Translations under genes and position numbers: made by a program
Shown here: in pieces, positions 1-64,000 of the stretch
Layout: every line of letters starts with the position of its first letter
Numbering within the stretch: the first letter of the stretch is position 1
Origin: Cenococcum geophilum
Taxonomy: Eukaryota
DNA: 64,000 nucleotides
Assembly: GCA_050273025.1 (NCBI GenBank)
Contig: CP158635.1
Span: 16,926,001 to 16,990,000, forward strand
Reading direction: 5' to 3'
The notes under the pieces: generated by a model
Told to the model about the DNA's origin: nothing
Databases searched by the model: none
Seen by the model: only the letters and a program-made list of their open reading frames with translations

Positions 1-372
1 ACTAACGGGTAGGCAGATGCAGACAGGTAGGCAGATACAGACAGGTAAGTAGATACAAACAGGCAAGCAAATGTAAACAAGTAGGTAGATATAGATAGGT
101 AAGTAGATATAGATAGGTAAGTAGATATAGATAGGTAAGTAGATATAGACAGGTAGGCAGATATAGATAGGTAAGTAGATGCAGACAGGCAAGTAGATAT
201 AGATAGATAGGCGATATAGACGGGTAGGCAATGCAAATAGGTAGGTAGATATAGACAGGTAAGTAGATGCAGATAGGCAAGTAGATATAGATAGGTAGGC
301 AATGTAGACAGGTAGGCAATGTAGACAAGTAGGCAATGTAGGCAGGTAGGTAAGTTAATAGGTAGATAGGTA
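1..372. repeat. Purine-rich tandem repeat (~18-bp unit GTAGGCAGATATAGACAG)
   Basis: Visible tandem units; explains the spurious low-complexity ORF 2..328. Confidence 0.85.
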
Positions 373-681
373 GAAGAGAACCATCGCTATATTATATTAA
401 ATTATCTAAAATAATAATATTTATTTTGCTAGCCTTATAAATAGCTTTAAAGTAGCTTTTATTTATTTAAAATATGCTATTAGTATAAAAGAGGTAAATA
501 TAATTATAGTTGCCAAATGCGCAGATTGCTGGCAGGTTGCGCGCAGGCTGCGCGCAGGCTGCGTGTCAAAAAAACACGACATAGGCTAGTCGGTCGAGTT
601 GCTAAATGACCTCAACTGCGCGCCAATTGCGTCAACCACCAGCCATTGAGGCCATTGAAAGGGTACCATATTTTCCCGATG
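1..681. mobile_element. Right-hand part of a non-autonomous TIR element (CMC/CACTA-like) inserted in a gypsy pol gene; left end outside window
   Basis: Ends TTTTCCCGATG at 681, resembling the TTTTCCTGACG end of the 50035-51755 element. Gypsy-A pol resumes at 682 (compare the uninterrupted copy near 44255). Carries GGTA/GGCA repeats like the other element, in opposite orientation. Confidence 0.55.
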
Positions 682-3600
682 CCCGCTAGCGCAACTCGCT
701 AAGAAACCCAAATATACAATCTTTGCTGTTACTATAGCTAATATTAAGAAGGCCTTAGCACTAAAGAAGTATACTAACCCTACTACGAAGGTATTAGTAG
801 AGTACTATAACCGCCTAGAAGTATTCTTATAGAAGAAAGCCGATAAGCTACTAAAACACCAATCGTATAACCATAAGATTATACTTAAAGAAGGAAAGCA
901 GCCTAGATTTAGACCCCTATATAGAATATCCTAAAACGAACTCTAAGTGCTATAGAAGTATTTAGACAAGAACCTAAGTAAAGGATTTATTAGAGTAAGC
1001 TCTTTACCTATAGCTATACTAGTAATCTTTATTAAGAAACTTAATAGTAGTCTGCGCTTTTATATAGACTACTAAGCTCTTAACGCCGTTACCGTTAAGA
1101 ACTAATACCTAATCCTATTAATATAGGAGACACTAAACTAACTAAGTAAGACTCGCTACTATACAAAGCTTAATATTATCTCTGTATTTAACCGCCCCCG
1201 TATAGTAAAAGGAGATAAATGGCTTATTATATTTCGTACTTAGTATAGATTATTTAAATACTTAATAACGCTATTCGGCCTCGTAAATGCTCTAAGCTTA
1301 TTTTAATATTACGTAAATAATACCCTACGTCCCTACCTAGATATCTTCTGTACTACTTATATTAACAATATCCTAATATATAGTAATAACCTAACCGAAT
1401 ATTAGAAATACGTTTATTTTATTTTATAAGCCCTATATAGAGCTAGTTTATAATTAAATATAGATAAATATAAGTTTTATAAAACGGAAGTTCTATACCT
1501 TAGACTCCTTATTTCTATAAACGGTATATAAATAGACCTAAAGAAAGTTAAAGTAATTATAAACTAGTAAGAACCTAAGGACGTTAAGGATATAAAAGCC
1601 TTTATAGGATTTGCTAATTTCTACTAACGGTTTATTAATAACTTCTCCGCCCTAGTTTTACCCCTTATTACTTTAACCTAAAAGGATAAAGCTTTTATCT
1701 TTAATAAGGAATATAAGAAGGCCTTTGCTTATCTAAAGGTTATATTTACTACTATATCTATACTCTAATACTTTAACCTAAAATAAATAAGTGTTATAGA
1801 AGCCAACTTATCTGATTATGTTACTAAAGGTATTCTATCTTAATATAATAAAGAAGGAATATTATACTCCATAATATACTTCTTAAAATAACTAAGTCCT
1901 GCCGAATATAATTATAAGATCTATAATAAAGAATTGCTAGCTATTATTAGATACTTTAAGCAATAGCAACCCAAACTAGAAGGCGCTGGATTTTTAATTA
2001 AGGTTCTTAGCGACTATAAGAACCTATAGTACTTCACAACCACAAAATAGCTAAGTCATTATTAGGCCCGCTGGTTAGAATATCTATTACCTTTTTAATT
2101 CTTAATTACGTACTGCCTAGGCGTTTAAGGTTAGAAGCCTAATGCTCTAACCTAATACTCGCAAGACGCGCTAGCCCTAAAAGAAGCGCGCTCTTACTAA
2201 AATCAGACCCTGCTTCGCCCTAAACTATTTAACCCTTCTGCTAAAGACCTTACGGTATACGTCCTTAAAATAACTAATTAACTAATTAAATAGATTATAG
2301 TTAATAAATACCTAAATAACGAGTTTATCTAAGAAATGCTTAAGCTAATTTAAGATAGCGTTAGACGCTCTAAAAAGATTTCTTTAAGTAAATGCGAAGT
2401 TTACGGAAACCGCTTATATTACTAGAACCGTCTAGTTATCCCTAATTATAATAAGCTTAAGCTTAAGCTCCTTAAACACATATATAATCTACCTATTACT
2501 AGCTACCTAGGCCAAGAAAAGACCCTAGAACTACTCTAACGGGAGTATTACTAGCCAAATATGCATAATATAACATAAAGGTATATCTTTAGCTACTATA
2601 CCTACTAACGAGCTAAAGCCTTATATAAGACGTATAATGGTCTTTTAAAGCCGCTGCCTATTCCGGACCAAAGATAAAAGGATATCTTAATTAACTTTAT
2701 TATTAACCTCCCTAAAAGTAGAGGCTATATAAACATTATAATAGTTATAGACCAACTATCTAAAATAAGATACTTAATTGCCTATCCTAATATATTAACG
2801 CCTACCGTTGCCCAACTATTCCTAAATTATATATAGAAACTCTACAGACTCCCTAAAACAATTATCTCTAATAAAGATAGCTAGTTAATTTTAGTATTCT
2901 AAAAAGAACTAACTACCTAACTTCGTATTAAAGCACTGTTATCTACTATATACTACCTAAAAACGGATAATTAAACGGAATGCGTAAATGCTATAATAGA
3001 ATAGTATATTCGGATATACACGTTATATCTATAAGATAACTAGATTAACTGGCTTACATTTACCAAGTTTACTATAAATAATTCCGTCTTAGAAATAATA
3101 AAAGTCTCCCTGTTTCTGGCTAATTATAGCTAGTACCTATAAATAGGTTTTAAACCCTTTAGTAATATTCCTTACCCCGCTTATTACGCCTTATAGGTTA
3201 TAAAAGTAAATAAATTTATAGAAAAGATAGAGGAACTATAATAGTTCCTTACTAATAAGATAATATAGGCTTAATCTATTTATAAATCCGCAGCGAATAA
3301 GAAACGAACCCTAGCACCAGCCTACTAAATTAGTAATTTCGTCTGGCTAAATATAAGAAATTTAAACATAAAACAACCTATTAAGAAACTTAATTAGAAG
3401 AATGCTAGCCCTTATAAGGTTAAAAAGGTTATCTTTCCTTATGCCTACTAACTAAAGCTCCCTAATACGGTTAAAATCCACCCCATATTCTATACGTTAG
3501 TCCTCCACCCTACTACCCCTATATTAAACGCCCTGCCTAAATAAATATAGGACCCTCCCCTACTAGTTAAGGTAAATAGTAAGGATAAGTACTTTATTAA

Positions 3601-6600
3601 AAGAATTAATAATATTAAGTATAATAAACGGAAACGCTAATATATATATTTTATAAAGTGGAGAGGCTATACTAAGCCCTTATAGGAACCCGTTAACTCT
3701 ATAGGACTTATATAAGCCGCAGAAGACTTTTATAAACTTTATTTAGAACTACCACAGCCCTATCTCGCAGAAGCTCGAGTTTAAAGAGGGGGGTACTATT
3801 ATGGGACACCCCCGTAACACCTTATACACATTTACCTATTTCCACCAACTTAGTAACTAGAGATTGACTATAAGATAGCAATCTAACGGCAACTTGCCAT
3901 ATTCTACTATATTCTACTAAGTTCCACTAAGTTCTACTAAACCCTACTAAGTTCTGCTAAGACTACTACCTAAATCCTATTCTACTCCGTGTACGTATTG
4001 TGGTGGGGTAAAATGGGCTACTGCTTAGTGCCTTGGCATTTTCCTGTATATATCAAGCCTTCGGCTTCTCTCCTTCTCTTGATTACGACCTACTGGAATA
4101 CATTCTTTCCTTTCTTCTTACTGACTACTTTCCTACTGATTGATTACGACTGATGACTGACCGACTGACTGACCGACCGACAGACAGACAGCATTGTGAC
4201 TTCCTATCTAAGAGGGACCGCGTCTACTACCACATATGGCATTCCACGTGGGGACGACGGCAAGCTCTTTGGATTAGAAGTCTGGCACTCTATACACAAC
4301 TATATATATAGGAGGTATGCAGGAATATACTACAGCTATAGAAGAACCGATAGCTGTAGAAGAACGACTAGCTGTAAAAGAACCGCTAGCTAGATAGACG
4401 AGACAGTAGCAGAGAAGTAGATAGTATTGGACAGTAAGGGGAACCAGGTAGTCCCTGAATAGAAAGACCGGAAAAGATAGAATAGTTAGACTTAACGCAT
4501 AGGCTAAAGAGTGGCAATAGAGTGTCTTGGAGAGTTATAAGCAAGGACGTTAAGCGAACTAGTGAGCTAATTAGACGACTTTAACCGTTACCCGATATTT
4601 CTACTACCCGCGCACGAGTATGGCTAGAGCTTTGTTGAGAATATAGAGACGATAGGTAGCCAAGGGCTAATTAACTAGGTGAAAACGAGATCTAAGGCAT
4701 CCGGCGGCAGAGGAAGTTAGCACTGCCCTATAAGAATAGAGATAATACCGAGCAAGGCCGCAAGCACACGAGATCGGATCTGCCCTTAAAAGCTTCCTAT
4801 TCTGGCTTAGCTTTATCCTCTTTTAAGTTATCCGGATTATATTAGCGGCGGCTCTAGAGGCGTTCTATAAAGAAGTAAATGCAAGCGGAAGCCTAAGGCG
4901 TAGCAGTGCCCTATCGCGTGGAACGATAGTAGGCCAAAATAGACGGACGTATCGAGACCCGGCAGTAGTAGAAGATGGCGATTTTGTGCTCTCCCAGGAA
5001 GACCGACCTCTAGGCGTTAAGAAGCAGCTAGAAGGAACCGAAGCCTATACTTCTTTTGCTGAGTATAAACCAATACTAAGACAGCTATTTAGGACACCCT
5101 TACCTTAGGTAGCAATGTAAGTAGATTAGCCGCGGCCTTTACCCGTTTAGGTAGCAAGGGAAGTACGCCACGTGTTCGTTCTAATGGTAGCAATGCCAGA
5201 TCCTTTTGGGTAAGGGGTTCTACGGTTTAACGGAAAGAATATCTCTAGGTTTATTAAGGGCTACGAGGGTATGTGTTAAAGGTACTACGTAGGCGAAGAC
5301 CGCAGGCTCGCGTGTCTCCTTAACTATTGCGAAGGCTTATACGTGGAAGCTATTTAGATGACACCGGAATTTAAATAGGACGACTAGAGCCGACTGGTGA
5401 CTAAACTCCGAGCCGAATATTAAGCCGAGGACTACTATCGACGTATAGAGATAAGAGACTTCGTAAAAGCTTTCGTTCGAAAATCTGCGGAACAGCTAGG
5501 CGACTTACGTCACTACGTGCAGGACTTCTCTACTATCTCAGCCAAAGTGGTAGCTGTAGGAAACCTTACTGAGCAAGAGAAGGGGCGATGGTTTGTGCGA
5601 GGACTTTCTATTAAATACCGCAAGCACGTAATGGAAAAGATAGGAGCCGTAGTAGACGAGCCTAGTACCCTTGTGTTTAAAAGGCTGAAGGAGGCTGTAG
5701 AGTTAAGGATAGTGGCTGTAAAGGGCGCCGAGCGAATGGATGTCCTTCTAGAAGAAGACGCCCTAAATGTCTAGCTTATATAGGAGCTACGGCAGTAAAG
5801 GGATGGGCTTGACCGTAGAAGAGAAGGAAGGCTTTTAGACTTAGGTGTATATAGAGGAGCCCTAACGTAGCAGCAGTCACCCGCTATAGATTAGGAAATG
5901 GGCGAAATGGGAAGCTAGCTAAGGAGTCTAAAGCCGACCAAGATGGAGCTTGCGGCAGCTGCACGGTTGATGCCGTTTCTTAATTAAATACGGATGGACC
6001 CAAGGAAGCTTATAACGCTGACGAATTAGGCTGTAGCTTAAGGCCTAGTATAAGGATATAGCCCAGCACTAGGATACAAAGACTGGCAGAATAGTACCCG
6101 ACCTCTGTAGGACTCTTAACCTCTATAGGACTCTCGACCTCCGTAAGGCTTTTGATATCCGTAAAGCTCTGAATATCCGTAAGGTTCTACCGCCTTTAGA
6201 CGGCCGCAACGGGACGTACGGGGTTAGTGAGGATAAGGCCGGTGGACCTGTTTTGGATATAGAGGAAGTCACTGTTTCACCAAGCACGAATATTAAGGCT
6301 TGAAGGATCTTATTTAGTAAGGATTTGTATATCTGTTTAACTGAGGAAGACTAGTAGCTAGGACGCGTGAACGACCTGGACCTAAACTTCCGTGGCTCGG
6401 CAATGAAGGACGATTAAAGGGTATTAAGAACTGGCTTTATATGTACCGAGGAATAGACCTAGATAGATAGGTACGTTAGAAAATAGAAGGATAAGGATAG
6501 ACGTAGAAATAGGCCCCTATAGGACAAACGGATTTTACTGCTTTCTATAATGGAGTAGTGCTAAAGAATAGTGACAAAACACGTATAAACTGGGAGGACT

Positions 6601-7389
6601 ACTATCAAGTACGACCTGCAGACTTAGTAGTAACGCCTAGCCAGTAATATCCGCAGACCCTTAGAGACAGCCGTATAACCAGGACAGCTGTTGAGCCGTA
6701 GGCTCTGTAGTAGGTGGCGTAGGCTCCGCCGTAGGAGAAGCATGTACGACCAGGAGATTATATCTAGATTGGGTCACAGCCTATAGATAAGACAGCTAAA
6801 GCTAGGAAGAAGAATAAATCGTCTAATTTTTGGAGACGGTCTTGGAGACGGACACTTAACCAGGTTAGCTATTGACCCGTAGCAGGCTCCGTAGGAGGTA
6901 TAGGATGTTTAACTAGGGGACAGTTAAGTTATAAGGTGGGGGAGGGGACGTAGGTGACGGCCGTATCAGCGTGGTTTTCAATAAGCGAAAATCCAGCCAA
7001 TAAAATATTGGCATTTGTCGATATTTGCAGTGTCAATATTGGAATATTGGCAATTTTTGGATAAAATTATTATAATAGAAATATACTTATTCTAAAATAA
7101 ATATTATACAAATTATTGGCATAGATTGGCAGTTTTATAATATATTCTTGCGTATAGAAGTATTTATATACTATAAAATGTCTTAATACGCGCTCCCTGA
7201 CCAAAATTAATTAATTTAAATATTAACTACCCCTAACTGCACCACAACTATATATAATTAAAGCTCTATATCTCTAATATAGCCTCTTTACTCTGCTATC
7301 TACGTTATCTATAAGTAGCTAGTTATATAATAGCTTTATGGTGGCGCAGTAGAAGGGTAGTTAGATTTTTTGCGACCGTACACGTCCTA

Positions 7390-7995
7390 CCAAAGCTCTG
7401 CAAAAGCTCTGCACGAAGCTCTACTTAAAGCTCTACTCGGAGCTCTACTTAAAGCTCTACTCAAAGCTCTGCTCAAAGCCCTATATAGAGCTCTAAAGCT
7501 CTACTAACACGCAGCACTAATATACTAGGAAGGTTCTACAATCGGCCATACGAACGCCCATACGATTAGTCGCCATACGATCGTCTCTACGAACGGCTCT
7601 ATAAATGTCGCACGATTGCCCGTACGAACGCCCATATAATCGTCTATACGAACGTCTCTACAAACGTCTCTATAAATGTCTGCACGAACGCCTGCACGAA
7701 CGCCTATATAAAGCCCTACGCGAGGCTCTGCTCGAAGCTCTACTAACACGCAGCACTGATATACTAGGAAGACTCTATAACTGTCTATACGAACGGCTCT
7801 ATAATTAATCGATTTATCAATTAATTGCCTACACGAACGCCTATACGAATGTCTATATAAACGCCCGTACGAACGTCTGCACGTCTAGACATCTATACGT
7901 CTACACGCCTACACGCCGCACGTGGTCCCGCATAAGGCTCTGCGCGAACCTCTGTATGAAGCTCTACTAAAGCTCTACACAAGGCTCTGCCTAAA
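7390..7995. repeat. 12-bp tandem repeats inside the hAT element
   Basis: Units like GAAGCTCTGCAC and GAACGCCTATAC repeated; source of ORFs 7525..7749 and 7605..7808. Confidence 0.75.
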
Positions 7996-8034
7996 GCTTA
8001 TCCCCCGCTGCGAAGCAGCCCCTATAGCGTAGTT

Positions 8035-11000
8035 TGTTGAATTTGTTAGTACTGCAAGCCCCTGCATCGAGACTGGGTATATAGTCTGCGATGCCCTCCT
8101 GTATTCTAGAGAATAACGAACACAATGATTAACCAATTAGAGCACTAAAAACATCAGGTTATGAGCCCGGAGGGGCGCTGACTAAGCTAAGTCTGATATT
8201 TACCCCGCCAACCTTCTTGATCTCCTGATAACGCCTTTGGCATTACCGGAGAGGTTTAGACTGGCCGGCCTTAAATTAGAAGAGCCTAGAATGAGGGCTG
8301 ACGACAAGATATTTAACGGTCTTTTTAGCAAGCTGCGAAACCTACTCTAACTAGCCCTATAATAACAGCTATCTCATAAATATGCTATTTGTTGATAGGT
8401 GCGGTAATGTCCGCAAGAAATATTATACGGAGAGACTAACGGAGACGCCGTCGGCGAGGCCGCATAAGTGAACTAAAGTTATATTAGTTAAAATTTTCTT
8501 AATAAAATTGCTATATACATAGTCTTTAGAACGGGACTTGGGATGTCCAACTCTAATTCTATAAGCTATCTATTACTTTCCCTTAACACTATAATATTAT
8601 GGCAAACGTACAAGCCGAAATAAAGGGAGGCTATAATTTGGCTATGGTACCCTTTCTTAACGGAGTAGATAATTGGCTAGACTTTTCCGACGGTATCGAA
8701 ACCTTCCTAATTATGGGAAGTCAGCTTGACTGGCTAGAAGACCACAGGAATACGCCAGTTATCCCCTTAATAGAATAAAAGAAGAAACACAAGTTTGCTA
8801 TATACGCCATAAGAGCTTAATCTAATTATAACGCTAAGCAAATAATTAATGGAATGAGCAACTACTACACTGCCTATGAGACTTTTGAAAAGAACTACAA
8901 ACCTTAAGGCAACGGTACCTTCCGCGATCTCTCTAATTGGTTCTTTACTATCTCTCTGGCCGACTATAAGAGTATTAAGGATTACACCAAAGCCGTTAAG
9001 AAGCTTTAAAATTAATTGGTCTAGTTGGGAGTTATAATCCCACAGCTACTAGTGATTCTACGATACCTATAGGGCCTAGGGTCGGCGTATAGTATCTTCT
9101 ATACTTTATTTACTACTAATAATTAGATACTTCTGGATGATGGAAATGAGGTTGACTTTGACTTCGTAGCGCTTAAGGCTAAAGGGTATAAGCGTATATT
9201 GGCATAAGAGGAAAGCGTAGCTGCGCTAGCAGTGTCTATGGCCTCGACGACTAGCACTGCACTTGCGGCAACTGGCGACACCAGAAATGTTAAGGTTCCC
9301 TATTGTACCCACTGCCACAAATCTTATTATACTAAGGAGAAGTGCTAGACGCTGTATCCGCATTTAAAGCAGCAGGCCAAGGCCGAAAAGGGATGCCGCG
9401 GACTATTTGGTAAGAAGAGGAAGACTTACAAGGATGACGACGAGTCAGATAACCCTATGGGCCTTATTGCACACTTTGGAATAACAGCTAATAATAATAC
9501 TGGAAATCTCTTATATACCCAATAGGCTGTTGACACCGGATGCTCCTGTTATATTACTTACTTTTAAGAACATTTTATTAGCTATAAAGCTATCCCTAAA
9601 TCCTTTGCACACGTTAAAGGTCTAGGAGGGACATCATGCGCACCTATTGGTAGAGGGATAGTTAAACTGCGATGCAAAATCAAAGGCAAATCTCAATTAA
9701 TTTATCTTATTAACGTTTACCACGTGCTTAATTGTGCAGTTAACTTAATATCTATTGCGCAATTATTTAAGGTTGGCGCAGATATTTAATTCTTAAAGGA
9801 TAACTGTAAGATTAGAACGGGAAAGAGAATAATTATGGCGATAAGTAGGAACGGATGCTAGTTCCTTAATACAACCCTTAAATAGTAATTAGCCCTTCTT
9901 TCTACGGAGATTAACCCCAATACATTATAAGTTTGGTATAATTGTCTGGGCCATATTACGGAAAGCATATTATTTAGAATAGCTGAAATAATAGAGGAAA
10001 TCGACCTCACTAAGCCAATCCCTGAAATTTCCCCTTATAAGATATGTGGAATATTTACGCTACGCTTAAAACTCCATAACAGCCATATCTGACCGGGAGA
10101 GGCTCCTATGGATCTCATCCACTTAGACGTTTTAGGGCCATTTAAGATTGGACTTAATGGCTCCCAATTTATTATTATATTCCTTTGTAACGCAACCTAA
10201 CTCTTAGTTACCTATTATATTAAGTCTAAGGCCGACATATTCGATTGTTTTAGAAACTTTAAACAATACTACGAACGACTAGATTATAAAATCCATCGAC
10301 TACAAGCTAACAATGGTGGAGAATATACGTCCAAAGCTATGTTAAGATACCTTTTTCTCTTAGGTATTACGCTAGAGTTTACAGTCCTAGGAAATCCACA
10401 ATAAAATAGCGCTGTAGAGAAGCTTGGATATATTATCTAGAATAAGGCAAAAACCTTCCTAAAGCTCTCTGGATTGTCGTGGGAATATTAGCCGGAAATA
10501 GTACGTATAGCGAATTATATCCGAATACGTACTCTCCAATTAAGGCTTTAGATAACACTATACCGAGCTTAGTATGGATATAATCCTTACTACTAATATA
10601 TACGCACACTAGGCATAAAGTGCTTAGCTTTAGAAAGAATCCAATCTAAGCAGAAGGACAATGCGGTTAAATATACGCTTCTTGGCTATGAGGGCGATTA
10701 TATTTACCGACTTATTACTGCCACTAGACGACTAATTTGGGCGTTATCTATACAATTTGCAGCCAAAAAGAGAGGTCTTAATGATGTGGGAGCATCTGAG
10801 CCTTTGGCTAAAAGATAACACTTATTAATACTCCCTGTATATCCCGCGCCTGACTTATGGGGGGATGATGAGATAATTTAGGTTACTCCTAGCCTAGAAA
10901 GAGAGCCTTTACCTGGACAAGACTATACGCTAGTGCCGGCACTAGCATGAGAACCTCGTCCATAAATTGTAAAGGCAACTATATATCACCCGCTTAAACG

Positions 11001-12969
11001 AGCACTACTTGCTGTAGCTAACGAGCCCTGCTTTATTGCTCTTATCGTAAATACAGATAGCTTAGAACCCTACGAACCACAAATATATAGAGAGGCTGTT
11101 AGTGGAGGGGATGCAAAGCAGTGGGAGAAATTAATAGAAGATGAGGTTAACTCTTTAACTGAAAACTATACTTGGGACCTAGTTGATCAACTAAAAGACA
11201 GAGCAGTATTAACTGGTAAATAGGTGTATAAACATAAGCGTGGCTTAAATAGCGAGATTCTACGATATAAATTGAGATGGGTAGTAAGAGGTTTTAAGCA
11301 GTAAGAAGGCCTTAACTTTTATAAGACCTTTACCTTGGTTGTCAAGCTAATAAGCTATAAGCTACTATTTGCGATTGCGGTAGTAAATGACCTTAAGATT
11401 AAACAAATGGACGTTAAAACGGCTTTTCTTTACGGCGATATTAATACTAAAATCTACATAGAGCAGCCTGAAGGAATAGGAGCTATTGGGGAGTTATATA
11501 AGGTCTGTAGGCTAAATAAGGCACTCTACGGCCTAAAGCAATCACCGTATGTCTAGTATTTTACCCTTACGGCCTACCTTAAAACCCTTGGTTTTAAACC
11601 CCTTATAGCCAACAACTGTATATTCTATGACAGCAAAGGCATATATATTACAGTCTTTATTGACAATCTTCTTATAGTTGGCCTATCTAAGGCTAATATC
11701 TCTGTAATTAAAGTAAGACTAAGTGAGCGTTTTTATATGACAGACCTAGGCCCTTATAAGTACTACCTTAGAATAAAGGTAATAAGAGATCGATAAAACA
11801 GAACCCTAAAGCTAAGCTAGCAAAGCTATCTTAAGAAAGTGCTACGCGACTTTAGGATATGGGACTGTAATAAGAAATATAATACGCTAATTAATACACA
11901 TATAAGGCTATAGAAAGCAGAAGCCGAGTATAAACTAAAGACAGCCGATATTAAATGGTATCAGAGTGCCGTAGGCTCCCTTATGTACGCTATGCTGGGA
12001 ACCCGCCCTGATATCGCCTACGCTGTCTTAGTTATTAGCTGATTTGCTGCAAAACCTACGCAAGCATATAAGGCTATAGTAACTCAAATCTTCCGATATC
12101 TCCGAAAAATAATTGACTATATGCTTGTCTTTAAGGGCCCACTGGCAGCACTATTTGGCTATAGTGATTCTAATTGGGTAGGAGACTACGACACTCGGAA
12201 ATTAACTTTAGGCTACGTTTTTAATATAGGAAGTGCAGTAATTAGCTGGTCCTTAAAACTACAGTTAACTGTTGCACTGTTATCATATAAGGCCGAATAT
12301 ATCGGCCAGATAAACGCTATAAAAGAAGTAATTTGGCTACAATGACTACTTAACGAAATATAACCCGAAGCAGCGAATAAAGCGTAAGCGATAATTATAT
12401 ACTGCGATAATTAAGGCGCTATTGCACTTGCGAAGAACCCTCAATTTCACGCCTATACTAAGCATATTGATATATAACATTATTTTATACAAGATAAGGT
12501 TAGTAAGGGAGTTATAGAGCTTTAGTATATTAAGACAGAGAATCAGGTAGCCGACGGCTTAACGAAGCCATTAGATAAGATCAAGTTCAAGAGATTTAGG
12601 AAGGCAATTAGGCTGGAGCAGGCATAAGAAGACACGGCAGGTAAGGCTTTTCCCTCCTATTGTAGGGGGGTTTTTATCGCCTAGAGATGCTGAGATATAA
12701 GCTGGTTTATGTTTTCCAGCCGACGATATACTACGATTTTCCCTGAGATATAACGGGTTTTTGGGCGTATTGGAACTATCGACTTTATTTATATGACTGC
12801 TACCAGAGAGCAATGGCTTGACTATAGCTCGCATTCCTGAGTGGGAGTGTTGAATTTGTTAGTACTGCAAGCCCCTGTATCGAGACTGGGTATATAGTCT
12901 GCGATGCCCTCCTGTATTCTAGAGAATAACGAACATAATGATCAACCAATCAGAGCACTAAAAACATCA
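8035..12969 (+). mobile_element. Complete Ty1/copia LTR retrotransposon (RIP-inactivated)
   Basis: 122-bp LTRs 8035-8156 and 12848-12969; 5-bp TSD TAGTT; PBS GGTTATGAGCCC; PPT GAGTGGGAG; gag knuckle near 9300, integrase, RT (QMDVKTAFLYG, LNKALYGLKQSP), RNaseH (GYSDSNW). Confidence 0.96.
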
Positions 12970-15900
12970 TAGTTCCCTACCCCACTACGCTTCCCTCTGC
13001 GAGGATATAAAGGAGGCTGCGTAGCAGCCGACTTTATATCTTCTATAGAGGGAGCGTAGCGGGGCGGGGGGCTGCGCAGTATGATGGAGGGATAGGATTT
13101 GCGAAGCAAATCCTACTAACTAGTATCTATAGGTTAAAAGTATTTTTTTTACTAGCAGTTAAATAACTCCTCTATATTAAAAAGTAATAAGTCTGTTTTA
13201 GAAGCTATAATATTTAATAATTTATCCGTACGATATTAAAGTTAAAAATTTAAAGGGGTGCTAAGAAAATCTGCAAATATTACAAATCTCGCCAATACTC
13301 GCCAATATTGATTAGTAACAATATTGACCAATCTGATTGGCAATATTTATATTGAAAACCACGCTGGGCCGTATAAAAGATTTCTATTTGTCTGCTTAAT
13401 TACAGTATTTCCTAAAGCTCCTTTTCTTGTTTACTTTCTTAATCGCAACGCGTTGAGACGCGTCAGTCGCGACGACCTACTGCAAAGATATCAGTTTAGC
13501 TTACCGCCTGTTACCGAGCTAATAGCGATTTTCTATCCCGGGGATGGAAAATCCTAATTGGTCCATTTAGCAGTAAAGCCGGCAGAACTCTACACCGCCC
13601 CTGGAATTCGACGATGCGCTAGCTACACGATGAGAACGGATACCGAGAGCCTTAATTTATTGCACGGATACAGAGCCGATTGTATGATGTAGAGCTGCAC
13701 GTAGAGCCTTGATCGATCGACAGCACGGAAGCCTTGATTAAATCGAGTGACTGCGCAGAAGCCGCGACTGGTCGAGGAACCGAATTAAGCCAGAGCCTTG
13801 ATGTCAGTACGTCGCCGCCACTGAATCGAATCAGTCGAATGTCGTCAAATTAGAGCCTTTGGTCGGGCCGACCTAATACCCTATTTGAGCGTCAGTCGAT
13901 TGTACGCTGTTATAGTTAAATCGAATCAGTCACCGTCGCCGTTAGACGTCTTTGATTGGTAGTTAAAGATGCATTACCGCAGGCACGTAGGCACGCAGGC
14001 ACTAGACCTAATTAGGAGACCAGTACACGGCTGGAAGAACGTCGGAAACACGGTTAATTAACGTTTTGGAGCCTCTGCGAGAGCCTCTTCCCTTGGCTGC
14101 CCGCCCCCGTATCGATCGATTGCCGCCCGTCTTGACGCCCACGGATTGGTTAACTAGAACGATATTTCCTGCAGATATAGATACGGAGCTTTACACGGAG
14201 TCTTATACGGAGTCTATAGATATAGAGCATACAGGTGCAGAGCCTTAATTGGACAACAGTACGGTAGCTTGACTGGACGCCTATAGATGCGAAGCCTTGA
14301 TCGAACGGCAGATGCGGAACCTTGACCGATTGGACGTCTACACGGAAGCCTTAATTAACTGTCTACGGATGTAAAGCCCCAGTTGTATATGTAGTAGAAG
14401 ACACCTTGAGTTAAGCCAGGGCCTTATTAAGTCTAGATTAGCTAAACGCTGTCTCCGCATTCAAATTAGGATAATTAGAGCCTTCGACCGGGCCGACTTT
14501 CTACCTTAATCGAACGACCGAACGATCAGTTGCAGCACGTCGTCGCCAACTAATTAGACAGTCTTTGTCTAGCCGTTAAAGCAGGCATAAAGGTACGCAC
14601 GCAGACACGTACGCAGAGACTAGGCCTATATAGGAAATCAGTATACAGCTGGTAGATTATCGGAAGCATTGCCAGTTGATGTTCTAGAACTATGGGTACG
14701 AACACGGACGCAGAGTATGTAATGTAGAGCTACTGATGCACAGCCTGATGCGCAGCCTGATGCATAGCCAGATGCAGAACAATGTGGACGTAAAGCCTGA
14801 TGATGCAGGACCTGATGCAAAGCCACTAACAGAGCCTTAATTGAGAGCCGTGTACGATGTAGACCGATGCAGAGCTAGATGTAGAGTCCTAATATTAAAC
14901 GACTAGCCGAACCACCGAGTCGGGCCGTAGTCTCTGCCATTTTGATTGACTGGCCTGCCGTTGCCGCTGCTGCTGCCGCTATTCCGTTCGGCTATTTCGT
15001 CCCTGCCGTTTCGACTGACTGCTGTCTCTACCGTCCTAGATCTGTACCGCTGCTAGGTCTATTTACTGCTAGATCTACTAGGTCTGTTATACCGTTCTAT
15101 ACTGCTATTCCAACCGATCTGTTCTACTGCTGCCGACTAGCTGTTCTACCGCTGCCACTACTGCCATTGCTATTCCGACTGTTCCGTTTTATTATTCCGA
15201 TTGTTCTACTGCTACTATTTTTACTAACTGCTACTTACTGACTGCTACTAACTAACTGCTACCGACCGTCTGCCGCTACCGAGATTTCTGCTACTAAAAG
15301 TTCTGCTGCTAGATGTCCTACTATTTACTAACTATTACCGAATTCTTTTACTAAGTATTCTACCGCGCTAACTGTCTGCCGTATTACTATTACTACTACC
15401 GTTACTGTTGCTGCTGTTACTGCTACCGTTATTATTTCTAGTTTACTGCTGTCCTAGTTGCTAGGTTAGATCTTAGCTATAGGTAACAGAGGGGCACTAT
15501 AGAACAGTTCTATAGGAGAGCTGAGGATAGGGTTATCTAAGTTCTTTTAGGGGTATGCTTTCCTTTTTCTATTCTGCTTTTGCTTTACTTTCGTTTGGCT
15601 ATTCTTCTATAATATAGAACGTTAGGGGACAACGTTCTAGGTAGGGGAGGTATGTGGTGGGGTAAAATGGGCCACTGCTTAGTGCCTTGGCATTTTCCTG
15701 TATATATTAAGCCTTCGGCTTCTCTCCTTCTCTCGATCACGACTTACCGGAATATATTCTTTCCTTTCTTCTTACTGACTGCTTTCCTACTAATTGATTA
15801 CGACTAACGACTAACTGACTAACCGACCGACCGACAGATAGACAGCATTGTGACTTCCTATCTAAGAGGGACCGCGTCCACCACCACAGTATTAATTAAG

Positions 15901-16049
15901 TAACTAAGTCTATAATATATACCCTTTCTTCCCGTTTTCCTACCTTCTTTCCTTATATAACGTCTTGACTTTTTATATAGTTTATATATATAGCTTAATA
16001 ATATCTACCTTGCTATATATTATCGCCGCTTATAACTCACTCCGTAACA

Positions 16050-17813
16050 AATATTAAGCTACTAATTTATAAAGTAGATATATATAGAGAATAAAAGGAA
16101 GACAAATAGTAAGCTTTAAAGATTATTAGTTATAAGGATATTAACAATAAAATATAGTATAAGGTTAAGTAGATAGGCTATAATAAAACTACTTAGGAAC
16201 TACTAGAGAATCTAAAGAACGCTATAAGAAAAGTATAGGAGTATTAGAAGAAATTAGGTTAGGTAGTATTAATAAAAAAGGATTGCTAAAAAATAAGTTA
16301 CCTAAGGGGGACCTAAAAAGAGTAGTTGCTAAACTACTTAGATCTACTTCCTTCTTAGTTAAAAGAGAATCCGTTTTTTTATTACTAAGTTCCTATAAAC
16401 CTTATTCTATAAGTTTTTACTCCTTAAAGTATACCTTCTTATAACCCTTTTTAAGACGAAGTAACTAAGCGGATGCCGCAATATAGGCATTTAAGGCCCT
16501 CTACTCTATATTATAAGAATATTCTAACTTAGTAAGAGCCTAAAATAGCTTACTATTAAGATAAATAGCAGCGGATTAAATATAAGACCCTAAAATAAAT
16601 TAATTAGGGAATTAGACGACTATTAAAAGTAATAAGATACGTATATTTAGCATTAGAAGTAGAGCGGACGTTATAGGACAAATAAATATTCGCTTTAGTA
16701 CACTTTAAGTAAGAGGATAGTTGTTATAAAGATGGACTTACTAACGTAATATAAACTAACCCCTTTTTCGCATAACTAGAATACAGAGATAGTATAATTT
16801 CACCAAGTAATAATATTATAGCAACGGTATAAGTACAATATTAGGCGTATAAAGAAGAAGAAGCTTTAGGTATAATAAGTAATAATATTAACTAAATTAA
16901 TTAAACGGATATTATACCTCTAGTAAACGACTTAAAGATATTAAGGATCTTTAAGGACGAAGATAGAAAGGAGATAGTGTTATAAACGCTTTAAGTACAA
17001 TATTATAACTATTAGGAGAGGAGTTAGAAGCAGCTAGTTAGTTAATTAAGGCATAGTCTAAGATAAAGCCGATAGAACTATATAATAAGGAATAGTAGCT
17101 AAGGTTATATAATATGCTACGCATTAAACGGAAGGAATAAGAGGAACTTACGTACCTTATATATAAGGCATATATTATATATAAAGAGGATTTCTTAAGA
17201 GTGTGGTTATATATTTAAAGGACTATAGTCCCTACCTAGATAGTTCTTCTCTTTATAGTAAATCTTAGAATATAATTAATAATAATAATTCATTGCTTAA
17301 CGTCCGATTCGGATCCCTATTGGGCCCACGCGGACTACTCCTTATTTACATGTGGGGAGAAAACTCTATTTAAGAAAAATGAGAAAACCCCGTGATCCAT
17401 CTCCCCGCCTTTTGGGACTCGCCTGCTTAGCGCCTGTGAGTCGCCTATGGTGCTCTACTACCTTACTGTTTGACCTCCTTGGGAACCACTGCTGCCGTAA
17501 CAAGCCTACGGACGCGCTAGTATCACAAACTATTACTCTACTACTGTAGAGTTACTAGGGGGCACCTGCTGCTCGCCCCCTTGCCTTCTATTACCATTTC
17601 CCTTGCAACCCGGAACTGATTTAGCACATTTTGACTAATAAGCCACTGGGTGACCGCCTTGAGGCCTTTTTGTGTTGAGAATTAGAATATAATTAGAGTT
17701 AATCTATTAGGCAACCACTCTACTAGTTATTATTATGTTATTAACTTCTTATTTACCTATATACCTAGCCTATTAATAAGTCTACCGTAGTTCCTGCTAT
17801 AAGGCTTCGTTAT
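16050..17813 (+). mobile_element. Gypsy-B remnant: chromodomain, 3' region and 3' LTR (16978-17813, interrupted by a LINE fragment)
   Basis: Matches the reverse complement of 32884-34250; PPT-like GAAAGGAGATAG before TGTTAT at 16978. Confidence 0.85.
17279..17681 (-). mobile_element. 5'-truncated Tad1-like LINE (ORF2 C-terminus, 3' UTR and (TTA)n tail)
   Basis: 14-bp TSD TTAGAATATAATTA (17265-17278, 17682-17695). Minus strand reads ...KGLKAVTQWLISQNVLNQFRVAREM..., resembling the ORF2 end of the LINE near 31620-31720. Confidence 0.82.
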
Positions 17814-18195
17814 ATTAAGCTATATATTTTAGATAATATTTATACTAAATCTATTTTGGTTCTGGCTTTGCTAGTCTTTCTTTTAGCGTTAGCGTACGAT
17901 AATGCTCGTAGATTGGAGAGGTTTTCCGTGATTTTTTTTATTAAAGGAATTAACTCTATAATCTTAATCGTTTCTTTAATGGCATTAGAAGTAAGATATA
18001 ATTTAAAATCCTTAATTTCTTAAATTCCGGAAGATATATTGTATAATATTATATAGATAGAAGATAACCTTAGGTGCTGTGTAAAATTTTCAATATGCTA
18101 AGAAATATTACGATATTATCCGAATATTGGCAATATTGGCAATACCGATATTTTATTGGTTTGTATTGGATAAGATTTTATTAGTACTAGCACTG
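17814..18195. mobile_element. Probable right end of another hAT-like element
   Basis: Clustered AATATTGGC motifs as in the 6967 hAT; ends ...GCACTG; partner end not in window. Confidence 0.45.
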
Positions 18196-18569
18196 GGATC
18201 GAGTGTACAGGCCGTATAAATACTAATTGAACCGACCTTGTAGTTTTTTTCTAGTCTTTTGGCTGCTTTTAATATATAAAACCCTAAAATAAATTAGATA
18301 AGGAACTAGGCGGTTATAAAGAATAATAAGATATATATATTTAGCGTTAGAGATAAATTAAATATTATAAAATGATTGTATGTTCACTTATCTATTCACT
18401 TGCTCGCAGAGGTAGAGATATATTCTAAATAATGTATTGATTGGGGGTGTAGGCCCGAGGAGAGGGTAATCATCTCAGCCTGCTGTATTGCATAGTAGGT
18501 TCCCTACTATCTCAAGCAGTGGTAGATGATTACACACTCATTGCCCCAAACAACGCGTACCGTTAGAAA

Positions 18570-18832
18570 CTAGCGGTACGAGGCCTGCGCCCTACAACTA
18601 ATATAGAAGTAGGAATATATCTCGTCTTTTTTACGACCGTAGGGTATCATTAAAAGACTGTTTGGGTAACCCAGAACCTAGGTAATATTAAAGGCTGTTA
18701 ACGACGAACCTAGCGGTACAAGGCCTGCGCCTAATAACCAATATAGGAGTAGGAATATATGTCGTCTCTTTGCGCCTATAGAGTATCATTAAAAACCGTT
18801 CGGGTAGGTAATATCGAAGGCTATTAACAACG
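18570..18832. repeat. ~140-bp imperfect direct duplication
   Basis: CTAGCGGTACRAGGCCTGCGCC...GTAGGAATATAT block at 18570 and again at 18710. Confidence 0.75.
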
Positions 18833-19199
18833 ACGACGTAGTAAGCTGGAAAGCGTCAATTTAAAACCTGTTAAAAAACCCTGTGGGAAAAATTGTCAGG
18901 AAAGACTACTTATTAACAGCTGTTGTGGAAAGACGCGACGCGAAACTTCGCGATCCTCCAAGGGGTAAGACGTTTTATCGCGACGACAACACAACGCCGT
19001 ACGGCATAGCATTATTAAGGCTATAAGACGAATAAATAATAAAATCTCTATCAAATAAGCCTTATTTTAAAGCAAAAAGCCAAAAGGCTGATTGTGATAG
19101 ATATTGATGTTGCTGTTCGGAGGGAAGGCGTAACTTCGCTTTGAATAGACATTTTTATATATACTTAATATATAAAGAAGGTTAGCAACTAGATAGAGC

Positions 19200-19977
19200 T
19201 ATAATTATAATATATATTAACTTCTTCTCCATATTTTAAGAATAGGACAGTATAGCTTTACTAAGTAAAAGAATTATAGTTGCTAGCTAATTATAATGGT
19301 TAGATATAAAGGATCTAATAGGAGGTATTAAAAATAATAAAGGTTATTAAATTAAAGATGGGAATGCTATACCTCTAATAGATAACTTAGAGATTGTTAT
19401 ACCTAAGCCCAACCCACTTGACCATACAAACTACCAAAAAGGTAGCAGCAGTGTCTCGCGACTGGACGGGCTGCCGGTTAGAATGCCTTATAAGCTCTCC
19501 AGCCTATATCGCCGTATGGGTAGCGCAAGGTCTGACAGAGATATAAAATATCTTTAAGGACGAAAATAAAGAGGGGGATAGTATTACGGACCTTGTATTA
19601 GCAGTAGTATAACTATTAAAAAGATATATATGCGGGTTAGTTAAAATAGTATAGGAGGCGCTAGAACCAATTAAGCTATAGAATAAAAGGTAGCTAAGTT
19701 ATATAGCTAATTACGTTATAAGTTTAAAACGTAGGAACGTAATTTACTAATATACTAATGTATATAGGATATTTCTTAGCGTAGTATTATATATTCAAAG
19801 GACTATAGTCCCTACCTAGATAGTTTTCTTCTTTATAGTAAATCTTAGAATATAATTAGAGTTAATCTATTAGGTAACCTACTCTACTAATTATATTTAC
19901 GTTATTGACTTAATCTATACCTATATATCTAGCCTATTAATAGGTTTACTATAGTATTTCCTATAAGGCTTTATATA
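19200..19977 (+). mobile_element. 3' end and LTR (19582 to ~19977) of a diverged Gypsy-B relative
   Basis: PPT AAAGAGGGGGATAG then TATTACGGAC; the distal half matches Gypsy-B LTR (GGACTATAGTCCCTACCTAGATAG...). Left boundary approximate. Confidence 0.65.
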
Positions 19978-19979
19978 AC

Positions 19980-20894
19980 CGACTACCGGACCTTATATAT
20001 TACCTTGTTTTACCTATATTAGTACTACCCTTATATATCTCGGATACGTTTAAAATGAGTTATAGGCTTCGGAGTTAGCGGTCTACTTTTATATATATAT
20101 TACACTTGATTTCTATAAATTTATAATTAAGTTGCTTATTTAATTCCTCTACACTATAAAGCTTACACTTTATTATAAATTTAGGCTTATTAATTAGCTT
20201 TTCTTTAAAGCTAGCTATATAGAATCTTTACTAGCTCCTTGCCTTCTAAGTAAACTTTAAGTAACGGTAATTTTAATAGACCTTAATAATATTATAAAGG
20301 GTAGATAGATATTCCTTCCTCTACTTAAGCTTCTATAATTTATTTCTCTAGTATTTTAACTAGCTTAGTAAGATAGAGTTAAACGTATATATAAAGTCTT
20401 TAACTAATTAATCGCTATCTACCTTTAGTAGGCCGACCTTCCTATAATACTTATATACCTTCTTATATTTATAAAGCTACTTTTTAATATTCTAACTCCT
20501 TAAAGCCTTCCCTATTTTTAAATATTAGGTAACTAAGTAAACCTTCTAGGAATTATTAGTTAGAGTAATTGCCTACTTAAGCGAAATAAGGATATTATAG
20601 ATAGTATTACCGTTAAAGGTATAATTAATATAGTTGTAAGAGATCGTGCTAATAATATAGATATGTAAAAATCTAAGGGTTACTCCCTCTTTATTATGCT
20701 ACTTATAGACATAGTTATAGTATTTCTATAGAGCTTAAAGCACTTTCTTTTTATTATTATTAAGTACTAGGAATATAGTCTTTTAAGGAATAATAATTAA
20801 TAGTAATAGCTCTAACGGGGCTTTATATTTAGGTAGATCCTACTTCCTAATATTTGGATTAATATACTCTTATACGTTCTTATGGTTAACTCTA
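19980..20894 (-). mobile_element. Heavily RIP-degraded element fragment hosting the LINE and Gypsy-A copy 2; continues at 32568-32700 and 57921-58085
   Basis: Continuity is inferred from the TSDs of the inserted elements; identity (possibly gag-like) is uncertain. Confidence 0.3.
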
Positions 20895-22261
20895 ATAACA
20901 CCATACAATCGCCCGCCAAAGAAACCTGCGAAATAAGCCCAATAGAGCTCCCACGAGCTCCAGAGGACTACAGAAACCCTCCCTATTAAAACTACACACC
21001 CTAATTCGGCGTTAGTGGAGGTATATATAGTGTTTTCCAATATACAGCCCCTAAAACTAGATTATAACAAATAAACAAACCCCTAACCACCCTAATTGAA
21101 CAGCGCGCCTTTTAAGAACGCGTTCTATAGACTATATAAACCGTAGAATAAACCTAGCAGGCACTATAGAAACGATCTCTTAATGTAGACGAGGAGCGCT
21201 CTACTATGCTCTCCTTCCTTACTACTGCGATTATAACCCTTTGGATAGCCTTTGCTATGTTAGCGGAGCTTATCTGGACCTAAGGAACCTAGGAGTAATA
21301 TGCCTAGGATATAAAGGCAATCCGGACAGATATTGGCGCCCTTAGGAAGGCCGTAACGATAGCTATAAAGAGCGGACCGATGTTTATAGGCCCGCTGTCG
21401 TACATATACGTCGCTGCCACTATACCTATAATGCCCTAAGCTATAAGATAAGCTGCCTATAAACCTATAGAAGTATATAAGATTATAATCCGCATAGGCG
21501 ACGCCGCCGACTATAAGGAAACCTTAAAGCAGAACAGCCAAGCCCTGGTATATAAACTCTAGGCCGTAGGACCCCTAGACACCCACAGAATATAGGCCGT
21601 AAAGAAGTTATAAAGCGGTAATATTAGGGCGTATGTTACGGATAAAGACGTAAAAGATAGGTTGCTATAAGAAACAGAGTGGACGAAGGTCCTTAGACGC
21701 TCTGCTATACTAGCTGTTCCGCTAGTACTAGTAGAGGTCCACGTGGTACCTATAAGCCTCGCTATTTAAGGCCTAGAGGCTAAGCAGATAATAGAAGATA
21801 TAATAAAGCAGAACTATACTATAGCGGGGCTTATAGTAGAAAGGCTAGTGTAGAAAAGGCTAGGAAGAGTCTAAACGGGACAAAAGGTTAAATTGTTACT
21901 TATTATAGGTATATAGTTAAAAGAGTTAGTAAATGCGCTATTTAATTAAGGCCTCTTCCTAGGAGGAGACTACTACCTAGTTATAAGATATAAGACAACG
22001 TTTTTAGTAACGCAGTGCTTTAAATGCTAAGGCTTTAACTATATAGCTAAGAGTTATAGGAGAGAGGCTAGATGCGGATGCTGTGCTAGGTAATATAATA
22101 CTAGTGAATGTACAGGAGATCTACCTAAAAAGTGTATTAACTATAAAGCAGACCATAAGGCATGGAATAGGGCGTATAGTATTAAGCGGACATAGCAGAA
22201 GAAGGCTGTAGCAATTAGGGCCTATACGCTAATACACTACGCAGGCACCTATAAGGCACCT

Positions 22262-25200
22262 TGTTGAGATTCGACCTTCTAGTGGCGTAGGGAGGCTGGG
22301 TACCAGCCTCCTTAATATTATATTATATAGCTACTAACCTTCCCCTAGAGAATCTATGTAAGTAATATACTACATTTTAATAGGTTATAAGCCCGGGTTA
22401 TGTAAATTAAATCAGCTAAGTCTTACCACACCTAATAATTAACTACATAACCTATTAAAAAAATATATTTTAGAGAATTTCTACAGCCTTATAAGCTGTT
22501 TTTGCTGCATACCTCTAAAATATATACGCATTTAATAATTATGAAAAGATATAGATAAAGGGGTCTTAGGAGACTCTTTGTAAGGTAACTAGGCGTTAAG
22601 ACGCTAAAACCTAACCTTTTAAATTCTCTTTAGAAATATAAACCCCTATACTAGCCTTTCCATTTTATAAGGCAACCGTGTATTTAAAACTCGAAATAGT
22701 TATATACTCTGTTAAATCTACTATAGTAATAAAGAAATTAATACCTTAACGGTTATACCGAAGGCCTAAAAAACCAATTCTATACTAATTAAGGCCTTAA
22801 CCTCTATAACTAGCACAATTTTCCCGCTTCCTTAACATCTTCCTCTACCCTTATATATTTAAAGATTTTAAGAAAAATACTAGGAATATCTTTGCGGAGG
22901 ACCTTAAGGACGACAACTTTAACCCTAGCACTATACCCAACTACTTTAGTAATTTAGATAGCTCCTTAGCCTCTAATAGCACCCTCTCTATAGCCAGCTT
23001 AACTGAACTCTTTAGCCTTAAAGTCCAAACCCCTCTTTAACTACCCCGCGAAACCTCCGTTATACCTATCCTATTAGATACTCTAGAGACCTCTAAAACT
23101 AAAGAACTTTCTTAAGCCTCCGAAACCATATACGAATCTATTAAACTTAAAGGAGTAGAGACGCCAGAACCTTAAAGCTCTACTACTGAAGACTTTAAAC
23201 CCAATACTATAAACGTTTTATCTTTACCTATTTCCCCTAAACGTCTTAAACTCCCTAAGCCTTAATAATTAAACCTGTCCCTAATAAGCCTAAGAACTCT
23301 CTATTAGTCTTACTAAAGACATATACAGTTAAGGCAAAGATAAGCTTTATAACTGAAAAAGGGACTAGGGGGCTAGATAAGATTAGGAAACTGGAATCCA
23401 CTATAGAATAGATAGAGTTTAACAAACAGATACGCCTCTACTTATTAATGAACGGATATAGGGATCTATTTAAATAGAACGCAAAAAGACTAGAGTAAGG
23501 GGCCCTATTAAAGATAGTATATAAAACTAAATTAGACACCTAGCTTAATAAACAGGAACGAGTATATAGTATTATCCGAAGTAGACTTAGTTATAACGCT
23601 ATAAGGGAAGTTAAAGAAATTAAGAATATAGAAGAGATTCTTACTAAGCTATAAAAACGTTTTTGTTTAATAGGTAGTGCAGTCTACTAATACCTTAAAA
23701 GACGTTACTAAGAAGTTACCTTAGATACCTATACGGGGGTAATAAACTATATAGAAAAACTATAAGAAGTATAAATAGAGATTATAGAGCTCGACCCCAA
23801 CTATATAATTAGTAAAATCTCCCTAGTTAACAAATTCCTAACAGGACTCGGCCTGGACTACGACATATTCCTTACCTTCTTCTACTAAAAATACTCTCTT
23901 CTACCAGAACGAAACGAAAAAAATAAGATTATAAAAGCAGCTATAATATTTAATGAAGCTGTATAAGCGGCAGAAAGGGAAGAATAGAATATAAAGGGAT
24001 AGGAAGATAATAAGACTGCCCTATTAGTAATCTCCTAAAATACCTAAAAGATAAAGGGTTGTAAGCACTGCTATAAGCTCTATTATATAAAGGATAAGTG
24101 TTAGAAACTATACCTAGACCTTAGAAGAAAGCACCTTAAGGAAAAGTATAGGGAAAGAAAAAGGAAACGAAGCAACTCCTATAATAAGGAGAATAAGAAA
24201 CCTAAGGACAGGAACGATAAACCTATAGAAGAAAACAAAATCGAACTAATAGTAGGACTAAGTTACGCTATATTAGATAGCATAGAAGCCGTCTACCTTA
24301 TAGCAGCCGAGATAGATATAAACTTTATGGCGACCTTCTTCTTTAACTTTAGCTGCTTCTACTACTCTGGCTGCTGGAAAGAAGACTTTATAGAACTATA
24401 AAGGTATACCGGTAGACTACTAAGGGGTTTTATAGGAGCACGGGCAATACTAGAAGCGATTAGGACTATGAAACTATCCTGCCGTATTAATAATAAAAAC
24501 GTGAACCTCTACCTGCACAATACCCTTTATATCCTAGAAGGGGGTGTTAATCTAATCTCTATATTAAAACTATGGGCAAAAGGAGCAAAAATAGGTTTCG
24601 TTAATAATGATATAACTATTACTATAAAAGGAACAAAACTCAAAGCATCCTTACTCTATAGCCTATACGCTTTTAATATCTAATAATTAGAACTACCCCT
24701 AGGACTAACTGCCTATATAGTTACTACCATATAGTATAAGATATAGCATAAAAGAATGGGCCACTTAGGGGAGCAAAATCTACAAAGACTTAAAACAATA
24801 TCAACCGGAATAGACCCGCCTCTAGACGACTGTGTATACGTCCTATGTGTTTAAGGACAAATAAAAGAAAAACTATATAAAAGGAAGTTTAAACTAGGAA
24901 CTTACCTACTTAAATTTATCTATACTAATATCGCCGGTTCTTTCCCCGTTATAGGCTATAATAAAAGCCAATACTAGGTCACGTTTCTTAATAACTATAC
25001 GCAAATAGCTAAAGCCTACCCTATTGCTAAGAAAAGCGAGTTCTTCCACTTTCTCCAACGCTTTATAGAAAAGTACTCCTAACCTAAACGCCGTTGTCAA
25101 CGCATTAGACTTAACTGGGGAGGAGAAAACCGCTTAGATAAATTTTATATCTTTTACGCAGACAGAGGAATTAACGTTAAAGTTACAGCTATGGAACAGC

Positions 25201-28002
25201 ACCAGTAAAATAGAGCCGCTAAACGCTTAAACTAAATCCTTATAGATAAACTTTACCCTACGCTGCTAAACGCAAATCTATATAAAAAATGGTGGCTAGA
25301 AATACTTATCTCTATTATAAAAATCCGTAACCGGAGCCCTAGTGCTTATATCGGCAAAATACCGTACAAAGCCTAGTATAGTGAGAAACTAGACCTATCC
25401 TTTATCTGAGTACTAGGATGTGACTACCTAGTACTAAAACTAGAAAAGAAACGGCGAAAACTTGCCAATATAAAAACAATACCGTGTAAACTCCTTGGTT
25501 TTAAGGGAAGTCAGAACTACCGTGTTCTAACGGAAAATGGCATAATTACTCGCTCTATAAATGTTATATTTATAGAAAAAAGACCTTATCTAGGTGCCCT
25601 AAGTACTAAAGGGGAGATATAAAAACAGTTAAATAAACGACTAGCTAAAGACCCTATAGGTCCTAGCAGGGCTCCTAAACGACTAAGAGTGCCTTATATG
25701 GAAGATTTATATCCTACTAGTAGGGAAGATGGAAATCTAGTAGATAATAAGTTACTAGCTTGGCTATAGAACCTCAAATCTTCCGAAACCTTTAAAGGGG
25801 AAAACACTAGCGAGATATTACCTAAAAGGGAGGGCGGCGCACCTATAAGCCCCTTAACCACTGCTAGTAGTAAAACACTAGAAAGAAGCGACGAAATGGA
25901 CCTATAAAATACGGGTGAATCGTTAAACCAAACCAACACCAACCCTAATAGTAGGGAACCACTATCTAAAACAGAGAATATACACTTAGTACCTGGCGAG
26001 ACACTTTAAAGCCACCCTAAGCTACAAATATTAATAAGAGCAACTAAAGGCTAATACTCTAAAGATTTAATAAGGAGGTATATGTTTGTTGTAGCGCTCC
26101 TAGGAGTAGTAAAAGCCGTAATAGAACCTTTTGAACTAAAAACATTGCTATAAGCTAGGGTTAATATCTCTTAGAAATAATAGTTTGCAGTAATAAAGGA
26201 CGAATATAAGTCCCTACTTAACAATATTACGTAGACCCTAGTCGATCCTCCCCTAAATAGACAAGTCCTATAAGGAAAATAGGTTTATAAACTTAAAAGA
26301 GAACTAAACAGTAAAATACTACGGTATAAAGCCCGCTAGGTTATACGCGGATTTAAATAATAAGAAGGTGTTGACTATAATAAGATATTTGCGTTAGTAG
26401 TTAAACTAATAAGTTATAAAATAATCTTCGCTATCGCTGTAGCCCTTAACCTTAAAATTAAATAAATGGACATTAAGATAGCCTTTTTATATAGAGTAAT
26501 TAACGAAGAAATATATATTAAGTAACTAATGGGGTTAGAAGACGGGATAAAAAGAGTCTGCCAACTAAATAAGGCACTCTACGGACTTAAACAATCACTA
26601 TAAATCTGGTACTGTACTCTTGCCCTCTTTCTAAAAAGCCTAGCCTTTTTACCCCTCTTATCCAACCTCGGCGTGTTTATAAAAGATTATATCTACCTTA
26701 TAGTCTATATGGACGACCTACTAATAGTAGGCCCCGATAAAAATGAAATATAAAAAATTAAAGACGCCCTTAGTAAACGTTTCTAGATAACTAACCTAGG
26801 GCCCTATACCTACTACCTAGGGATGTTAATACGCAGAGACCGACTAACCCGCTCCCTTCGGCTTTACCAAAAAGGGTATATTAAAAAAGTACTACGGGAA
26901 TTTAATATGTGGGAGTATAAACTAGTTGTAACTCCTATGGATACTAATAAACTGGAACCCCTTAAGGAAGGCTTTATAGCTATAGAAATAGACCAGAACT
27001 AGTACGCTAGGGCAATTAGGTCACTAACATACGCCATGCTAGGAACTAGACCAGACATTGCATACGCAGTGTTAGTCTACAGCCGCTATATAGCTAACCC
27101 AGAAGAACCCCACATTAAAGCCGTAAAACGAATTTTCTGATACCTTTAAGGCACTATTAATCTTAAGCTAAACTACTCTGGTTCCTTAGAAGAACTGGTT
27201 AGATATACCAACTTAGACTAGGCGGGAGACATTACGACTAGACGCTCTACTACAGGTTATATCTTTAACATTAGAAGCGGAGCAATCAGCTAGTCATTAA
27301 AAAGGCAGCTAGTCGTTGCACTATTCTTCTATAAGGTAGAATATATAGGAGAAACGCAAGCCGTAAAGGAAGCCGTCTAGCTTAGGAGCCTCCTAGCGGA
27401 GCTACTTAAGTCAGAAGAAGAACTAATAGCGACTATTATCTACGGAGATAACTAAGGCGCTATAGCCCTAGCCAAGAACCTCTAATTTCACTCTAGAACA
27501 AAACATATTGCTATCCAATACTACTACGTGCGGGAAAGACAGACCGAAGGAGATGTAGACTTATAATATATCCCTACTAAGAAATAGGTAGCAGATGGGC
27601 TCACTAAAGCCCTACTAAAAGACAAGTTCGTCGCCTTTAGGAACGCGTTAGGATTAAAAACGCACGAACATTAAATATAGGATGGATGGATTTACCCCCG
27701 TAAAAAGGACTTTTTAGGGCACTCTTTCCCTATTTTTCTTTAAGAGTTTTGAGGTTTAACGAGGCCTAAAGAAAGTCCTATTATTATTTATCCAATCCGT
27801 GTAAGGACTATATGGGAGCTATACTTACGCCGTTAGCTTAAGCGGGAGCTATCGACCTACACCAATTAGTTTAAGTAGGAGTGTTAAGATTCGACCTTCT
27901 GGTGGCGTAGGGAGGCTAGGTATCAGCCTCCTTAATATTGTATTATATAGCTACCAACCTTCCCCTAGAGAATCTATGCAAGTAATATACTACATTTTAA
28001 CA
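22262..28002 (+). mobile_element. Complete Ty1/copia LTR retrotransposon (second family) inserted in LINE ORF1
   Basis: 121-bp LTRs 22262-22382 and 27882-28002; TSD CACCT; PBS GGTTATAAGCCC; degenerate gag, protease, integrase, RT (NKALYGLKQS, VYMDD) and RNaseH. Confidence 0.95.
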
Positions 28003-31000
28003 CACCTATAAGCGGATAGCAACTATAATTATAGTATGAGATCACTACTAAGGAGGTCTTATAATAAGCTAAGAAAAGGAAGCTAAAGGAGATAGTTATG
28101 TAAGAGAGCTCTATATAGGCAGAGGAAGCCCCCTAGAAGGTCGGCCGGCTATAGACTTTTAATTATTCTAGAAAGGAAATAGGCTAGAGGACCCTCTAAT
28201 TAACACTCTAAATAGTACTATATGGTAGTATATACGCCCTAATTTAAATCCTAGTAACCTAGGAGCCTTTACTAAATATAGAGTTTAATATAGAGGTGGA
28301 AGCAGAAGCCTAGATCTGGAGAGAGGCATCTAAAGGCTCTGAAACTGCGTTATAAGGAAGTAAATGGACGCTAAAGGGCACTAACTTAGCTAACTTAGAG
28401 GCTAGTATAGACCTCTTATATTAGGACACCGGAAAATACTTATAATTATATAGTATAATACTAATAACAGTAGGAACGGCGTACTGCTTTACTTCCTATA
28501 AGAGGTAAAGTAGGCGGACCCCTAGCTAGATATATTAGCCATTTAAAAGCCGTAGCAGAGGGACTAAGGAAATATAATATATATTATAAAATCCTACTAC
28601 CTAGTATATGCGGGAGTAGGTAATATAAGGGTCTGCTTCTATATAAATAAGGCTATTAATATAAATAAGTGGGCGCCTATATACTACTTAGCGGATGCAT
28701 ATATAATTAAGCTGGAGGGCTGTAAGAGGACTATCTAGATTTATAATATTTATAACCCCTAATAGATAAATAGCAGTATCTATATACTACCGGAGCTGCT
28801 AAGGGCCAAAGGAGAACATATACTGTTAGGTGATTTTAATCTATACTACCCCTTCTAGGGGGGTATAATAGTAATATACGCGGATAACACGGTGGATAAC
28901 CTTATCTGCGCTATAGAGGCAGCTAGCCTAAGCCTAGCTACTAAGGCGGGTATAGAGATATAGGTAAAGGGTATATTAAAGAGCACGCTAGACTTAGTAT
29001 TTACCTTCCCCTAAATTACTAATAGGCTACTATAGAGTTAAAGATAAGACTACTAGCATATAAGGTCCGACTACTTTCCTATTATTATAGAGGTGGACAT
29101 AGAGACGCTAGAGGGGCCCCCCTTACCTAGGAGACTGCTATAGAAGAAGGCTAATTAGAAGGTAGTGTAGAGTAAGCTAAAGGGCCGACTCTAGCCCCTA
29201 TATAGACTCCTATATAACATAAAAGATAAACTAGACGTACTGGCGGAGGCTATATACTAAGTAATTAAGAATATTATAGCAAAAATAGTACCTAACGCGC
29301 GGCCCTTACTATAAGCCTCTAAAATATAGTTAGAGGAGTATATAGAAGTAATAAAGGAAACCTAATAGGCCTTCTAGGCGTGGAAGGTCTTTTAGTTAAT
29401 ACCCGACTAGATTAACTATAGAGTTATATAGAATAAGAAGAAAAGGGCAATCTAATAAGAGGCTAATAAGCTATAGAGGAGGACCGTTAAAAAGCTAATA
29501 AATAACCCTAAAGGGATATAAAGGATAGTAAAATGGGCGTATATAGCGAACGGGAAGCTAAAGGCCCTACTATAGTTTCCTCCTATTAGCAGACTAGAAG
29601 AGGAGACCCTACACTATAATAATAAGGAGAAGGCTACTATCCTTATAGAGCAGTTTTTCCCGCTACCGGTAGAGGCGGACCTTAGTAATATACTAGGGTT
29701 TGCATACCCGGAGCCGCGAACAGTAAAGGAAGTAGTTAAAAAGGAGGATATTATTACAGCCCTAAAGGGGCTTACCCCTAATAAGGCCCTAGGTCTAAAG
29801 AAGATTATTAACTAATTCCTTAAGACGTGCGGAGAGTAGCTAGCCCTAGTGCTGGCTAAACTCTTTAGCAGCTATATAGCAATTAGATATTACTTAAAAC
29901 CGTTTAAAGACTCTATTATAGTAGTTCTCCGGAAACTATAGAAGCTATTCTATACTACAGTAAAGGCCTACCGGCTAATTACGCTACTTAACACTATTAG
30001 GAAGCTACTTAAGAGAATAGTAGCTAGCTAACTATTTAAAATTACGGAGGAGACGGGTATACTACTGGCTAGTTAGATAGGAGTAAGGCTAGGGCGCTTA
30101 ATATAGATAGTACTAAAGCTACTAACCTAATAGGTATATACGGTATGGAGGAGTAACCTAAACCTAGTAGCCTTATTACTTAGCCTTAATATTTTTAGGG
30201 CCTTTAACTAAGTCTCCTATAAAAGAATAATCTATAATATAAAGGCCTAAGCCGTACTCTATTAGATAGTATAGTTTATAAAGTCCTTTCTTAAGAATTA
30301 AATAACGAGGCTCTTAATTAGAGGATATATGGTATAAATAATATAAACGAACACCGGTATACCCTAAGGCTTAACGCTATTACTAATCCTATTCCTCTTT
30401 TTTGCCTATATACTCCTACTAGAGCTATAAGGGGGAACTACTACGGTATTTAGATTTATTAACGACTTTAATATACTAACGTATAGCAAGACTATAGAGG
30501 AAAACTATAGAACTATAGAAAGGGCGCATAAGGTATACACGGCGTAGGCACGCCGGTATAGGGTAGTATTTGCCCCTAAAAAGTACTACCTTATCCATTT
30601 TATAAGGAGCTATAAAAAGTTTAACATAAAGGCTATAGCTAATATATATGGCTTTATAAAAGGCCTAGTTAGTAACCTATATATATTAGGGGTATAAGTT
30701 AACTTAAAGCTTAAATAGGGACCGTATATTAACATTATTAAGACAAAGGCAATTACCTAAATAGCCGCACTAACCTAGCTTACGGCCTCTATATAGGGCG
30801 CCTCCTTTTAAAAGGCGCGGATAATATACTCCGCTATAGTCCGGCTGGCAATCTTATACAGATATAGTACCTAGTACTCGCTACTAGAGTGGACAAAGCC
30901 TAAGAAAATAAGCAAAACTAAGCTATGCTAGCTAGGCGTAGTATAGAACCTATACCTCCGCACTATTATAGGGGCGTATAAATTAACGCTAACAGTAGTA

Positions 31001-31794
31001 CTGGAGCATAAGACGGGGTTTCCGCCGCTTTAGATATATCTTAAAGAGCTAGCTATAGCCTACGCGGAGAGGACGCAGGAAGGACCGGCAAGAGAGTATA
31101 TTAAGAGAGAGTGTAATACTATACGGGCCACAATAGCCTACTAACTCCGGCCTAAAATAAAGCCACTAATACGGCCTACTAGACGGGACAAGCTTAAGAA
31201 AATAGTGGCTACTATTTTAGGGACAGACACATAGCTAATAAACTTATTTAAAGCGTAGTATAAGAGAAGTAGAAGGGCTAGGGTATAAGAGGCGTTTAAG
31301 GAGTAGTGGAAAAGGGAATAGGAAAAGTACTAGAGCACGCTTACCTACTATATAACGGCCTAGGCCGAGCTATAGAATAAGGAAGTCTTTAAACGCTACG
31401 CGAGGCTTATAAAGGTAGAGAGTACAATTAATACGCTACTTAGAACTGAGCATATAGGGCTTAATAGATACCTCTACTACTAAAAAGTACTAGGGTACCT
31501 AACTCTAGCCTGCCTATGCGGCTATAGCCAATAATTAACAATATACGTAGTGGTGTTCTGCCCTAAGCACGCTACTAGCTAGGCGGAAATATATTATTAT
31601 GCTAGAATATCCTTATATAAAGAGCTTTTAACTAAGCTAAAGGCTACTAAGGTAGTTACGGACTGGTTTATATAGATAAACCTCTTACTATACCTTTTAT
31701 TTACTAGAGAGCTAGCTAGGGTAAAGAGAGGAGGCTAGGAAGTACTTTAAGAGGCGGAGGATAAATACTATAGGGATAGTAGAATATAGTAGAA

Positions 31795-32140
31795 TTTTAT
31801 AAATGGTAACCTAGCAGAAGTTGGCAGAACTCTAGCAACCCGGTAGAATTTAGTAGAACTTATTAACCTGGTAGAATTTAGTAGAACTTAGCAACCTAAT
31901 AAAAGTTAGTAGAATTTTAGCAACCTAATAGAATTTGGTAGAGTTTTAGCAACTTAATAGAATTTAGCAAAGCTTTAGTAACCTAATAGAATTTAGTAGA
32001 ATCTTGGCAACTTAGTAGAATATAATAACCTAATAGAAGTTGGCAGAACTTTGGCAACTTAGTAGAATTTAACAGAATTTAGTAACCTAGTAGAATTTGG
32101 CAGAGATTAATATCCTAATAGAATTTAATAAAACTTAGTA
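31795..32140. repeat. ~21/31-bp minisatellite in the LINE 3' UTR
   Basis: Repeated TAGTAGAATTTAGCAACCT-type units. Confidence 0.75.
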
Positions 32141-32883
32141 AGGTATAAAGCTACGTATATTAACGTAGATATAAATAACGGAACTTTCTATACCACTACT
32201 AGCCTTATAGGCTACCGGCTTACGCCCTACCTAAATAACTAGAGCAGCTAGGAATAAAACCTAGGCCTTAGCTATATACCCCACCGGACAAACCCAGGAG
32301 TACGCATTAAGATGGCTTTTCTATAGCGCCTTAAAGAGACGTCTACTCGTGCTTAGCAGTTACTAATTAGAAGAGAGGCTATATAGGCCGCATAATAAGC
32401 TATATAGGCCGTATAACAAGAGAAGGAGAGGTTTTATCCGGCCCTAGCGATACGGTTTCCCTCTTATATATGTATATATATATACCTATATAGACCCGCT
32501 GTATAGACCCTAATGGGAGCCGCAATAGCGTAATTGAATATTATAATATAACATATGGTTAACTCTATATTTAATAACCCTAATCTATTAGTCCTAATTA
32601 TTTAGGCCTATAAGGATAATATCGGTGGTAATAAGCATTTTGGGTCATTAAGCGGATATATTTAAAGTGTTATAGAATTAATAAAGTAGTTATAAATAAG
32701 TGTTACGGGACACCCCTATAATACCTTACACACGTCCACCTATTTCTACCAACTTAGCAATTAAAGACTAACCGCGAAATGGCAATCTAACGGCAATCTA
32801 CGGCATTCTGCTATATTCTACTAAGTTTTACTAAATTCTACTAAGTTCTGCTAGGACTATAACTTAAACCCTATTCTGCCTAT

Positions 32884-35800
32884 TGTAACGGAACCTTATA
32901 GCAGGAACTACGATAGATTCTGTTAATGGGCTAGGTGTATAGGAAATGCAAAGATAGTAGTTAGAACGTAGATAATAACTAGTGGAGTGGTTGCCTAACA
33001 GATTAACTCTAATTGTATTCTAAGAATCACTATAAGGAAGGAACTATCTAGGTAGGGACTAAAGGTCCTTAAATACATAACCGTACTCCTATAAAATTCT
33101 TCTTATACATAATATACGTCTTATCTATATTAAACGTGATGTTCCTTTTATTTAATGCAGCTAATATGTTTAACCATTATATAACTTACTTACTATTCCT
33201 TATTATATAGTTCCACGGGTTCTATTTTAGTCCGTGCTTATATTAACTAACTAGCTTCTTCCAACTCTTCTCTAAGTAGTTATAATATCGTACTTAAAGC
33301 GTCCGTAATACCATCTCCCTCCTCTTTATTTTCGTCCTTAAAGATACCTAGCATCTCTAAGTTGTTTACTAGAGGTGTAATATCCGTTTAATTAATTTGG
33401 TTAATATCGTTACTTATAATACTTAAAGCAATTTCTTCTCTCTCCTAGGTTAAGCGCCGCCTTTATACCGTCTCCTTAATACTATTACTAGGTAAAGTAA
33501 TAGCAATTTCTTGCTCTTATTATGCAAAAGAGGGGTTAAGTTATGTTGCAATCGCGAGTCCTTCTAGTTGCTAACCTTCCTCTTGTTCTAAATATACTCG
33601 CGCTAATATACATTTATTATATAACGTTCGTTCTGCGTCTAATACTAAGTATACGCGTCCTATTACTCTTAATAGTTTTTAAGTTCCCTAAGTAATTTGC
33701 CGTAGGGTTTTATATTTAATCTGCCGCTGCGAAGCTTAATAGTGAGTTGGCCTCTGCGCTGCTTAAGGTTTAACATGCCTTAAAAGAGTCCGCATGTGTC
33801 CTTAAAGCTTAGCGTCTAGCTTATGCTTATCTTTAGCGTTTAGAACGTGTTTATAAGAAAGTTTATTTAAAGGAGTAGAAGCTTATAGAATAAGGTCTAT
33901 AAGAACTTAGTAATAAAAGAACGGATTCTTTTCTAATAATGAAGGAAACAACTCTAAGTAGTTTGGCAGTTGCTCTTCCTAGGTCCCCCTTAGGTAGTTT
34001 ATTCTTTGGCGATTCTTCTTTATTAATATTACCTAACCTTTTCTCTTCCGATACTCCTATACCCTTCCTATAGCGTTTTTTAAATTTTCTAGTAGCTTTT
34101 AGATAGTCTTGTCGTAGCCTATCCACTTTACTTTATACTATATTTTATTGTCGATGTCCTTATAACTAACAATCTTTAAAACTTACTATTCGTCTTTTTC
34201 CTATTCTCTATACGTATCTACTTTATAGACCGGTGGCTTAACATTTCTATATGCTAGCTCTAGTATTGCGATATATTATATAGGGTAGATCTTTATCCTA
34301 GCTAGTAGGTTTAACTTAAATATAACTAGTGAAATTCTCTATGTAATTTTAAAAGGTCCTAGTCTGACGTAGTCTAACTTCTTACTTGGTTGTTAACTTT
34401 TGAAATTTTTATATAGTAGCTATACTTTATCTCCCTCCTTAAGATCTGGTCCCTTAGATCTCTTAGCATTATAGTACTTTTTTATTCTTTACTGTACTAC
34501 CTTAGCTGTTTCCGTAAGGTTTATATAAAGATTCATTAAAGTCTCTATTCTCTATTTAGCTCTGCTACTTGTTTTCTTTACTTAATATAGTAATAATAAT
34601 GTTCTTAGCTTATATCTATAATTCGCCTTAAATAGTAACGTACCTATTCCTTCTTGTGGTGTTATATTATATGCAAACTATATAACTAGTAATAGCAATA
34701 CCTAATTGTTCTATACGTGATTAATATAATGCCTTAAATACTGTTCTAGTATCTAGTTTAATCTTTCCGTTTAACCGTCTGTCTATAGATAATATATAGT
34801 AAAAGTTACTGCTCGAACTCCTTGTTCCGCCAAGAATACCTCCTAAAATACTACTACGAATCTTAAATCTCTATCCGATATAATTTTACTTAATACTCTA
34901 TATCTTACAAACACTTCTTTAATATAGATTCTAGCAATATCTTCCGCTGAGATTTCTTCCGTATAGGCTATAAAGTATCCCTATTTCATAAGCTTGTCTA
35001 TTATTACTAAGATTATATTATAATCTTATCCAGTAATAGGATCTCTTAACTTTAGTAACTTAATAATAAAGTCCTATAATATAACCTCCTATAGTCTCTC
35101 TAGTGTTTTAATAGGTTATAGCCCTCTATATAGCTTATACCTTATTAGTTTATTTCTTTAGCAATCTAGATATTCTTTAGTAACTTTTTTAGCTATTCTC
35201 TAGATTCCGTTAATAATATACTCCTCCTAGAGTCTTAACACTAAGCCCGTAGCTCTATTATATTCTTAAGTTAGTCCCTTATAAAAGTCCTCTATAAACT
35301 ATTCTGCTATACTTCTTAGGATATACCTTACTTCTTAATTTTCGTATATATCTAACTATAGATCTTTTAGCTATGCTTCTAGAATTCTTTATACCTAAAA
35401 GCTTTTTAGTGTCTCATAGACTTTCTTTAACTTATTCTCTTAAGTTACTATAATCTTTGGATAATTATACCTAATTAATCCGTCTATATCTTTTCGCAGT
35501 AAAGCCCCTAATAGCTTATCGTTATTTTATAGTTTAGCCTTTTAACTTAACGCATTAGCTTACATATTGTTTATACCCTTAGTATACTAAATCTCAAAAT
35601 AGTATTCTATAAGTATCTCTACCTATCTAACCTACCTTTAGTTAAGTTCCTTTATCATTAGGAATCCTATTAGGTTCTTATAATCCGTTTTAACTATAAA
35701 TAGTTTTTTTATACCTTATAAAAATGCTCTCTATTTCTTTAATACTATAACTATACCTAACAACTCCTTATTATAGATGTTATAGTTTAACTCTAGTAGT

Positions 35801-38800
35801 ATTATCTTTCAACTGTAATATGCTACTAGATGCTATCTATTTAGATGCTTTTATATAAAGTATACTCCTAGTATAAAGTCTAATATATTTATTTCTATAA
35901 CCGTTTTTAGTCCTAGTTAATAGATCTTAAGAACTGGCTCCTAGGTAAATAACTTTTTAACTCTTTTAAAGAGTTCTCGCTGTTCCTCTCCCTATACCTA
36001 TAGTTCTTCTTTCTTTGTTAACCGCGTAAATAGTTTAATATCCTTTAACCATTGCGCTATAAACCTTCTATAGTAATTATAAAACCTTAGGAACAATCTT
36101 AATTACGTAACGTTCTCTAGTTCTTACCAATTCACTATAGCCTTAATCTTCTTTAGATCTATGCTAAGTTAGCCTAGTTTAATAATAAATCTAATAAAAT
36201 TGGTCTTCCTGGTAAAGAACTTGCATTTCTTAATTACTACTAGCATCTATTCTTCCTATAGTCTCTTTAAAACCCATTTAACGTATTCTTCGTACTTTTC
36301 TTCGTTTATTAAGTAGATGATAATATTATTAAGGTATACTATAATAAATTCATCTAAATATTTTCCTAATATATTATTAATACGCTTCTAGAACGTTACT
36401 AGTACGTTTATAAGCCCAAATTGCATAACTAATAGTTTATACAGTCCTTCCTTTAATCTAAAGGCTGCCTTTTATTCGTCGCCTTCCTTAATCCTAATCT
36501 AATAGTACGCCCATCTTAAATCTATCTTTATAAAGATTTACACATTACCTATCCTATCTTAGATCTCGCTAATTAAGGGTAAAGAATACCTATCCTTTTT
36601 AGTAATACTATTTAACTATCTATAGTCGATACACAGCCTTAGTTTACCATTCTTTTTTGGTATAAATAGTACTGGATAACCTACTAATAACTGCAATAGT
36701 CTGATGTATCCTTTTTATAAATTTTCTTAGATAAACTCTTTCAATACTCTACCTTCTTCCTCGGTAAGCTTATAGATTAAAAAGAACCTTAAACTTATTC
36801 CTAGTTCCAATTCTATCTTATAATCCTATACTATATACTCTAATAGCTTTTCGCTCTCAGGTAACCATAGTTTCTTACTATATTTATAGTATCTTTTTAG
36901 TATATAGCTTAGCCCTTTTTCCGTTTCTTTATAGGTCGCTCCTACTTAGTACCATACCAACTTAGCTTATTATCGCATCTTACGGCGTTATATATCTCTA
37001 ATATTAACCTAACCTATAACCCAATTAATTTTTGGATTATATTCCTGTAACCAAGGCATTCCTAATACTACTTTATTATTCCCCAATAGTAATATATCAA
37101 AAGACATCTCAACTTATCTTCCTTTAATAGTTAACTAAATAGGTCCTATTTTAAGATTAATAATACCTCCTCCGTAGGCTATTAGATCTCCTAAAATTAT
37201 TACTAATAGATAAGGACGTTCCTTCTGTCTATATAGTAACCCTATTCTTTTAACTTCTACTAGTAAGGTATAGTTCCTTATTACTCCACTATCTACTAAT
37301 ACCTCAAACTGTTAATCTTACCACTTAATTCATAAATTTAGGTGTCGTCCTTAAATTCCTTTAAGGGTCTAAGGCTCTACCACTAGCTCCCTCTAGTCCT
37401 ATAGGCCTCTACTTTTCCTAACTACTAGCTGTTAGATTCTGTTTATACCTAGTCTAACTTAGGCCAATACTTAGTTCGTTTTTTATCTTTAATATACTAT
37501 AGATAGGTATTCTTTAAATATTCCCACCATTATCGTCCATCTAGGCATTCTTCTATAAGGAATCTTCCTGGTTAAAGTATTAAGTCCCCTTATTTTTAAA
37601 CTTCCACTAGGTGCTAACTATACATATACTTAATATTTTAATACTTCGCCTTATCCGTCATCCAATACATCCTTATTAGATACTTTTAATTTTTATTCTT
37701 TAGTATTTTATATATATTACACGCATCATCCATACATACTATCCACAATAGTATATAATATGCTTAATATTTTAGGTTAACTCTCGGTTTATCTTCGTCC
37801 TAGAGTTTAAACCTTTCTTATATTAATCTAAGCGTTATAACTTTATTCGCGGGTACTAAGATTCGCCTTTCGCTTCTCCAGTCCTCTAATTACTCCTCTA
37901 GATCTTTTAATGTTATAATTAAGGCCCCCTTAATATAAGTTATAGCCTTTTCTATAATCGGGTAGTCTTAGACAACTTTTTCATCCAGCCACATATAGAA
38001 ATCCTCCCACTTATTATTATATCGTTGCCTATACCACTTTTAGTACAGCTACTTAAGTGTATATAGCTCGTCTGTAAGAAAATATCTCTTCATTACTGCG
38101 TCGTAACAGCCCTTAGTGTGTTGTTCCTCGAACCTAGTAAAAATCCCTAGATCCTCTTCTTATTCCAATTTGGTAAGCTACTTAGCTCTTAATATACCTA
38201 TTCTAGGCCTATTAGTAATCCTTTATACTAGCGCTCTATCCTTTATACGTCCTAATATACTAGATCTCTTATCTAGTTTCTGTTCTTGCCATAAGGTAAT
38301 TCTTACCCTAAATTCCTCTATAGTTTCTTTTACGTCGCGTTTTACGAGTAGATCCTTAAAGTCTTCATACTTCTTAATCTTAGTATTAGCTTTTTAATCT
38401 TTAGGCTAAATACTATATTTCCCTAGTAAGTCCTCTGGGTTTATATATCTGTCTCCTAGTCTAATTGCTATTTATACTGTAGATTCTCTAATCTATAAAG
38501 AAGCCTCTTGCCTCTTACTTATAGGTGTCCTAATTTATACTCCAAATTCTTAATTCCTTAGATCTTTTAATCCTAAGCTTGCTTCTAACTTAAGCTTAGC
38601 TCTAGTCTTTATCTAACTAGGCTTAATTAGTGTCCTTATCTCGTCTTAAAAGTCCTAAATCTTACTTATTTTATTTTAAGAGTCTTATACTATTAGGAAT
38701 TCTTATCCAAAGCTTATTTATATATCTTTAAACTAAGCTACTACTCTGCTCTATCGGTTTCTATCTATTATAGGTCTTTAAGCTTACCTTATCTTATCTT

Positions 38801-40920
38801 AAGAATCTTAGTCGTCTCTTATCTTACTATAAGAATCTTAAGCCTTTAGCCCTTTACCTTTATTAAGTGGTAAGCTAGCACTAGCAGTTATCTACTTGCT
38901 TAATCGTTTCTAAATATTACTTCTTCTATCTTATAAAGTAATAGATACCGTATCTAATAGTGTTATAATACCCGTTACTAAACCTTGCTCTATAGCGGTC
39001 TTAGTCTCTACTTCTATTACATTATTAAGGTTTAGATACCCCCAGTTAGTTCCTTTACTATCCTTATTACTGTTAATTAATAAATATTCTAACTCCATTG
39101 TTATTATTACTAATTATTATCCGCACATTACTATAATATCTTAATCCAGCTTATAGAGTCGATCTTATTCTTTATTTAACTCTTTAGTTTCTCTAAGTCC
39201 TTTTAACTCTAGCTCTTACAGCCAATAGCTTACACCGTACTTAGCGTCTTTATAAATTCGGTATACGTTATTGTAATAAAACGTAAAACTTTTAATTAAA
39301 TATTTTTTTGTTCCTTATAGTATACTATTATCCCTCTATACGTGTGTGTTATATACTATTAGTCTAGTTCCTTTTATTACATAGTAACTCTAACTATCTT
39401 TATAATCCCTCGCGAAGTAACCTTGTTTTTTGTAATTTATATAAACTCCGTCTCTAAACTATTAACTTTATTATAGAGTCCGCCTAAACATCTTCTACTA
39501 TTAAGATCCTTAGTTCGGCCTCTACTCCTTAGTCCTATAATTACTAAATCCTTAACCTCTAGGTTTTTATAGTTTCTTACTTTATCTCTTATAGGCTTCT
39601 TTAGTACTACTTAGGTCCATTAGCTTTGCGCCATACTATAGTTTTTAACTTAGCTTTGGTTATTGCGTACTCTACGCCTTATATAACTATAGAACTCTAT
39701 CCTAGCCTCTCTTAGCCTATTCCCTTTAGAAGATCCTATTATTAATCTTAATCGCTTAATCTATTAATTCCCTTAGGGTGTCCGCATCTTCTATTAGGAT
39801 AATTACGTCCTAGACTTTAGCCTTAAGTCCTTATTTATACTATGCCATAAGCGCCTTATTGTTCTACTCGACTTATGTTGTAAGTATTTAAAACTATATC
39901 GTGTACTTAATTGCTGAAGTTCGCTATATTAGGTCCTAAAGCTTTCTCTCTACTATAGTTGTTGCTTTTAGGTCTTTAAATATCTATATTAATCGTTCCA
40001 CGAATCCTACCTAGCTAGAAAACACAAATTATACCTTTTAATTAGTAGTAGTTATTCCGTTAGTCTATATTTCTATTAAGTAGGGTTTAAACCATTTAAG
40101 TGCTTAACCCGTTAGGAATAGTCCTGCGTAGGCTATCTGGTCTATTATTATGGCTAACTTAGCCCCTTCTTATATAACTTTAAAATACATCTGCGTTAAA
40201 AATCCTTTAAGCTTTAATCTCTCCCCTAAGAATCGTTTAATTAAAGGTAACTTAACCTTTGCTACTCTAATCCCGTTAAGTCTATTCTTAAGTATTATAT
40301 TATTCTCTATTAATTAATCCACTATTTCTTATAATTGTCCTACTATCACAGGTTATTGCGAGTTAGTATCCGCTATACTAGTGTCACCCCCTAACCTTAA
40401 ATTAGTTGCCGCCGTCAATGGCGTCGTAGTAGCTACTTTTAGTAGCATATTATTTAACTTTTTGTATTTAATACTATAACCAGGTAGTAATTGTGTAACG
40501 GAACCTTATAGCAGGAACTACGATAGATTCTGTTAATAGGCTAGGTGTATAGGAAATGCAAAGATAGTAGTTAGAACGTAGATAATAACTAGTAGAGTGG
40601 TTGCCTAATAGATTAACTCTAATTATATTCTAAGAATCACTATAAGGAAGGAACTATCTAGGTAGGGACTAAAGGTCCTTAAATACATAACCGTACTCCT
40701 ATAAAATCCTTCTTATACGTGATATACGTCTTATCTATATTAAACGTGACGTTCCTTTCGTTTAACGCAGCCAATACGTTTAACCATTATATAACTCGCT
40801 TACTATTCCTCGTTATATAGTTCCACGGGTTCCATCCTAGTCCGTGCTTGTATTAACTAACTAGCTTCTTCCGACTCTTCTCCAAGTAGTCGTAATATTG
40901 TACTTAAAGCGTCCGTAACA
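32884..40920 (-). mobile_element. Gypsy-B, full-length chromovirus on the minus strand
   Basis: 427-bp LTRs 32884-33310 and 40494-40920; TSD CCTAT; PPT complement CCATCTCCCT at 33311; minus-strand gag knuckle (~39430), protease VDSG (~37290), RT, RNaseH, integrase and chromodomain remnants. Confidence 0.94.
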
Positions 40921-42702
40921 CCTATATACGTATTAATTAAGCAACTAAGTCAATAATATATACCCTTTCTTCCCGTTTTCCTACCTTTTTTTCTTATATA
41001 ACGTCTTAACCTCCTTATATAGTTTATATATATAGCTTAATAATATCTATCTTACTATATATTATCGTTGCTTATACTCACTCTATAACACTACGTTACA
41101 TTAACTACCTATACTACTATTAATATATAGAATAAACCTATAACGGCCGCCGGTATTATATTCGCACTTTAAAAATAATTAGTAAGGATATAGAAGTCTT
41201 TTATAGACGCCCTTAAATAGAACTAAGCTACTTTAAATTAATAATAAGCTAAATAAGAAGCATAATACTAGCAATTAATTAAGGACCTCTAAGAAGAAGT
41301 CCGCGCCCTTAAAATATCCACGCTAGGACCTTAAGACTAAACGCTATCTCTAGAGATAAACACGCGGAACGTAAGCCCTAAACCTATAATAGCCACTTAC
41401 CTTAAGCCGACTACTATACTAAAATAATCTAAATAACTACTAAATCCCCTAGTATTTACTAGTAAATAATAAAAGCTCTAATTATTTCTAAGCTAGCTTA
41501 AAAATAAGCTAACTAGTAATGCTAACTATTACCTAACTAAAGCTAATCGACTCTATTACGCCCTAAGTTAACTAGGAGGAGATATAGCTAACCTTATTAA
41601 ACCTCTTTAGCTAAACTTAATATAAAGCCTAGTTATACTTCTTAAAGCTATATATAGTAACCTAAACTACTAAGCTACTTCTTAAAGAAAGATAAACTAT
41701 ATAACTTAAGAAACGAAAAGTTTCCTAGTATACTTCTCTAAATTTAACTATTACGCAAAGGAAATAGGCTAGAACAACTCTATACTAATTAATAGCCTTA
41801 TTAAATCCCTAAGCCCTAAACTAAAAACCTCTCTAATAGGCGTAGACCTACTAAGAGCCCTTAATGCCTATATAAACGTTATTAATAAACGATATAATAA
41901 TATACTACGCCTAACACCGAAGCCCACTCCTTAATACAATACGGCAACCCTATAAACGTCTACTAAGTTATCGTCTTAGCTTAAGCACCCTAATGCTATA
42001 GATATTAACACTAGGACCCTAGGGTACGCCCTACTAGGGTCTTTTAAATAAGAATAACGCATTAAGCTAGGTCTCTACTTTAAATATAAAAGTAGCTCTT
42101 ACCTCTCCAATTACTACTCCGCCCCTATACCTAAACACAATTTATAAACGGCTAACACTAGCAGCCGTTTACCGTATCGATCTTCTAGTTACCGTCCCTA
42201 ATCTCTACCTAGTTCTAGCCCTGCATCTAATAAGCACTATTTATAAGGATAAAGCTATAACTAACGTCCTATAAAAACCCTATCCTAATTACCTCTAAAA
42301 GGAAGGTCTTAAAGCTAAGTCGCTCTTTAGGACGGCTCTGCTATAGGATTTTATTAAACGTATTTAACGTTATAAACTCTAACTCTTAGAACCGTAGTAT
42401 AACTATTAACTACTATCTTTAGTAAAATAGTTAATAGGCTAATATTTAAATCCTAATTAATATAGGAGCTAGCGGTATAGGATTTATTAACAAAATCTTT
42501 ATATAAGATAATGGTTTTATTCTAACCCCCCTTAACTAGCATATTAACGTATTTAGATTTAATAGTAAACGTACCATCTTAGGCCGTATTACCCACGTAG
42601 TATTCCTAAAACTCTAATACCTAAGCTACGAAGAATTAATTAAACCTTTTATTACCACCCTAGGTTACTTAGTAATCCTTAAACCCTAGATAAAGCTATA
42701 TA

Positions 42703-43724
42703 GTAGTAGTAGTAACTCTTTAATTAACGTCTAATACGGATCCTATCTAGGCCCACGCAGACTACTCCGTCATAGGGGGAAAACTTATAGTTTATATGAA
42801 GAAAACCCTGCAGTTAGGGGAAGGAAAAACCCTATAAGCCACCTCAGTCGGATAAAAAACCCCAAATTGCCATATTTGCACGTAGTGCGGCCCTATAGGC
42901 CTACAGCTACATCCTCCTCCTTAGATGTTTTGAACTCCTTAAAAACCACTGCTTCCTTCTCTAGCTTATCCAAAGCTAGGGTTCACTACGTCCTAGCTAG
43001 GCCTTGCTAATCAATTGCCGTACGCTTATAGTTATATCCCGTATCTTAACCACCCCCTATATACTATCTCTTATTAACCATTATTAATACGCCTTACCTT
43101 CCCCCCTCTAAGGCCTATTAAAGGCGTAAGGGGGATTTATCCGTTCTACCATCCTAATACTAAAAGACGAAAGCGGGATGTGTGTGTGTATATATTTAGG
43201 TATCTTTTATACCTAAGCCCTAGTCACTAGGCCCTCTCTAAGGGCACCACTCTATTAAGAGGAGATAAGGAAAACCGTATGGGGTTATCTAGCTGCCTTT
43301 TAGTAGTATTACGGTAGTACGGCGAGTGACCACATGCTCCGCGGGCGATCGCCCTAGGGGTTAGGAGGGGCCGTATATTTGCTCGTTCGTTCGTTCGCGC
43401 TTATCTGTTCGTTAATATAAGGTCATTAATACTTTCTATTGGGGTTTTTTGAGGATATTATCGAAAACTGCTCATCTATGTTGGATTGTATAGGTGCCCT
43501 AGATAGAACAGTGTAGTAGTTATCGTATTGTAGAGGGCCAACAGTAGTAGTTTTCAAGATCTCACTATCCGAAAAATTTTCACCACCACCCTCGACGCCC
43601 ATAACCACCACTAGGTCCTGTCCGCACGCTATACAACGTCTCTGCGTTGGCTCTGGATCTGAACTTCAAAGACTAGGTTTGTAGCCGTCACCACGTACAG
43701 GTGCAGAGTCCGATTTCGACGGCC
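42703..43724 (-). mobile_element. Non-autonomous non-LTR retroposon (SINE/SIDE-like) with ribozyme head and LINE-derived tail
   Basis: 14-bp TSD GATAAAGCTATATA (42689-42702, 43725-43738); (ACT)n tail; 3' ~250 bp similar to the LINE fragment at 17279; no long ORF. Confidence 0.88.
43640..43724 (-). ncRNA. HDV-like self-cleaving ribozyme (predicted)
   Basis: Minus strand: P1 GGCCGUC/GACGGCU with G1-U wobble; P2 CUCUGC/GCAGAG; P3 ACC/GGU; L3 UGUACGU; P1.1 GU/AC; P4; J4/2 G-CCAAC. G1 abuts the TSD. Confidence 0.85.
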
Positions 43725-46700
43725 GATAAAGCTATATAAGGTAACTATTAATTAGAACAACCTTAAGCTTCTATTTACCGCCTCCTGTTATAAGCAGAAG
43801 TGCCTTATAACTTACTACTTAGACCTAAAACTAAAATCTAAAAAATCCACCAGGATCTACTAGTCTAAAATTTCTATAACTGTCCACCTTATACCTAAGG
43901 ATTCCACCAGATTCCACCAACTTAGGAATTCCACTAAATTTTACCAACGTAAGATTTCCACTAATGCTTACTTTACGCCTAAGAATTCCACCGATATCCA
44001 CTAAGGATCCGAAAACTCTACTAAATTCTATAAGTTATTACTAAGTACTATACTACCCTAAGCTAAGCAAAAGCTTAAGCTCTATATATAAAAATATTAA
44101 AAGGACTAGTATCCTACTATAAAAAGGATTCTTAAAGAACTTAAACCTAAATCTAGTACTAACTCCGTACTTAATACTAAACCTAAACCTAAATAAGAAA
44201 CTATAGATAATTCAAGCAAGCTTAGTACCCTAGATATCTATATAATTAGAGCTACCCCACTAGCGCAACTTGCTAAAAAACCCAAGTATACAATCTTTGC
44301 TGTTATAATAGCCGATATTAAAAAGGCCTTAGTACTAAAGAAGTATATTAACCCTACTATAAAGGTACTAATAGAGTATTATTATCGCCTAGATGCGTTC
44401 TTATAAAAGGAAGCTAATAAGCTACTAGAATACCAACTATATAACCATAAGATTATACTTAAAGAAGAAAAGTAGCCCGGATTTAGACCCTTATATAAAA
44501 TGTTCTAAAATAAACTCTAAGTACTATAAAAGTATTTAAACAAGAACCTAAGTAAAGGATTTATTAAAGTAAGCTCGTTATCTATAGCTATATTAGTAAT
44601 CTTTATTAAGAAACCTAGCGGCGGTCTATACTTCTATATAGACTACTAAGCTCTTAACGCTATTACCGTTAAGAACTAATATCTAATCCTATTAATATAA
44701 GAGATGCTAAACTGACTAAGTAAGGCTCGTTACTACACAAAGCTTAATATTATCTCTATATTTAACCGTCTCTATATTATAAAAGGGGATAAATAGCTTA
44801 CTGCATTTCATACCTAATATAGACTATTTAAGTACTTAGTAATACCCTTCGGCCTTATAAACGCTCTAAGCTCGTTTTAATATTATATAAATAATACCCT
44901 ACGCCCCTACCTAGATATCTTCTATACTGCTTATATTAATAACATCCTAATATATAGTAATAACCTAACCAAATATTAGAAATACGTTAACTTTATTTTA
45001 TAAACCCTACACGGAGCTAGTCTATAATTAGATATAAATAAATATAAGTTCTATAAAACGGAAGTCCTATACCTTAGACTCCTTATTTCTATAAATAGTA
45101 TATAAATAGACTTAAAGAAAGTTAAAGTAATTATAAACTAGCAAAAACCTGAGAATGTTAAGGATGTAAGAGCCTTTATAGGATTTACTAATTTCTACTA
45201 ACGGTTTATTAATAACTTCTCCGCCCTAGTTTCTCCCCTTATAGCTTTAACCTAAAAGGATAAAGTCTTTATCTTTAATAAGGAATATAAGAAGGCCTTT
45301 ACCTATTTAAAGGTTATATTTACTACTGCGCCTATACTCTAATACTTTAACCTAAACTAAATAAGTGTTATAAAAGCCGACTTATCTAACTACGTTACTA
45401 AAGGCATTCTATCTCAATATAATAAGGATAGAGTATTATACCCTATAGCATACTTTTTAAAATGACTAAGCCTAGCTAAATATAACTACAAGATCTACGA
45501 TAAGGAATTATTAGCTATTATTAGATATTTTAAACAATAGTAACCTAAACTAGAAGGCACTAGATTTCTAATTAAGGTCCTTAGCAACTATAAGAACCTA
45601 TAATACTTTACAACTACAAAATAGCTAAGTTATTATTAGGCCCGCTAGTTAGAATATCTATTTTATTTCTAATTCTTAATTACATACCACCTAAGCGTCT
45701 AAGGTTAGAAGCCTAATACCTTAACCTAACACTTATAAGACGCGCTAGCCCTAAAAGAAGCGCGCTCTTACTAAAATTAGACCCTACTTCGCCCTAAACT
45801 ATTTAACCCTACTAAAGATCTTACGGTATACGTCCTTAAAATAACTAATTAATTAATTAAACAGATTATAGTTAACGAATGCCTAAATAATAAGTTTATT
45901 TAAGAGACGCTTAAGCTAATATAAGATGGCATTAGATGCTTTAAAAAGATTTCTTTAAGTAAATATAAAGCCTGTGGAAACTGCTTATATTACTAAAACC
46001 GTCTAGTTATCCCTAATTATAATAAGCTTAAGCTTAAACTCCTTAAACATATATATAATCTACCTATCGCCAGCCACCTAGGCTAAGAAAAGACCCTAGA
46101 ACTACTCTAATAGGAGTATTATTAGCCGAATATATATAATATAATATAAAGGTATATCTCTAGCTGCTATACCTACTAATAAGCTAAAGTCTCGCATAAG
46201 ATATATAACGGTCTTTTAAAACCGCTACCTGTTCTAAACTAAAGATAAAAGGATATTTTAATTAACTTTATTATTAACCTTCTTAAAAGTAAAGGCTGTA
46301 TAAATATTATAGTAGTTATAAACCAACTATCTAAAATAAGACATTTAATCGCCTGCCCTAATATATTAACGCCTAGCGTTACCTAACTATTCCTAGATTA
46401 CGTATAGAAACTCTATAAACTCCCTAAAACAATTATCTCTAATAAAGGCAGCTAGTTTATCTTAGCATTCTAGAAAAAAACTTACTACTTAACTTTATAT
46501 TAAAGCACTACTATCTACTATATATTACCTAAAAACGGATAGTTAAACGGAATGTGTAAATATTATAATAGAATAGTATATTCGGATATATATATTGTAT
46601 TTATAGGATAACTAGATTAACTAGCTCGTATTTACTAAGTTTACTATAAATAATTCCGTTTTAGAAACTATAAAAGTCTCCCTATTCCTAGCTAATTACG

Positions 46701-49700
46701 GCTAGCACCTATAAATAGGTTTTAAACCCTTTAGTAATATTCCTTACCCCGCTTATTACGCCTTATAAGTTATAAAAGTAAATAAATTTATAGAGAAAAT
46801 AGAGGAACTATAACAGTTTCTTACTAATAAGATAATATAGGCTTAATCTATTTATAAAGCCGTAGTAAATAAGAAATAAACCCTAGTACTAGTTTATTAA
46901 ATTAGTAATTTTGTCTAACTAGATATAAGAAATCTAAATATAAAATAACCTACTAAGAAACTTAATTAGAAGAACGCTGGCCCTTATAAGGTTAAAAAGG
47001 TTATCTTTCCTTATACCTACTAACTAAAGCTTTCTAATACGGTTAAAATCCACCCCATATTCTATACGTCAGTCCTCTACCCTATTACCCCTATATTAGA
47101 CGCCCTGCCTAAATAAATATAAGACTGTAACGGAATTCCCTAGAAGGTACATATTAGATAAGATAGAAGGAGGTCTTATCTATATTTTAGAAGGAGGTCT
47201 TATCTATGTTCCAGAAGGAGGTCTTACCTATATTCTATCTACGTCCTAAAAGATATAGTCAGACAGATAAGGGGCAAAGGGTTTTACTAGCGTCTTAGAA
47301 AGATCATATAGGGAGCTAGTTCTCCTCTAGAGAAGAACCAGCAATTAGTCTCTAAATAGAAGTAGTTAAAAGCATTTGTCCTTTAATATATAAAACTTAT
47401 TCTACCTTTAACTTACCTTCTATTTACCTTTAACTTACCTTCTATTTACCTTTAACTTACCTTCTACTTACCGGTAATACTGTCGATTAGATAATTATAT
47501 ATTCCGGTTAAGCTAGCCTCTTATAATTCTAATCGCTTACAATCCGTTAGGAACGTACGGCTATTAATTAACAATAATAAACTATACTCCTATACCCCAT
47601 AAAGCAACGCCCTTACTATAAAAGGCTCAAAAAGTCTCCCCAGAGGAGCGCATTTTCTTTTCCTATAAAGAAGCCACGGCTGGTCCGTTTAACCTTATAA
47701 GACCTTTAGAAACGATTACCGCTAGGGAGTTATTGGAGCGGTCGCTATATAAGACCCTATAAAAAACAAAGGAGTTAGAGATATGATTAAGATAAGTATA
47801 TTAAGACTACCAAGAACAATTGTAAGGACAATTAGGGGAAGTATAAACACCCCAGACACAAAGCGGACTTAAAGGGGTAACGCCATACTATGCTATAACG
47901 TTAGAAAAACCTAAATTCCGTATAAAGGAACCTAATAAGTACTATAGTGATAGTCTTCGGAACTATAATTGTTTTATCCGACAATATAAAACCAAGTTTT
48001 AGCTAGATCTAAAACGTTACTCTAATGAGTATAATTAGACACTAATTACTTCTACCTTCCTGCGTAGCACCGTCGAGAGTTTATAGACACGCTATAAGAA
48101 GAAACTTACTATACCCCTTAAATTTAGCGAACTTAGGACCTAGTTGGTCGATTAGGTCTAAGACCCTACTAATTAAGGGATAGACTATAACTAGCGATAC
48201 CACAACGCCAAACAGCGGGATAGTTAGACTGTGGTCCAGTTTATAAACTACTTAGAAGAACTAGAAGACAATATACCCTACTTAGATCTATAGGATAACG
48301 CTATACAACTTTACCAGCTACTCGCTAAGCTATAACCTAAGATTTGACAGGCTATATAAGAGAAGGGCAAAATTCCTACCTCTTAAGAAAAGCTTATCTC
48401 TAAAGCTACTTAGATTAAGAGTGCTAAAAAAGACCATTTAGGCAAGTAAAAGGAACGAGACGCTAACAATAAAGAGCGTAGGACTAGACCTAGCTTTAAT
48501 AATAGGGGTAGATTCCGACCTAACCGCTCTACGGAAGAATAACGCAAGTAGGCCTCGCAGCCTTAGAGCAACGCTAGTTAACCCTAAAATAACAATAGGC
48601 AGAAACCTAATCCGCAGAAGGGGAACCAGGAGATACGTACCTATTATAACTACGGCAAGAAGGGCTATATAAGCCGCTTCTACCGGCAGAAGAAGTAAGA
48701 GTCGGCCTAATTGGGAAAAGAGACAGCTTAGTAGATCTTTACTCCCTTACACTAGGCTAGTAAGAGAAGGAGGGAGTAAACTGCCGTATAGTTATTCCTA
48801 TCTCTATTTAAGTTAATAATAAATAGGTAACGCGAGACTGCCTTATAGACAGCGGCGCGAGTATGGGGTTTATTTCTCAATTACTGGTAAAAGAATTAGA
48901 TTTGGACCTTAGCGGCTCGTAGGTGCGCACCGTTTAAAGCATCGGAGGCTACTAGATTCCATACTATGGGGAATAGGCTTTTTCCATGGCCAGCTAGGAC
49001 CGCGATAGTCTATGGGACACGCAGGAGATACGCTTCTGTGCCGCAGAAATCAAGGGGTACAACCTTGTTTTGGGATACCTATGGCTTTACTAAGTCAATC
49101 CGGACATTAATTGGCCTTCAGCCTTATATTAACATTAAAAGTCTTAACCGCGCATTATAGTCGAAGATTAAGAGACTTTCTTAAACCATATGCAAGAAGA
49201 AGGGTGGGTATATGCCATATATACCACTCTTGACACTAAGAACGGGGACACGGGATATTTATTTTCGGATATCTAGCTATATATAGTTAAGGAACTAGAG
49301 ATTCTATAGGAATATACGGACTTAGAGGATATTTCTAGTAAAGAGGCTGCATAAACCTTACCCGACCCTATATTAGTTAAGCATAAGATAGATATAGGGG
49401 ATAAATAACCTCCTTTTAGACCGCTGTATAACCTATTAGAAAATGAGCTGGCGGTACTACATTAATATATAGTGGACAATCTTTAGAGAGGATAGATTCG
49501 GCCCTCTATAAGCCTAGTAGGGGCGCCAATTATATTTATACCTAAGAAGGACGGGACCCTTTACCTCTATATTAACTATTAGGCGCTAAACAAGATTACT
49601 ATAAAGAATCGCTACCTATTACCCTTAATAGGGAAGCTTATTAATAGGCTATTGGGCGCAAAGATATTTATAAAATTAGATCTAAAAGATATATACCATC

Positions 49701-50439
49701 AAATCCAGATTAAAGCCGGCGATAAGTAGAAAACGGCGTTCTAAATATAGTACGGCCACTTTAAGTACCTAGTAATGCCATTTAGGCTTACTAACGCACT
49801 AGTGATATTTCAGGCCTATATTAATAAGGCATTATCGGGCCTGTTAGACACAATATATATAGTCTACCTTAATAACATTATAGTCTACTCTAATAACTAC
49901 GAAGTATATACGTACTACGTGCGAATAGTACTAGAAAGACTACGGGAATATAAGCTCTATATAAACCTAAAAAAGTGCACGTTCTATACTACTAGCATTA
50001 ATTTTTTAGGCTTTATCGTCAGCGTTAACGGAATCGTCAGGAAAACAAGAGAGTGGTAGGGGCTAGCTAGGGGCTGGCCCAGGGCTAGCCTGGGGTCATT
50101 TTAGCTGGATCCGCTGATCTGCTTATATACACTTTTTTACACTAGCCCCAGGCCCCATTAGCAATATTAGCAACATTAGCAACATTAGCAATATTAGCAA
50201 TATTAGTAATATTAATAATATTAATTTTAAAAATTATAATATATCTTTTTACTATAATATTTTCTATAACTGCAATATTTATATAGGAATAATAATGGGT
50301 TTTAAATTTTAAATTTTAGTTATTAAGCAATTAATTAAAATAAGTAGGAAGCCTCTTGCAGAGGCTCCAAATCGTTAATTAGCGATATTCCTGACGATCT
50401 ACCGGCCGTGTACTGATTTCCTAACTAGGCCTAGCACCC

Positions 50440-50635
50440 GCCTACCTATCTGCCTGCCTACCTACCTACTTACTTGCCTGCCTACCTGCCTACCTACCTA
50501 CCTACCTACCTACCTGCCTGCCTGCCTGCCTACCTACCTACCTACCTACCTACCTACCTACCTGCCTGCCTATACCTATCTATGCCTACCTATATATGCC
50601 TACCTGTCTATACCTACCGTCTATATCTATCTATA
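50440..50635. repeat. (CCTA/CCTG)n microsatellite
   Basis: Direct inspection. Confidence 0.9.
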
Positions 50636-50742
50636 GTATCTAATTCAATTTGATTTGGTAGCGGGCTAATATCGAGGCTCTGGTTCGATTCGATCGATCG
50701 ATTAAGTCGCTCGTGGTGTTGCTGACTGGTTGTTCGAACGAT

Positions 50743-51256
50743 CGTCGTCTAGTTCTGGCGACGGTCGTCTGGTCCTGATGACGGTCGTCTGGTTCTGATG
50801 ACGGTCGTCTAGTTCTAATGACGGTCGTCTAGTTCTGGCGACGGTCGTCTAGTTCTGGCGACGGTCGTCTGGTTCTGGCGACGGTCGTCTAGTCCTGATG
50901 ACGGTCGTCCTGATGACGGTCGTCTAGTTCTGGCGACGGTCGTCTAGTTCTGGCGACGGTCGTCTAATTCTGGCGACGGTCGTCTGGTTCTGGCGACGGT
51001 CGTCTGGTTCTGGCGACGGTCGTCTGGTCCTAATGACGGTCGTCCTGATGACGGTCGTCTAGTTCTGGCGACGGTCGTCTGGTTCTGGCGACGGTCGTCT
51101 AGTTCTGGCGACGGTCGTCTGGTCCTGACGACGGTTGTCTGGTCCTGACGACGGTTGTCTGGTCCTGACGACGGTCGTCTGGTCCTGATGACGGTCGTCC
51201 TGATGACAGTCATCTAGTTCTAGCGACGGTCGTCTGGTTCTAGCCACAGTCATCTA
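50743..51256. repeat. 20-bp tandem array (GACGGTCGTCTRGTTCTGGC), ~25 units with occasional 15-bp variants
   Basis: Head-to-tail units without unique spacers. Confidence 0.92.
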
Positions 51257-53429
51257 CTAGCTGCCGTTGTAGTGCCTCCCTAGGTAGAGAGGATGGAAGG
51301 AAGGGTAAAAAATAAGTGGTATTTAGGTGTATAAGGGGTATATAAAGACACGTAGAGGCTGCTAGGAATATAGTGGGGACCTAATAGCACTGTAGGCCGC
51401 TGTTAGAACGATTAAGATAACCAGGAAAATTAAAGTCCTACTAGGAGCCTGCTAGGAAGCCTGCTAGGAGCCCGCTAGGAAGCCTTTAGGATTTTAATAC
51501 CCTAATAGCAATAAACGTAATAATAGTAATAATGTTTATTTTATAGCTATAAGTTAGCATAATGCTAGCGTATAGCTCTAGGGCCTAGCTAATATGGTAA
51601 AAAGCTGGCGTAGAGCGCTAGGGGGCTAGCTAATATGGCGGAAAGCTAGCGTAGAGCTTTAGGGGGTCAGCTAATATGGCGGAGAGCTAGCCCTAGGCCC
51701 CAAAAACACTTTTAGCGAAACTAAATTTCATACGCCACCCCCCGTTTTCCTGACGCATATCAATAGAGAAAAGTCAGGTAGACGCTATTAGGAAATAGCC
51801 CTACCCTATAATATTTAGAGAAGTATAGGTTTTCTTAGGCACGGCGAACTTCTACTAAATATTCATTATTTACTACTTACAAGTAATACTCCCAATTACC
51901 GATCTACTAAAAGGATCTAAGAATGGCAGGAAGTTAGGACCCTTTATATTTAGGGAAGCTGCTAAGTAGGCTATAGACCAGTTAAAGGATTTATTTATAT
52001 CGGCGCCTATCCTAATATACTTCTACTAGGAGCTATATATATACCTTAAAACGGATATATCCGGCTTTGCCCTAGGGGCAATTATATCTTAATTAAAAGA
52101 CGGAAAATGGCATCCTATAGCGTTTTAGTTAAGGAAAATAACCCCTATAGAGCAGCGTTATATAACGCACAACTAGGAGCTGCTCGCGATAATCGCAGTA
52201 ATAAAGTATTAGCGACATTATTGTATGGGAAGCAATTATCCCATTAAAGTCCTTACAGACTATAACAACCTAGAATACTTTATAACTACGAAGGTGTTAA
52301 GCGGTCGATAAGCTAGGTGGGCAGAGGCACTATTATAGTACGATTTTAAGATTACGTACCGCCCAGGAAAGATAAATCCTGCTAATAGGTTATTAAGACG
52401 TCTAGATTACGAGATAGGGAGGATCTAGGACAGCATAGGGGAAATAATCCCTATATTGCAAAATTTGCTTAGGAAGAAAGAAGACTCTTTCCCTAGAACT
52501 ATAGAATTTCGCGGCAGGGCAGAGGTCCCGGCGATATAGCTACGAAGTAATATAATTATAGAGCCGCAGGATATAGTTATAGACTAGGTTATAGACCAAG
52601 CAGATATTACAAAGTTAGCGTACCCCAGAATTAGCGAGAATTCTACGGGATATGCTAGAGGTGTCGCGGCACCTTTAACTTAACGGCGTATTAGCTACGA
52701 GTTCTCGGATCTAAGGGGGATAGGCGAGATGCCTATCTATAGCGTGGCACACTGCATAACGGTAGGAGAATCTGCTAGCACTAATAGTTTAAAACGTCTC
52801 GTGCTACGCCTTAAGTCTATAATAGCGGCAGGCGAAATAGAAGCAAGCGATCTATATAAAACCTTTCTAGATCTTCTTCTTTAAGCTTAATAAAGGGACG
52901 CCTTCGCCTCTAGGGAGAGGTAGAAAGATATAGTGGAGACTAACTTGGCTAGAGTTACTAAGAAGCTATAGCAGCAAGACTAAAAGGGTTTATTGCGCTT
53001 TAAGGGTGCTATATATATCCTAAAGGACTAAGCAATTTAAGACGAAATTCTAAAGGTCTTCTATAACGACCCTTTTAGGGGTTACTATAGTGCCAATAGA
53101 ACCCTTAAGGCCGTTTAAAGAAAATAATTTTAGGACGGAATGTCTAAAGAGGTTAAGGACTATATATTAAGGTATAATACGTGCCAAAGGATATATATAT
53201 CTAGGCATCGCCTATACGGCGAGTTATTAGTGCTTCCTATTCTATAGGGACCCATATTAGAATTAACAATAGATTTTATTACAGGCTTACCCCCTACTAA
53301 GATAAGAACTAGAGAAGTTGCTAACGCTATCCTAGTAATTGTTAATAGGTATATAAAGTTTTCAGGATACTTTGCTGTTATAATAACGATCACAGCAGTA
53401 GAACTGGCAGACCTGTTTTTAGAACGGTG

Positions 53430-53644
53430 TGTGAGGGGATCTTGTAGACAGGGGGCTATAAGGACACGATTGGAACAAGATAGATTGGTAAGAGAGACGA
53501 ATCCTTGAGGAGGTAAGGCCTCTGGGATCGTGGAGACTATATACTACGGGCACGTGCCTCCGGCACGTGACCGGCGACCATCCAAGGGGCGTCCGGGGGT
53601 TGTCCTGAGGGCAACCCGAGGTGTCCGCAATAATATCCCTTACA
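53430..53644. mobile_element. Solo LTR (215 bp) inserted in Gypsy-C integrase
   Basis: TGTGAGGGGA...TCCCTTACA termini; 5-bp TSD CGGTG; the integrase frame (LADLFLERW-LSFG) is restored on removal. Confidence 0.88.
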
Positions 53645-56600
53645 CGGTGGCTCTCGTTTGGTATGCTAAGGGGAATTGTGTCTGACAGAGGCACCGTATT
53701 TAATAGTACATTTTGGTCTTCATTCTGTCTCTTATTGAAAATACGGCAAAGGATAAGCACTACCTTTTACCTGCAAATAGATAGGCAAATAGAGCATCTA
53801 AATGCGTTATTGGAACACTACCTCCGCTGCTATGTCAATTATTAACAGAATGATTAGACATTGTAGTTAGCTTTAGCGCAGCACGTATATAACACAAGTA
53901 TCTATAGCAGTATAAAAATAACCCCTTATAAAGCATTGTTTGGGGTAAAAGTAAATAACCCCTAGAATGTTAAGGACATCGTTCCTAAAAAAGAGGCACT
54001 AGCGGCGTCCGAAAGAATTAAGCAAATGAGAATTCGCAGAAAGGAACTCGAAAAGCACTTACTAGACGCCCAGGCTGTGTAAAAAAGGTACTATGACAAA
54101 AAATATATGCCGAAAGAATTCGAGATAGGAGATGAAGTCTTACTATCTATAAAAAATATCCGAATAAAACGTATTAAGAAGAAGCTGGATCACTAGTAGC
54201 TTAGACCCTTTAAGATAGTTAAGAAAACCAAAGAAAACTAAGCCTATAAATTAGAATTACCGAAATCTTATCTAATACATCCCATATTTTATATTTCCTT
54301 ACTAAAGCTATACTAGAGAAGAGATAGTACGGAACCACCCCTACCTAGCGAAATTAATAGGGAACTGGAATGGAATGTAGAAGACATTCTAGACTAAAGA
54401 TAGCGCTAGAAAAAGCGCGAATTTTTAGTTCATTAGGAAGGATACTCTTAGGCGCATAATAGTTAGAAATCTAAGGAGTACCTTTGGCCAGGATATAATA
54501 CCGTAATTAAAACCTTCCTAAGAACTAAAGGTAAAGACTTAGAAATGGTTCTAGATATGCCATAGGTAAAATAACAGGAAAGACCCTATAAATTAAAACT
54601 ATAGAATTAAGTATAGGTATTAAGAACGGAAACGTTTTGCTATTATAATAGGGATCCTAGAATTCTGTAAGAGGAAGCCTATAGGGATCTATAGGAGAAC
54701 TACTAAGGATACTATTTAAAGAAGACGCTATATAAGAAGGAGTAGTAGTACTATAAGAAGTGGCCTTAGGGATTTAGCAAGATCCCCTAGGGATAAAAGG
54801 AGAGTATCTGGCCTAGCACTAGAGATATATAGTAGAGTTAATAGTATAAAGAGGAGTAAAAGGACAGCCTATAAAGAATTAGAAATTTTAAGGAATTATA
54901 AGGCACCTATAGGAACACTACCCGTTTATTATATATGGGGATTATAGTAGTATACTGCATTTATATAGATTGTTACTAAAGCTTAGAATAAAGGCATCCC
55001 TAAAGTATAAAGTTAATTCCTAATAATAGGGCATTCTAGAGGCACCTAAGAGGTACTATATAAAGCTATTTTATAAGAAGAAAAGAGCTAGGTAATAACT
55101 TAAACACTAGCAGCAGTAATAGGAGCCTCCTCTTCTATCTTAATGTTATTATCGACGGTATTATTAGCTCCTCTATCCCTAGAAGCATTAGCACTTCTAC
55201 TAACATTCTTCTTAGAACGACGGGTACTAGAAGGACTAGCACAGGCGGGAGACTGGCGAGGAGAACGTTCATCTTAACCTTCGTTACTATCCTTAGTATC
55301 CCTAGGTTCCAAATCGGCGTCTAAGTAGAGATTAGAAAGATATTGGCTAAAGAAGTTAGCACAGTTCCCAAGCAAGTTACTAGAGAAACTTACCTAGCTA
55401 AAATAGCCCGCGTAAGAGTACGAATGTTATTATTAATAAGGACAAGCTATTTGTATATACGCTCCTAGACACTATATATCTAAGAACGTTGCGTCTTTAT
55501 AGTAGTGGAAACCCTTATAGAATTAAAGAGTCTATAAGCGAGGGAAGACACCTTTTATCCCCGCCTGTCACTATTAGGATATTAGCAGAAATCTTAGATG
55601 GCGCGTTAGAGCCTATAAGTCTTATATGCATAGATAGCGGGGATCTAGTATAATTAGCGAAATTTAGAATAGGATAGAATGGGAAATACTGGGATATAGG
55701 TCTTTCTCCTACTATAATAATAGGAGCACTTAGATTTATTTTTGCTGGAGTAAGGCATTTTATAGACGTGGGAAAGATCCTACGTAAGAGTATAAATATA
55801 GCGACAACAGCATTTTAGGGAAACTGCTATAGAAGTAACAGACGCTATCTAGGGCGTTACTAGGAGATTAATAATACTACCGCCGGTCTAGGGACCACGA
55901 GCTATTATAAGAGAATACTCTAAGAAGTTAGCATTATTATAAGAAGATAAGGTAGGGATCCTATTACTTATAAACGTATTATAAGAAGAGAATAAAGTAG
56001 CTATAAAAGAACAGCTAGAGATATAGAAGCTAAAAGCGAAGATATAGAGGAAACAGTCTGCTAAAAGATAAGACGAATAGTGTTATTAATAAAAAGACGC
56101 GTAAGAGGCAACAGCTTATAAACTAGAAGAAAATTAAAATAAAGACGTTATTATTAGAATCCATTTTAGGTAAATAGGGATAGTAGCTCGTAGATATATT
56201 GCATAGGATAACCTCTAGATTAACTTATAACAAACTCTTATAATAAGAAAGGTAAATCCTATCCAATTTTCATTATTATTATTTTAGTTCTATTACAAAG
56301 GCATTATAGGGAACTATAGTAGGAAAAGAGCAGAGGAACTAAGGATAAAGTAAGATTCTACGCTAGTGAAGAACTAGCTATAAGCCGTATTATAAAGTAC
56401 CTTTCTACTAAGAATTTCCCTAGTAGTTTTAGCCGGAACTTTATAAAAGCTTAGTAGAGGCGAAGTCTTGGAGGACTAAGACCCTTAAAGGGGAGGCAAT
56501 TATAACAGAATTCCCTAGAAGGTATATATCAGATAAGACAAAAGGAGGTCTTATCTATGTTCTAAAAGGAGGTCTTATCTATATTCCAAAAGGAGGTCTC

Positions 56601-56881
56601 ACCTATATTCCATCTACGTCCTAAAAGACACGGTTAGATAGATAAGGGGTAAAGGGTTTTACTAGCGTCTTAGAAAGATTATATAGGGAGCTAGTTCTCC
56701 TCTAGAGAAGAACTAGCAATTAGTCTCTAAATAGAAGTAGTTAGAAGCATTTATCCTTCAATACGTAAAACTTATTCTACCTTTAACTTACCTTCTATTT
56801 ACCTTCAACTTACCTTCTACTTACTGGTAACACTGTCGATTAGATAATTATACGTTCCGGTTAGGCTGGCCTCTTACAAAT

Positions 56882-57327
56882 TATAACGTGGCCCACCTCT
56901 ACGTCGCCATACGGCCAAAAAGACTAAGAGTGCTTGCGAACTTGTTGCAAGCGCGGCGGGACCTAATATATATACTCTTACAATTGCCCTCTTCTCTGCG
57001 CGCTCGTCCCCGAGCGCTCGCAGGGATTCCTCTATGCGCCCGTTTGGGCCTCTACAGGGATTAAACGCCAAGAGTATTACTATATTAGTTAGTCCCTAGT
57101 AATATAAGCAATCGGAATCTCTATTAACGCCTTATCGCACGGATGCGCGTTAGACTATACCAGAGCGAAGTAACCGATGGGGATTAAACCTACGACACCT
57201 GGCCCCAGTAAGTTCGCAAGCACAATTGTAACGTGGCCCGCCTCTACGTCGCCATACGGCCAAAAAGACTGAGAGTGCTTGCGAACTTGTTGTAAGCGCG
57301 GCGGGACCTAATATATATACTCTTATA
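56882..57327 (-). mobile_element. TRIM (miniature LTR retroelement), 101-bp LTRs with 244-bp non-coding interior
   Basis: LTRs 56882-56982 and 57227-57327; minus-strand PPT GAGAAGAGGGCAAT; PBS complementary to its own LTR. Confidence 0.9.
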
Positions 57328-58098
57328 AAGACCCTCCCCTACTAGTTAAAGTAGATAGTAAGAACGAGTACTTTATTAAAAAAAATTAATAATATTAAGT
57401 ATAATAAACGGAAACGCTAATATATATATCTTATAAAATAGAAAGGCTTTACTAAGTCCTTATGGGAACCTATTAACTCTATAGGACTTATATAAGCCAC
57501 AGAAGACTTTTATAAACTTTACCTAAAACTACTATAGCCCTATTTCGTAGAAGCTTAAGTTTAAAGGGGGGGTACTATTATAGGGCACCCCTATAATACC
57601 TTATATATATTTACCTATTTCCACTAATTTAGCAATTAGAGACCAACCGTAAAATAGCAATTTAATGGCAATCTAATGGCAATCTAACGGTAATTTACGG
57701 CATTCTATTAAGTTCTACTAGGACTATAACCTAAACCCTATTCTACCTATATATGTATTAACTAAGCAACTAAGTTAATAATATATGCCCTTTCTTCCCG
57801 TTTTCCTACCTTCTTTCCTTACGTAACGTCTTAACCTCCTTATATAGTTTATATATATAGCTTAATAATATCTACCTTGCTATATATTATCGTCGCTTAT
57901 ACTTACTCTATGACAATAAGCTTAATTGCTAGCTATTGACCGTGCTAAGTATATTGACGCGTGATAGTTTAAGACGTTTAATGCAGAACAGGAACAGGTT
58001 AGGAAACGTGGTCGAAGATATAGGGGTAGTAGTGGTACGTGCGTAGGTGTCACGGGACGAACGTACATGGGTAACTCCCGTGACATAAAGCCTCTATA

Positions 58099-58524
58099 AC
58101 GTAGTCGGCAAGCCTATGGGCCATGCAAGCCTGTGGGCCATATTAAAACCCCACTAAAAAATAGAAAACCCACACCTTAATCTTAACAACCACTAAGTAA
58201 TAAATTCTAATAATGTAGATTTAGACTTTTATATATAGTCTATAGCTTCTATTAAAGTTGCATTGTAAATAGTTTAGTAGTTTTTAAGATATTAAATTTT
58301 AGGGGCCAAAATAAAGCTATATTACTATATCTCAAAAACTACTAAACTATGTACAATATAACTTTAATAGAAGCTATAGAGTATATATCAAAGTCTAAAT
58401 CTAAATTATTAGAATTTATTACTTAGTGGTTGTTAAGATATTAAAGTATAAATTTTCTATTTTTTTTAGTGGGGTTTTGATGTGGCCCACAGGCTTGCAT
58501 GGCCCATAGGCTTGCCGACTACGT
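58099..58524. mobile_element. Palindromic MITE (Tc1/mariner-pogo/Fot1-like ends)
   Basis: ACGTAGTCGGCAAGCC... / ...GGCTTGCCGACTACGT with TA on both sides; arms of ~190 bp around a short loop. Confidence 0.9.
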
Positions 58525-59256
58525 TAATACGGTTAACGATAAGGCAATTAAGACTTTAAATTAAAGATAAGGTAGTAGATAGCTCGGGCTTATAACTATC
58601 GTACGGATAAGTTATTAAGGAGAATTCTATTCCATTATAAGAGGCTCTAGAGCCTCACTATATATACTAAATAGATGGCAAAAGGCTAACGACGACGATC
58701 TATAATTGCCACCATGGACGTCGCTACTTAGTTGGTATAGGTAATAGAAATAGGTAATAGAAATAAGAGTAAGACATACGATGGCAAGAAATAGGGTTGT
58801 GAGTCATAAGGTGGTGTACCTGACAGTGACCTCGACTGTCGACATGTTGCGCTACATTCTAGAACTTTTCACTCCACATCTTGTGCCTTTGAAACGTGGC
58901 AAAGCAATTGGGCATTTGATTCTCTGCGAAAGCTGTGTCGTGATTATTCTTTATTCTTGCTTCTCCTTTCTTAGGTTGAAGACGTGTGGCGAAGAATTTA
59001 GTTGGTGAAGAAGCGCCAGGATTTTCACGTGCCTCACGGCGTCATGGCCAATCAGCCTCAAGAGTCATGTGCTGCGCCCTCTGCCTCCCAAAATAACATC
59101 ACAAAAAGTATGATAGATCTGTCATCCGTCGCGCTATATGAAAGGTGGCATATCTTTCACAGTAGTTCATTCTCCGCTTCACACAAGTTTCGTACCTAAT
59201 AACTCCAAACGGTCGTTTCAACTCCCACTATCAAACAATTTTCGACCTCTATCATC

Positions 59257-59853
59257 ATGTACTACTTACTAGCGCTTATCTTTATGGTGCTCCTCGGTCT
59301 AGCCACCACCCACCCTACCTTATCCTCTCTATCATCTTCCGTGAGCATAAGGGACGATAGTGGGAAGATCCAGACGGAGGTAAGCCTATTCACATTTCTG
59401 CAGGTGAACTTCTAACCTTTTTAAAAAGTTCTTAACTTGGACTGGAGTCAACAACACCGGCCAACTGCTTGGTATTATAAAAAACCCGGGAGACTGTCAA
59501 GCCTATGACTTCACCAATATCAAATCAGTGAAGGGGTCAATTCTGATGGAAGATGGTCAAGGGGGCACAACCGAAATAATACCAACGTCTTCCCAGTGGC
59601 TTAAGTGCGAATTGCATACGTACGGTTCTCCCTTCTTTTTCTTTTTGGTTGAGTTTTAACTGATTGGCCGCCGTATAGAGATGTTAACTGCCAGTGGGAT
59701 GGTGTTCAGAACTGCAATATTATCGAATCCGTGGACGAGCATGATGGAGGAGATCTGCAGCAGCTTTGCGTCCATACGACTTTAGAAAACACCGGTAGCA
59801 TAAATGATCTGTCACAGCTAAAGGCGTTTCGGTGTGTAGTCATGCCTCCTTAA
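59257..59853 (+). CDS. Small secreted Cys-rich protein (162 aa, 3 exons: 59257-59379, 59429-59619, 59679-59853), effector-like
   Basis: Hydrophobic N-terminus MYYLLALIFMVLLGLATT; GT-AG introns (GTAAGC..CTAAC..AAG; GTACGG..TAG) join an open frame with 6 Cys, ending ...KAFRCVVMPP*. Confidence 0.8.
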
Positions 59854-60175
59854 TTACTTTCCAAGTGTGTCATAAATAGACACATGGACTGCTGAGGGGA
59901 TGTGTGATTCGAGGGGACTGAAATGAGGGATAAGGGAACACAACGAGGGGGTGACTAGAGGAAATCATAACTTTTCTATTCCGGAGCCCAAGAAATTCTT
60001 TCCTGTAGTGAGCTACGAAGATCCATACGCACCCAACTCCATCAATCGTTCCATCAGCCGATCGTGACATTCATAGAACTATCCCATCACATCACTCATA
60101 ATCGTGCTTCGAAACCTACAATCAGCTATAGCCCCTTTGTAATTTCCTACCGCCATCACAAGCCAGAGCCGTTCG

Positions 60176-61168
60176 CTAATAGCTCCTTCCGAACATAATC
60201 CAAGACTTCGCTAGGTCGGATTCACGCACTTGGTCTCGCCCTGTACGAGACCCTCAGGCCGCTCAAACGGAATGCAAAGACTCTTGGCACCCATAGCCGG
60301 GGCCCCCGCATCCTCTGCGGTATTGCCACCCTCTTCCTTCTGCGCACTCGTCTCCTTAATCTCATCCTCACACTTCCCACCTTCGTAGTGCGGAACTAGG
60401 ACGACGTTCTTGCCGTTTAGCGTTGGGACAAAGCCTTTCCAATCCGTGACCTAAACTCTATGCGCGCGATAGGCATCGTCTGCCTTCTTGAACATGTTAG
60501 CCTGGATGTTGTCTAGGGCAGGAATGGCATCTTTGAACTCGGAGATGGGAGACTCGCCTCTCGCCTCGTCCTTGTTGTCGATGTGCCAGAGAAACTCGCA
60601 AGAACGGATGAAAGGCCATTGTTCCATTAGTTCAGTTTGTGAGGAAGGTCGCGATGGGAGCGGATCTTGTCGACATGGCAGTTTCGGAGATCGGACGGAC
60701 TGCTACAGGCTTCTCGAGGTCACTCTTGCCGCTGAAATAACGGTCAATGCTACTGCATATATTATTTGGGGTATTGGTGATTTACGACTCACCCCCTGTA
60801 ACCCACGCGACCTCTGCCGCAAACCCCTCGACATGGTCCTTCTCCCTCTGTAGATTGTCTGCCGATATGAAAGTAAGGAAATGGCAATTCCTGATTTTCA
60901 GCGCCTTTATCTAGGTATCGAACCAAGATTTGATAGCTTCCCAGATGGCGTACGAGAAGGGCTCAAGAATGTAGCAGCCAGCCACGTCGTAGTAGCTAAT
61001 CGTTTCCCTTAGTGATGGCCTGCTAGTACCACTCGCCCAGGTCCACCTCTTTACTCACATCAATTCTAATTAAGGCAGTGCCCTCCATCTTCTTTTTCTA
61101 CTTCTTCGGAGCCATTCTTGGCTTGCCTGTATCTTTTTGCTGGGCGGTTTCGAAGAGAGATCTTTCAT
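60176..61168 (-). pseudogene. Cytoplasmic prolyl-tRNA synthetase pseudogene, internally deleted
   Basis: Minus-strand fragments [62 protein letters not shown]; several in-frame stops and frameshifts; central region missing. Confidence 0.88.
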
Positions 61169-61479
61169 TTTGCCGTCTGCGCCAGCTATGGTGGGGGGTT
61201 ATATGAGACTTCTTAAATAAATAAGTATGAGTCGAGGAAAATTGCTGTGCGAGTATTTATCGCAAGCATAGCTGAGTCGCGTCACAAATAGTGTGTCAAC
61301 ACCGCGAAACCATCCTTGGAGGGGTCTTTGCCAAGATGGCGGGGCCTGCTTTTTTTGGTCGGGTAAGTGTCTGTGCGCGTTGAATAGTTCAGCCGATCCG
61401 GGAAAGCTTCGCGTGGGAATTTCTGAAGAGCGCGTTCGGGAGAGGCAGCAGACCGGTATACACTGCACTACCCAGCATT

Positions 61480-63293
61480 ATGGCAGGAATATTTGAGCAA
61501 CCCCGAAATGCTGGCACACTCTGTATGTATCCTCCGCCCAAACAGGGTACATAGGCTAATAGAGCATCACAGTCCTCGGCGGCCAGAAAGTGAGTGGACA
61601 AGACATCCGCGACCAAAATGTCCTCGCAACACAAGCAATCGCCAATGTGATAAAATCCTCCTTTGGGCCCTCGGGTCTAGACAAAATGATGGTCGACGAT
61701 ATCGGCGATGTCACAGTCACCAACGACGGCGCCACCATCCTCAGTCTGCTGGATATTGAGCACCCTGCAGGCAAGATACTAGTTGATCTCGCGCAACAAC
61801 AAGACAAGGAAGTCGGAGATGGCACAACCTCTGTTGTGATAATAGCGGCGGAGCTCCTGAGGAGGGCGAACGAGCTTATGAAGAACAAAATACATCCTAC
61901 TACGATTATTACGGGATACAGGCTGGCGTTACGAGAGGCGGTGAAATATATGAACGAGAATATTAGCACGAAGGTAGAGAACCTGGGACGGGAGAGCCTG
62001 ATAAGTATTGCCAAGACATCCATGTCTAGCAAAATTATAGGATCGGACTCGGATTTCTTCGCCAACATGGTTGTGGACGCCATGCAGTCTGTCAAGTCTG
62101 TCAACAACAAGAACGAAGTCAGATACCCTGTCAAGGCTGTGAATATCCTTAAAGCACATGGAAAGAGCGCCACGGAATCAATATTAGTCAAGGGCTATGC
62201 ACTGAATTGCACCGTCGCCTCACAAGCCATGACTACGCGGGTTCCAGACGCTAAAATTGCTTGTTTAGACATAAATTTGCAGAAAGAACGGATGAAGTTG
62301 GGTGTGCAGATTACAATCGACGATCCGCAACAGCTCGAGAAAATCCGCGAACGGGAAGCCGGTATTGTAGTCGAGCGTGTGGAGATGGTCCTCAAAGCAG
62401 GTGCCAACGCTGTCTTTACAACCAAAGGAATTGACGAGCTATGCCTAAAGCTTTTTGTCGAGAAAGGTGCTATGGCCGTACGGAGGTGCAAGAAGGAGGA
62501 TTTGCGCAGGATAGCAAAAGCGACAGGTGCCACACTTGTCTCCTCGCTCTCCGATCTCAATGGCGACGAGAAGTTTGAGCCGTCATTGCTAGGTCAAGCG
62601 GAAGAGGTGGTACAGGAGCGTATCTCGGACGATGAATGTATTCTCGTTAAAGGCACGAAAGTACACTCTTCTGCCTCTATTATCTTGCGGGGTGCCAACG
62701 ACTACTCCCTTGACGAGATGGAACGCTCCGTCCATGACTCTCTCTCCGCCGTGAAACGAACCCTTGAAAGTGGACGCATAGTGCCCGGTGGTGGTGCCGT
62801 TGAAACTGCGCTACACATCTACCTAGAAGAGTGGGCAACCTCTGTAGTAAGTTGACTCCCTGTAATCCCTTAAATGCCAGGCTCTAAATCAAACAAGGGT
62901 TCTCGCGAACAACTCGCCATCGGCGCTTTCGCCCAATCCCTCCTATCCATCCCGAAAACGCTCGCCGTCAACGCCGCCAAGGACTCGTCCGAGCTAGTTG
63001 CGCAGCTACGCTCCCGACATGCACTCAGCCAGCGCACAGCCGACGATCCAGCCGCAACAACAGACCAAAAAGCGCTTGCCCGCTCTAAGAACTACAAGAA
63101 CTACGGACTAGACCTCGTGAACGGGAAGGTCGTTGACGAGATCAAGGCGGGCGTACTAGAGCCATCTATGAGCAAGGTGAAGCAGCTGAAGAGCGCGGTT
63201 GAGGCATGTGTCGCTATTATGCGAATTGATACACTGATTAAGCTGGATCCGGAGGAGAGGGGAAATCCAGATGACGATGGGCATGGGCATTAG
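61480..63293 (+). CDS. CCT1: T-complex protein 1 subunit alpha (CCT chaperonin); exons 61480-61522, 61573-62846, 62898-63293
   Basis: [47 protein letters not shown] motifs; canonical introns join the ORF-track pieces. Confidence 0.96.
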
Positions 63294-63760
63294 TGGGACA
63301 TAGTAAGAGGATATGAAAAAGTTATGAAAGGTAAAAGAACCGAGAGCCTGGTTTTGGTTTGTAATTCTAGAGCTCGGTTCTATGAGTATTCTACGTAAGA
63401 TATTCTAGTCGCATGACGAGCTATAGAATACAAGAGAGTGCATGAAGTTTTTGTCGCCCTCTCGCGTTGAAGTGATCACATATTAGTCATAGCCGTAGCC
63501 TGTCCCTGAGCCTGCCGGGGAGGACATGGAGACAAAAAGATGTGCCTTGGAGTGTAAAGCGTCTCCCTCTCAAAAATTCCAAATGCCACGTAATGAAGTG
63601 CGGCCTGAATATATGCAGCCCTGAACACGGGATGATACCGACAACGCCGTTTGAAAACGCCGTACTCCCCTGACGGCCTTGCCATGTCCACGCCACCTAC
63701 ATTTCCCACTCATGATTGCATTGCCTCACATCTTTAAAGGAGCATGACCGTCACCTGGTA

Positions 63761-64000
63761 CTACTCTCCCCTTAATTGTGCTCTCAGTCCAACAACCTCC
63801 CTCTTAAGCCGCCCATTCTCCTTCCGAAGTCTGCCCAGCTCCTCTTGCTGCTCTTTCATTTTTCTCTGCATCTCCTCTTCTCCCTGACCTTTCTTAACTC
63901 CTTTCAATACTTTGGCTAGCTCTTCGTTAAATTTCGCATACAAAGCCTCATTCTCAGCGTTCGCTTCCCGATACAATTCGTCTAGCTTCTTGACGCGGGA
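63761..64000 (-). CDS. 3' end of a coiled-coil protein gene (partial, runs off the window)
   Basis: Open frame ...LYREANAENEALYAKFNEELAKVLK...LRAQLRGE* with heptad character. Confidence 0.7.
   Translation of the reverse strand, partial: SRVKKLDELYREANAENEALYAKFNEELAKVLKGVKKGQGEEEMQRKMKEQQEELGRLRKENGRLKREVVGLRAQLRGE

Follow-up and report, generated by a model that had tools for sequence, protein, structure and literature searches.

An HDV-like ribozyme fold at the 5′ end of an abundant non-coding retroposon family in a RIP-affected filamentous fungus

HDV-like ribozymes occur at the 5′ ends of the RTE, Baggins and R2 LINEs (Ruminski et al. 2011, as reported in the available parts of PMC6765202 and PMC13725137). 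In trypanosomatids, nt 1–77 of the NARTc, RIME and SIDER elements form the HDV-like ribozyme L1TcRz (Pr77), according to the accessible portions of PMC3185411 and PMC4035085, and the SIDEs of Drosophila are described as internally deleted R2 and R2/R1 elements (PMC3414825 and PMC6765202, parts available). The ribozyme-retrotransposon link was summarised in 2026 as running “across plant and metazoan genomes” (PMC13725137, part available). Hundreds of HDV-type ribozymes have also been catalogued in fungi with no function stated in the available text (PMC5640933). There, Li & Breaker (2017) listed 230 “variant” representatives in 26 species and 11 canonical ones, multicopy ribozymes of filamentous ascomycetes whose gene associations were called “widely variable”, and cleavage was shown for two examples. 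The stem “transpos” and the word “retrotransposon” were absent from that text as available, which gave no transposon context. Full-text searches turned up no report of a fungal retroposon with an HDV-like ribozyme; fungal or retrotransposon-linked cases may be listed in Webb 2009, Webb & Luptak 2011 and Ruminski 2011. An HDV-type ribozyme head on a fungal retroelement seems not to have been described before, the insect and trypanosome arrangement being known.

The DNA analysed here was a single stretch of 64 kb (“the window”). As read from the sequence, 85 nt of its minus strand could be folded into a complete nested double pseudoknot of HDV type (Table 1), in which RNA position p corresponds to window coordinate 43725 − p. 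We consider it probable that these 85 nt form the HDV-like head of a non-coding retroposon family, ~1.0 kb long and abundant in a filamentous fungus subject to RIP, with cleavage predicted 5′ of G1 and mobilisation in trans. Helices P1, P2, P3, P1.1 and P4 followed one another in the canonical order, and the joints from P3 to P1 and from P2 to P3 were of zero length. Ribozymes of the HDV-like class have a catalytic C in J4/2, after which come N-A-A and then the 3′ strand of P2, and P1.1 in this class has two base pairs that are usually G-C rich. J4/2 of the fungal sequence fitted C-N-A-A, with one additional C ahead of P2. The wobble at the predicted cleavage site was G43724-U43683. Other features listed for the class, in part from the available text of PMC5640933, are a G-U wobble at the base of P1, a purine at +1 and no requirement for upstream sequence. 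On reading the sequence, all coordinates and pairings given in the first-pass annotation of this fold were found to be correct.

The P2 and P4 helices were present in the nested minimum-energy fold of one un-RIPped copy. Nested folding energies, which tell nothing about a pseudoknot, were no better than those of shuffles (z = +0.52 and +0.17). Evaluated separately, the nested halves of the HDV-like fold came to −17.3 and −15.0 kcal/mol, against a nested minimum of −23.2 kcal/mol.

Table 1. Features of the retroposon copy and of its ribozyme fold (window coordinates)
Feature	Coordinates	Strand	Description
HDV-like ribozyme	43640..43724	-	first 85 nt of the retroposon; predicted cleavage 5′ of G43724
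P1	43724-43718 GGCCGUC with 43689-43683 GACGGCU	-	7 bp: 6 Watson-Crick and G1-U
J1/2		-	9 nt
P2	43708-43703 CUCUGC with 43645-43640 GCAGAG	-	6 bp
P3	43702-43700 ACC with 43692-43690 GGU	-	3 bp; whole of P3 and L3, 43690..43702
L3		-	UGUACGU, 7 nt, enclosed by P3
P1.1	L3 G43698-U43697 with A43682-C43681	-	2 bp (G-C and U-A); can form
P4 hairpin	43676-43670 with 43660-43653	-	one A.C mismatch at 43674, one bulged U
J4/2	43650-43646	-	C-C-A-A-C; C43650 (RNA position 75), putative catalytic cytosine
Retroposon copy	42703..43724	-	1022 nt, non-coding, RIP-mutated; begins at G43724
3′ tail	42703..42714	-	(TAC)4
Target-site duplication, upstream copy	43725..43738	-	14 bp, TATATAGCTTTATC
Target-site duplication, downstream copy	42689..42702	-	14 bp, TATATAGCTTTATC

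The window held one copy of the element, no second copy being found within its 64 kb, and the 1022-nt copy contained no ORF longer than 61 aa. Positions of the 14-bp repeat placed the predicted cleavage site (43725|43724) exactly at the boundary of the duplication, as had been proposed in the first-pass annotation. The 12-nt core of TATATAGCTTTATC occurred three times in the window, against 0.09 occurrences expected. The copy was 89.3% identical to a 39-copy consensus and differed from it by 105 substitutions, of which 70 were C>T or G>A and 39 of these 70 lay in CpA/TpG context. The ribozyme departed from the consensus only at 43680, 43674 and 43668; these three G>A or C>T changes fell in P4 and J1.1/4, the one at 43674 breaking a pair and the one at 43668 lying in the loop. 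T43674, which had been read earlier as a RIP-type change, was indeed derived: at this position, which lies in TpG/CpA context, the RNA strand of the 39-copy consensus had G, and the plus strand of other copies had C (consensus of loose ends, 43673). The window copy is an old, RIP-mutated insertion with an intact catalytic core and a weakened P4.

Metagenome contigs were scanned for a 23-nt stretch covering P3-L3-P3′-P1′-P1.1, with transitions allowed in P1′. At least 122 loci were matched, giving at least 121 family copies beyond that of the window; one locus (L104) was unrelated, having nothing in common with the family beyond the 23-nt search stretch. Similarity began at G1 in essentially all of the copies listed, and the sequence upstream was unrelated; full-length copies starting at unrelated positions, which would have spoken against the claim of a ribozyme-defined end, were not seen. 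In an alignment of 118 sequences from the listed copies, the six columns upstream had no majority base, and columns from G1 on were at least 90% conserved. The start of 91 of 119 listed copies was GGCCGTCG, the rest being transition variants or offsets of 1 nt. Nucleotide −1 was A in 55, T in 35, G in 16 and C in 14 of 120 listed copies.

Target-site duplications were looked for in the 52 listed copies with at least 1150 nt of downstream sequence. Exact direct repeats of 11–19 bp, 936–1032 nt apart, were found in 37 of these, and repeats with at most two mismatches in five more. The other 10, without a duplication, were interrupted or degraded copies; in one of them (L058), an apparent 3.9-kb element was resolved as a 1-kb copy with a nested insert of ~2.9 kb. 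Duplication lengths peaked at 14–15 bp (29 of 38), and about 30 of 38 duplications opened with T-A and continued A/T-rich. Insertions had occurred at many AT-rich sites starting with TA; they adjoined genes and lay also within repeats. The 3′ ends had in common a conserved block of ~50 nt followed by (TAC)n, with (TAT)n, (TCT)n and (TAA)n as variants, all of differing length. The 3′ 140 nt of the element folded no better than shuffles. The 39-copy consensus was 1013 nt long, contained internal T5 runs and a second highly conserved block at nt ~351–400, and had no long ORF starting with ATG; downstream of the ribozyme, no long ORF was found in the listed copies, the maximum being an unrelated one of 246 aa. 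Variable duplications, a simple-repeat tail and the lack of an ORF together indicate a non-autonomous element inserted by target-primed reverse transcription. That the family represents a deleted autonomous element still served by a protein of its own, a DNA transposon or a MITE is extremely unlikely. One consensus frame, open for 95 codons from the 5′ end, favours such an origin, but it ends at nt ~290 and lacks an ATG close to its beginning, and ORFs downstream of the ribozyme reach no more than 246 aa in the listed copies. Also against this origin are the lack of terminal inverted repeats, the variable length of the duplications (11–19 bp) and the variable simple-repeat tail.

The fold was compared with chance by a permissive descriptor (7-bp P1, 0–30-nt J1/2, 6-bp P2, 3-bp P3, 7–8-nt L3, 2-bp P1.1 and C-N-A-A ahead of the P2 3′ strand, with P4 optional). 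This descriptor search, which the first-pass annotation had suggested, gave two matches in the window, one being the ribozyme at 43724. The other, at 19813 (+), sat in an AT-rich dispersed repeat and was taken as a chance match. Simulated sequence of the window's composition (first-order Markov sequence, not true shuffles) gave 30 sites in 32 Mb, a chance rate of ~1e-6 per position or about one per Mb, and sequence of the element's composition gave one site in 7.68 Mb. Because 0.12 chance matches are expected per 64-kb window, the fold alone is not significant in a stretch of this length. A match at an independently defined terminus has a chance of ~1e-6 to 1e-7 and is not a coincidence. The 100 sites that the descriptor matched in 0.69 Mb of real fungal loci all belonged to the family.

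These rates bear on a different reading, in which the HDV-like drawing is coincidental and the ~85 nt are conserved for reverse transcriptase binding, second-strand priming or promoter activity, with no cleavage. Chance matches to the descriptor do occur, as at 19813 (+), and P1.1 here is G-C plus U-A and not two G-C pairs, both of which favour coincidence; the low chance that a match starts at one given nucleotide speaks against it. The same reading draws support from the Rfam search. The first-pass annotation had proposed a search with HDV-like models, and no match to the ribozyme at gathering score was obtained, the best scores being 13.6–13.8 bits against thresholds of 37 and 44. When the window copy was compared with 4227 Rfam families under relaxed settings, the only HDV-type match, below threshold, was drz-agam-1, full length from 43724 at 13.6 bits. 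An un-RIPped copy (L012), searched against the 4227 families at E<10, matched only HDV-F-prausnitzii (13.8 bits) and drz-agam-1 (13.7 bits); both alignments were full length from G1, and that with HDV-F-prausnitzii ended at the last base of P2. The HDV-type models of Rfam are narrow, lineage-specific families. Such in-register alignments below threshold support assignment to the HDV class, not membership in those narrow families, and full-length, in-register alignment to two independent HDV-class covariance models argues against coincidence. So does the position of the fold, a retroposon 5′ end being where ribozymes of this class are known to act (PMC6765202, part available). Taken with the conservation described below, we regard coincidence as very unlikely.

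The 118 listed sequences are related copies, and the search pattern held P3, L3 and P1.1 constant in them. Of their 2984 pair cells, 98.3% were paired, against 28–45% when the partners were slid. The cleavage-site wobble (alignment pair 9-52) was G-U in 114 of the 118 and A-U in three. The first C of J4/2 was kept in nearly all listed copies, with one exception (L117) and three degenerate rows, and the second C was T in about 10. P1.1, like P3 and L3, was invariant in the listed copies, as the search pattern had fixed it; in L060, which is RIP-mutated, it was A-U plus U-A. By comparison with other ribozymes, the GU/AC form of P1.1 may be a compensatory change, as had been suggested.

Informative double changes were confined to P4 (35 cells) and a single P1 cell (U-A, in L082). 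Covariation in P1–P3, which the first-pass annotation had named as something that a genuine ribozyme should show, was thus not found in informative form, nor was it in P1.1, P4 standing nearly alone and P3 and P1.1 being fixed by the search pattern; the lack of covariation in P1–P3 again favours a coincidental fold. In P1 and P2, cells that kept a wobble (20) and cells that broke the pair (18) were about equal in number, as expected of neutral decay after insertion. P4 pair 61-85 was GC in 39, AU in 10, GU in seven and other in 15 of the listed sequences, and pair 63-81 was GC in 61, AU in 25, GU in 22 and other in 10. RIP hits CpA on either strand, and a CpA in a helix faces TpG, so that the two mutate together and G-C to A-U “compensation” arises without selection; such covariation in RIP genomes must be discounted. 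RIP-made changes of this kind were seen in P2 and P1.1 of L060, and part of the covariation in P4 is for this reason no evidence of selection. The hairpin itself was maintained: 55 P4 haplotypes were present among the listed copies, most of which folded as a hairpin despite changes of sequence and length. The common haplotypes retained it with G-C, G-U or A-U at individual pairs, and so did four variants that differed in length and sequence and came from copies with few other mutations. Maintenance of P4 through substitutions and length changes is a further argument against coincidence.

Conservation at the level of subfamilies is better evidence than pair covariation. Copies differed from the overall consensus by 6–18%, and much of this difference was not of RIP type. 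In ribozyme nt 1–21 and 74–85, which lie outside the search pattern, non-RIP changes amounted to 1.4%; the median for the body of the element was 7.2%, and only one of 88 body windows was as low. For the 3′ strand of P2 together with J4/2 the value was 0.2%.

Sequence of the window stretch was partly present in 20 of 24 listed public runs, from 16 studies. DNA runs from two organisms (X1 and X6), a metatranscriptome and a raw run of stranded RNA were aligned at ≥80% likeness. Owing to this threshold, the reads come from many copies and not just from the window locus. In the DNA runs, similarity was lost exactly behind 43724 in 29 contigs (X1) and 17 contigs (X6), whose flanks were discordant (agreement 0.44–0.45). 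Empty-site joints were also present in both, running from 42681–42684 to 43725–43726 and skipping 1040–1043 nt. A diverged copy of the target lay between the joined positions, and the contigs were paralogues of the flanking repeat without the insert.

In both RNA runs, depth was zero in the flanks (42516–42698 and 43736–43950); it was confined to the bins 42699–43735 and reached ~5000 inside the element. First mates of the raw stranded run were 10- to 100-fold commoner on the plus strand, and with the usual stranded chemistry first mates on the plus strand report minus-strand RNA. The RNA of the element is that of the ribozyme (minus) strand and keeps to the element boundaries. Among the loose ends listed for the RNA runs, none lay behind 43724. 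The first-pass annotation had put an HDV-like ribozyme at the exact 5′ end of a non-coding retroposon. This was borne out by more than 100 copies starting at G1, by duplications, tails and empty sites, by the lack of an ORF and by RNA confined to the element.

The main pile of RNA ends was at +13, not at +1: 505 of 1319 molecules ended at 43712 (+13), and 25 of 80 began at 43724 (+1). The pile at +13 may come from loss of the extreme 5′ end during library construction. A few RNA molecules began at 42719, adjoining the tail.

In the mechanism that we favour, the HDV-like fold would cut the transcript co-transcriptionally just 5′ of G1. Such cleavage would free the element RNA from any upstream transcript or promoter and give it a uniform 5′ end, and the template for retrotransposition would start at nt 1 of the element; full-length copies with unrelated sequence directly upstream are what such a template predicts. 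A LINE reverse transcriptase acting in trans would recognise the conserved 3′ block, and priming on the (UAC)n tail at AT-rich targets starting with TA, from a nick ending in T-A, would produce the 13–15-bp duplications.

The first-pass annotation had the element released from read-through transcripts instead of using a Pol III promoter. The part concerning Pol III stands, since the length of 1 kb, the internal T5 runs and the lack of a tRNA-like head or of a small-RNA family make a Pol III origin unlikely. No tRNA-like region was detected in five loci, and the un-RIPped full element gave no Rfam small-RNA match, only a spurious one to HCV_SLVII. The element is for the same reasons, having no small-RNA head and containing internal T5 runs, not a classical SINE with a Pol III promoter and a head derived from tRNA, 5S or 7SL RNA. 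Read-through transcription itself may be the source of the RNA, and so may an internal Pol II promoter of the kind found in Pr77 of L1Tc.

RNA 5′ ends at +1 fit cleavage and an internal promoter equally well. An alternative is that the 85 nt are a dual promoter/ribozyme module like Pr77/L1TcRz, in which an internal promoter makes most of the RNA and the ribozyme trims a minority of read-through transcripts. This very arrangement is present in L1Tc and NARTc (PMC3185411, part available), RNA-seq ends at or near +1 cannot separate initiation from cleavage, and the second conserved block (nt ~351–400) implies that other functional signals exist. Against it, strict conservation maps to the helices and junctions of the ribozyme, the 3′ strand of P2 and J4/2 among them, and not to a recognisable promoter motif. 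We regard this alternative as rather unlikely, and prefer processing by the ribozyme as the way in which the 5′ end would be made.

No reverse transcriptase ORF was found in 0.75 Mb of loci plus the window. These contained 23 ORFs of at least 200 aa, of which 17 were compared with Pfam, six in overlapping or antisense frames being left out; the 17 were host genes or unassigned, and none was a reverse transcriptase. Candidates for a partner LINE were rejected. An RVT_1 remnant at 49583–50056, the only reverse transcriptase remnant of the window, was Ty3-like and not of LINE type. Short matches to the 3′ end alone, in L025 (3568–3619) and L041 (1220–1278), were preceded by non-coding, RIP-like sequence.

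With at least 121 copies beyond the window, precise ends and transcription, the family offers a testable context, the 5′ processing of a non-coding retroposon under RIP. It also offers biochemistry a compact natural candidate ribozyme with a G-C/U-A P1.1 and several P4 variants. A wider reading is tentative and on balance doubtful: the family may belong to a still-transcribed, promoter-independent class of “ribozyme-headed SINE”, the HDV ribozymes catalogued in ascomycetes may generally be such 5′ ends, and their uncapped 5′-OH RNAs may be copied in trans by an unrecognised (TAC)n-tailed LINE. If this were so, fungal HDV ribozymes would have a biological role, and fungal genomics would gain a new class of non-autonomous elements.

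Among covariance models, RF02682 (HDV-F-prausnitzii) and RF01787 (drz-agam-1) aligned best, with a common register for P1, P3, L3 (U.UACGU) and J4/2 (GC.AA), and by alignment the HDV-F-prausnitzii consensus also has a U-A pair in P1.1. At 13.7–13.8 bits, against gathering scores of 44 (RF02682) and 37 (RF01787), the fungal ribozyme is a member of neither. It is likewise set apart, by description, from the fungal variants of PMC5640933. Those, in the available text, have C-G at the cleavage site, a loop-E that replaces some of P4, and P2 separated from P3 by an extra nucleotide, whereas the present ribozyme has G-U, an ordinary P4 and the canonical consensus except for the extra C before the 3′ strand of P2.

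As far as the available parts of the cited papers go, the RTE, Baggins and R2 elements have the same class of ribozyme in the same position and with the same proposed role, release of promoter-less elements from read-through transcripts. They are, however, protein-coding LINEs of animals; for a fungal element without an ORF, it is not obvious what a part in translation initiation would mean. The SIDEs, in the accessible text, resemble the fungal family in lacking an ORF and in having kept a 5′ HDV-like ribozyme and the 3′ end used by the reverse transcriptase of a partner, and their 5′ end arises when a co-transcript cleaves itself. SIDEs are site-specific in 28S rDNA and co-transcribed by Pol I, whereas the fungal family occupies many AT-rich sites starting with TA. 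The likeness to NARTc, RIME and SIDER, judged from the parts of those papers available, extends further: both groups are non-coding and dispersed, without site specificity, and have an HDV-like head of ~80 nt cutting at +1 and a dependence on a LINE, the last two being predicted for the fungal family. In the trypanosomatid system as described there, autonomous L1Tc/ingi elements carry the same 5′ module, which doubles as a promoter; tails there are poly(A), and P1.1 has 1–2 bp. The fungal family has a (TAC)n tail, with no partner found in the loci and the window.

The 12-mer TATAGCTTTATC was found in a third exact copy at 42248–42259 on the minus strand (0.09 expected per window), 429 nt downstream of the target duplication of the retroposon. 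Thus, before the retroposon was inserted, a 429-nt stretch within the flanking repeat was enclosed by two copies of TATAGCTTTATC. This bracketed segment may be an older nested insertion, and the retroposon may have landed on its duplication. The retroposon lies in a repeat-rich, AT-rich and RIP-like compartment, and large dispersed repeats begin ~530 nt from the insert (listed below). At the related metagenome loci, the genes were of kinds typical of fungi: an ARG5,6-type fusion, a polyketide synthase and a ribonucleotide reductase.

Features of the window around and within the retroposon
Feature	Position	Strand	Remarks
Large dispersed repeat pair	44256–47125 and 682–3553		86–88% identity (range over both repeat pairs)
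Second large dispersed repeat pair	47128–47526 and 56503–56879		86–88% identity (range over both repeat pairs)
TCP-1/cpn60 chaperonin gene	61563–63290	+	GC-normal end of window
Reverse transcriptase remnant	49583–50056	+	RVT_1, E = 2.5e-15
Second match to permissive HDV descriptor	19813–19896	+	Descriptor scan of window
Most conserved element block outside ribozyme	43325–43374 (element nt ~351–400)	−	Column identity 0.96
Open frame of element consensus	nt 3–290 (window about 43722–43435)	−	95 codons

The reverse transcriptase remnant was considered as a partner of the retroposon and was rejected: the nearest solved structures were Ty3 reverse transcriptase and Gag-Pol, indicating that it was part of an LTR element. 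Immediately after this Ty3-like remnant came long tandem arrays (50412–50596 and 50712–51296) of tetranucleotide (CCTA/CCTG-type) and 20-nt units.

The second descriptor match contained a 30-nt J1/2 and one extra base in the P2–P3 joint, and was surrounded by an AT-rich dispersed repeat. Since ~0.12 matches to this permissive descriptor, in which P4 is optional, were expected by chance per window, the match was probably fortuitous.

In a family copy from a metagenome locus (L060:1345–847, minus strand), apparently compensatory G-C to A-U changes were seen in P2 and P1.1. As this copy and the alignment of 118 ribozyme sequences (A1) illustrate, RIP hitting a CpA and the TpG opposite it in a helix gives G-C to A-U changes that mimic compensation. 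Such paired changes are a pitfall for covariation tests in RIP-affected genomes.

The block that was best conserved outside the ribozyme also had the peak depth of both DNA and RNA in the compared public runs (bins 43309–43369). The open frame of the 39-copy consensus started at its extreme 5′ end and crossed the ribozyme, had no ATG near its start, and probably arose by chance; translation linked to a ribozyme has been described for some LINEs.

Follow-up and report, generated by a model that had tools for sequence, protein, structure and literature searches.

A probable high-copy fungal non-LTR retroposon family that combines a predicted HDV-like ribozyme head with a LINE tail

The window, a 64,000-nucleotide stretch of DNA, contains on its minus strand (positions 42703-43724) an insert that is probably a RIP-like mutated copy of a high-copy, non-coding fungal non-LTR retroposon of about 1 kb, built from a predicted ribozyme head and a LINE tail; this is the best explanation of the observations given below. 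That the insert belongs to a real, abundant and transcribed family of non-autonomous retroposons is about certain.

The insert is 1,022 bp in length and is flanked exactly by a 14-bp target-site duplication, GATAAAGCTATATA, legible in the sequence at 42689-42702 (the 3'-side copy, located also by empty-site joints in DNA contigs) and at 43725-43738 (the 5'-side copy). The 1,022-bp insert, the 14-bp duplication and the (ACT)n tail that had been described in an earlier, sequence-only reading are confirmed. On the minus strand the insert ends in ...GACGTTAATTAAAGAGTT(ACT)4. The terminal tail (42703-42723, minus strand) reads TTAAAGAGTT(ACT)4 and is assigned to subtype A, which in less-mutated copies has the form TCAAAGAGTT(ACT)n. 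Adjacent to the tail is a 3' module (42724-42768, minus strand; GGAGTAGTCTGCGTGGGCC..GGATCCG.AT.AGACGTTAA) in common with a LINE designated here LINE X, and this is the presumed recognition site of the reverse transcriptase of the LINE. The non-coding body (42769-43639, minus strand) has no conserved sense ORF and differs from other copies by many G>A and C>T changes, and element positions 1-85 (43640-43724, minus strand) form the predicted HDV-like ribozyme. The description of the element as a minimal parasite was overstated, as the head is separated from the tail by a non-coding body of ~870 nt. There is no stop-to-stop frame of 90 amino acids or more on the sense strand of the insert, hence no reverse transcriptase (RT), and no conserved sense ORF is common to the less-mutated copies of the ~1-kb element. 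ARAGORN found no tRNA in the insert, and no tRNA, 5S, 7SL or snRNA match was found in it with Rfam, even at E<=10, in agreement with the earlier statement that the insert has neither an RT nor a tRNA or 5S head. Other Rfam matches (LPR10, mir-252, snoR12 and two viral pseudoknots, with E of 0.75-6.7) were dismissed as chance.

Contigs of two DNA runs (5 in run X1 and 2 in run X6) join window positions 42681-42684 straight to 43725-43726. These contigs represent further copies of the host repeat that lack the 1,022-bp insert, and because such empty sites exist the insertion is considered real. Contigs of X1 that carry the element differ from the window copy by A>G at 49 places, T>C at 41, C>T at 28 and G>A at 21, with every other kind of change at 5 places or fewer; thus, the differences from other copies are mostly transitions, which identifies the window copy as a RIP-like mutated member of its family. 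The window as a whole is a eukaryotic nuclear region rich in AT-rich, transition-degraded repeats, with an intron-split CCT/TCP-1 chaperonin gene at 61563-63293.

To collect the family, a 22-nt core from the element head was scanned against metagenome contigs, and at least 121 loci were matched. As the loci were picked through the head, counts of full-length copies are biased, and the near-absence of 5'-truncated copies is biased for the same reason. Among the matches listed, all heads have a common start (GGCCGTCGAAA[T/A]CGGACTCTGCACC...) preceded by unrelated sequence, and the upstream DNA differs in every one of the 119 heads whose flank measures 25 nt or more. The sequence-only reading had anticipated ~1-kb copies with distinct target-site duplications, and this is borne out by the 119 different insertion sites and by the copies that could be followed to their ends, all among the matches listed. 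There are 50 heads with at least 1,150 nt of sequence downstream, after removal of L067 (which shares a contig with L068) and of two heads cut by the end of the locus. In 45 of these the tail motif follows at 920-1,038 nt (~0.92-1.04 kb), and in 36 of the 45 a brief run of (ACT)n or (ATT)n precedes an exact repeat of the upstream flank; 35 of the 36 exact duplications are of 11-19 bp, mostly 13-15, and one is of 8 bp. In several of the 9 copies without an exact duplication the same duplication is visible with transition mismatches. Of the remaining five heads, one (L080) belongs to a full copy with many mutations, two (L054 and L074) to copies interrupted by nested insertions of 2.9 and 5.6 kb, and two to cut copies (L038 at 904 nt and L021 at 182 nt). 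None of the 50 heads among the matches listed runs into a LINE.

Copies of the element range in identity from 81 to 100%, and two of them (L047 and L020) are ~100% identical over 1 kb and located at different sites. The DNA runs of organisms A and B have 5,709 and 4,715 contig pieces, respectively, on this stretch, summed contig depth not being equivalent to copy number. In these runs, 19 contigs (A) and 14 contigs (B) leave the element at exactly 43724 into mutually unlike sequence, with a consensus agreement of 0.47 and 0.44. The element has duplications of variable sequence, an (ACT)n or (ATT)n tail and no terminal repeats, as is expected of a non-LTR (TPRT) retroposon.

The raw stranded reads of an RNA run from organism B (X24) have a depth of 0 in every bin outside 42670-43749. 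Inside the element the depth is one-sided, up to 4,878 versus 45 on the two mate orientations, a bias that is consistent with minus-strand (sense) RNA under the usual library type. A metatranscriptome (X15) covers the element only, and small shares of sequence words are present in six metatranscriptome runs. The ends of RNA molecules cluster at 43712 (304 molecules), which is 12 nt inward of where the element is predicted to end. Of 10,352 reads, 9,276 lie only partly on the mutated window copy, and their loose ends, where readable, are the same sequence without the transitions; because most reads match the mutated copy only partly, the RNA data, which show transcription, fit self-cleavage and precise initiation alike.

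The sequence-only reading placed a ribozyme at the head of the element, and an HDV-like double pseudoknot does fit the first 85 nt as a predicted fold, with compensatory changes in two diverged heads. Judged from this model, it is very likely that the head folds as an HDV-like ribozyme, with cleavage predicted between 43725 and 43724. In the structure, which was drawn by hand, P1 of the family-1 head pairs element positions 1-7 (GGCCGUC; 43724-43718) with 36-42 (GACGGCU; 43689-43683) and is closed by G1.U42; P2 pairs 17-22 (CUCUGC; 43708-43703) with 80-85 (GCAGAG; 43645-43640); and P3 pairs 23-25 (ACC; 43702-43700) with 33-35 (GGU; 43692-43690), enclosing L3 at 26-32 (UGUACGU; 43699-43693). 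P1.1 consists of G27-C44 and U28-A43 (43698-43697 with 43682-43681), P4 is a hairpin within 49-72 (43676-43653), and J4/2 reads AG-C75-C-A-A-C, which places the candidate catalytic C at 43650. The predicted heads follow the order of the HDV-like fold class (P1, P2, P3/L3, P1, P1.1, P4, J4/2, P2), and the order and spacing of the helices are those of the HDV ribozyme class.

Over 89 distinct heads, 97.6% of cells in the drawn structure are paired, versus 28-44% when the partners are slid by 1-3 columns. Double changes within family 1 are confined to P4 (3 pairs, 33 cells), and the P4 helix is retained in subfamilies with a deleted loop (CUGAG-ACUU-CUCAG, CUGGAU-CUU-AUCCAG and CUGAGU..ACUCAG). 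P3, L3 and the 3' strand of P1 are invariant within family 1 because columns 21-42 were fixed by the search pattern. The C of J4/2 at element position 75 is nearly invariant, being present in at least 90% of the 89 heads, and among the matches listed all genomic copies start at G1, the predicted cleavage site. The nested minimum free energy of the head is no better than that of shuffled sequences (z -0.59), by a method that is blind to pseudoknots.

A covariance model that encodes P1, P3 and P4 only, with P2, P1.1 and J4/2 left out, picked out a single head in the window and, across 79 loci, 86 matches, two of which are diverged heads; no second head was found in the window with this model, the next best score being 7.9 bits. 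The first diverged head (L057:983-1111, 49.5 bits) has the P1 strands GGGCUCC/GGAGCCC, L3 UCCACGC, P1.1 CC/GG, an unchanged P2 and J4/2 AG-C-AAAC, and sits on its own element of ~1,015 nt, in which the tail is of a third variant and the duplication is approximate. The second (L041:7-122, minus strand; 17.3 bits, E of 0.13 and 0.026 in two scans) has P1 GCCCGCG/CGCGGGU, P2 CUGCAC/GUGCAG, P3 GCG/CGC, P1.1 CC/GG, L3 UCCACGU and J4/2 G-C-CAA. It is located at the end of its contig. Across the three head types, P1, P1.1, P2 and P3 keep their complementarity through two-sided changes, and both pseudoknot helices, which are outside the covariance model, covary too; outside P4, all of this covariation comes from the two diverged heads. 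Both of them also keep the C of J4/2, with variation in the base that follows (CCAA, CUAA, CAAA). P1 is closed by G1.U, the usual pair at this place in the class, in family 1 and in the L041 head, and by G-C in the L057 head.

A descriptor, composed after the sequence had been seen, specified a 7-bp P1 starting with G, a 3-bp P3 abutting the 3' strand of P1, an L3 of 6-8 nt starting with U, a 2-bp P1.1, a 6-bp P2 abutting P3, C-N-R-A before the 3' strand of P2 and a 4-bp closure of P4. It has 89 matches in 809,772 bases searched on both strands, namely 87 family-1 heads and exactly the two diverged heads. The reversed sequences gave 0 matches, as did each of six dinucleotide shuffles. A G>A change at 43674, which leaves an A.C mismatch at the base of P4, makes the window copy itself break the P4 rule.

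No Rfam ribozyme was found at gathering score for the window, none for the family-1 head at E<=10 and none for the L041 head; none of the heads reached the gathering score of the HDV-type families (e.g. RF00094, RF01787). The best Rfam match was that of drz-agam-1 (RF01787) to the L057 head, with 15.7 bits (E 0.75) versus a gathering score of 37, and the alignment begins at the second base (984) of that head. The order of helices is the same as in drz-agam-1, and P3/L3 of the L057 head (ACC-UCCACGC-GGU) aligns to ACCUCCuCGuGGU of the model. Unlike in drz-agam-1, L3 of the family-1 head is unusual (UGUACGU) and P1.1 is composed of G-C and U-A instead of two C-G pairs.

The window also contains a 5'-truncated copy of LINE X (17279-17681, minus strand), consisting of the last ~400 nt and ending in GACGTTAAGCAATGAATT(ATT)n. 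This copy is likewise an insertion and has a separate 14-bp duplication, TTAGAATATAATTA (17265-17278 and 17682-17695), and uninterrupted copies of its host repeat are found at 40582-40653 and 32972-33043. Throughout its length the truncated copy matches LINE 3' ends at several loci (for example, 87.5% between window 17273-17671 and positions 5655-6051 of the LINE in L022), and extension upstream leads to the ~5.57-kb (5.6-kb) LINE X. The earlier reading had pointed to an autonomous LINE sharing the tail, and LINE X is of the autonomous type: all 4 copies that were scanned contain RVT_1 (E 2e-14 to 1e-9), and the 3' module is in common. Exo_endo_phos_2 was found below threshold upstream of RVT_1, in the same frame, in one of the four copies. 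There is no ORF of 120 amino acids or more in any of the four, which weighs against these copies as a working source of RT. The 5' end of LINE X is sharp in five of five full-length copies (G/AGAGCTCTT[G/A]CT[G/A]CACC...). Whether the partner LINE might also start with the ribozyme had been raised as a question, and the answer is that it does not: the 5' end of LINE X (GGAGCTCTTGCTGCACC...) is different from the ribozyme head in all five copies, and the descriptor has no match there.

The element had been described as collinear with the 3' end of the truncated LINE at 17279-17681, and this similarity is real but modest (blastn, 70% over ~110-115 nt and 74% over 50 nt), the best-kept blocks being GGAGTAGTCyGCGTGGGCC, GGATCCG, GACGTTAA and GCAGTGGTT..AAGGAG. 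The similarity of the ~1-kb element to LINE X is confined to the last ~110 nt (70%) and a 41-nt block, and there is none between their bodies. A well-kept module of ~45-65 nt is present in both (GGAGTAGTCyGCGTGGGCC..GGATCCG.AT.rGACGTTAA), and its outer stem is GUCUG/CAGAC in the 1-kb copies versus GUCCG/CGGAC in LINE X, which amounts to one compensatory pair. Tails of subtype A, which includes the window copy, have the form given above, and those of subtype B read GCAATGAATT(ATT)n. The exact terminus of LINE X occurs only in subtype B, whose copies and LINE X alike end in GACGTTAAGCAATGAAT. No LINE with a subtype-A terminus was found in the loci searched, and the sole orphan tails there belong to LINE X. 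The duplications of LINE X are of 13-14 bp, in agreement with those of the ~1-kb element. The shared module, the subtype-B terminus and the agreement in duplication length indicate that the copying machinery most likely comes from LINE X or from an element closely related to it, and dependence of the element on machinery of the LINE X type is considered likely. The link to LINE X is firmer for subtype B than for subtype A of the window copy.

Three other explanations of the insert were weighed. That it arose just once by internal deletion of a LINE, or that the resemblance is due to chance, might be suggested by its single occurrence in the window, but this is extremely improbable given the 119 independent insertion sites and the length and tail shared by 45 of 50 heads (both among the matches listed), and given the thousands of contig pieces on the element in runs of two organisms; a one-off internal deletion was rejected on account of the many independent insertions of uniform length and tail. 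It is unlikely, though much less so, that the family is a true SIDE, internally deleted from an unsampled autonomous LINE that has the same head and a subtype-A tail, with LINE X as a relative. The R2 SIDEs are described as having arisen in this manner (PMC3414825), the subtype-A terminus (TCAAAGAGTT(ACT)n) differs from that of LINE X, and the search covered only ~0.8 Mb that had been chosen through the head. However, 0 of 50 heads among the matches listed continue into a LINE, the descriptor found no other head in the 809,772 bases, and the body has no similarity to LINE X beyond the 3' ~110 nt; moreover, the three diverged head types are on short elements or, like the L041 head at its contig end, consistent with them.

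A further explanation, given a lower probability than the SIDE reading, concerns the head only. It would not be a self-cleaving ribozyme but a conserved structure, of RNA or of DNA, that serves some other function (as promoter or initiator for Pol II inside the element, as a site bound by LINE proteins, or in translation or stability), the uniform 5' end being due to precise initiation. Compensatory changes in four helices, both pseudoknots included, point to an RNA fold and not to a DNA promoter, and every element of the HDV class is present in order, with a near-invariant C in J4/2 and a fold that starts exactly at base 1. Some observations are nevertheless in keeping with another role: there is no Rfam match at threshold, the ends of the RNA molecules cluster at 43712 and not at 43724, and the 5' end of LINE X is equally sharp in five of five full-length copies without such a fold. 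The HDV-like region of R2 is also described as binding the R2 protein, and an IRES-like action of HDV-like ribozymes has been proposed (PMC6765202).

With a ribozyme head and a LINE tail as the preferred reading, the life cycle of the element may be pictured as follows. The element is transcribed from the sense strand, as is shown by strand-specific RNA that covers the element alone, and the first ~85 nt of the RNA would fold, according to the in silico model, as an HDV-like double pseudoknot and cleave 5' of G1. Upstream RNA would thereby be removed, so that every RNA, and hence every new copy, would start at the same G with the whole ribozyme. The 3' module and the trinucleotide-repeat tail would then be recognised in trans by an APE-type LINE RT of the LINE X kind, and target-primed reverse transcription at AT-rich sites would generate the 13-15-bp duplications that are observed.

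Because the head is absent from LINE X, the element is regarded as a composite of a ribozyme, a unique body and a LINE tail. The analogy with Drosophila SIDEs that the sequence-only reading had drawn stands for the mode of working and fails for the origin by internal deletion of LINE X, which has neither the head nor a shared body; as that origin was tested against LINE X and not borne out, the element is not a SIDE in the strict sense. Like classical SINEs, it has the 3' end of a partner LINE, is non-coding and is flanked by duplications, but the lack of a Pol III head sets it apart from classical SINEs: the sole B-box-like stretch is in the P4 loop, and subfamilies without this loop still amplified. 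Tentatively, and with slightly less than even confidence, the element may be assigned to an undescribed fungal class of ribozyme-SINEs that are promoter-independent, with a 5' end set by predicted HDV-like self-cleavage, a head acquired independently of the partner LINE, and LINE tails switched between subfamilies (A, B and the L057 type).

HDV-like ribozymes are described at the head of R2, L1Tc, RTE and baggins elements, where they free RNAs from co-transcripts, and the use of ribozymes by LINEs and SINEs was presented as known in metazoans in a 2019 review (PMC6765202). R2 SIDEs, together with R2/R1 hybrid SIDEs, have been described in Drosophila, the hybrids being composed of an R2 ribozyme and an R1 tail, with 14-bp duplications (Eickbush & Eickbush 2012, PMC3414825). 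The fungal element resembles these SIDEs as a non-autonomous non-LTR element with a 5' HDV-like ribozyme and a LINE 3' end that is moved in trans, and the hybrids in particular in that their ribozyme and tail come from different LINEs and their duplications are of 14 bp (PMC3414825). By the same account SIDEs are rare, located in rDNA sites and visibly derived from their parent LINEs (PMC3414825), whereas the fungal element has at least 119 dispersed AT-rich insertions, a body of ~870 nt unrelated to its partner, and a head for which no parent was found. NARTc of Trypanosoma cruzi is likewise non-coding, dispersed and LINE-dependent, with an HDV-like ribozyme in its first ~77 nt that cleaves at +1, and this ribozyme (Pr77) is shared almost identically with the LINE L1Tc (PMC3185411); unlike L1Tc with NARTc, the fungal partner LINE X has a 5' end different from that of the element. 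By analogy, the element would work like a hybrid SIDE or like NARTc, the activity of its ribozyme being predicted.

Among fungal elements, Eg-R1 and Egh24 of Blumeria are similar in being abundant non-autonomous non-LTR elements without A and B boxes; Eg-R1 and similar elements are described as a poorly characterised class, probably transcribed by Pol II, with a conserved 5' region (10.1101/242271). Compared by description, they differ in that they end in poly(A) signals and not in a trinucleotide-repeat tail, and the portion of the source consulted contains no mention of a ribozyme on them (10.1101/242271). A literature search that had most subscription journals outside its reach turned up no paper in which a fungal non-LTR or SINE-like element is said to have an HDV-like ribozyme. 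A minimal HDV-like ribozyme has reportedly been described from a Trichoderma species, for which the same search gave no support. Ribozyme-headed non-autonomous retroposons are known in flies and trypanosomes, and what is new here is that the host is a fungus, that the copy number is high, that the body is unrelated and that the partner LINE lacks the head.

A high-copy, transcribed fungal family of such a build would extend the ribozyme-headed strategy to another kingdom, and the ribozyme would be shown to be a portable 5'-end module that can be combined with an unrelated LINE tail. Such a family would, in addition, provide a testable explanation for the spread of fungal SINE-like elements without Pol III promoters. 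If the class of ribozyme-SINEs is real, self-cleavage of this kind may be how SINE-like elements of the non-Pol III sort work in general; such elements fill some fungal genomes and are poorly understood. In the three head types, nature provides a short covariation series for an HDV-like fold whose L3 and P1.1 are unusual.

The conserved 3' module of about 45-65 nucleotides that is common to the ~1-kb SINE-like element and LINE X, a LINE of about 5.57 kb, is found at 42724-42768 in the window copy of the former, in the region of 17300-17345 in the truncated fragment of the latter, and also in the loci collected from metagenome contigs. Comparison of the outer stem of this module gave GUCUG/CAGAC in the ~1-kb copies, whereas LINE X has GUCCG/CGGAC, a difference of one compensatory pair. 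This sequence comparison hints at a stem-loop as the recognition site of the reverse transcriptase.

The LINE X fragment lies within another, degraded repeat, of which there are several copies in the window (32884-33183, 40494-40793 and, inverted, 16049-17253). Copies of this host repeat at 32972-33043 and 40582-40653 represent empty sites for the fragment. At a full-length LINE X on the minus strand of metagenome locus L022, about nine A's separate the upstream copy of the duplication from the first base of the element; this A-run at the 5' junction may be an untemplated addition.

On the plus strand of L057 (983-1997), the ~1-kb element is represented by a third subfamily, which is diverged and has the L3 loop UCCACGC and a P1.1 helix of CC/GG in its head, both of which resemble those of the canonical HDV ribozyme. 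A tail variant, ..AAACGTTAATTAAGAATT(AAT)n, is peculiar to this subfamily. At the extreme end of its contig, L041 (7-122, minus strand) carries a further predicted HDV-like head, whose P1, P2 and P3 differ in sequence.

Elsewhere in the window, short units are tandemly repeated in long arrays, with a period of 18 nucleotides at its start (1-330) and as CCTA/CCTG-type units of 8, 12 or 20 nucleotides at 50412-51296. Nested inverted repeats at 58097-58526, consisting of 113-nucleotide arms (94% complementary, spaced by 34 nucleotides) enclosed by 72-nucleotide outer arms (93% complementary), might either form a hairpin or be MITE-like. Two neighbouring open frames on the plus strand match Cpn60_TCP1: 61563-62855 (E = 8e-130, profile positions 1-393) and 62874-63293 (E = 2e-23, profile positions 393-488). 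This region (61563-63293) is a CCT/TCP-1 chaperonin subunit gene with a short intron between the two frames, and is the sole evident intact gene within the 64-kb window.

Follow-up and report, generated by a model that had tools for sequence, protein, structure and literature searches.

Recurrent tail-to-tail joining of a TRIM to an unrelated LTR retrotransposon within single target-site duplications in Cenococcum geophilum

Introduction

A gene-less TRIM and a full-size, unrelated LTR retrotransposon, Gypsy-C, were found joined at their tail ends and forming one chromosomal insertion in Cenococcum geophilum. Across the genome, at least eight such LTR-to-LTR dimers are distributed over six contigs, each within one 5-bp target-site duplication (TSD); five of these combine Gypsy-C with the TRIM and at least three combine two TRIMs. 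We consider it likely, with a probability of roughly 0.8, that the dimers originate from two different linear LTR cDNAs whose U5 ends were joined and whose outer U3 ends were integrated in one event. Below, we describe the structure and recurrence of these dimers, weigh the alternative explanations for their origin and discuss Gypsy-C as a candidate helper of the TRIM.

Results

Composite insertion and its target site

The window, i.e. the whole stretch of 64,000 nucleotides analysed here, belongs to contig C1 in an assembly of 178 Mb and 7 contigs and consists of repeat-rich fungal DNA showing RIP-type decay, suggesting that the host is an ascomycete with active RIP. The composite (Table 1) interrupts a host Gypsy element, a paralogue of which is present in the same window (3129-3892). 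Both flanks of the composite combined align with this paralogue at 89% identity over 765 bases, and the paralogue contains the target 5-mer, in the form AGGAC, as a single occurrence at the insertion point. Given that the 5-mer is found only once in the host paralogue, the two copies of AAGAC represent a true duplication, and because the flanks are continuous there, the 10.2-kb block was inserted in its entirety at one 5-bp target. For unrelated flanks, the computed probability of a chance match is 0.0025 for an exact 5-base match and 0.027 with up to one mismatch. Neither Gypsy-C nor the TRIM has a TSD of its own at the internal junction in the window. The original prediction, made from the letters of the window, had described precisely this arrangement, with AAGAC at both outer ends and none inside; its coordinates hold and the duplication is now backed by the host paralogue. 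Two later insertions within Gypsy-C had been missed in the prediction, as had the AAT/ATT extension common to both ends of both elements.

Table 1. Features of the composite insertion in the window and LTR-to-LTR dimers identified in the genome
Feature	Position	Strand	Remarks
Left TSD, AAGAC	47121-47125	+	Host paralogue has single AGGAC at 3549-3553
Gypsy-C, putative chromovirus-type	47126-56878	+	Followed by AAT, then the TRIM
Gypsy-C 5' LTR, 400 bases	47126-47525	+	U3 end TGTAACGG, left outer end of the composite
Gypsy-C ATT spacer (47526-47528) and PBS-like TCTAATCG	47526-47535	+	
Gypsy-C internal region	47536-56486	+	RIP-broken gag-pol
Later nested insertion	50035-51755	.	12-base terminal inverted repeats, internal tandem repeats; absent from C2 copy
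Later nested solo LTR	53430-53644	.	Another family; TSD CGGTG
Gypsy-C polypurine tract (PPT)	56487-56500	+	Ends GGC-AAT; GGCAAT at 56495-56500
Gypsy-C 3' LTR, 378 bases	56501-56878	+	U5 end CTCTTACA towards junction
Junction, CTCTTACA-AAT-TATAAC	56871-56887		
Junction spacer, AAT	56879-56881	+	ATT on the TRIM strand
TRIM	56882-57327	-	
TRIM 3' LTR, 101 bases	56882-56982	-	U5 end towards junction
TRIM internal region, 244 bases	56983-57226	-	
TRIM PPT	56997-56983	-	Ends GGCAAT (56988-56983)
TRIM PBS-like stretch, 14-base	57223-57210	-	Complementary to 57288-57275 in 5' LTR
TRIM ATT spacer	57226-57224	-	
TRIM 5' LTR	57227-57327	-	U3 end, right outer end of the composite
Right TSD, AAGAC	57328-57332	+	Rest of host Gypsy element beyond
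Gypsy-C/TRIM dimer	Window locus		Spacer AAT; TSD AAGAC; full Gypsy-C
Gypsy-C/TRIM dimer	C2:11.38 Mb		Spacer ATT; TSD GGTAT; full Gypsy-C
Gypsy-C/TRIM dimer	C2:25.33 Mb		Spacer ATTAAT; TSD GTAAA; solo Gypsy-C LTR
Gypsy-C/TRIM dimer	C5:4.90 Mb		Spacer ATTAAT; TSD TAATA; solo Gypsy-C LTR
Gypsy-C/TRIM dimer	C6:8.68 Mb		Spacer ATT; TSD TAACA/TAACG; solo Gypsy-C LTR
TRIM/TRIM dimer	C3:11.37 Mb		U5-U5; spacer ATTAAT; TSD CTCGT
TRIM/TRIM dimer	C2:16.58 Mb		U5-U5; spacer AAT; TSD ACCCT; one LTR split by 6-kb insertion
TRIM/TRIM dimer	C7:16.74 Mb		U5-U3; spacer ATTAAT; TSD GTAAT

Beyond the composite, the window contains a MITE-like, near-perfect inverted repeat of ~430 bases (58097-58526), the arms of which are 93-94% complementary. 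Only two frames of at least 150 codons are found in the window, one of 430 codons on the plus strand (61563-62855) and a second overlapping it on the minus strand; the former is perhaps a host gene or part of a young element.

The two partners

The LTRs of Gypsy-C differ from each other by 34 transitions, mostly at CpA, and one 22-base indel, with no transversions. When stops were read as X, Pfam profiles matched the pol products in the order protease, RT, RNase H, integrase and SH3 (RVT_1, 4e-25; RT_RNaseH, 3e-24; Integrase_H2C2, 5e-05; SH3_Tf2-1, 1e-12), with the protease match being weak and below the cut-off (E 0.006). A chromodomain following the integrase (Chromo, 6e-06) was recognized only in the C2 copy (L066), which is ~90% identical to the Gypsy-C of the window, there being no Chromo match to the window copy itself in the Pfam search. 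The pol gene order and the chromodomain suggest that Gypsy-C is a chromovirus-type Ty3/gypsy element. Its PBS-like TCTAATCG is able to form 8 pairs with CGATTAGA inside the LTR (47484-47491), a pairing of the self-priming type, and Gypsy-C may thus be self-primed.

Both insertions nested in Gypsy-C have relatives elsewhere. The 1.7-kb element at 50035-51755 is non-coding, with tandem repeats of 4, 8 and 20 bases, and has a relative within or next to the insertion splitting the TRIM LTR at C2:16.58 Mb (L139). Near position 51580, 23 of its bases are similar to the internal region of the TRIM (E 3e-4 with L002), a likeness that is probably due to chance. The 215-base solo LTR lies within the integrase region of Gypsy-C and has relatives in L014 and L090.

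The TRIM is 446 bases long and displays TG...CA repeats, a PBS-like site, a PPT, a 5-bp TSD and many copies; it lacks any ORF reaching 150 codons. Its LTRs are identical at 96 of 101 positions, the 5 differences all being transitions. A first look yielded 406 candidates in the genome, a figure that does not imply copy number. The PBS-like stretch is predicted to fold with the 5' LTR into a 14-pair stem, and such complementarity of the PBS to the element's own 5' LTR transcript points to self-priming of the Tf1 type. The positions of the PPT and of the self-priming site place the TRIM on the minus strand, and the window junction is therefore U5 to U5.

Ordinary members of both families are flanked by 5-bp TSDs of their own. 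At 29 ordinary TRIM loci, the TSD is exact in 26, with one mismatch in 2 and two mismatches in 1, and it is present in all three Gypsy-C copies for which both LTR sequences were examined. The two families are thus mobile elements independent of each other, and the composite is the normal form of neither. Two TRIM loci (L004 and L025) are three-LTR tandems with mixed LTR variants (ends TGTAACGTGG and TGTAACGTTT) within one TSD, resembling tandems produced by template switching or recombination.

Recurrence across the genome

The search for further heterodimers added four Gypsy-C/TRIM cases to the one described in the original prediction, two of which keep the full ATT plus AAT. A pattern placing the Gypsy-C U5 end against the TRIM U5 end had 5 matches in the genome and 0 in the control. 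The three TRIM/TRIM dimers found each join LTRs of different variants, and the U5-U3 case on C7 carries an extra LTR, again of a different variant. Three LTR variants, of 378, 386 and 461 bases, are represented among the Gypsy-C partners of the five heterodimers. Given that the spacers (three types), the TSDs (five) and the Gypsy-C LTR variants (three) differ, these heterodimers, and all eight dimers likewise, are best read as independent events. Relative to the 406 first-look TRIM candidates, dimers amount to ~1-2 per hundred, as an order of magnitude.

Dimers were accepted only when LTR ends were present on both sides of the joint together with an outer TSD, because a look-alike on C4 demonstrates that the spacer alone can mislead: at C4:15852204, the ATTAA-TTATAACG found after Gypsy-C marks an ordinary insertion, the TSD of which is ATTAA. 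At C3:15424976, internal repeat sequence lies on the left and another LTR family on the right; ten TRIM ends from a wider search have their own TSDs; and L263-L265, L267 and L268 all lack an LTR end of Gypsy-C or the TRIM on at least one side. All of these were rejected. The search patterns need intact CA and TG ends, and joints with deletions would escape them. One additional locus, L266 (G000:C3:21115250-21115410), is a 20-base inverted repeat with ends starting with TGTAACG and a 2-base AT spacer; it matches neither Gypsy-C nor the TRIM and may represent a third LTR family joined end to end.

Junction spacers and cDNA ends

In both elements, ATT lies between the 5' LTR and the PBS, and AAT between the PPT and the 3' LTR; the original prediction had correctly pointed to the shared ATT and to the GGCAAT at the end of both PPTs. 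Under the standard scheme for reverse transcription of LTR elements, the terminal bases are set by the spacers at the PPT and the PBS, and the linear cDNA of either element would therefore be expected to read AAT-TG...CA-ATT. Half of the dimer spacers (4/8) are ATTAAT and the other half (4/8) are ATT or AAT, against background frequencies of 0.0014 for ATTAAT and 0.056 for AAT and ATT together. The six-base spacer would result from two uncut (or filled-in) ends joined blunt. A three-base spacer could be produced by two routes, namely, the joining of one cut end to one uncut end, or the joining of two cut ends, the 5'-AAT overhangs of which would pair with a central mismatch that resolves to AAT or ATT. 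No PBS-derived bases were present at any junction of the dimers found. Since both ends of both elements share the AAT/ATT extension, the spacer by itself tells neither the orientation nor an uncut end. Accordingly, the earlier reading of the window spacer as an unprocessed cDNA end is borne out insofar as the spacer equals the predicted extension, but two cut ends could also resolve to ATT or AAT.

Within the composite (47126-57327), the attachment sites of the two families are swapped: the U3 end of the TRIM equals the U5 end of Gypsy-C (TGTAAGAG read inward), and the U5 end of the TRIM resembles the U3 end of Gypsy-C (TGTAACG).

Orientation of the joints

Seven of the eight dimers are joined U5 to U5 (p 0.0004 if the four joins are equally likely), as are all five Gypsy-C/TRIM dimers (p 0.001, or 0.004 without the index case); the test assumes equal survival and equal detection of the four joins. 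In the fully listed genome pattern searches for the other three Gypsy-C/TRIM orientations, no further junction was recovered. One of the orientation searches gave 94 matches, of which 46 were judged from the sequence and 48 from the listed spacer alone, none of the latter being ATT, AAT, AT or ATTAAT. This search recovered four of the five known Gypsy-C/TRIM cases, suggesting fair sensitivity. Another gave 20 sites, none of which had an ATT, AAT, AT or ATTAAT spacer; the sequence was examined at 15 of them. In six looser pattern searches, dimers were assessed only among the matches listed. Perfect palindromes, that is, Gypsy-C joined to Gypsy-C or one TRIM variant joined to itself, may have been purged, so the absence of same-variant tail-to-tail pairs says little.

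Discussion

Origin of the dimers

The reading that we favour involves three steps. Linear cDNAs of both Gypsy-C and the TRIM would be present in one integration event; integrase would insert the U3 end of each cDNA into the two strands of one target, leaving one 5-bp TSD; and the U5 ends would be joined end to end, with no LTR bases lost. A single target, two molecules, U3 ends on the outside and exact U5 joints are evident from the sequences themselves, whereas the U5 joint would be the product of end-joining by host repair, and integrase would trim three bases. Joining of the U5 ends may have followed the integration of the two U3 ends or preceded it, and we lean only slightly towards the former, the two orders leaving the same sequence. 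In the later-joining order, integrase would bring together and insert one U3 end from each of two cDNAs, after which sealing of the U5 ends left free would close the break; this order would explain the U5-U5 bias if U5 ends mature late. The self-primer of Tf1 reportedly remains on the cDNA. Blockage of the U5 end would account for the bias most simply, but the lack of PBS residue at the joints weakens this explanation. Single strands derived from the primer have been described at the ends of Tf1 cDNA (PMC11042837). The original prediction had proposed that two linear cDNAs were ligated U5 to U5 and then integrated as one unit; a single event, two cDNAs and the U5-U5 joint are retained here, whereas ligation before integration becomes one of two orders.

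The main rival, which we regard as unlikely, is an end-to-end jump of RT within the particle, by which the plus strand, finished at U5, would be continued onto a second cDNA, yielding CA-ATT-AAT-TG, and the resulting dimer would be integrated. RT is capable of end-to-end jumping, and such a jump would need co-packaging. It would always involve a U5 end, as is the case in 8/8 dimers, and it predicts ATTAAT both at U5-U5 joints, where this spacer occurs in three dimers, and at the U5-U3 joint, where it occurs in one. However, the exact three-base spacers in the other 4/8 are not readily produced in this way, there are no untemplated bases at the dimer joints, and a 2-base AT spacer, which should be the preferred outcome given the palindromic AATT at either end, is found in 0/8.

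Successive integration of the TRIM and Gypsy-C at the same site, with decay of the internal TSD to AAT, appears very improbable. Such double insertion has been documented in Drosophila (McGurk and Barbash, 2018; PMC5932611), where end-to-end LTR dimers, some of them inverted, such as a Rover pair with ATATAT at its junction, resemble those described here, and AAGAC could become AAT by one transition and the loss of two bases. Yet after double insertion the target 5-mer is expected to remain within the junction (PMC5932611), whereas 0/8 dimers retain it, whatever the outer TSD; the absence of an internal TSD in all eight thus argues against this route.

Even less credible is an assembly artefact, or later recombination bringing neighbouring elements together. 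The region is repeat-rich, and no junction-bridging contig was present among the 32 listed of 4080 short-read contig pieces, although both repeats are represented among these contigs. In run X5, loose ends before 57328 resemble the left flank in the host, as would be the case for either an empty allele or a paralogue, and a metagenome scan for the junction gave two chance matches without LTR similarity. However, neither a mis-join nor a deletion would re-create a continuous host element across a matching TSD, or recur at eight loci on six contigs with spacers that match the cDNA ends predicted. It is on the restored host element, the TSD and the eight-locus series that the case against assembly error is built.

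Integrases can cleave circle junctions, and a mixed circle of two cDNAs (U5-U5 plus U3-U3), reopened by integrase at U3-U3 and inserted, would yield the identical final sequence, with ATTAAT as the expected 2-LTR circle junction; given that two joins and a specific recut would be needed, with no reason for reopening at U3-U3 in 7/8 dimers, this scenario is as implausible as the artefact.

Gypsy-C as candidate helper

Gypsy-C is the probable supplier of proteins to the TRIM, with co-packaging a plausible route. In 5/5 heterodimers, the autonomous partner is Gypsy-C, within a search limited to families with ends beginning TGTAA. At least three other families with TGTAAC ends are present in the examined DNA and would have matched the partner search; none was found as a partner. 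One other LTR family, starting with TGTTA and hence outside this search, also has a PPT ending in GGCAAT. Gypsy-C and the TRIM share the ATT spacer, the GGCAAT end of the PPT, the 5-bp TSD and, in swapped positions, two termini of 7-8 bases. Because the TRIM termini are swapped, a tail-to-tail dimer displays the normal end pair of Gypsy-C outward, but this pair is not required, since two TRIM/TRIM dimers lack it. Comparison of the TRIM with Gypsy-C proper revealed no internal sequence or packaging signal convincingly common to the two, only short matches at the chance level, and the single internal match below E 0.1 falls in the nested insertion; RIP may hide a small shared motif. Alternatively, cDNAs from separate particles could have been joined in one nucleus. 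Hence, the identification of Gypsy-C as a co-packaging helper in the original prediction gains from the recurrent partnership, but has to be tempered by joining across particles and by the restriction of the search to TGTAA ends.

Comparison with known arrangements

Four-LTR TRIM arrays have been described in maize, with 6 L4I2 and 6 R-L4I2 structures among 93 arrays (Gao et al., 2016; PMC4717578). As in the dimers described here, two complete miniatures are adjacent, in some cases inverted, and one such array has a single TSD and was checked by PCR. However, the maize structures are pairs of TRIMs of the same family, whereas five of the dimers described here pair a TRIM with an unrelated autonomous element; furthermore, the available text of that report gives no junction sequence, orientation rule or mechanism for the arrays, whereas the junctions here match uncut cDNA ends (PMC4717578). 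Two elements within one TSD, attributed to a single integration, also are known from the template-switch complexes of cereals (Sabot and Schulman, 2007; PMC1950507) and from plant tandem LTR retrotransposons (PMC11899658). These structures are arranged head-to-tail within one family, share the LTR in the middle and have outer LTRs that are nearly identical (PMC1950507; PMC11899658). By contrast, the dimers described here have four LTRs, inverted orientation, two families, no homology at the joint and unrelated outer LTRs. Insertion of a template-switch complex was rejected for the window, where two separate LTRs meet at the joint in inverted orientation.

In 2-LTR circles of retroviruses and LTR elements, uncut cDNA ends are joined without homology, with extra terminal bases at the junction. 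Such circles are by-products in which the U5 and U3 ends of a single molecule meet, whereas the dimers described here combine two molecules, in most cases through their U5 ends, and are integrated. An integrated 2-LTR circle was rejected because the window junction is U5-U5 between families, and the U5-U3 case on C7 has the extra LTR of a different variant. Junctions of 2-LTR circles are also mentioned in a report on Tf1 (PMC11042837), in which integrase-independent tandems with one shared LTR are attributed to Rad52 annealing; here, the outer TSD is clean and no LTR is shared. Both partners resemble the Tf1/sushi group of Ty3/gypsy elements (PMC4600332) in having a PBS complementary to their own 5' LTR (14 pairs in the TRIM and 8 in Gypsy-C). 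In the open-access literature, we found no report of dimers of autonomous and non-autonomous LTR elements with uncut-end junctions, or of a U5-U5 bias. Overall, tandem LTR structures are known, and the dimers described here are a real, recurrent by-product of LTR integration in this genome that offers a useful means of assigning helpers.

Implications

The helpers of TRIMs are mostly unknown, and for 278 of 289 plant TRIM subfamilies no related autonomous element was recovered by sequence search (PMC4717578). Joints within one TSD tie a passenger to a candidate helper independently of homology, and they can be looked for in any genome assembled from long reads. Furthermore, the junctions allow the uncut cDNA ends (AAT-TG...CA-ATT) to be read for elements of which the examined copies are dead. 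If the U5-U5 bias seen among the dimers found holds, the ends of self-primed cDNAs would not be equally ready for integration, and integrase would be able to pair the ends of two molecules in vivo. More tentatively, and with the balance somewhat against it, integrase may regularly pair the U3 ends of two co-packaged cDNAs, with self-primed U5 ends being late and the host sealing the break, so that the dimers would be fossils of co-packaging. If so, helpers could be assigned to non-autonomous LTR elements from the genome alone, along with the cDNA ends and the extent of trimming by integrase, three bases in the present case.
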